Source of the DNA: a virus
Taxonomy: Duplodnaviria; Caudoviricetes
Virus record (IMG/VR): IMGVR_UViG_3300012665_001002
Coordinates: 1 to 27,874 of that record
Strand: one strand, 5' to 3'
DNA length: 27,874 nucleotides
Part shown: piece after piece, positions 1 to 27,874 of the stretch
Layout: every line of letters begins with the position of its first letter
Numbering within the stretch: position 1 is the stretch's first letter
Notes under the pieces: generated by a model
What the model was told of the DNA's origin: nothing
Database searches by the model: none
Seen by the model: only the letters and a program-made list of their open reading frames with translations
Position numbers and translations under genes: made by a program

Positions 1-35
1 TCAGGACAAACAATACAATCTACTTATCAGGGTTT
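1..35. repeat. Terminal overlap, left copy (circular assembly)
   Basis: TCAGGACAAACAATACAATCTACTTATCAGGGTTT is identical to 27840-27874, and an ORF reads through the junction. Confidence 0.97.
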
Positions 36-768
36 ATTAAAACTAGCTGATTCAACAACTGGTATTACTGATTCATACCAATCTATTGAGGATGGATTAG
101 GTAATAACACTGGCATTAAGGTAAAAAATAATTTTTTATCACAAATGAATCAGTTATCAATTGGGACATTACCAAATAATTTTTTTGGTGTTGGGATAAC
201 TGTCGGTGTTGTGGCCCTTAGTGCTGGTGTTCAAAATTTAATAAATGGTCAATTATTTTATGATTCAGGTCTATATCAATATTCAGCTATAACATTTAGT
301 CTTAATTTAGCAACAACAACTAGTGATACATTTGAATGTGCTTTTTATACAGCACAAATGGGACCAACAGGAGTATGTGCAAAAGATGTAATTATATCAG
401 GTATAACGGCCTCAACTACAGGAAGCGCTGGATTAAGAACCTATGTATTTCCAAACTATATTTCTTTTTCAGCAAGTCCAGGAATGAATATGTATTTGAC
501 TAAGTATTCTAATTCAGGTGTAACCCCAACAGTTAGATTTAATAGTGCAGCGTTTGGTATTCAAAATGCTTATCATATTTCTAATGCGTATGGGTTTCAA
601 ATAAATGCTGCCGGTAATGCAACAAGTATAGGATTTAAGGCTGCTTCTAATTCGGCTGTTTACAATGGACTAACGACATTTAATACTACTTATAATCCAT
701 CTGATTTTTCAGATGTACTAAATATTGGTGGACTTAATGTAGGATTTGTTTTACATACGGTTAAATAA
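1..768 (+). CDS. Putative virion protein, 3' part (true start at 27828, 259 aa in total)
   Basis: Frame 1 is open from base 1 (SGQTIQSTYQGLLKLADSTTG...) into the ORF called at 145. G/S/T/N-rich composition; lies in the structural cluster. Confidence 0.8.
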   Translation, partial: SGQTIQSTYQGLLKLADSTTGITDSYQSIEDGLGNNTGIKVKNNFLSQMNQLSIGTLPNNFFGVGITVGVVALSAGVQNLINGQLFYDSGLYQYSAITFSLNLATTTSDTFECAFYTAQMGPTGVCAKDVIISGITASTTGSAGLRTYVFPNYISFSASPGMNMYLTKYSNSGVTPTVRFNSAAFGIQNAYHISNAYGFQINAAGNATSIGFKAASNSAVYNGLTTFNTTYNPSDFSDVLNIGGLNVGFVLHTVK

Positions 769-776
769 AATAATAT

Positions 777-860
777 ATGGAGATACTATTTGTTTTAATA
801 GACGATAAACTTGACGCACATTATATCATAACTCACGATGTTGATAATAAGAAAAAATGA
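777..860 (+). CDS. Possible 27-aa small protein (MEILFVLIDDKLDAHYIITHDVDNKKK)
   Basis: ATG after an A/T-rich leader; fills the only gap between two genes. Not in the ORF track. Confidence 0.35.
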   Translation: MEILFVLIDDKLDAHYIITHDVDNKKK

Positions 861-1350
861 AATAAATAATCCAATTGCTACTGTGTCAATGAATAAGACA
901 TTAAGCAATCCGTATTATCTTTTTTCATTCCAACACATTGCCTCTAAAGAAAGGGTTAGTTTCATACCTCAAGTCATAACTTCTAATTGTCGTTATGATA
1001 AGTTTAGGTTTATTGAAGGTCCTACAACCAATCTATCACAAGTCCCTCCTGTGGTGTATTTCCCTTATTTAGGTCAATACTATTATTCTATTTATGAACA
1101 AGTTACTAGTGGGAATACAAACCCTGCATTAGCTTATAATAAACTTGAGAGTGGTAGAGCTATTGTTATTGTTGGTAACGATAATCCTGATGATTGTTTC
1201 TTTGAACCATATATTTCTAATGATGAAGATTTTGCACAGGTGATTTATGTATCTGAAGAAGAACAAGATTGTATTGATGCTGTTACTCCTTCTGTAACTC
1301 CAACTAATACACCAACAAATACACCGACAGTTACCCCAACACCTTCATAA
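838..1350 (+). CDS. Putative virion structural protein with C-terminal Pro/Thr tail
   Basis: 170 aa, directly upstream of the portal; ends VTPSVTPTNTPTNTPTVTPTPS. Confidence 0.65.
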   Translation: MLIIRKNEINNPIATVSMNKTLSNPYYLFSFQHIASKERVSFIPQVITSNCRYDKFRFIEGPTTNLSQVPPVVYFPYLGQYYYSIYEQVTSGNTNPALAYNKLESGRAIVIVGNDNPDDCFFEPYISNDEDFAQVIYVSEEEQDCIDAVTPSVTPTNTPTNTPTVTPTPS

Positions 1351-1367
1351 ACAATTATAAAGAATAA

Positions 1368-1377
1368 TATATTTATA
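1368..1377 (+). promoter_or_regulatory. TATATTTATA box upstream of portal
   Basis: Copy of a recurrent intergenic motif; the 8-mer core ends 6 nt before ATG 1382. Confidence 0.5.
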
Positions 1378-1381
1378 ACTA

Positions 1382-2518
1382 ATGAGCGATAATAAACAAA
1401 AATATGACTTTGGAGTAAGTGAATTTAATGCTGCTTATGTTCCACAATATCAAGAAGTAATAAAAAGTAAGCCGTGGGTATTCTACGGTGATGATAACAT
1501 TTTTCCAAATCATTTATTAGCTCTTTATCAGTATAGCTCAATAAACAGAGCTTGTATAAACGCAATTGACTATGGAGTTAAAGGAAAGAACTTAATTGTT
1601 CTTGAAGGTGATTCTAATAGAATTGGAATGGCTAATAGAAGTGAAACAGTTTATGATGTTTTCCAAAAATGTGCATTAGATAGAGTATTATTCGGAGGAT
1701 TTGCATTGAATGTAGTTAAATCTAATGATGGTGGGATTGCAGAATTTTACCATTCAGATTTTAGTAGGTTGAGAGCAGGTAAAGAAGACGACTTTGGAAA
1801 CATTGACACATATTTCTATTCAATAGATTGGAAGAACCCAACAAAATATAAACCACTTGAAATACCAGGTTTCAATATGTCTCCTGATAGTGCACCCTCA
1901 CAAATAATGTATTTCAAAAGATATTCACCATCAATGTCGTATTATCCACCACCAGATTATTTGGGAGGTGTTACAACTATACAACTTGATATTGAGGTTA
2001 AGAACTTCCATCTTAATAACACACAAAATTCTATGATGCCAAGTATGGCAGTCATATTCAAAAATGGTGTCCCTTCTGAAGAGGAGAGAGACATTATGTA
2101 TAGACAATTGGAGTCAAAATATGCATCTACAAATAATGCTGGTAGGTTCTTTTTGTTTTATGCAGAAACACCTGAAACAGCACCTGAAATAATACCAATA
2201 CCAAATAACGCATCTGATGCATGGTATGGTAATATGGCTCCACAGATAGAACAAACAATATTAACTTCACATCGTATTACATCACCAATGATTCTTGGCA
2301 TTAAAACCGCAGGACAACTTGGTGGAAGAAATGAAATGCTTGATGCGTATGACTTATTCTTGGAAACAGTTATTAGGCCAATACAAGAAGAAATATTAAA
2401 AGGGTTTGAAAAGGTTTTATTCTTAAGGGATAAACAACCTATAAACTTGGGAGTTGAGCAAAACCAACTTCTTCCAACAATAGAACAAGATGTTGTTGGC
2501 AAAATTCAAGGGATATAA
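1382..2518 (+). CDS. Phage portal protein
   Basis: 378 aa with portal-like segments (YYPPPDYLGG, FHLNNTQNSMMPS, STNNAGRF, ILTSHRITSPMILGI, VIRPIQEEI); followed by an adaptor-like gene. Confidence 0.85.
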   Translation: MSDNKQKYDFGVSEFNAAYVPQYQEVIKSKPWVFYGDDNIFPNHLLALYQYSSINRACINAIDYGVKGKNLIVLEGDSNRIGMANRSETVYDVFQKCALDRVLFGGFALNVVKSNDGGIAEFYHSDFSRLRAGKEDDFGNIDTYFYSIDWKNPTKYKPLEIPGFNMSPDSAPSQIMYFKRYSPSMSYYPPPDYLGGVTTIQLDIEVKNFHLNNTQNSMMPSMAVIFKNGVPSEEERDIMYRQLESKYASTNNAGRFFLFYAETPETAPEIIPIPNNASDAWYGNMAPQIEQTILTSHRITSPMILGIKTAGQLGGRNEMLDAYDLFLETVIRPIQEEILKGFEKVLFLRDKQPINLGVEQNQLLPTIEQDVVGKIQGI

Positions 2519-3129
2519 TGGCAACAGTATTATTAGTATCAGAAACAAAAGTTAAAGCTTTCACCACAATCAATCAGAATGTGGATATGGCTTTATTAAC
2601 TAGTTGTATCTATATGGCACAAGAACTTGGTTTGCAAACCTTGATTGGAACGAAGGGGTATGACTATTATATGAACTTGGTTAAACAAGTTCAGTTATCT
2701 GGTGGAACAATGAGTCAACCAGATAGAATTATGTTGGACGAATATATTGCCCCATATCTTATTCATCGTGCATATTATGAGGCAATGCCTGAAATATTTG
2801 CAAGAAAGATGAATAAAGCTATTGTTGTGGGTAATACCGAACAAGGTAATTCTATTGATATGAAAGGTATGGCTTATCTAAGGGATATAGAACAAGGTAG
2901 ATACGAGTTCTATGCACAAAGAATGCAAGACCGCCTTAGGTCATTTCCAAATGACTATCCCTGGTACTATTCATATTCTAGTCAAGATGGTATGCCAAAC
3001 TCTAAACAAACTTATTTTTCAGGTATTCACATTGAACCAGGTATAAGATACCCACCAAGAAGAAATAGTTGGTATGGTAATTTAAGAACTTATCAAGGTC
3101 CAGAGTATAATGCTTGTGTTGATTGTTAA
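2518..3129 (+). CDS. Putative head-tail adaptor (DUF6712-like)
   Basis: TAATG overlap with portal; N-terminus LLVSETKVKAFTTINQNVD and LQTLIGTKGYD resemble recalled DUF6712 proteins; ends CVDC. Confidence 0.6.
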   Translation: MATVLLVSETKVKAFTTINQNVDMALLTSCIYMAQELGLQTLIGTKGYDYYMNLVKQVQLSGGTMSQPDRIMLDEYIAPYLIHRAYYEAMPEIFARKMNKAIVVGNTEQGNSIDMKGMAYLRDIEQGRYEFYAQRMQDRLRSFPNDYPWYYSYSSQDGMPNSKQTYFSGIHIEPGIRYPPRRNSWYGNLRTYQGPEYNACVDC

Positions 3130-3137
3130 TATAACCT

Positions 3138-3389
3138 ATGGAAAACTATATTTTACTAGCTTCTAATATTATAACTGGTGTAGCAGCATGGTTTGCCGGT
3201 AAGAGAAAAGCTAATGCTGAAACAGATAATCAAGTTCTAAGAAACCTTGAATTATCTGTTAATTTATATCGCTCCATTATAGACGACTTAAAGAAAGAAA
3301 TAGAAAGTTTGAATATAAAGGTTCAAGAACTTGAATCAAAAATAGACGAATTACACGAAGAGAATAAAAGATTAAAAAATTCATTATAA
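3138..3389 (+). CDS. Small membrane-anchored coiled-coil protein (possible holin)
   Basis: N-terminal hydrophobic helix YILLASNIITGVAAWFAG, then KRK and heptad repeats. Confidence 0.55.
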   Translation: MENYILLASNIITGVAAWFAGKRKANAETDNQVLRNLELSVNLYRSIIDDLKKEIESLNIKVQELESKIDELHEENKRLKNSL

Positions 3390-3390
3390 G

Positions 3391-3852
3391 ATGCCAATTC
3401 CAAAACCAAAACCAAATGAAGATGAACAAGGGTTTATCTCAAGATGTATAAGTGAACTATTCAATGAATACGGACAAGAACAAGGTGCCGCTATTTGTTA
3501 TTCAACTTGGAGAGAAAAGGACAATATGTCAGAAATAGATTTTGCAACATTACCTACTAGTGACTGTGTTGAGAAACATATGTCTTTAGGTTATAATGAA
3601 AAAGATGCAAAACAAGCTTGTTCTGCTTTCAAACCAGTACCAGAAGACCAACAAGGTGGGGTAGTTGGATTTGGTAGAGTTAAGTTTGAATATCCACCAA
3701 TGGCAAAAGAAAAAATGAATGACTATATGGCCAGATGCATGGCAGATTCAGTAGTTAGGGAGAAAAAACCTAATCGTTCAATAAGAGGTGGATTTTGCTG
3801 GTCTGAATATCAATCAAGATATATTGGTAGTATTGGAAGTAATTGGAAATAA
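3391..3852 (+). CDS. Hypothetical protein with repeated Cys-pair helical modules
   Basis: Internal repeat: PKPNEDEQGFISRC...AAICY versus PMAKEKMNDYMARC...GGFCW; carries QQGGVVG. Confidence 0.7.
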   Translation: MPIPKPKPNEDEQGFISRCISELFNEYGQEQGAAICYSTWREKDNMSEIDFATLPTSDCVEKHMSLGYNEKDAKQACSAFKPVPEDQQGGVVGFGRVKFEYPPMAKEKMNDYMARCMADSVVREKKPNRSIRGGFCWSEYQSRYIGSIGSNWK

Positions 3853-3878
3853 CACCAGACAAACAGAAACAACCCTTC

Positions 3879-3909
3879 CTTGAATTATTTTAACATTTTG
3901 ATATCTTTG
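3879..3909 (+). promoter_or_regulatory. Bacteroidota-type promoter candidate (CTTG-N19-TATCTTTG)
   Basis: TATCTTTG at 3902-3909 matches the TAnnTTTG -7 consensus; TTG at 3880-3882 lies 19 nt upstream. Confidence 0.55.
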
Positions 3910-3910
3910 T

Positions 3911-4282
3911 ATGATGGAAGATAATACACCCAAAATTAGAAGGATTTGCTCAGCGTGTGGTGCTTCAAAGTTATTGAAAGATTACATTAAATGTGTCCAA
4001 TGTATTGATGGTTATAGACCAAGATGTAGACATTGTATTTCTAATAAAATAGAAGCTGTTTATCATACGCCAAGAAAAAAGTTAGAGTATGATGATAATT
4101 TATCAATGTATGGAGTTGGAAAAGATGCTTATATTGAAATGTATCAGTTTCTTGAAAAGATTGGGTATGATTTAACCAGACCAATAGCTGAACAATTTGC
4201 GGAAAAATATAATCTAACTATAAAAGAAAGATGTAAGTTCAAACAAAATAAATATAATCCAAAAAATTTGGGATTGATTTGA
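3911..4282 (+). CDS. Zn-finger protein (start may be 3914)
   Basis: CSAC, CVQC and CRHC motifs. Confidence 0.7.
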   Translation: MMEDNTPKIRRICSACGASKLLKDYIKCVQCIDGYRPRCRHCISNKIEAVYHTPRKKLEYDDNLSMYGVGKDAYIEMYQFLEKIGYDLTRPIAEQFAEKYNLTIKERCKFKQNKYNPKNLGLI

Positions 4283-4310
4283 TATTTTTGTTGTATTTGA
4301 TATATTTATA
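4278..4310 (+). promoter_or_regulatory. Promoter candidate TTTG-N19-TATATTTA for the rep leader
   Basis: TTTG at 4278-4281 and TATATTTA at 4301-4308; same geometry as 5830-5860. Confidence 0.6.
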
Positions 4311-4410
4311 AATGTCCCTCTTCACATTAAGGACATTAAAAAAATTATTGAAACCCTTGTATAGTAATTCTTGAAGTGAAGAGCAAGAATGAAATACAGG
4401 GGTTTTTTAT
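4311..4410 (+). ncRNA. Predicted structured cis-regulatory leader RNA: two hairpins with complementary loops, loop-E motif and U-tract
   Basis: Stem 4311-4317/4331-4337. Stems 4351-4362/4394-4405 and 4367-4373/4384-4390 flank AGUA/GAA. Loops CUCUUCAC (4318-4325) and GUGAAGAG (4376-4383) are exact reverse complements. Confidence 0.75.
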
Positions 4411-4413
4411 ATT

Positions 4414-4914
4414 ATGAAAGATAATAGAAGTACAAAAGAAAGGGGTTTAGTTCTACCCAAAAACTTCGTTGAATCATATTTGAATGATTTAACTGATGAA
4501 GAACAATTAGGTATCATAAACGCAATATTCACTTGGTATATGACTGGTGAAGCACCTGAAATCCAAAATAAGATGGTTAGAGTATTGTTCAACACAACAT
4601 TAGGTTTCCTTGAATCATCCAAGAAAAGTTACGAAGATGGTAAAACTGGTGGAGCACCAAAAGGAAATAACAACGCAAAAAAAACAACCCCCCTTGTTTT
4701 AGAAAACAACCCCCCTTATTTACAAGAACAACCCCCTTTGAAAAATGAAACAACCTTAAGAGAAGAGAAGAGAAAAGAAGAGAAGAGAAAAGAAGAGAAA
4801 CTAGAAGATAATATAAATGAAATTAATTTTTTTAATTATACAAATAAACCAACACCAGACATTGAAGATGTATTGGATAACTTATTATTAAAATTAGGCG
4901 GTAATGGAAAATGA
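4414..4914 (+). CDS. Replication initiator-like protein (DUF6291-like N-terminal domain)
   Basis: LTDEEQLGIINAIFTWYMTGEAP...GKTGGAPKGNNNA resembles recalled DUF6291; internal iterons; EEKRK-repeat linker typical of phage replisome organisers. Confidence 0.75.
   Translation: MKDNRSTKERGLVLPKNFVESYLNDLTDEEQLGIINAIFTWYMTGEAPEIQNKMVRVLFNTTLGFLESSKKSYEDGKTGGAPKGNNNAKKTTPLVLENNPPYLQEQPPLKNETTLREEKRKEEKRKEEKLEDNINEINFFNYTNKPTPDIEDVLDNLLLKLGGNGK
4681..4757 (+). repeat. Four iterons at 22-bp period; putative replication origin
   Basis: AAAACAACCCCCCTT (4681, 4703), AGAACAACCCCCTTT (4725) and GAAACAACCTT (4747). CAAC cores at 4685, 4707, 4729 and 4751. Confidence 0.8.
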
Positions 4915-5083
4915 TTATTCAATTTTGTTAGAATCAGATTGGAATAAAGGCAATGATTCAACAATGAAAGCAATGGATAGAGTTTATATGAATCAATTGT
5001 TCTTAAAGAATTTACATAACTCTCTCAAAGAAAAAAAAGAAGTTATAGAAGAAGAACATATACCTGGCGGCTTTGATGATTGA
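4904..5083 (+). CDS. Hypothetical 59-aa protein (MENDYSILL...PGGFDD)
   Basis: Overlaps the rep stop and fills the gap to the next box; missed by the ORF track. Confidence 0.6.
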   Translation: MENDYSILLESDWNKGNDSTMKAMDRVYMNQLFLKNLHNSLKEKKEVIEEEHIPGGFDD

Positions 5084-5116
5084 TTTTTACTAAAAGCGCG
5101 ATATTTATTATAAATT

Positions 5117-5350
5117 ATGGAAAACAAGAATAAAAATATAGTAACGATAGAAGACATTAGCCTTATCAAGATTGAGAGGAAATATAACTCTGGTCACAAA
5201 GAAACTTATTACTATAATCTCAAAGTTAGCGATATTGATGAATTACTTTTGATAGAAACAAATGACCCATTACCCAAAGATATTATTGGTTCAAAGTTCA
5301 AATTCAATAAAGATAAAACAGAAATAATTGACTTTGCAATTATTATGTAA
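5117..5350 (+). CDS. Hypothetical protein
   Basis: 77-aa ORF preceded by a GATATTTA box at 5100. Confidence 0.7.
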   Translation: MENKNKNIVTIEDISLIKIERKYNSGHKETYYYNLKVSDIDELLLIETNDPLPKDIIGSKFKFNKDKTEIIDFAIIM

Positions 5351-5356
5351 CATACT

Positions 5357-5428
5357 AAGAGGGGGGAAGCCATTCTTACTTAAGTTCCCATGTTCATTTA
5401 TTTTTTTTTTACCCCCCTCTTTTTTTTT
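5357..5428 (+). terminator. Terminator-like stem with an unusually large 45-nt loop
   Basis: AAGAGGGGGG (5357-5366) pairs with CCCCCCTCTT (5412-5421); T-run continues to 5428. Confidence 0.55.
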
Positions 5429-5800
5429 ATGACTTCAACAAATTCATTATATAATTTTTTAGAAGTTATTGTTCAAGACAATTTTACTTATAACTTTCCC
5501 ATCAATGAAGTAAGACTAGAACTTATTAACTTGATGATGTCCCAAGATGAATTTATTTATTTTATGCAACAAGCACACAATAAGCTTGTTAATTCACATG
5601 GCAAAATAACCGCCGATATTTTTACAACTGTTGTGTATAAGGACTTTGATGTTGTAAATAACGACCCAACGCAATTAGAGTATGTAGATTTCGTTTTAAT
5701 CCTTGATTCAATAATAGATAAGCTTGAGAATTTGAGGATAACCAGAGTACCTCCAAACTCACCAGATTACGAGGTGCTTTCTGTTATGTCTAAACATTAA
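5429..5800 (+). CDS. Hypothetical protein (start moved from 5390 to 5429)
   Basis: The upstream MFIYFFFTPLFFF is just the translated hairpin and poly-T; MTSTNSLY... is more plausible. Confidence 0.6.
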   Translation: MTSTNSLYNFLEVIVQDNFTYNFPINEVRLELINLMMSQDEFIYFMQQAHNKLVNSHGKITADIFTTVVYKDFDVVNNDPTQLEYVDFVLILDSIIDKLENLRITRVPPNSPDYEVLSVMSKH

Positions 5801-5829
5801 ATCTATTTAAAAAATATTTTTTTGTTGTA

Positions 5830-5862
5830 TTTGACTTTTGTTGCAATTGTGCTATATTTATA
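5830..5862 (+). promoter_or_regulatory. Promoter candidate TTTG-N19-TATATTTA
   Basis: TTTG at 5830-5833 and TATATTTATA at 5853-5862; heads a run of overlapping or abutting genes. Confidence 0.6.
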
Positions 5863-5875
5863 AAAAAGAAATAAT

Positions 5876-6043
5876 ATGGGACAGACAAAACGACTTTACG
5901 AAATGAATGAGCAACTTATCGGAATTGATGACTTTGGTTATCAGTATGAGCAATGGTTAGAAGAAAGAAGGTTAGAGAATTTAGAACTCCAATATCAAGA
6001 AGAAGTTGGAGCTTATCAAGAAATGTTGGGGGATGTCAAATGA
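5876..6043 (+). CDS. Hypothetical acidic 55-aa protein (MGQTKRLYEM...MLGDVK)
   Basis: First ATG after the promoter; ATGA overlap with the next gene; missed by the ORF track. Confidence 0.7.
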   Translation: MGQTKRLYEMNEQLIGIDDFGYQYEQWLEERRLENLELQYQEEVGAYQEMLGDVK

Positions 6044-6192
6044 AAATACAGGAGCAAATAATAAATGTTGAAACTGGTAGTGAGTATTGGAAAATTTATT
6101 TTGAATTAACTAATAAAAATCAACTAACACTTTCACAATGGGAATTAATAAATAATCAGATAAATAAAATAATTTACGAATTAAATAAATAA
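6040..6192 (+). CDS. Hypothetical 50-aa protein (start moved from 5953)
   Basis: ATGA coupling to the upstream ORF. Confidence 0.6.
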   Translation: MKIQEQIINVETGSEYWKIYFELTNKNQLTLSQWELINNQINKIIYELNK

Positions 6193-6194
6193 AA

Positions 6195-6416
6195 ATGGCA
6201 CAACAAGACACACAAAAAATTATCGTATCGCAGTCAATGATGAAGTTTACCGCAGATTACTTAAAACAAATAAACTTAAATTTACCACTAAAAGATGTTA
6301 TTGCGATTACTAATGTTTTATCGGATTACTGTGTTAATGGTTACAGCAAAGATATTGGTTCAAGATTGGATGCAGTTGATAACTTCATTAAGGAAAAATT
6401 TGATGCAAATGCATAA
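6195..6416 (+). CDS. Hypothetical protein
   Basis: 73-aa ORF with A-rich leader; starts 2 nt after the previous stop. Confidence 0.7.
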   Translation: MAQQDTQKIIVSQSMMKFTADYLKQINLNLPLKDVIAITNVLSDYCVNGYSKDIGSRLDAVDNFIKEKFDANA

Positions 6417-6897
6417 TGAGCAATGGGTAAAATCATTTAGCTTTCCAAACTATGAGGTAAGTGATACTGGAAAGATAAGAAGATTAAAAAACCAAAAAGA
6501 ACTCAAGTTAACAACAAATAGTTCATCTTATGTTGTTGCTAGAATCTATTATAACAAAAAGAAATATACCAAGAGTATATCTAAAATGGTTTGGGAAGCA
6601 TTCAATGAAACCAAATGTACTGAGACAATAGACCACATAGACAGGGACAAATCCAATAATGCATTATCAAACTTGCGTTGTATCAGTTCTAAAGAAAATT
6701 CTTCAAATAGAAATATTTATCGTAAGAAGTATCAATTAACAAATGATATAAAAAAAGAGATAATAAATAAAATTAAGAATGATAATGTTAGTACAGTCAA
6801 GATATGGAAAGAGTATGGTGTACCAACAAATTATATGAGTGTTATTCTTAAGAGAGGTTCTTGGAACAAATTTTTAGATGACAAACAAGGAATATAA
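6409..6897 (+). CDS. NUMOD4-HNH homing-type endonuclease
   Basis: EQW...PNYEVSDTGKIR (NUMOD4), IDHIDRDKSNNALSNLR...EN (HNH) and an HTH-like C-terminus; start moved from 6295. Confidence 0.85.
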   Translation: MHNEQWVKSFSFPNYEVSDTGKIRRLKNQKELKLTTNSSSYVVARIYYNKKKYTKSISKMVWEAFNETKCTETIDHIDRDKSNNALSNLRCISSKENSSNRNIYRKKYQLTNDIKKEIINKIKNDNVSTVKIWKEYGVPTNYMSVILKRGSWNKFLDDKQGI

Positions 6898-7369
6898 TAA
6901 GTTCAAAGAAGTAGCAATGAAAATTTGTGGAGGTGACGAAAGAACCCAAGATTTATTCCACGATGTATTATTACAATTAAGTTCAAATGAGAAATATAAC
7001 CTGCTTGAAGAAAAGAGCAGGTTATATTTTTTTATTAGAACAATGACTAATCAGTTTTATTCAAACAACTCAGCATTCTATAGACAATACAGAAGAATGG
7101 CTTTCAATGAAATAACAAATATGTCTGATAAAATAAATGAAGAGTATATTGATACACCAGACATTCAATGGATTAAAGAAACATTAAGTAATGAAACAAA
7201 GAACAATCCAAAATTCTGGTATGAAGAGGGGATATTCAACTTATACATAGAACATAAAAAGATAGAATCATTACATAGAAAAACCAGAATACCAAAATAT
7301 TCATTAAGAAAAACAATAAACGAAATAAAAGTGTTTCTAAAAATAAAATGGGAGGAACAAAATGGTTAA
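6878..7369 (+). CDS. ECF/sigma70-like factor
   Basis: Region-2-like AMKICGGDERTQDLFHDVLLQL...YFFIRTMTN and region-4-like IESLHRKTRIPKYSLRKTINEIK; 163 aa. Confidence 0.7.
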   Translation: MTNKEYNKFKEVAMKICGGDERTQDLFHDVLLQLSSNEKYNLLEEKSRLYFFIRTMTNQFYSNNSAFYRQYRRMAFNEITNMSDKINEEYIDTPDIQWIKETLSNETKNNPKFWYEEGIFNLYIEHKKIESLHRKTRIPKYSLRKTINEIKVFLKIKWEEQNG

Positions 7370-7532
7370 GTTAGATAAAAACGAAGTTAAAGCAATCAGA
7401 GAATTATTAGAAAAAAATACCTACACACATAATGAAATAGCAAATATGTTTGGGGTTACAAGAGGTCACATAACCAAAATAAAAAATAAAAAAAGGTGGA
7501 ATATAATTTATGGAAAAGAAAGTCAGAGTTAA
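7362..7532 (+). CDS. Small helix-turn-helix protein (56 aa)
   Basis: MVKLDKNEVKAIRELLEKNTYTHNEIANMFGVTRGHITKIKNKKRW; overlaps both neighbours; missed by the ORF track. Confidence 0.75.
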   Translation: MVKLDKNEVKAIRELLEKNTYTHNEIANMFGVTRGHITKIKNKKRWNIIYGKESQS

Positions 7533-7842
7533 TGCAAAAAAGAAAGGTGAGTTCGTAAGTTTATCAGATGAAGAACTAGTCTTTACAGAATCAACAAAAG
7601 AACCTTGTGAGACATGCAAAGAACCAAAAGAAATAGAAGTTAAAATGGAAAAATATACAAAACAAGAAATGGATTTGGCTATGACTATGGTTGATAGATA
7701 CAATTTAACAAGACAAGAAATTGAATGGTTAACAAATCTAAATAACAGGGTACTCAACGATAGGAAGAGAGCTGGTTGTGGAAAGTGTCTAGTTCAAGTT
7801 AAGAAGAACTTAGCAAACGCATATCAAAGATTATACGGATAG
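7510..7842 (+). CDS. Hypothetical protein with two CxxC motifs
   Basis: CETC and CGKC. Confidence 0.7.
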   Translation: MEKKVRVNAKKKGEFVSLSDEELVFTESTKEPCETCKEPKEIEVKMEKYTKQEMDLAMTMVDRYNLTRQEIEWLTNLNNRVLNDRKRAGCGKCLVQVKKNLANAYQRLYG

Positions 7843-7901
7843 TATAGACATTTTTGTTGCATTACATATTTATTAATATAAACAACGAACTAACAACGAG
7901 T

Positions 7902-8276
7902 ATGCCAAACCCAGAAAACCTAAAAGCGTTAAAAAAAGGTTATGACCCAAGAAGAAATCTTAAGGGTAGACCAAGAAAGTGGATATCTGAAATAAAAGAA
8001 CAAGGATATGCATTATCTGAAATAACAGATGCAATCCAAGTATTGATATCACTAGACTTAGAACAATTACAGGATATAAGAAACAATCCAGCATCCACAG
8101 TATTGGAGGTAACCATTGCATCAGCAATTATAAGGTCAATACAGAAGGGTGATTTGAATTCAATAGAAACATTAATCACAAGAGTATTTGGAAAACCTAA
8201 AGAAGAAATCAAACAAGATATAAACATCACTAACCATGTGATAAAATTAAAATTCGGTAATAAAGATGGAGAATAG
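7902..8276 (+). CDS. Terminase small subunit (putative)
   Basis: MPNPENLK...KKG...NLKGRPRK N-terminus, helical core ending RVFGKPKE, upstream of TerL; start moved from TTG 7854. Confidence 0.7.
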   Translation: MPNPENLKALKKGYDPRRNLKGRPRKWISEIKEQGYALSEITDAIQVLISLDLEQLQDIRNNPASTVLEVTIASAIIRSIQKGDLNSIETLITRVFGKPKEEIKQDINITNHVIKLKFGNKDGE

Positions 8277-8352
8277 TATATGCGGAATACATTGTTGTTT
8301 GCTTGATAAAGAAGGAAGTTGTATGTTATGTCTATTAAACAGAAATCAATAA
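8266..8352 (+). CDS. Possible 28-aa Cys-rich peptide (MENSICGIHCCLLDKEGSCMLCLLNRNQ)
   Basis: Overlaps the TerS stop and tiles the gap; CxxH and CxxC motifs. Confidence 0.45.
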   Translation: MENSICGIHCCLLDKEGSCMLCLLNRNQ

Positions 8353-8355
8353 AAT

Positions 8356-8520
8356 ATGCCAAGAAGTAAAGTTAGAGACGGAAGAAAAGCTCACAACAAG
8401 AGAATCAGACACAGAAAGTTGATGAAAAATCATCAAGTATTAGCAATCTCAGCATTGAAACAAAAGATATGGGATGAGGCTAAGGAAAGATACGAGAAAG
8501 AAAAACTTGAGAACAAATGA
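8356..8520 (+). CDS. Small basic protein (54 aa)
   Basis: MPRSKVRDGRKAHNKRIRHRK...; ends 1 nt before the MTase ATG. Confidence 0.6.
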   Translation: MPRSKVRDGRKAHNKRIRHRKLMKNHQVLAISALKQKIWDEAKERYEKEKLENK

Positions 8521-8521
8521 T

Positions 8522-9025
8522 ATGAGTTACAAAAAAGCACAAGGCAGAAGTGATTTTTTCCAAACACCAAATTATGCACTTGAACCAATTTTGCAATTCA
8601 TAAATAAAGAATATTCAATTTGGGAGCCAGCATCAGCAAATGGTAATATTGTAAATTATTTTATTGATAATGGTTATACAATAACAGGAACAGACATTAC
8701 CAATAATGTAAACTTTTTCAACACAGAAATAGATTGTGATTGTATTATTACCAATCCTCCATATTCTATCAAAGATAAATGGATACAAAGATGTTATGAA
8801 CTAAATAAACCATTTATGTTGTTATTACCAATAACAGCATTAGAAGGAAAGTTTAGACAAAAGATGTATAGTGAAAAAGGACTTGAACTTATTTTGATGA
8901 ATAAAAGAATTAACTATGAAACCCCAAGTCAAAAAAAATCAAGCGCTTGGTTTGCATCCGCTTGGTTTACATATGGGTTCAATTTACCATCACAAATAAA
9001 CTTTGTTGAATTACAAAATGATTAA
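8522..9025 (+). CDS. Orphan amino (probably N6-adenine) DNA methyltransferase-like protein
   Basis: DFFQTP, WEPASANG (SAM-binding variant) and ITNPPY (catalytic motif IV); start moved from 8474. Confidence 0.8.
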   Translation: MSYKKAQGRSDFFQTPNYALEPILQFINKEYSIWEPASANGNIVNYFIDNGYTITGTDITNNVNFFNTEIDCDCIITNPPYSIKDKWIQRCYELNKPFMLLLPITALEGKFRQKMYSEKGLELILMNKRINYETPSQKKSSAWFASAWFTYGFNLPSQINFVELQND

Positions 9026-10256
9026 CGAACTTATTGTTGAAGGTTTTACCCCCACATCAAAACAAAAGGAAATAATAGATGCTTGTACTGATGATACAAC
9101 CAAATACATTGTTGGATGTTTTGGAAGACAAGCTGGTAAATCATTCACAGCACAAAATCTAATACTCAAGTGGGTATTAGAAGACAATGGTTCAGTTGCA
9201 ATGTGGGTATCACCGGTATATTCCCAAGCAAAAAAAGTATTTACAGAATTAGTCAATTCAATTGCAGGGACCGGATTAACAAGCTCTGTCAATAAGTCAG
9301 AACTTGAAATAAGGTTTATTAATGGTTCAACATTATATTTTAGGTCAGGGGAAAGAGAAGATACATTACGTGGTTATACATTAACTTATTTGGTTGTGGA
9401 TGAGGCAGCATACATCAAAGACAATGTATGGAATGAAGTATTAAGACCGACAGTATTGGTTCACGGAAAGAAGGTATTGTTTATTTCAACACCAAAGGGA
9501 AAGAACTGGTTTTACAATATTGCAATAAGGGGAGGTTCGCCAGAATACCCCAAGTATAAAACATTCTATGCAACTTCATTTGATAGTCCTTACATAACTA
9601 AAGAAGAACTTGAGGAAGCAAAATTATCCCTACCTGACAAAATATACAAACAAGAAATATTAGCAGAGTTCATAGATGATGGTGGTGAGGTATTTGGAAA
9701 CTTGAAATTAAGTTCAATAATGAGTGATTATGCTAAACAAGAGACAACAGAAAAATATTACGCAGGACTAGATTTTGGAAGACAAAATGACTACACGGTA
9801 CTTACCATACTCAATTCAAAGGGAGAAATGGTTGATTTTTATAGAGAAAGACAAAAGAGTTGGGACATCATTATATCTGAAGTATTGGTTAAGTTAAGAA
9901 AGTGGAAACCAGTAGGTTATGCAGAGGTTAACTCAATAGGTGATGTGTTATATGAAACATTAAGAAAACAATATTCAAACATTCAACCCTTCGTTACAAA
10001 TAATGATTCAAAGCAAAACATTATTGAAGATTTAATAATGGGGATGAATGAGAACAAGATTAAACTACCATCACAGACATTAAATGCAGACCTATACAAG
10101 GAGTTATCTGTTTTTACATACGAATACTCACCTAAGACAAGAAGAGTTAAATATGGAGCTCCCAGTGGGTTCCATGATGACTGTGTTATATCACTAGCAT
10201 TAGCATACCATTCATTCAAGACAAAGATAAATTATGGCAAGTATGTCATAAGATAG
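9018..10256 (+). CDS. terL: Terminase large subunit
   Basis: Walker A GRQAGKS, Walker B LVVDEAA, coupling motif ISTP, nuclease GLDFG...D and HDDCV. Confidence 0.95.
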   Translation: MINELIVEGFTPTSKQKEIIDACTDDTTKYIVGCFGRQAGKSFTAQNLILKWVLEDNGSVAMWVSPVYSQAKKVFTELVNSIAGTGLTSSVNKSELEIRFINGSTLYFRSGEREDTLRGYTLTYLVVDEAAYIKDNVWNEVLRPTVLVHGKKVLFISTPKGKNWFYNIAIRGGSPEYPKYKTFYATSFDSPYITKEELEEAKLSLPDKIYKQEILAEFIDDGGEVFGNLKLSSIMSDYAKQETTEKYYAGLDFGRQNDYTVLTILNSKGEMVDFYRERQKSWDIIISEVLVKLRKWKPVGYAEVNSIGDVLYETLRKQYSNIQPFVTNNDSKQNIIEDLIMGMNENKIKLPSQTLNADLYKELSVFTYEYSPKTRRVKYGAPSGFHDDCVISLALAYHSFKTKINYGKYVIR

Positions 10257-10294
10257 TTGTGAACGAAATAAACCAAAAATATATTTTTTTATAG

Positions 10295-10969
10295 ATGATT
10301 AAACATACGATAACATACCAAGACAAAGAATATGTGGTGAATGAACCATCTATCCAAATATGGACGAAGCTAGACTTCTACAAAGACATTTTGGATGACA
10401 ATGATTTTGTTATCAAAATAATCAGTGAATCAACTGGTTTAACTGAAGAACAAATAATGCAAGCTGACTGGTTTGATATTCTACAAGTAGCTTCAGGTTT
10501 ATCAGAACTATTATTAAACATAAATGATGACTTCCACCCTGACTTTGAGTTTGATGGGGTTAAGTATAAGTTTATTGACCTCCCCAATTTAACATTCGGT
10601 GAGTTTATTGATATTGATTCGTTCTTACAAAAGAATGAAGCAGAAAGAAAGAACCAATTAAACTTTTTGATGGCATTATTTTACAGAGAAGTTGGTGAAG
10701 ATGGTAAGGTGGTTAAGAATGATGGGGAACTATTACAAGCAAGAGCAGAGAAGTTCAAAAACCTACCAGTAAGATATGTGCATGGAGCTTTGGGTTTTTT
10801 TTTGCGTTTAGAAAAAATATTACAAAAACCTTCACTAAGATTTTTGGTAAGGTTGAAATGGATACAGATGAAGAAGAAATGGAACAAAGCGAAGACGAAA
10901 GCTTTGCAAAGTATTGGGGGTGGTTTGGCGTTTTGGCGACCCTCTCAAATGAAGACATCACAAAAATAG
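10295..10969 (+). CDS. Putative tail assembly chaperone (unshifted product)
   Basis: LTFGEFIDID...LMALFYR...GALGFF; contains a slippery site. Confidence 0.6.
   Translation: MIKHTITYQDKEYVVNEPSIQIWTKLDFYKDILDDNDFVIKIISESTGLTEEQIMQADWFDILQVASGLSELLLNINDDFHPDFEFDGVKYKFIDLPNLTFGEFIDIDSFLQKNEAERKNQLNFLMALFYREVGEDGKVVKNDGELLQARAEKFKNLPVRYVHGALGFFLRLEKILQKPSLRFLVRLKWIQMKKKWNKAKTKALQSIGGGLAFWRPSQMKTSQK
10792..10803 (+). other. -1 ribosomal frameshift candidate (G GGT TTT / T TTT TTT)
   Basis: X XXY YYZ heptamers in the correct phase; the -1 frame is open to 11094. Confidence 0.7.
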
Positions 10970-11094
10970 GAACAATCATTGAATACCCATTAGTATTCGT
11001 ATTGAACTATTTAACATATACAAAAGACCTGCAAGAAGTTAGGGAACAAAAGATGAGGATGGAACAGGCTAAACTAAAAATGAAACAAAGATAA
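10798..11094 (+). CDS. -1 frame extension of the chaperone (GT-like; fusion about 266 aa)
   Basis: FFAFRKNITKTFTKIFG...FAKYWGWF...; includes the ORF called at 10858; stop abuts the next gene. Confidence 0.65.
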   Translation, partial: FFAFRKNITKTFTKIFGKVEMDTDEEEMEQSEDESFAKYWGWFGVLATLSNEDITKIGTIIEYPLVFVLNYLTYTKDLQEVREQKMRMEQAKLKMKQR

Positions 11095-11095
11095 A

Positions 11096-11632
11096 ATGGC
11101 AGGAGTAGGCAAATATAACTTCAAAAAAGTAACTGACTTATTAAAGCAGTTATCACATTATCACGAACAATTGCAAGCGTATGGTATTGGTGATATCAAT
11201 CAACTAATATACTATACCGAAGAAAGGTTAAAACAAAATAATACAATTAACAACTTGGCACCATACTATCCCCTAATGTGGGTAATACCACAAGTAGCTA
11301 CTACTGATGGTAGACAAATGGTATATGAGTTTGATATTTTGATTATGGATATTCTCAATGTTAAAAACTTTGAGAATGAAATAGATGTGTGGAGTGATAC
11401 ATTGGATATCTTGAAAGATGTTATTGCACAATTAAGATATTCGTGTGATGAATGTTATACTAATTGGGATGTAGATTATCCAGTTCAGATGACCCCATTT
11501 AGTGAATCGTTTGATGACTATGTGTCAGGTTGGACTGGTAGAATAAAACTTAAGATGGGTGATGCTATTGATAGGTGTGATGCACCTTATAATACTTTCC
11601 CACCTTGTCTAGATAATCCTGGTTGTTCGTGA
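11096..11632 (+). CDS. Putative tail terminator/completion protein
   Basis: 178 aa, acidic, YPLMWV...PFSESFDDYVSGW; size and position. Confidence 0.55.
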   Translation: MAGVGKYNFKKVTDLLKQLSHYHEQLQAYGIGDINQLIYYTEERLKQNNTINNLAPYYPLMWVIPQVATTDGRQMVYEFDILIMDILNVKNFENEIDVWSDTLDILKDVIAQLRYSCDECYTNWDVDYPVQMTPFSESFDDYVSGWTGRIKLKMGDAIDRCDAPYNTFPPCLDNPGCS

Positions 11633-12159
11633 GTGAAATAGATTTGGCAGTTTTTAATCAGACAATGGAGTACTTGGCGAATAAGTTTGCTGAGGAACTA
11701 CAGAATGCATTAGAAAAACCATATCCATTTGCACCAGGTTATAAAAATCAAAGGGCACCATTTGGTGTATCCCCAAAGATAGCAACAGGTGGTTTAATCG
11801 GGTCAATATCATCAACATATAATCCAGCAGACCAAGAGATAACAGTATCAATGGCTGATTATTGGAGGTATGTAAATGATGGTAGAAAACCTGGTAAGTA
11901 TGCACCATTACAATCAATAAAGGATTGGATAAGAGCGAAGGGATTAAAAGGTCGTAATAAAAAAACAGGAAGGTTTATAACCAACGAAAGTTTTGCGTGG
12001 GGTATAAACACTAACATAAAGAAGTTTGGTATTGCTCCAACATATTTCTATGATACAGCATTTACCAACTTTGAAAAGTATTTTGAAGATGAGGCAATAC
12101 AAGCATTAGGTATTGATATTGAAACATTCTTTGAAAAAGTATTTGAAGAAAACATATAA
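11629..12159 (+). CDS. Putative neck/tail-completion protein (HK97 gp10-like)
   Basis: ATGGLIGSI, YWRYVNDGRKPG and GIAPTYF; GTGA overlap start. Confidence 0.6.
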   Translation: MSEIDLAVFNQTMEYLANKFAEELQNALEKPYPFAPGYKNQRAPFGVSPKIATGGLIGSISSTYNPADQEITVSMADYWRYVNDGRKPGKYAPLQSIKDWIRAKGLKGRNKKTGRFITNESFAWGINTNIKKFGIAPTYFYDTAFTNFEKYFEDEAIQALGIDIETFFEKVFEENI

Positions 12160-12161
12160 AA

Positions 12162-13817
12162 ATGAGTATAACACTTGATATAAGCCAATCACCTATTTTG
12201 ATTAGTCCATCAAACACTAATCATATCTACAATGTTAGAACCACAGATAGTGGTTATACATTAACTGACTTCCAATACATTTGTGATGTGTATGAAAGAC
12301 CATCAGAAGTTGATTGGAATAATAACAATTATGCTAACAGAATAGCAAGGTTGAAGATATTACCTAACACATATGGTAATGCAATTTTAGACCTTGAGGA
12401 GATTGTTAGAACATTACTCAATGCAAACCCAAGATTTACGGGAAGCACATATCCATATCTAAACCCCGCATCTGATGTGAATAAAGTAATCACATTAGCA
12501 AGTGGGGAAGCAACCATTGAATATAATGGTAGTAACTTATGGGATAGTGGTTCACCAAATGCTTCAGTTGACCAATTATGGCATATCCAAGAATATAGAG
12601 CAATGTTCGGTTATTCTTATTTGTCAGGTAATTCAATTGTGGAAGTAGTAGATGTAATCGCAGAATATCAACCCCAATCAGTTACCATATTTCCTGGTGT
12701 TGATAATAAGTTGATACCAGCACCATTCTTAACAGGAGCAACACCAGTTACAGGGTCAACAGCAATAGGTCCCAACTGGTTTCAATATAATAACCTAAAT
12801 CATTTATATTATGATTTATGGAGACACCAATATTTTTCAGGACAATCACACACAGATACTAGTTGTAGTTATGATGTAGATTATTGTTCCCCATCAGAAT
12901 TATTAAATGCTGCGGGTAGATTATATAAGATTATTTCACAGCCTGATGTAGTAGATACAAGAGTAAGAACAAGAAAACATCATCCTGATTGTCCTATCAT
13001 AGTTTCATTTTTGAATGGGAAAAACCCTTATTTTGTTAATGATATCTATAGTTTAGCTATCCGTGCTAGTGATTCTGTTCACGGAAATTACACTTATTCA
13101 GCAGAAACGCTAAATAGAATAGATACTGCATTACCTACAGATATTGAACCAATAAATTCAAGATTTAAGATGGGGGTATTCTATCTCCCATATAATGTAA
13201 CTGATGACGGAACAAATATTATCCCAACTGATGCAGAGAAAGTTTGTTTCTATGGAACTTCATATCAAGAAACAAAAGATGAAAGATTAGCATTCTCAAA
13301 CAGAACAACTGAAATATTGGAGTTTGTAATGCAAGAAAGAAGCTGTGTAAATATCCCCGTTCATATATTATTTTTGAATGGTAGAGGTATGTGGGACACT
13401 TATACATTTGGTGGTAAGACAGCAAAAACTTTGGATATTACAAGACCAAGTTATAGACAAGAAATGTCTTTGAATAAGCAATTCTACAATGTAGGTTCTT
13501 TTCAAAGGGGAACAAGAATATATGAACAAGAACTAGAAGAGAATTGGGAATGTCAAACTTGGTATATGAGCCAGAATGATGTTACAATTATGGAAGAAAT
13601 ATTTATGTCTCCCGAAGTGTATATTATTGACGGAACAGTTATTAAGGACCTATCTTGTGTATCTTGTCTTAATGAAGTTAGATTATACCAACACCTTATA
13701 CCTGTTGTTATCAAAGACAAAAGTTTCAAGGTATGGAACAAGCAATATGAAAAATTATTTCAATATAAACTAACTCTACAATATGCAGGGTTTAAGAGAT
13801 ATAGAACGCAAGGATAA
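12162..13817 (+). CDS. Virion tail structural protein
   Basis: 551 aa; C-terminal FLNGRGMWDTYTF...EIFMSPEVY recalled from Bacteroidota phage tail proteins. Confidence 0.6.
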   Translation: MSITLDISQSPILISPSNTNHIYNVRTTDSGYTLTDFQYICDVYERPSEVDWNNNNYANRIARLKILPNTYGNAILDLEEIVRTLLNANPRFTGSTYPYLNPASDVNKVITLASGEATIEYNGSNLWDSGSPNASVDQLWHIQEYRAMFGYSYLSGNSIVEVVDVIAEYQPQSVTIFPGVDNKLIPAPFLTGATPVTGSTAIGPNWFQYNNLNHLYYDLWRHQYFSGQSHTDTSCSYDVDYCSPSELLNAAGRLYKIISQPDVVDTRVRTRKHHPDCPIIVSFLNGKNPYFVNDIYSLAIRASDSVHGNYTYSAETLNRIDTALPTDIEPINSRFKMGVFYLPYNVTDDGTNIIPTDAEKVCFYGTSYQETKDERLAFSNRTTEILEFVMQERSCVNIPVHILFLNGRGMWDTYTFGGKTAKTLDITRPSYRQEMSLNKQFYNVGSFQRGTRIYEQELEENWECQTWYMSQNDVTIMEEIFMSPEVYIIDGTVIKDLSCVSCLNEVRLYQHLIPVVIKDKSFKVWNKQYEKLFQYKLTLQYAGFKRYRTQG

Positions 13818-16576
13818 TGAATGTACAACTAATAACTAATGTAGCTGGTAATCAAGAATATATTGAACTATATGGTAGTGAATCATTATCATTAGATGTT
13901 TCATTTGCAGAAATACAAGATATTACAAAAAAGAATTCAGCATATACAAAAGAATTTAATGTTCCTGGTTCAAACCAAAACAATTATATCTTCAATTACT
14001 TTTTTGACTTTAATCAAGTCCCTTTGGATTGGACACCATCAAAGAAGTTTGAAGCTTGGATTACATATAACAACTATATCATTATGTCTGGTTATATCAG
14101 ATTGAATTATGTGAATATAGATAAAGAACAAAAAACCTACAATATAACATTTTATAATGGGGTTGGTGATGTTGCTGCTAACATTGGTGATAAGTTTATG
14201 AATCAATTGGACCTATCCCATCTATCTCATCCAATGAGCCCAAATGTATATCTTAATTCAACACTTGACCCAAATCTTTTTAATATGAGTGGTGTAACAA
14301 ACTATTCATATCAAAATGGAAAAACATATTGGGGATTATTTAATATTGGTTATAACTACTTAACCAACTTTTCAGCATTAACTCAATTTTATCAGGCATT
14401 CACTACAAGTTCAATTTCCATCAATGGTGGAACAAAAACAGCGACATTTCCATCACCAGCACCATTTCAAAGAGGTGATACAATCAGATTAACATATGAT
14501 ACAAATAACTGGATACAGGGTATCGTTCAAACAAATAATTTAACAACAGGAGTATTAACATTTACTGCAAATTTAGCATTGGGAACTGGTACATATACAT
14601 CTTGGAACTCATCGTTAATTCTACCTGAAAACATTGCAATTACTGACCCTAACTCAACACCATTATTAGAATTTAATGGGGATATACCAAACTATTTTAG
14701 TTTCAGTGGAACTCCTGTAAGAAACTATTATTTCAAACCATCAATACAAGTAAAAGAACTTTACGAACAAATATTTTCACAAGCTGGTTATGAAATAGAA
14801 TCAAACTTTTTTAATACATCTTACTTTGAGAAGTATTATTTACCTCTCAAGTTTTTAGATGAAACAGTATATACAAAAGGTTCACAACAACCTTGTTTTG
14901 ATTTTTCAGGAACATCAGATAATACGGTATACATTGACCCATACTATTATGCGAATACCTTAACTGCTGCAACTTGTAATAACATACCATTCAGTGCAAC
15001 CACAACTGGTTTCACAATAGATGCAGCATTTGAAGGAAGTTATATTTTTCAAGTCATTACAAACTATAATTTAGAAAGTGATGATTTTAATGGTGCAACA
15101 TTTGGTGGGGCATTAGTAGTTAATGGAAGTACCCAATTCTTCCTTAATGCATCACAATCAGCTGGTGATGGTATAAACAACTATACTGATACAGCTTTAA
15201 TACCATTGAATATAAGTGGTAATACTACTATCAGTTTAGCTTATGACCCCAACTTCAATTCATATCTTAACACATATAGTTTTTCAATTTATTTTGCACC
15301 AAGAGTTATTATTGGGAACTTTGATTATGCTAGTGAGTTTCCTGATAATGATTTCAAACAAATAGAATTTATAACTAGTGTTAACAAATATTTCAACTTT
15401 GTAGTTGTCCCTCACCCAACCAAACAAAATACTTTAATAGTTGAACCAATAATTGATTATATAGGTAAAGGTGAAGTTATTGATTGGACTGATAAAATAG
15501 ATTGGGATAGTACCATATCAGTTCAACCAACATCAAATTACCTTAATGGTACATTAGGTTTCAACTTCAAACTTGATAAAGACCAAATTAACCAACAATT
15601 TAATATTGCGTCAAATAGAATATTTGGAACTTATGAGGTTCAGTTAAATCAGGACTATAAGGACAATGTTATAAACTTTGATACAGTATTTGGTTCACCT
15701 ACTGATGTTGCTGTTAATAATAGCAACCAACCAGCAATGACTTTACCTTCTATGGCAACATTGAAGACAGAAGAAGTTGGTGGGAATCCAATACAGAAAT
15801 TTAACCCATATAAAATATTACCAAGAATAATATTCAGGGGACCAGTAATACCAAACGATAACTGGTCTGTACCATCAACAGGTGGAACTGAAACTTGGTG
15901 GGCTGAATCATACCAAATAGATAGGTGGCAATCTACAAATAGGTTTAACACATATCCATTTAGTTATACAGGTTTCAGTCATTACATTAACTTCAATGCT
16001 GCTAACACATATAATTCAACTGAAGATGTATTCCCTACACAACAAGATATGTACGATATCTACTACTATGATTATGTAAGTGATATTGTAAGTCCTGAGA
16101 ATAAGTTAATTAGAGCAAAAATATATCTAACGCCTTGGGAAATAGGGAGCCTAAGATTTGATGAAAGAATTATTGTTAAAAACAATTATTATAGAGTTAA
16201 TAAAATCTCAAACTATAACTTAAGTGAACCAAGCTTATGTGATGTTGAATTAATCAAACTCACAAAAAGTTATACCCCACATCCTGTAAAGTATTTCAGA
16301 TTAGTTTCTTGTGACCCATTGATGGAAGTTTTATACACAAATACTGACCTGAACTATAACTTATACGCTTATGTAGGGAAATATGTTAAAATCTATAATG
16401 ATAATGGAAGCTATGTTGATTGTTTTGAAGTTCAAGACGATGTTCCAACACCTAATGTAGATTATTACCATTATTTTATTGGTAGTGGTTATACAAGTTC
16501 AGGTGTAGGTGTTTATGATAACTGTGGTTGTACTGGTAGAACTTCTTTTGACATTGTGCAAGAAACATATTCATAA
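13817..16576 (+). CDS. Large tail tip/baseplate protein
   Basis: 919 aa; N-terminal EIQDITKKNSAYTKEFNVPG, beta-rich inserts, YYRVNKISNY. Confidence 0.65.
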   Translation: MNVQLITNVAGNQEYIELYGSESLSLDVSFAEIQDITKKNSAYTKEFNVPGSNQNNYIFNYFFDFNQVPLDWTPSKKFEAWITYNNYIIMSGYIRLNYVNIDKEQKTYNITFYNGVGDVAANIGDKFMNQLDLSHLSHPMSPNVYLNSTLDPNLFNMSGVTNYSYQNGKTYWGLFNIGYNYLTNFSALTQFYQAFTTSSISINGGTKTATFPSPAPFQRGDTIRLTYDTNNWIQGIVQTNNLTTGVLTFTANLALGTGTYTSWNSSLILPENIAITDPNSTPLLEFNGDIPNYFSFSGTPVRNYYFKPSIQVKELYEQIFSQAGYEIESNFFNTSYFEKYYLPLKFLDETVYTKGSQQPCFDFSGTSDNTVYIDPYYYANTLTAATCNNIPFSATTTGFTIDAAFEGSYIFQVITNYNLESDDFNGATFGGALVVNGSTQFFLNASQSAGDGINNYTDTALIPLNISGNTTISLAYDPNFNSYLNTYSFSIYFAPRVIIGNFDYASEFPDNDFKQIEFITSVNKYFNFVVVPHPTKQNTLIVEPIIDYIGKGEVIDWTDKIDWDSTISVQPTSNYLNGTLGFNFKLDKDQINQQFNIASNRIFGTYEVQLNQDYKDNVINFDTVFGSPTDVAVNNSNQPAMTLPSMATLKTEEVGGNPIQKFNPYKILPRIIFRGPVIPNDNWSVPSTGGTETWWAESYQIDRWQSTNRFNTYPFSYTGFSHYINFNAANTYNSTEDVFPTQQDMYDIYYYDYVSDIVSPENKLIRAKIYLTPWEIGSLRFDERIIVKNNYYRVNKISNYNLSEPSLCDVELIKLTKSYTPHPVKYFRLVSCDPLMEVLYTNTDLNYNLYAYVGKYVKIYNDNGSYVDCFEVQDDVPTPNVDYYHYFIGSGYTSSGVGVYDNCGCTGRTSFDIVQETYS

Positions 16577-16608
16577 CTTATTTTTATAAAACTAATATTT
16601 AATAGTAT

Positions 16609-17883
16609 ATGCCATTTCCTCCAACACCTAGCAATACTCCGAGTAATACTGCAACACCAAGTAATACTCCTTCAAATACACCACCAGTTACTCCATCTAA
16701 TAGTTCATGCTTTCCTGCAAGTCCTACTCCTACCCCTACTGAAACCACAACAAATACTCCTACGCCTACCGAAACACCAACAAATACACCTACTTCAGTA
16801 ACTCCAACCCCTACTAATACATTAACACCTACTCCTACTCCTACCGCTACTTCAGGATGTGAATGTTATTACTATGATGTTGTTACTTATGAAGAAGATA
16901 TATTAAGAGCAAGTGGTAATACTGGTACTAATCTGTTCAGAAATGGGTTAGTTTGGGTAAGTTATAGAAATTGTGATGATAATGGATTCACAGATGCTAC
17001 ATTTGATAATACTGAGAGCCCGTATCAAAATGCAATATGTGTTAATGGTTTAGAACAATACAACCCACCAACAATTTTTATTTGGCAAGATAATGTACAG
17101 ACAACTGAAATATTGTCATTTGTTGTCAAAGGTGGTTGTTGTACCCCTCCACCAATAACTGTAAATGGTACTGATATTTTGGTGAATGACTTTTATTCAA
17201 CTCGTATTAACAAATATGACCCAATAACAAATGAAATAACATATTTGTTTAGTGCTGCAACAGGAAGTTATAGTGATATTGCAGCAACAACAAATAAAAT
17301 ATTTTTGAATAGTTCAATTGGAAATATTCTACAATATAGTTATACAGGCAGTCCTAATTTTAATGTTGTTTATGATACAACATATACAGGTTTTCCACCA
17401 GACGGAGTTGGATTAACAGCAAAAGATAATAACTATTTATATCGTGCTTATAATGATGTTAAGTTATTAAATTTATCAGCAGGTACATATTCAACTTTAT
17501 TTAGTTTAAGTGGAATTTGTGATAGTGGTGAATGTTATACAAGTGGGGATATTGCTTGGAATTCAAGTAAAAATCAATTTGCAATTACTTATTATGATAA
17601 TATAACATTTGATTTTGGAATTGCTTTAGTCAATTCAACAGGAGGTACTTTATACAACCTTAGTTTAAGTGGTTTTAGTGATACAACATATCCAGATTTA
17701 GTTAGTTCATATGGTGTATATGCCTATAATGATAAAGTTTGGATTGGAACAAATTATTTTTATTTATATGAAGTTGATTTTACTGGTTCAACAATAAGTT
17801 TACCAATCCAACCAAATAACTTAGCGTTACAAACAATATCGGGAGCAAATAATGCAACAGAAAACATAAATTGGGATTATTAA
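16609..17883 (+). CDS. Pro/Thr-linker protein with probable beta-propeller (adhesin/receptor-binding candidate)
   Basis: About 80-aa P/T/S/N repeat, a Cys module, then short beta-strand repeats. Confidence 0.6.
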   Translation: MPFPPTPSNTPSNTATPSNTPSNTPPVTPSNSSCFPASPTPTPTETTTNTPTPTETPTNTPTSVTPTPTNTLTPTPTPTATSGCECYYYDVVTYEEDILRASGNTGTNLFRNGLVWVSYRNCDDNGFTDATFDNTESPYQNAICVNGLEQYNPPTIFIWQDNVQTTEILSFVVKGGCCTPPPITVNGTDILVNDFYSTRINKYDPITNEITYLFSAATGSYSDIAATTNKIFLNSSIGNILQYSYTGSPNFNVVYDTTYTGFPPDGVGLTAKDNNYLYRAYNDVKLLNLSAGTYSTLFSLSGICDSGECYTSGDIAWNSSKNQFAITYYDNITFDFGIALVNSTGGTLYNLSLSGFSDTTYPDLVSSYGVYAYNDKVWIGTNYFYLYEVDFTGSTISLPIQPNNLALQTISGANNATENINWDY

Positions 17884-17895
17884 ATTATAAAAAAA

Positions 17896-19815
17896 ATGAG
17901 ATTAGCAATAAGTCCGACCCCATCTAATACACCGAGTAATACTCCCTCAATCACGCCTAGTCCAAGTAGTTGTCCTGGTACTATATCTTGTATGGAAATA
18001 GGAACTGGTTTTAATGCTCAGGTAGTTTCTATTTTGATTCAACCAAGTGGAAAATACATTGTTGGGGGTCAATTTAGTACATATTCAGGAGTATCTTCAA
18101 ATAAGTTAATTAGATTAAATAATGATGGTTCGGTAGATAGTTCATTTAATGTTGGTTCAGGTATAATAGGGATTGGTATTACAGCAGTTAGAGCAATAGC
18201 ATCTCAAAATGATGGTAAAATATTAATTGCTGGTGTTGGTACTACGAATTATGATGGTAATGTAACAAAAGGAATATTTAGATTAAATAATGATGGTTCA
18301 ATAGATAATACATTTGCACCAGAGACATTCAACAATGGAACAGGAGTTAACTTTAGTAATATTGCTCTTGATTCAAGTCAAAAAATATATGTGGCTGGTG
18401 CTATGACATTCTATAGTGGAAACTCACAAAATGGTATTATTAGATTAAATCCAGATGGTTCAAAAGATACATCATTTGATATTGGAATTGGATTTAGTGG
18501 TAGTCCAGATACACAAGTAATAATACCCCAATCTGATGGAAAAATATTTGTTGGGGGTCAATTCACTTCATATTCAGGTGTTTCGGCCAATAGGTTAATT
18601 AGATTAAATAATGATGGTTCAATAGATAATACATTTAACTATGGAACAGGATTTAATGGAGCTGTAAGGAATGCCGCACAACAATCTGATGGTAAATATA
18701 TTATTGTTGGTCAATTTACAAGTTATTCAGGACAATCAGCTAATAGAATTGTTAGATTAAATAATGATGGTTCAATAGATAATACTTTTGATACAAGTGT
18801 TGGGTTAAATGGTAATGCTCAAACTGTTTTGATACAATCTGATGGGAAAATTGTTGTTGGTGGTCAATTCACTGACTATTCAGGTGAACAAGCAGTAAGA
18901 ATATGTAGATTAAACACTGACGGTAGTTTTGATACGACATTCAATAGCGGAGGAGCTGGTTTTTCATCATCTGTTCAAACTATTAAACAACAATCAGATG
19001 ATAAATTACTAGTTGGTGGTGCATTTAGTACTTACAATACTTTTATTGCGGTTAATAGAATCATTAGATTAAATACTGATGGAAGTTCCAATATGTGTTC
19101 TGAAATACCTTATATACAATTTACAGTAACTTCAGGAACAACTGCAGAAGAAGCTTGTGCTTCAACTAATCCATTTATAATTTATACACAACCTTTTGAT
19201 GATTCGGCTTGTAGTGATGACTTGAGTGGATGGGCTTGTCTGCCACAAGACACACAAGGAGCTAGTCTTGACCCAGACGGAACAATAGATATACCTAATG
19301 GGTTTTATGCATCTGAATTTCAACCCGGAGTTATAGGTGTGTATGAATTTGATGGTGACTTTGGTAATTGGAGTATATGTGCTGGAGCAACTCCTACCCC
19401 CACAATAACTCCTACAATTACTCCGACCCCTACTCCTACTACTACATCAAGTAATTCAACACCAACCCCTACTCCTACTAATACTGAAACACCTACAAAT
19501 ACTCCTACTAATACTGAAACACCTACAAATACTCCAACTAATACTTCTACCCCTACTCCTACACCTACTAGCGGAACTGTAGAATATGATGTATACACTG
19601 CTGATGAATATAGTTGTCCAGGTTGTACTGTGTTAAGTTCAGGTGTTTTAGTTGCGTTTCCTGCAGGACAATCAGTCACTATTGGTAGATGGTATCCAGA
19701 TGGAGGGGACACATCACATTCATATTTAATAACTGGAACATCAACAGGAGCTGGTTACATTTTAACTAATATTTTTGGCTCATTCACAAGTTGTGTAGCG
19801 GCTTGTGCAGTATAA
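17896..19815 (+). CDS. Delta-60 (DUF5122-like) repeat beta-propeller protein with Pro/Thr linkers
   Basis: Seven repeats ending in RLNxDGS, most with QSDGKI(L/V)VGG-like segments. Confidence 0.85.
   Translation: MRLAISPTPSNTPSNTPSITPSPSSCPGTISCMEIGTGFNAQVVSILIQPSGKYIVGGQFSTYSGVSSNKLIRLNNDGSVDSSFNVGSGIIGIGITAVRAIASQNDGKILIAGVGTTNYDGNVTKGIFRLNNDGSIDNTFAPETFNNGTGVNFSNIALDSSQKIYVAGAMTFYSGNSQNGIIRLNPDGSKDTSFDIGIGFSGSPDTQVIIPQSDGKIFVGGQFTSYSGVSANRLIRLNNDGSIDNTFNYGTGFNGAVRNAAQQSDGKYIIVGQFTSYSGQSANRIVRLNNDGSIDNTFDTSVGLNGNAQTVLIQSDGKIVVGGQFTDYSGEQAVRICRLNTDGSFDTTFNSGGAGFSSSVQTIKQQSDDKLLVGGAFSTYNTFIAVNRIIRLNTDGSSNMCSEIPYIQFTVTSGTTAEEACASTNPFIIYTQPFDDSACSDDLSGWACLPQDTQGASLDPDGTIDIPNGFYASEFQPGVIGVYEFDGDFGNWSICAGATPTPTITPTITPTPTPTTTSSNSTPTPTPTNTETPTNTPTNTETPTNTPTNTSTPTPTPTSGTVEYDVYTADEYSCPGCTVLSSGVLVAFPAGQSVTIGRWYPDGGDTSHSYLITGTSTGAGYILTNIFGSFTSCVAACAV
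19471..19545 (+). repeat. 30-bp tandem repeat (two exact copies plus a partial)
   Basis: ACTCCTACTAATACTGAAACACCTACAAAT at 19471 and 19501; encodes TPTNTETPTN. Confidence 0.9.
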
Positions 19816-19854
19816 GTTGTAGATAAATTTAATGAAAGGTATATTTTATAGTAT

Positions 19855-22563
19855 ATGGCAAAAGAAATAGTTTTTAAGTTTAAGGTTGAAGTTGATGGAA
19901 AACAAGTAGAACAAACAGTAAGTTCTATTGATGGTTTCCAAAAAAGAATATCTGACCTTCAAACCAAGTTAAATTCAGCACCATTAGGCTCCAAACAATT
20001 TCAGGAACTTCAGAAAGAATTAAAGAAAACTGAAGGAGCTTTTGATGCGGCAAAAAGTAAAAATCAATCATTTCTTGATAACTTATCCCAAGCTCCTGGT
20101 ATATTAGGAAATTTGGGACAATCAATTCAAGGTGCTGGTAAGTTATTCAGTAGTTTTAATAATGTTCTTAAGTTCTCTTTCTTTGGGATACTAGCCACAC
20201 TTATTACGAAGGTCGTGGAGAAGCTATCACAGATGGAGGGAGTACTTGACCCATTAACAAAAATAACGGAGATATTCTCCACTGTAATAGGTAAATTAGC
20301 TAATGTAGTTATGAAGCCCCTATCATTTATTATTGAAGGGGTTGCATCAGGTTTTGAGAAACTTGGAAATATATTAGGTAAGATAACTGGTGATGGTGAA
20401 ACATATGGTGATACATTAGGAAAAATTAGTGAAGGGTTAGACCAACTAGAAGATTCACAAGCGTCTTTTGATTTACAACTTCAAAAATCCAACAGAGCAC
20501 TTGCCGAAGCTAGAGAAATAGCAGCAGACCAAACAAAATCATTAGATGAAAGGAAAAAAGCCCTACAAGATGCAGATGCAGTTGAAAGGGATTTAGCAAA
20601 ACAAAATAGAGAAAGAACTTTACAGAGAGCAAGATTACAAGCACAACAATTAGCCGCTGAACTTGGTTTTAATGAAGAAAGAATTAAAGCGATAGGTAAG
20701 TATGATGCAAAAGCATTAGAAAGTTTTACAAAAGAAGTTGATGGTTTCAAAGGACTTAATAGAGATAAAACAAACGCATTATTAGGTTACATCGGACAAG
20801 TTGAAGAAATATCAGCTCAAGAAGCAAAGATAGGTAAGAAAACAGCTTCAGCAGTCAAAGCATTAGACAATGAAGAGAAACAAAGATTAGAGACAAAAAG
20901 AAAAGAAGCCGCTGATGCCGCAAAACAAAGAAGAGCAGACCAAATAAGTGATTATGATAGTCAGATAAAATTATTATTGACCTTCCAAAAAGATGTGGTT
21001 AATAAAGATGTTGCTTATTATGAAGAACTTAGAACCAAACTACAGGACTTCTATACAAAGAGAAATGCATTAGAAGACAAAGATAAAAAGTTAACTGCAT
21101 CCCAACTAAAGCAGAGACAAATAGACCAGAAGAAAGCTATTGAGGATGGTATTAAAACTTTGGTTGATGCATCTGATAAGACAAGACAATTAGACGAAGA
21201 AGTTATCAAGTCAGCAGATGCGGTTACAAAAGCAAAACAAAAACAGACAACTGATATTATTGATGCGACAATAATGTTGCAACAAGAACAAGATAAGCAA
21301 TATGAAAAAGATAGTCAAAGGTTGACTAACTCTGTTGAACTTGCAAAAAAATTATATGGGGAAGACTCAGAACAATATAAAAATGCAATCATTGCAAAGA
21401 ATAAGTTAGACGAACAATATTACAAAAACAAGGAAGCTAACAATACCAAGTTGGAGGAAGCCCAAAAAGCAAGAAACGAAAGAATTACTGCTTTAGATAA
21501 AACCCAACTTGATGCACAAACAAGTAACTTAACAGATGCCTTACAGAAACAACTTGTGGCTATTGAAAATGATGGTAAACAAAAAGTTGAAGCATTCAAA
21601 AAACAACTTGATTCATCCGTAGCGTTAGGTGATATTACTTTAGAAGAAGCTAAAAAGAAACTTATAAATTATTCAACAGTTGTAGCTCAAGGTGTTGAAG
21701 AAGCGACTAAGAAAGCAGTAGGTCAAGACTTCCTTGATAAACTCCAAAAAGGTGTTGATACTGCTTTATCTGGTGGTGAAGCTTCATATTCAAAAACAGT
21801 TGAGACAATTAAAAAGTCACAAGACAAGTTAGATGAAGCTTATAAGAACGGACAAATTACTAATGATGAATATACTAAAGCTTCATTAGATAACGAAGCA
21901 AAGTTAACCGCAGCAAAACAAAGAAATATAACAGCGATAAATGGAGCAGCTGCTGCGACATTAGCATTAGCTCAGGCATTTGGTGAAGAAAGTGCTGCTG
22001 GTAGGGTATTGATTAAAGTAAACCAAGCTTTAGCACTTGCTTCAACAGCATTAGCTTTGGCTGAAAGTATTAAAGGTCTTGGTAAAGATATTGCTAAAGG
22101 TTTTCCTCAAAACTTAGTAGCGGTGGCGTCAACCTTGACTTTGATAGCAACTGCGTTTACCCAAGCAAAAGCTTTGTTTGGTAAAGCAAAAGCAACTGCT
22201 GAAACAAGTGGACCGGAAGAACCTCGTAAATTAGCGAGTGGTGGTTTTGTATCAGGACCTGGAACGGGAACTTCAGATTCAATACCTGCTAGATTATCCA
22301 ATGGTGAAAGTGTTATCAATGCAAACTCAACAAGAATGTTTGCCCCATTGTTATCAGCAATTAATCAAGTAGGTGGAGGTGATGCCTTCCAATTCGGTGG
22401 TATTGTTTCAAGTAGTGATATGAACTTACAACAACAAAACCAAAGCCTTATAGGTGCTTTATCAGGACAAGAAGCACAACCAATAAAAACTTATGTTGTA
22501 GCAACTGATATGACCTCACAACAAATGTTTGATAGAGCCCAAAAATCACGCTCTACACTATAG
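19855..22563 (+). CDS. Tape measure protein
   Basis: 902 aa, A/K/Q/E-rich helical; C-terminal GGFVSGPGTGTSDSIPARLSNGESVINA motif. Confidence 0.8.
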   Translation: MAKEIVFKFKVEVDGKQVEQTVSSIDGFQKRISDLQTKLNSAPLGSKQFQELQKELKKTEGAFDAAKSKNQSFLDNLSQAPGILGNLGQSIQGAGKLFSSFNNVLKFSFFGILATLITKVVEKLSQMEGVLDPLTKITEIFSTVIGKLANVVMKPLSFIIEGVASGFEKLGNILGKITGDGETYGDTLGKISEGLDQLEDSQASFDLQLQKSNRALAEAREIAADQTKSLDERKKALQDADAVERDLAKQNRERTLQRARLQAQQLAAELGFNEERIKAIGKYDAKALESFTKEVDGFKGLNRDKTNALLGYIGQVEEISAQEAKIGKKTASAVKALDNEEKQRLETKRKEAADAAKQRRADQISDYDSQIKLLLTFQKDVVNKDVAYYEELRTKLQDFYTKRNALEDKDKKLTASQLKQRQIDQKKAIEDGIKTLVDASDKTRQLDEEVIKSADAVTKAKQKQTTDIIDATIMLQQEQDKQYEKDSQRLTNSVELAKKLYGEDSEQYKNAIIAKNKLDEQYYKNKEANNTKLEEAQKARNERITALDKTQLDAQTSNLTDALQKQLVAIENDGKQKVEAFKKQLDSSVALGDITLEEAKKKLINYSTVVAQGVEEATKKAVGQDFLDKLQKGVDTALSGGEASYSKTVETIKKSQDKLDEAYKNGQITNDEYTKASLDNEAKLTAAKQRNITAINGAAAATLALAQAFGEESAAGRVLIKVNQALALASTALALAESIKGLGKDIAKGFPQNLVAVASTLTLIATAFTQAKALFGKAKATAETSGPEEPRKLASGGFVSGPGTGTSDSIPARLSNGESVINANSTRMFAPLLSAINQVGGGDAFQFGGIVSSSDMNLQQQNQSLIGALSGQEAQPIKTYVVATDMTSQQMFDRAQKSRSTL

Positions 22564-22600
22564 TTTTTAACTAAATAAACTATTTTGATATTTATAAGTA

Positions 22601-24727
22601 ATGACTCCAAAAATTATAGAACTTATTATTGAAGATGGGGATGCAGAAGCTGGCTTAGATGGTATTGCATTAGTTGAAATGCCAGCACACGAAGCCAACT
22701 TTGAATATTTTTCACACGAAGAAAGTAATACACATTATGTATTATCTGATGAAGAAATACCTAAAGTATTACAAATGTTTCAAGCTTATGGTGAATCTCA
22801 AGGTTCTTTAGAAGAACAAGGGTTTATTCTCCATTCTGTCGTTGAATTAAATAGACAAGAGTTTCAAATATTAGCCGACCCAAATGCTCCTTCAGCTCAA
22901 GATACCCCTGATGTAAAATTCAGATACAAATATGTAGGACCACAAGACAAAAAAAATAGAACATTCTGTGCAGAGATGATGAGAGCTAATAGAGTTTTCA
23001 GAATTGAAGATGTGATGGAAATGAGTAATCGTTCAGTTAACCCTGTTGGTCCTGATGGTTATGATATGTTCCTTTGGAGAGGTTCATTTAACTGTAGACA
23101 CAGATGGGTACAACTTATTTATAAAAATCCTGGCACAATTATCAATAAAGCATCTGTTAGAAAAGGTCTTATTGATGAAGATGATATGCCAGGCCCCGAT
23201 ACAAGAACCACTGCTACAATAGCGGCTGGAAACACCCCTCCAAGAACGGGATTTGCTGCATCTAATCCTGATGTTAGTGCATTGCAGCCTTATGTAGACC
23301 AAGTCACAGATGAGGTTGAAAAAGCACCCGTATTGGCAGCTCAGGAAGGTAACATCAATGTATTGGGTTATCTTACTCGTTTCTTCTACATATGTCCTGG
23401 AGCAATAGAATTGTTCCAACACTTGATGTCAATGCCATTGAATGAAGAAACACAAGGTATGGTTAGAAGTGCAGCACAAGTTGCAGATAATGTGTTTAGA
23501 ATAGAAGATGAGGTAATTAAGAGAGGTTCTGCAACATTGGATGAACTAGTCCAAGCACAAATACTAGTTGATGATTTCAAAGATATTATGCGTGAGGTAG
23601 ATGAAGAAGTTGGTATGATTCACAATACCACATTTATGGATGGACACATTATGAAGATAGGAGAACTAGTTCAACAAAAAATGGCTGGTTTAGAAGATGC
23701 ATGTTGGCCAGGTTATGAAGCAATTGGAATGAAACCCGGTCCTGATGGAAGGGATGTACCTAACTGTGTTCCAATAAAGAATAAAATGTCTATTGATATT
23801 GAGATAGAATGTGATGAATGTGGATGGGAATGGAGCTATGCTGATGGAGGTGATAAACCTTTTATTTGCAAATGTGGTTATGATAACACACCAACTGAAA
23901 TAGACGAAGATGGTAATTATATTATTAGTGAGTTTGCTAGCTTTGATGATTACCCTGAACTTATCCGTAAAAATGCGCAAAAGGTATTAGATTATATTGA
24001 TAGAACTGGTAACCCCAATAATTGTATGACTCAGGTTGGTAAAGTCAGAGCACAGCAATTAGCACAGGGAAAACCCATTTCAATAGAAACAGTTAAGCGT
24101 ATGAAAGCTTATATCACAAGACATCAAAAAGATTTACAAGTAAGTAAGTCATATGATGATGGTTGTGGGTTATTATCAATGGATGCTTGGGGTGGAATTG
24201 AAGCTTTGCCTTGGGTTGAAAGAACAATAAATCAGTATGAAGAAATGAATGCTGAAACAGAAATGGTTTTTTCAGTATTTAATAATGAACAAAGGCTTGT
24301 TGTAGGTCCTGCAATGATACCTGATAAGATGATTATTAGGAGAGATGAAATAACAGGAAATATTTATTATGTCTATTTCACATCAGATACCATTAAGAAA
24401 CTTCAACAGAAGTTTATGATGGAAAAACTACTTGATAAGACAAACATAGAACACCAAAGAAAGTTCTTAAGAAATGTTGATGTAGTTGAGAGTTGGATTG
24501 TAGATGATGAACAAAAAGATAAACAACAAGTTTTTGGTATGAGTTACCCTAAAGGTACTTGGATGATATCAATGAAGGTTAACGATGATGAAACTTGGAG
24601 TAAAGTTAAAGATGGTAAATTAAAGGGGTTTTCAGTTCAAGGATACTTCTTAGAAAAAGCTAAATTTAACTCACAAGACCAACATTTAATAGAAGAAATA
24701 AAAAATATTCTGAAACAAGTTGTATGA
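22601..24727 (+). CDS. XkdF-like putative prohead protease with multiple inserted modules
   Basis: N-terminal IALVEMPAHE; C-terminal QRLVVGPAMIPD, TNIEH, VESWIV, GTW and GKLKGFSVQG; lies before scaffold and capsid genes. Confidence 0.75.
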   Translation: MTPKIIELIIEDGDAEAGLDGIALVEMPAHEANFEYFSHEESNTHYVLSDEEIPKVLQMFQAYGESQGSLEEQGFILHSVVELNRQEFQILADPNAPSAQDTPDVKFRYKYVGPQDKKNRTFCAEMMRANRVFRIEDVMEMSNRSVNPVGPDGYDMFLWRGSFNCRHRWVQLIYKNPGTIINKASVRKGLIDEDDMPGPDTRTTATIAAGNTPPRTGFAASNPDVSALQPYVDQVTDEVEKAPVLAAQEGNINVLGYLTRFFYICPGAIELFQHLMSMPLNEETQGMVRSAAQVADNVFRIEDEVIKRGSATLDELVQAQILVDDFKDIMREVDEEVGMIHNTTFMDGHIMKIGELVQQKMAGLEDACWPGYEAIGMKPGPDGRDVPNCVPIKNKMSIDIEIECDECGWEWSYADGGDKPFICKCGYDNTPTEIDEDGNYIISEFASFDDYPELIRKNAQKVLDYIDRTGNPNNCMTQVGKVRAQQLAQGKPISIETVKRMKAYITRHQKDLQVSKSYDDGCGLLSMDAWGGIEALPWVERTINQYEEMNAETEMVFSVFNNEQRLVVGPAMIPDKMIIRRDEITGNIYYVYFTSDTIKKLQQKFMMEKLLDKTNIEHQRKFLRNVDVVESWIVDDEQKDKQQVFGMSYPKGTWMISMKVNDDETWSKVKDGKLKGFSVQGYFLEKAKFNSQDQHLIEEIKNILKQVV

Positions 24728-25488
24728 TGAATTACCGAGATGCTATAAGAAAAATAAATAAACTATTTGGTTTCCAAAAGTTTAACTCATATAAATTAAA
24801 GGACTCTGACCAAGAGTTAGTTTTGCATAATGATTTGGCTGTAGATGAGCCTGTCTATATCATAACTGATAACGGACAACTTCCTGCTAAAGATGGTGAG
24901 TATTTACTTGAAGACACAACCAAAATAAAAATTCAGGACGGAAAAGTCCACGAAATAAAATACGATATGGAAAAGAAAGAAAGCTTCGTTGAAGCCGCTT
25001 TGAAAGATGGTACAATCGTTAAGTCAAATACATTTGATGTAGGCGAGGAAGTCAAAGTTGTAAGTCCAGATGGTAAAGAAGTTCCAGCACCAGACGGAGA
25101 GCATGAATTGTCTCTCAAGGATAGTGAAGGAAAAGAAGTACTTATCAAGATTATAACTAAAGACGGAAAAATCGTTGAAAGAGAGAATGTTGAACTTCCT
25201 ATGGAAGAGGAAATGGGTATGATGCCTGACCTTTCTGTTGGAAACGATATCATTGATAGCGAATTCAAAAAAATTATGATGGAGAAGATAGACGGTCTAG
25301 TCTCCAAAGTTGAATCTATCGCTGCAGATTATGAAGATATGAAGAAAAAAGTATCTAAATTCTCTAAAGAACCAGCAGGTGAGCCAATTAGACAATCAAA
25401 GAATGTAATTGCTGATTATGAAAGTGTTAAAAATAACCACATTCAGCAGTTAATTAACATCAGAGCTAACGCTATGAACAAAAAATAA
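24724..25488 (+). CDS. Putative scaffold protein
   Basis: Acidic; two LKD...PAxDGE(Y/H)xL...DGK repeats, then a coiled coil; lies between protease and capsid genes. Confidence 0.65.
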   Translation: MMNYRDAIRKINKLFGFQKFNSYKLKDSDQELVLHNDLAVDEPVYIITDNGQLPAKDGEYLLEDTTKIKIQDGKVHEIKYDMEKKESFVEAALKDGTIVKSNTFDVGEEVKVVSPDGKEVPAPDGEHELSLKDSEGKEVLIKIITKDGKIVERENVELPMEEEMGMMPDLSVGNDIIDSEFKKIMMEKIDGLVSKVESIAADYEDMKKKVSKFSKEPAGEPIRQSKNVIADYESVKNNHIQQLINIRANAMNKK

Positions 25489-25511
25489 AAATAAAAAAAA
25501 ACCCAAAAATT

Positions 25512-26456
25512 ATGGCAAATAAGAAATATGATTTCGGTTTTAATCTTTCATCCCTTGCAACTTACACAGACGAAGTTGGTGGTGAATTGATTAGAAGAGC
25601 TATACTTGAAGGTGAAACAGCTAAGATTATCAAGGTACAACCTGGTATCAAAGGGTCTCAATCAATCAATTTGCTTGATTCTACTTTGTATGTACAGGAC
25701 GGAACTTGCGGCTGGACTTCAAGTGGTGCTACAACTTATACACAGAGAGACATTGCTGTGTGTGCTTACAAAGTTAATGAAGCTTTGTGTCCTGCAGACC
25801 TTAACGATTACTGGTTAGGTCAACTATTAACTCCTGGTTCTTACAATGAATCAGTACCATTTGAGCAACAAATTGCTGAATTGAAAACTGCACAGATATC
25901 TCAATATATTGAGAACATCATGTGGCAAGCTTCTTCTGCTACAACTTGTTTCTCTGGTTTCAAAGAATTGTTTGGCAAACTTGGAACTGGTACAACTACT
26001 GTAACTGGTGGTATTTCATTGAACGGTCAATCACCTATTTCATCTGTTTCAGCTTTGACTCAGGTAGATGCTCTTGTTGAGCAAATCCCTGACGATGTTG
26101 TTGATAGAACTGACTGGGTTGTTTTCATGTCACATGCAAACTACAGAAAGTATTTGATTAACTACAGAACAGCTAACTACTTCCATTTCAACCCTGAGAA
26201 CTCTTATCAAGATTTCAAAACCTTCCATCCAGCTACGAACATCCTTGTTCACCCAGTTGGAGGTTTGAACGGTTCTAATCTTGTTGTATTAGCTCCAGCA
26301 GGTTATTTGGTAATGGGTGTGGACTTGATGTCTGATTCTGAAACACTTAAAATGTTCTACTCTGTTGACTTTGATGAAGTTAGATTGAGAAGTAACTTCA
26401 AAATTGGTGTTCAGGTTGCATGGCCTCAGTTCGTAATCACAAATGGTCTATCTTAA
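25512..26456 (+). CDS. Major capsid protein (putative)
   Basis: 314 aa after the scaffold; frequent TTC/AAC/TAC codons suggest high expression; long A-rich leader. Confidence 0.8.
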   Translation: MANKKYDFGFNLSSLATYTDEVGGELIRRAILEGETAKIIKVQPGIKGSQSINLLDSTLYVQDGTCGWTSSGATTYTQRDIAVCAYKVNEALCPADLNDYWLGQLLTPGSYNESVPFEQQIAELKTAQISQYIENIMWQASSATTCFSGFKELFGKLGTGTTTVTGGISLNGQSPISSVSALTQVDALVEQIPDDVVDRTDWVVFMSHANYRKYLINYRTANYFHFNPENSYQDFKTFHPATNILVHPVGGLNGSNLVVLAPAGYLVMGVDLMSDSETLKMFYSVDFDEVRLRSNFKIGVQVAWPQFVITNGLS

Positions 26457-26484
26457 TAAACACAAAAACTAAAATTAAAACACT

Positions 26485-27033
26485 ATGAGTTTATCAGCAT
26501 GTTATATTACTTCTAATATCTGCAAAGGATGTAGAGACAATGTCGGTGGTATTCAAGCCGCATATGTAATAGCTGGTTGTGTAACTGGTACAACAGTAGA
26601 TGGCGAAGGTAAGATTCTTACAATCGGAGCTACAGGTGGTACAGTTTATAGTTATGTGTTTGAAAAGAATACAAGTACTTATGTTGAAGCTATCAACGCT
26701 TCAATAGAGAATGGTACAGTATTCTATCAGCAAGATTTGACTATGGTATTCTTTAAGCTTCAACAAGCTATTAGAAACCAATTAAGATTACTTGCTCAGA
26801 ACACTAACTTGAAAGTGATAGTTGAAACAAATAATGGTTCTTATTGGTATTTAGGTGAAACCTTTGGTATGACCCTAAGTGCTGGTAGTGGTGAATCAGG
26901 AACAGCTTATGGAGACAGAAATGGTTATTCAGTAACCTTGACTGGTCTTGAAGCTGAACCAGCTAGAGAACTAGCTAACCCACTTGACGAAACATTTGTT
27001 AATCTAACACTTGATTCTTGCACAGCTTGCTAA
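26485..27033 (+). CDS. Major tail tube protein (putative)
   Basis: CRDNVGGI, ENGTVFYQQDL and GTAYGDRNGYSVTLTG; follows the capsid gene and precedes a terminator. Confidence 0.7.
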   Translation: MSLSACYITSNICKGCRDNVGGIQAAYVIAGCVTGTTVDGEGKILTIGATGGTVYSYVFEKNTSTYVEAINASIENGTVFYQQDLTMVFFKLQQAIRNQLRLLAQNTNLKVIVETNNGSYWYLGETFGMTLSAGSGESGTAYGDRNGYSVTLTGLEAEPARELANPLDETFVNLTLDSCTAC

Positions 27034-27044
27034 GATAAAAATAT

Positions 27045-27082
27045 AAATGAAGGGGGTGTAATAGCCCCCTTTATTTTAATTT
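27045..27082 (+). terminator. Intrinsic terminator after capsid and tail tube
   Basis: AAGGGGGT-GTAATA-GCCCCCTT followed by a T-rich tail. Confidence 0.8.
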
Positions 27083-27092
27083 AACAAAGATT

Positions 27093-27818
27093 ATGGCTAA
27101 AACTTGGGGAATTCCTGGAAAAAGACAAACTTATTTATCACCTGGCGAGCAAATTGCAAAAATGCCGAAGGTGCCTTTGAATGCAAACCCGCTACAATCG
27201 TGGGACTACAAAAAATCTAAATATAGAAGAATTGATTTGTTTCCAAAGGCAGTTTCAGAAAACACGCAACAAGGTGGGGTAGTTGGACTTCCTTCATCTG
27301 CGCCAACTCCTGCTATTTGTTCTGTAATAACTTTTTCCACAATTGGAGATGTTGACCCAGTATTTCAATTTACAGATTGTAATGGAGTCACACATCAATT
27401 TAATGGTCCTCAAGGTTTTTCAGGCGACTACTGTGGTGACTTTAGTTCAGCCTCTGTTGTTTCAGGAGATGGTAGTGTGGTAGATAATGGCGAATGTTCT
27501 GACCCAACACAATATAATCCAATTTTGATTAGTTTGGGTTATAATGCATCTACACCACTTAATTCATGCTCTGCTTCAACAATAACTTATTACTTACTAC
27601 CGAATAGTTTATTAGAAATAGGAACTACAATATACACAGATTATTCACTTGATTCATCATTTTATGCTCCTGACGGTTATTATTCTGATGGAACTGATGT
27701 TTATGAAGTATCAGATGGAGTAGGTCAGATAATATCAATACAAACTTGTAATCCTGAGTTATGGAATACAAACTCCATTGATTGGAATAATGAAAGTGGA
27801 ACTTGGAATACAATTTAA
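27093..27818 (+). CDS. Putative virion decoration protein with Cys modules
   Basis: Basic N-terminus, QQGGVVG, FTDCNG and APDGYYSDG modules, C-terminal WN repeats. Confidence 0.6.
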   Translation: MAKTWGIPGKRQTYLSPGEQIAKMPKVPLNANPLQSWDYKKSKYRRIDLFPKAVSENTQQGGVVGLPSSAPTPAICSVITFSTIGDVDPVFQFTDCNGVTHQFNGPQGFSGDYCGDFSSASVVSGDGSVVDNGECSDPTQYNPILISLGYNASTPLNSCSASTITYYLLPNSLLEIGTTIYTDYSLDSSFYAPDGYYSDGTDVYEVSDGVGQIISIQTCNPELWNTNSIDWNNESGTWNTI

Positions 27819-27827
27819 TTATAAATT

Positions 27828-27874
27828 ATGGCAACATTATCAGGACAAACAATACAATCTACTTATCAGGGTTT
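27828..27874 (+). CDS. 5' end of the junction-spanning gene (continues at 36..768)
   Basis: ATG GCA ACA TTA TCA GGA... is in frame with base 1. Confidence 0.85.
   Translation, partial: MATLSGQTIQSTYQG
27840..27874. repeat. Terminal overlap, right copy
   Basis: Identical to 1-35. Confidence 0.97.

Follow-up and report, generated by a model that had tools for sequence, protein, structure and literature searches.

A family of kissing-loop leader RNAs at the head of phage replication operons

RNA control of replication and the phage genome under study

Control of replication by RNA has so far been known from a few plasmids and from P4-like phages, in enterobacteria and Gram-positive hosts. In phage P4, the CI RNA is described as pairing with seqA upstream and seqC downstream, upon which the replication operon is terminated, a step thought to be premature termination (PMC4825925). 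In IncI plasmids control is ascribed to a leader peptide, a downstream pairing partner and the Inc RNA (PMC4705826), and in pT181 and pIP501 to a terminator in the rep leader with two folds and an antisense RNA (PMC8383071). The put RNA of HK022, two hairpins behind an early promoter with a U-rich site downstream, binds the polymerase (PMC9378689), and CopG is presented as an autorepressor of rep operons (PMC12361487; all five sources in the sections available to us).

In this work we describe a leader element at positions 4314-4408 of the window, by which we mean the whole stretch of 27,874 nucleotides that was analysed. Comparative sequence evidence indicates that the phage replication operons which carry it share a genuine family of kissing-loop leader RNAs, as yet uncatalogued, and we consider it likely (roughly 75%) that this RNA acts in cis to gate the operon at a terminator-like hairpin. 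The original prediction could not assign the element to a named RNA family, and the searches agree: against Rfam 15 the best score in the window was 20.7 bits, with all scores far below the gathering thresholds, a further 8 and 18 loci gave no family, and in three loci from cultured phages only a tRNA passes. A weak overlap with the Bacteroides sRNA BTnc231 (21.5 bits against 80.4) was judged to be due to chance. The element is not described in the literature searched, which included the available sections of PMC10085705 (with one supplement), PMC9723704 and PMC12361487. The supplements of Fremin 2023 (PMC10690425) and Weinberg 2017 (PMC5737381), two sources partly available to us, could hold it; four supplement files of the former gave no match, and its alignments could contain the motif as an unnamed candidate.

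With 27.9 kb and a 35-nt terminal repeat, the window makes up a complete circular phage contig, which encodes a portal, a terminase, a protease and a tape-measure protein. The window ORFs that were scanned include no recognised integrase or partition gene, leaving no evident need for the copy-number control that the original prediction had considered. Its G+C content is 33%, a Shine-Dalgarno-like word precedes 1 of 32 starts and A stands at −3 in 18 of the 32; together with the promoter box these features point to a host among the Bacteroidota (compare PMC6847099, in the part available).

Boxes of the type ATATTTAT occur at 1369, 4302, 5101, 5854, 7866 and 22588, and lie 5-28 nt ahead of five start codons besides the element's own, which suggests that the leaders are very short and that a host-promoter variant with TTTA for TTTG is typical of the phage; five more matches sit far from starts. 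ORF 6878-7369 appears sigma-like by eye and has no Pfam or PHROG match. A minus-strand promoter motif has its sole copy in the genome at about 4247-4258, directed away from the leader and antisense to ORF 3911-4282. A second leader or terminator may lie at 5357-5421, where a long hairpin (−17 kcal/mol) has a 10-bp stem that includes a G6/C6 run and a loop of 45 nt, and a U-run behind it leads up to a likely ATG at 5429. A 23-nt inverted repeat (187-209 and 1321-1343, 96% complementary) is placed between two coding regions.

Anatomy and covariation of the element

The element and the gene behind it comprise the following features:

4301-4308, plus strand: Bacteroidota-type −7 promoter box TATATTTA, a variant of TAnnTTTG, from the sequence
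4314-4334, plus strand: hairpin 1, conserved core, with a 4-bp stem GUCC/GGAC (4314-4317/4331-4334) and a 13-nt loop
4318-4325, plus strand: kissing strand 1, CUCUUCAC, in the loop of hairpin 1
4335-4350, plus strand: single-stranded, A-rich linker of conserved length and partly conserved sequence (alignment A1)
4351-4405, plus strand: hairpin 2, with a 12-bp terminator-like lower stem, an AGUA/GAA internal loop, a 7-bp upper stem and a 10-nt loop
4376-4383, plus strand: kissing strand 2, GUGAAGAG, in the loop of hairpin 2
4403-4410, plus strand: U-tract (7 U in 8 nt) behind the lower stem's G-run, probably an intrinsic terminator or pause site
4414-4914, plus strand: DUF6291-like gene, 166 aa, probable replication initiator, from Pfam and fold matches
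4680-4755, plus strand: three direct repeats with 22-nt spacing inside the gene, possible iterons, from the repeat family

The folded element spans 4314-4408 and consists of a weak 5' hairpin, the A-rich linker, which takes part in no conserved helix, and a long hairpin running into the U-tract. If TATATTTA occupies −12 to −5, as the promoter box does in F. johnsoniae (PMC6847099, in the part available), transcription would start at 4313-4314. Hairpin 1 had been read with a 7-bp stem, which does exist at 4311-4337 around a loop at 4318-4330; the conserved stem is its inner 4 bp, and the inferred start falls inside the longer one. By itself this hairpin reaches only −3.8 kcal/mol, and its loop (module X) is made up of eight pairing letters and then five free ones. 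All parts of hairpin 2 are present as first described, with a lower stem at 4351-4362/4394-4405, an upper stem at 4367-4373/4384-4390, an internal loop of AGUA (4363-4366) and GAA (4391-4393), and a loop at 4374-4383 (module Y) of AA followed by eight pairing letters. AGUA opposite GAA between two helices is what we take to be the sarcin-ricin or loop E motif.

The loops form an exact 8-bp complement (4318-4325 with 4376-4383), as had been read. Computed as free strands, the kissing duplex has −10.1 kcal/mol, and a match of this length arose in 134 of 200,000 draws of random 13-mer/10-mer pairs from the window. Each kissing 8-mer is present once in the window genome, and a third site elsewhere in it was therefore rejected. 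The whole fold has −31 kcal/mol (z −4.6), with none of 200 shuffles equally good. The U-tract and the promoter box directly ahead of the element are likewise where the original prediction placed them, with six consecutive U at 4403-4408, the ATG at 4414 and the G-run of hairpin 2 stopping 11 nt ahead of it. A terminator scan, which takes only loops of 3-8 nt, did not call hairpin 2 with its U-tract; for a terminator speak the conserved U-tract and a match of model R2, described below, to a host attenuator terminator, but the lower stem closes a structured insert of about 30 nt. The linker of 14-16 nt seems long enough for the kiss and the full stem to coexist, as estimated from helix dimensions. 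A hammerhead-type ribozyme was rejected, no core being seen by eye against the consensus.

Copies of the window's form (the long form) were gathered by protein and DNA-pattern scans of IMG/VR and metagenomes, and 29 distinct ones, the window included, make up alignment A1, for which seven pairing letters were needed. Its four helices covary: 96.8% of 834 cells are paired, 20 of 30 pairs change two-sidedly, and none of 500 shuffles was as high. The kiss pairs without exception (232 of 232 cells), a completeness partly built in by the seven-letter rule, and shows two-sided change in five of its eight pairs; the 4-bp stem of hairpin 1 is paired in 116 of 116 cells, with three of four pairs invariant. 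As an independent check, a pattern of hairpin 1 and linker was used in which only two letters of the word were fixed. The partner hairpin is carried by 30 of the 38 loci found in this way, and the other 8 have no such second hairpin. In 92 sources, model R1 brought up no additional member whose kiss is broken. Two loci that have the linker and stem base in common with the element and no R1 or R2 score (L053, L035) were left out. In L053, at about 1040-1140 on the minus strand, a loop-E hairpin with the same stem base has a loop that, by eye, can pair just downstream and not upstream.

When the kissing columns are left out of the tree, the word has changed along it at least 14 times, yielding 11 words in 29 sequences, and 26 of the 27 pair-state changes of the kiss are two-sided, so that the loop-loop covariation expected from the original prediction is present in the homologues. 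Between close scaffolds two-sided change was seen in 23 of 184 cells of the kiss against 25 of 398 in the hairpin-2 stems, and one-sided change once in the kiss against 40 times in those stems. The excess of two-sided kiss change is modest (Fisher p 0.015); the edges are non-independent, and a distance without kiss columns favours the kiss. Three near-identical scaffolds differ by one to three kiss pairs. Such a pattern of two-sided change is as would be expected for a specificity word.

In the hairpin-2 stems G-U outnumbers A-C by 65 to 9, which marks the plus strand as the RNA. The loop E motif is present in the window as first read, but it does not define the family, since among the 29 copies it is as in the window in 25, inverted in 2 and without a clean motif in 2, and the swapped form described below is without it. 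A column-pair census of A1 and of the short-form alignment A2 detected no conserved competing helix of at least 4 bp, register slips aside. There is also no conserved upstream ATG frame in the 29 copies (ATG starts only); the window's own 20-codon frame starts at 4312, ahead of the inferred transcription start, and stops 39 nt short of the gene. The missing antiterminator helix appears to count against termination hindered by the kiss, and of the attenuator first proposed the U-tract still fits.

These results bear on the alternative that the leader is the target of an antisense RNA from the opposite strand, of the IncI Inc or pT181/pIP501 type. The location in a rep leader would suit it, and an antisense copy of hairpin 2 would bear the hairpin-1 word by construction, but neither an alternative fold nor a leader ORF accompanies the element. 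Moreover, an opposite-strand TAnnTTTR lies within 150 nt downstream in 10 of 29 copies against 41 of 127 background windows, and in a second set in 3 of 24 against 44 of 115, counts that promoters of other types would escape. We regard this alternative as very improbable. The IncI/IncB likeness drawn at the outset is not supported, given the lack of a conserved leader ORF, of a downstream partner in the window's form and of antisense promoter enrichment.

Short and swapped forms and the genes behind them

A short form of the element has a kiss of 6 nt with 6 nt and a 3-bp upper stem above loop E. The search patterns left its loops unspecified, and filtering for a closed stem and for hairpin energy gave 28 distinct copies, 27 of which have an exact upstream complement, the 28th being cut by a contig end. 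Among the 25 that were aligned, 97.5% of cells pair, with one row misaligned, and five of six kiss pairs change two-sidedly; loop E is invariant in A2, though the search pattern demanded the motif. The short form shows no excess of two-sided kiss change (9/78 against 17/207, p 0.37). With the short-form model R2 the window's element was the only match in the window (E 7.7e-5), the search patterns having had motifs in common with it.

Of the 25 aligned copies of this form, 6, which use three words between them, carry the word a third time at about −13 to −7 from the ATG; a control with foreign words gave 0 of 532 matches. Because this third site stands beside the start codon, hairpin 1 reads in these copies as a decoy that would keep the tip of hairpin 2 off the start region, so that the kiss would be the on state. 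For the window's form the longest match at a third site was 4.03 with own words against 4.05 with foreign ones, and the direction of the switch is consequently borrowed from the short form. A fixed set-point attenuator, in which the kiss would pre-organise or stabilise the terminator hairpin and the short RNA, leaving a constant low read-through with no input in trans, agrees with the compact fold, the apparent compatibility of kiss and lower stem, the conserved U-tract and the lack of an alternative helix. We consider it unlikely, since an ordinary hairpin would suffice without a strictly kept 8-bp tertiary helix (all 232 cells) and would not need a competing third site.

The third site and the lowering of initiation by structure near start codons in F. 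johnsoniae (PMC6847099, in the part available) would both suit a purely translational control, with hairpin 2 crowding the initiation region and the kiss altering access of the ribosome. Such a control seems distinctly improbable to us, given that the distance from stem to ATG ranges from 9 to 31 nt and, measured from the upper stem, reaches about 40-80 nt in the swapped form, while the U-tract still adjoins the stem.

The swapped form was found in two cultured phages of Flavobacterium sp. LMO6/LMO9, vB_FspS_tooticki6-1 and lillamy9-1, where it precedes a small ORF, a DUF6291-related gene and a primase; in MN812240.1 it lies at about 12,637-12,740. Its 5' hairpin has a loop of AA plus eight letters and on top of its long hairpin stands a 4-bp stem with a loop of eight letters plus five; as judged from sequence, these are the window's two loop modules with the hairpins exchanged and without loop E. 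It occurs in 46 Flavobacterium phage records at 84-100% identity, and a pattern scan gave 46 matches, 23 with an 8/8 kiss and 23 with at most four pairs. The 16 distinct copies, rows chosen for pairing, carry five words, one of them the same as a window-form word, and show two-sided change in five of eight pairs. The exchange of modules between hairpins fits competition for pairing, which tolerates it. Looser analogues, with 7- and 9-bp matches, stand ahead of the rep genes of elemoA and Cellulophaga phi13:2, and the rep gene of RAP44 is without such an analogue. Phage tooticki6-1 has, before gp032, a second leader of promoter, word and hairpin (L221 2615-2685, MN812240.1), with a 7-bp match GUCGUCG/CGACGAC, and this one precedes an HNH endonuclease gene.

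The letters UG-AA-GU..C-CA and AC are invariant and common to the window and swapped forms, and such invariance in the kiss and its surroundings suggests a fixed three-dimensional module, for which binding of a protein would be an equally good role. As in HK022 put RNA, the kissed module might be bound by RNA polymerase, or else by some other protein of host or phage, and alter elongation past the U-tract. Besides these letters, its work before unrelated genes and its place as the first thing transcribed, with two hairpins and a U-rich site just downstream as in putL (PMC9378689, in the part available), speak for this possibility. We nevertheless find it quite unlikely, because a single protein surface is hard to reconcile with modules that change place relative to the U-tract, with another kiss (6/6) in the short form and with a loop E that is inverted or missing in some copies.

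The element occurs once per genome: 15 of 15 long-form records have one match and none of four control records has any, and 16 of 16 short-form records have one strong match, two of them also a weak one. A multi-copy mobile repeat was rejected on this count. In the long form 20 of 29 copies have a TAnnTTTR box within 22 nt upstream and 26 of 29 are followed by a U-tract with 6 or more U in 8 nt; in the short form these counts are 16 of 24 and 17 of 24. Domains were searched in 42 of the 53 downstream proteins. DUF6291 was found behind 13 of 22 long-form and 6 of 20 short-form copies and primase domains in three; the others showed HTH, methyltransferase, HNH nuclease, small ORFs or nothing. PHROGs, given 23 proteins, marked seven more as initiators or DnaD-like loaders. 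Small first ORFs are followed by a rep-like gene in six loci, three of which have a primase or helicase behind that gene; in one locus (L172) no rep-like gene is in view. The element stands first in the replication operon, and the initiator or primase genes that follow it are unrelated. The unrelatedness of these families argues against binding by the downstream product, and autogenous control by the downstream protein was rejected.

Pfam DUF6291 matches the window's ORF with E 1.1e-5 and 25.9 bits, just below the cut-off of 27.2, and fold matches are to the viral models DUF6291, "DnaD domain" and "replisome organizer"; a fold search of the PDB gave a best Z of 5.3 and no clear match. In relatives its slot is held by PHROG initiators and DnaD-like loaders, with primase or helicase genes behind in some. 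The protein is by this association a probable replication initiator, the label first given to it, which rests on its neighbours and not on a solved relative. DUF6291 is named in no paper of the literature searched. The repeats at 4680-4755 may have an origin role, which we presume from the layout of lambda O.

A short terminated RNA about 270 nt from this repeat cluster would be compatible with something other than an expression regulator, namely an origin primer or R-loop RNA, a metabolite riboswitch or an inverted binding site at the DNA level. Lysine-type riboswitches combine loop E and a kiss, and the element recalls them in this. However, the G-U excess and the strand asymmetry point to RNA, the three forms have few letters in common for a ligand pocket, and the element also stands before small ORFs and primases; we give these options hardly any weight.

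Among 17 loci found through the window's protein, the RNA is present in 4, and in 6 an ORF of 44-77 aa lies between promoter and gene. Five of these small ORFs were scanned, of which one passes a ribbon-helix-helix cut-off and four give weak matches to such families. ORFs of this kind take the place of the RNA in L005 (2852-2986), L006 (1563-1757), L007 (2841-3011), L008, L009 (2756-2989) and L016 (2533-2688). Two of these RNA-less relatives have a conserved two-hairpin element downstream of rep (L005 3723-3802, L007 3749-3830), in which the second hairpin is terminator-like and the loops are alike, not complementary.

The window region and two short-form elements had no real match in cultured phages by blastn, and the window's ORF had none by tblastn. 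A pattern scan of genome contigs gave 18 matches, none with the fold, and the linker pattern in 301 Flavobacteriaceae-family genomes stayed at or below its reversed-pattern control. Model R1 had 0 matches in 5 Bacteroidota genomes, and R2 found one plain terminator each in sets of 101 and 151 genomes, 25-150 candidates being scored per genome. The only R2 match in the 101 genomes, all of the Flavobacteriaceae family, is the terminator behind a His-rich leader peptide. This histidine attenuator (L207, G060:C10:46181-46265) precedes a gene that is presumably hisG-like.

Proposed mechanism and comparison with known systems

Upon the promoter box, the fold, the 8-bp kiss, the U-tract, the operon-head position and the single copy per genome we build a mechanism in which termination, the direction of the switch, processing and action in trans are conjectured. 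Hairpin 2 with its U-tract would stop or stall many transcripts and leave an RNA of about 95 nt, and the intramolecular kiss would be the permissive state, allowing read-through or translation. Removal or exchange of its weak 5' hairpin would leave the short RNA with a free loop, and this loop would capture hairpin 1 on later transcripts while their own partner loop is still to be made. The output of the replication genes would then fall as phage DNA and leader RNA accumulate, and co-infecting phages with the same kissing word would be damped, the word setting specificity.

The element probably limits the amount of replication protein. The full chain of same-strand feedback, of the P4 CI kind, is possible, at somewhat less than even odds; we favour it because the known designs tested negative and the decoy reading gives the kiss as the on state. 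A self-kissed short RNA would be inert unless processed or exchanged, and this counts against the feedback. A wider idea, which we hold to be doubtful, is that a portable and position-swappable kissing module provides feedback free of antisense RNA and of protein, in which the terminated leader RNA would count genomes and shut the replication genes, the word would define exclusion groups, and the module would be exchanged in evolution with a CopG-like repressor.

The family represents a different design across many Bacteroidota phages, in three architectures, with a tertiary module that outlives the exchange of its halves between hairpins, and it appears to be interchangeable with a protein repressor. 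Such RNAs could account for the timing or capping of replication in small phages and for their exclusion of kin, and they would give compact, re-codable RNA switches for Bacteroidota genetics. The presence of the swapped form in cultured phages of environmental Flavobacterium strains makes the mechanism directly testable.

Among the described systems, the two hairpins right behind the promoter and the U-rich site downstream recall HK022 put; here, in contrast, the hairpins are about 15 nt apart and joined by the kiss, and the second is terminator-like. With the pT181/pIP501 leaders the element has a terminator-like hairpin in the rep leader in common, but neither mutually exclusive secondary structures nor an antisense promoter signal. 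Loop-mediated long-range pairing in a replication-gene leader is also known from the rep pseudoknot of IncI-alpha, IncB and IncL/M plasmids (ColIb-P9 repZ), whereas the element is without a conserved leader ORF, Shine-Dalgarno sequestration and an antisense promoter signal, and its partner lies upstream. Autorepressors of the CopG and omega ribbon-helix-helix type occupy the same slot in RNA-less relatives, but they are protein, not RNA, and one of the five scanned ORFs passes the Pfam cut-off. Satellite phage P4 immunity, compared together with P1/P7 C4 (Rfam C4), likewise places an RNA in the leader of a replication operon on the same strand, with a segment complementary to a site upstream and, in some short-form copies, also downstream. 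It differs in that CI is a processed multi-stem RNA, the element being a single long hairpin whose base is a terminator-like stem and which has no Rfam C4 match, in that the window's form is without the downstream site present in 6 of 25 short-form copies, and in that the hosts here would be Bacteroidota. The element is a member of no compared system and appears to work most like P4.
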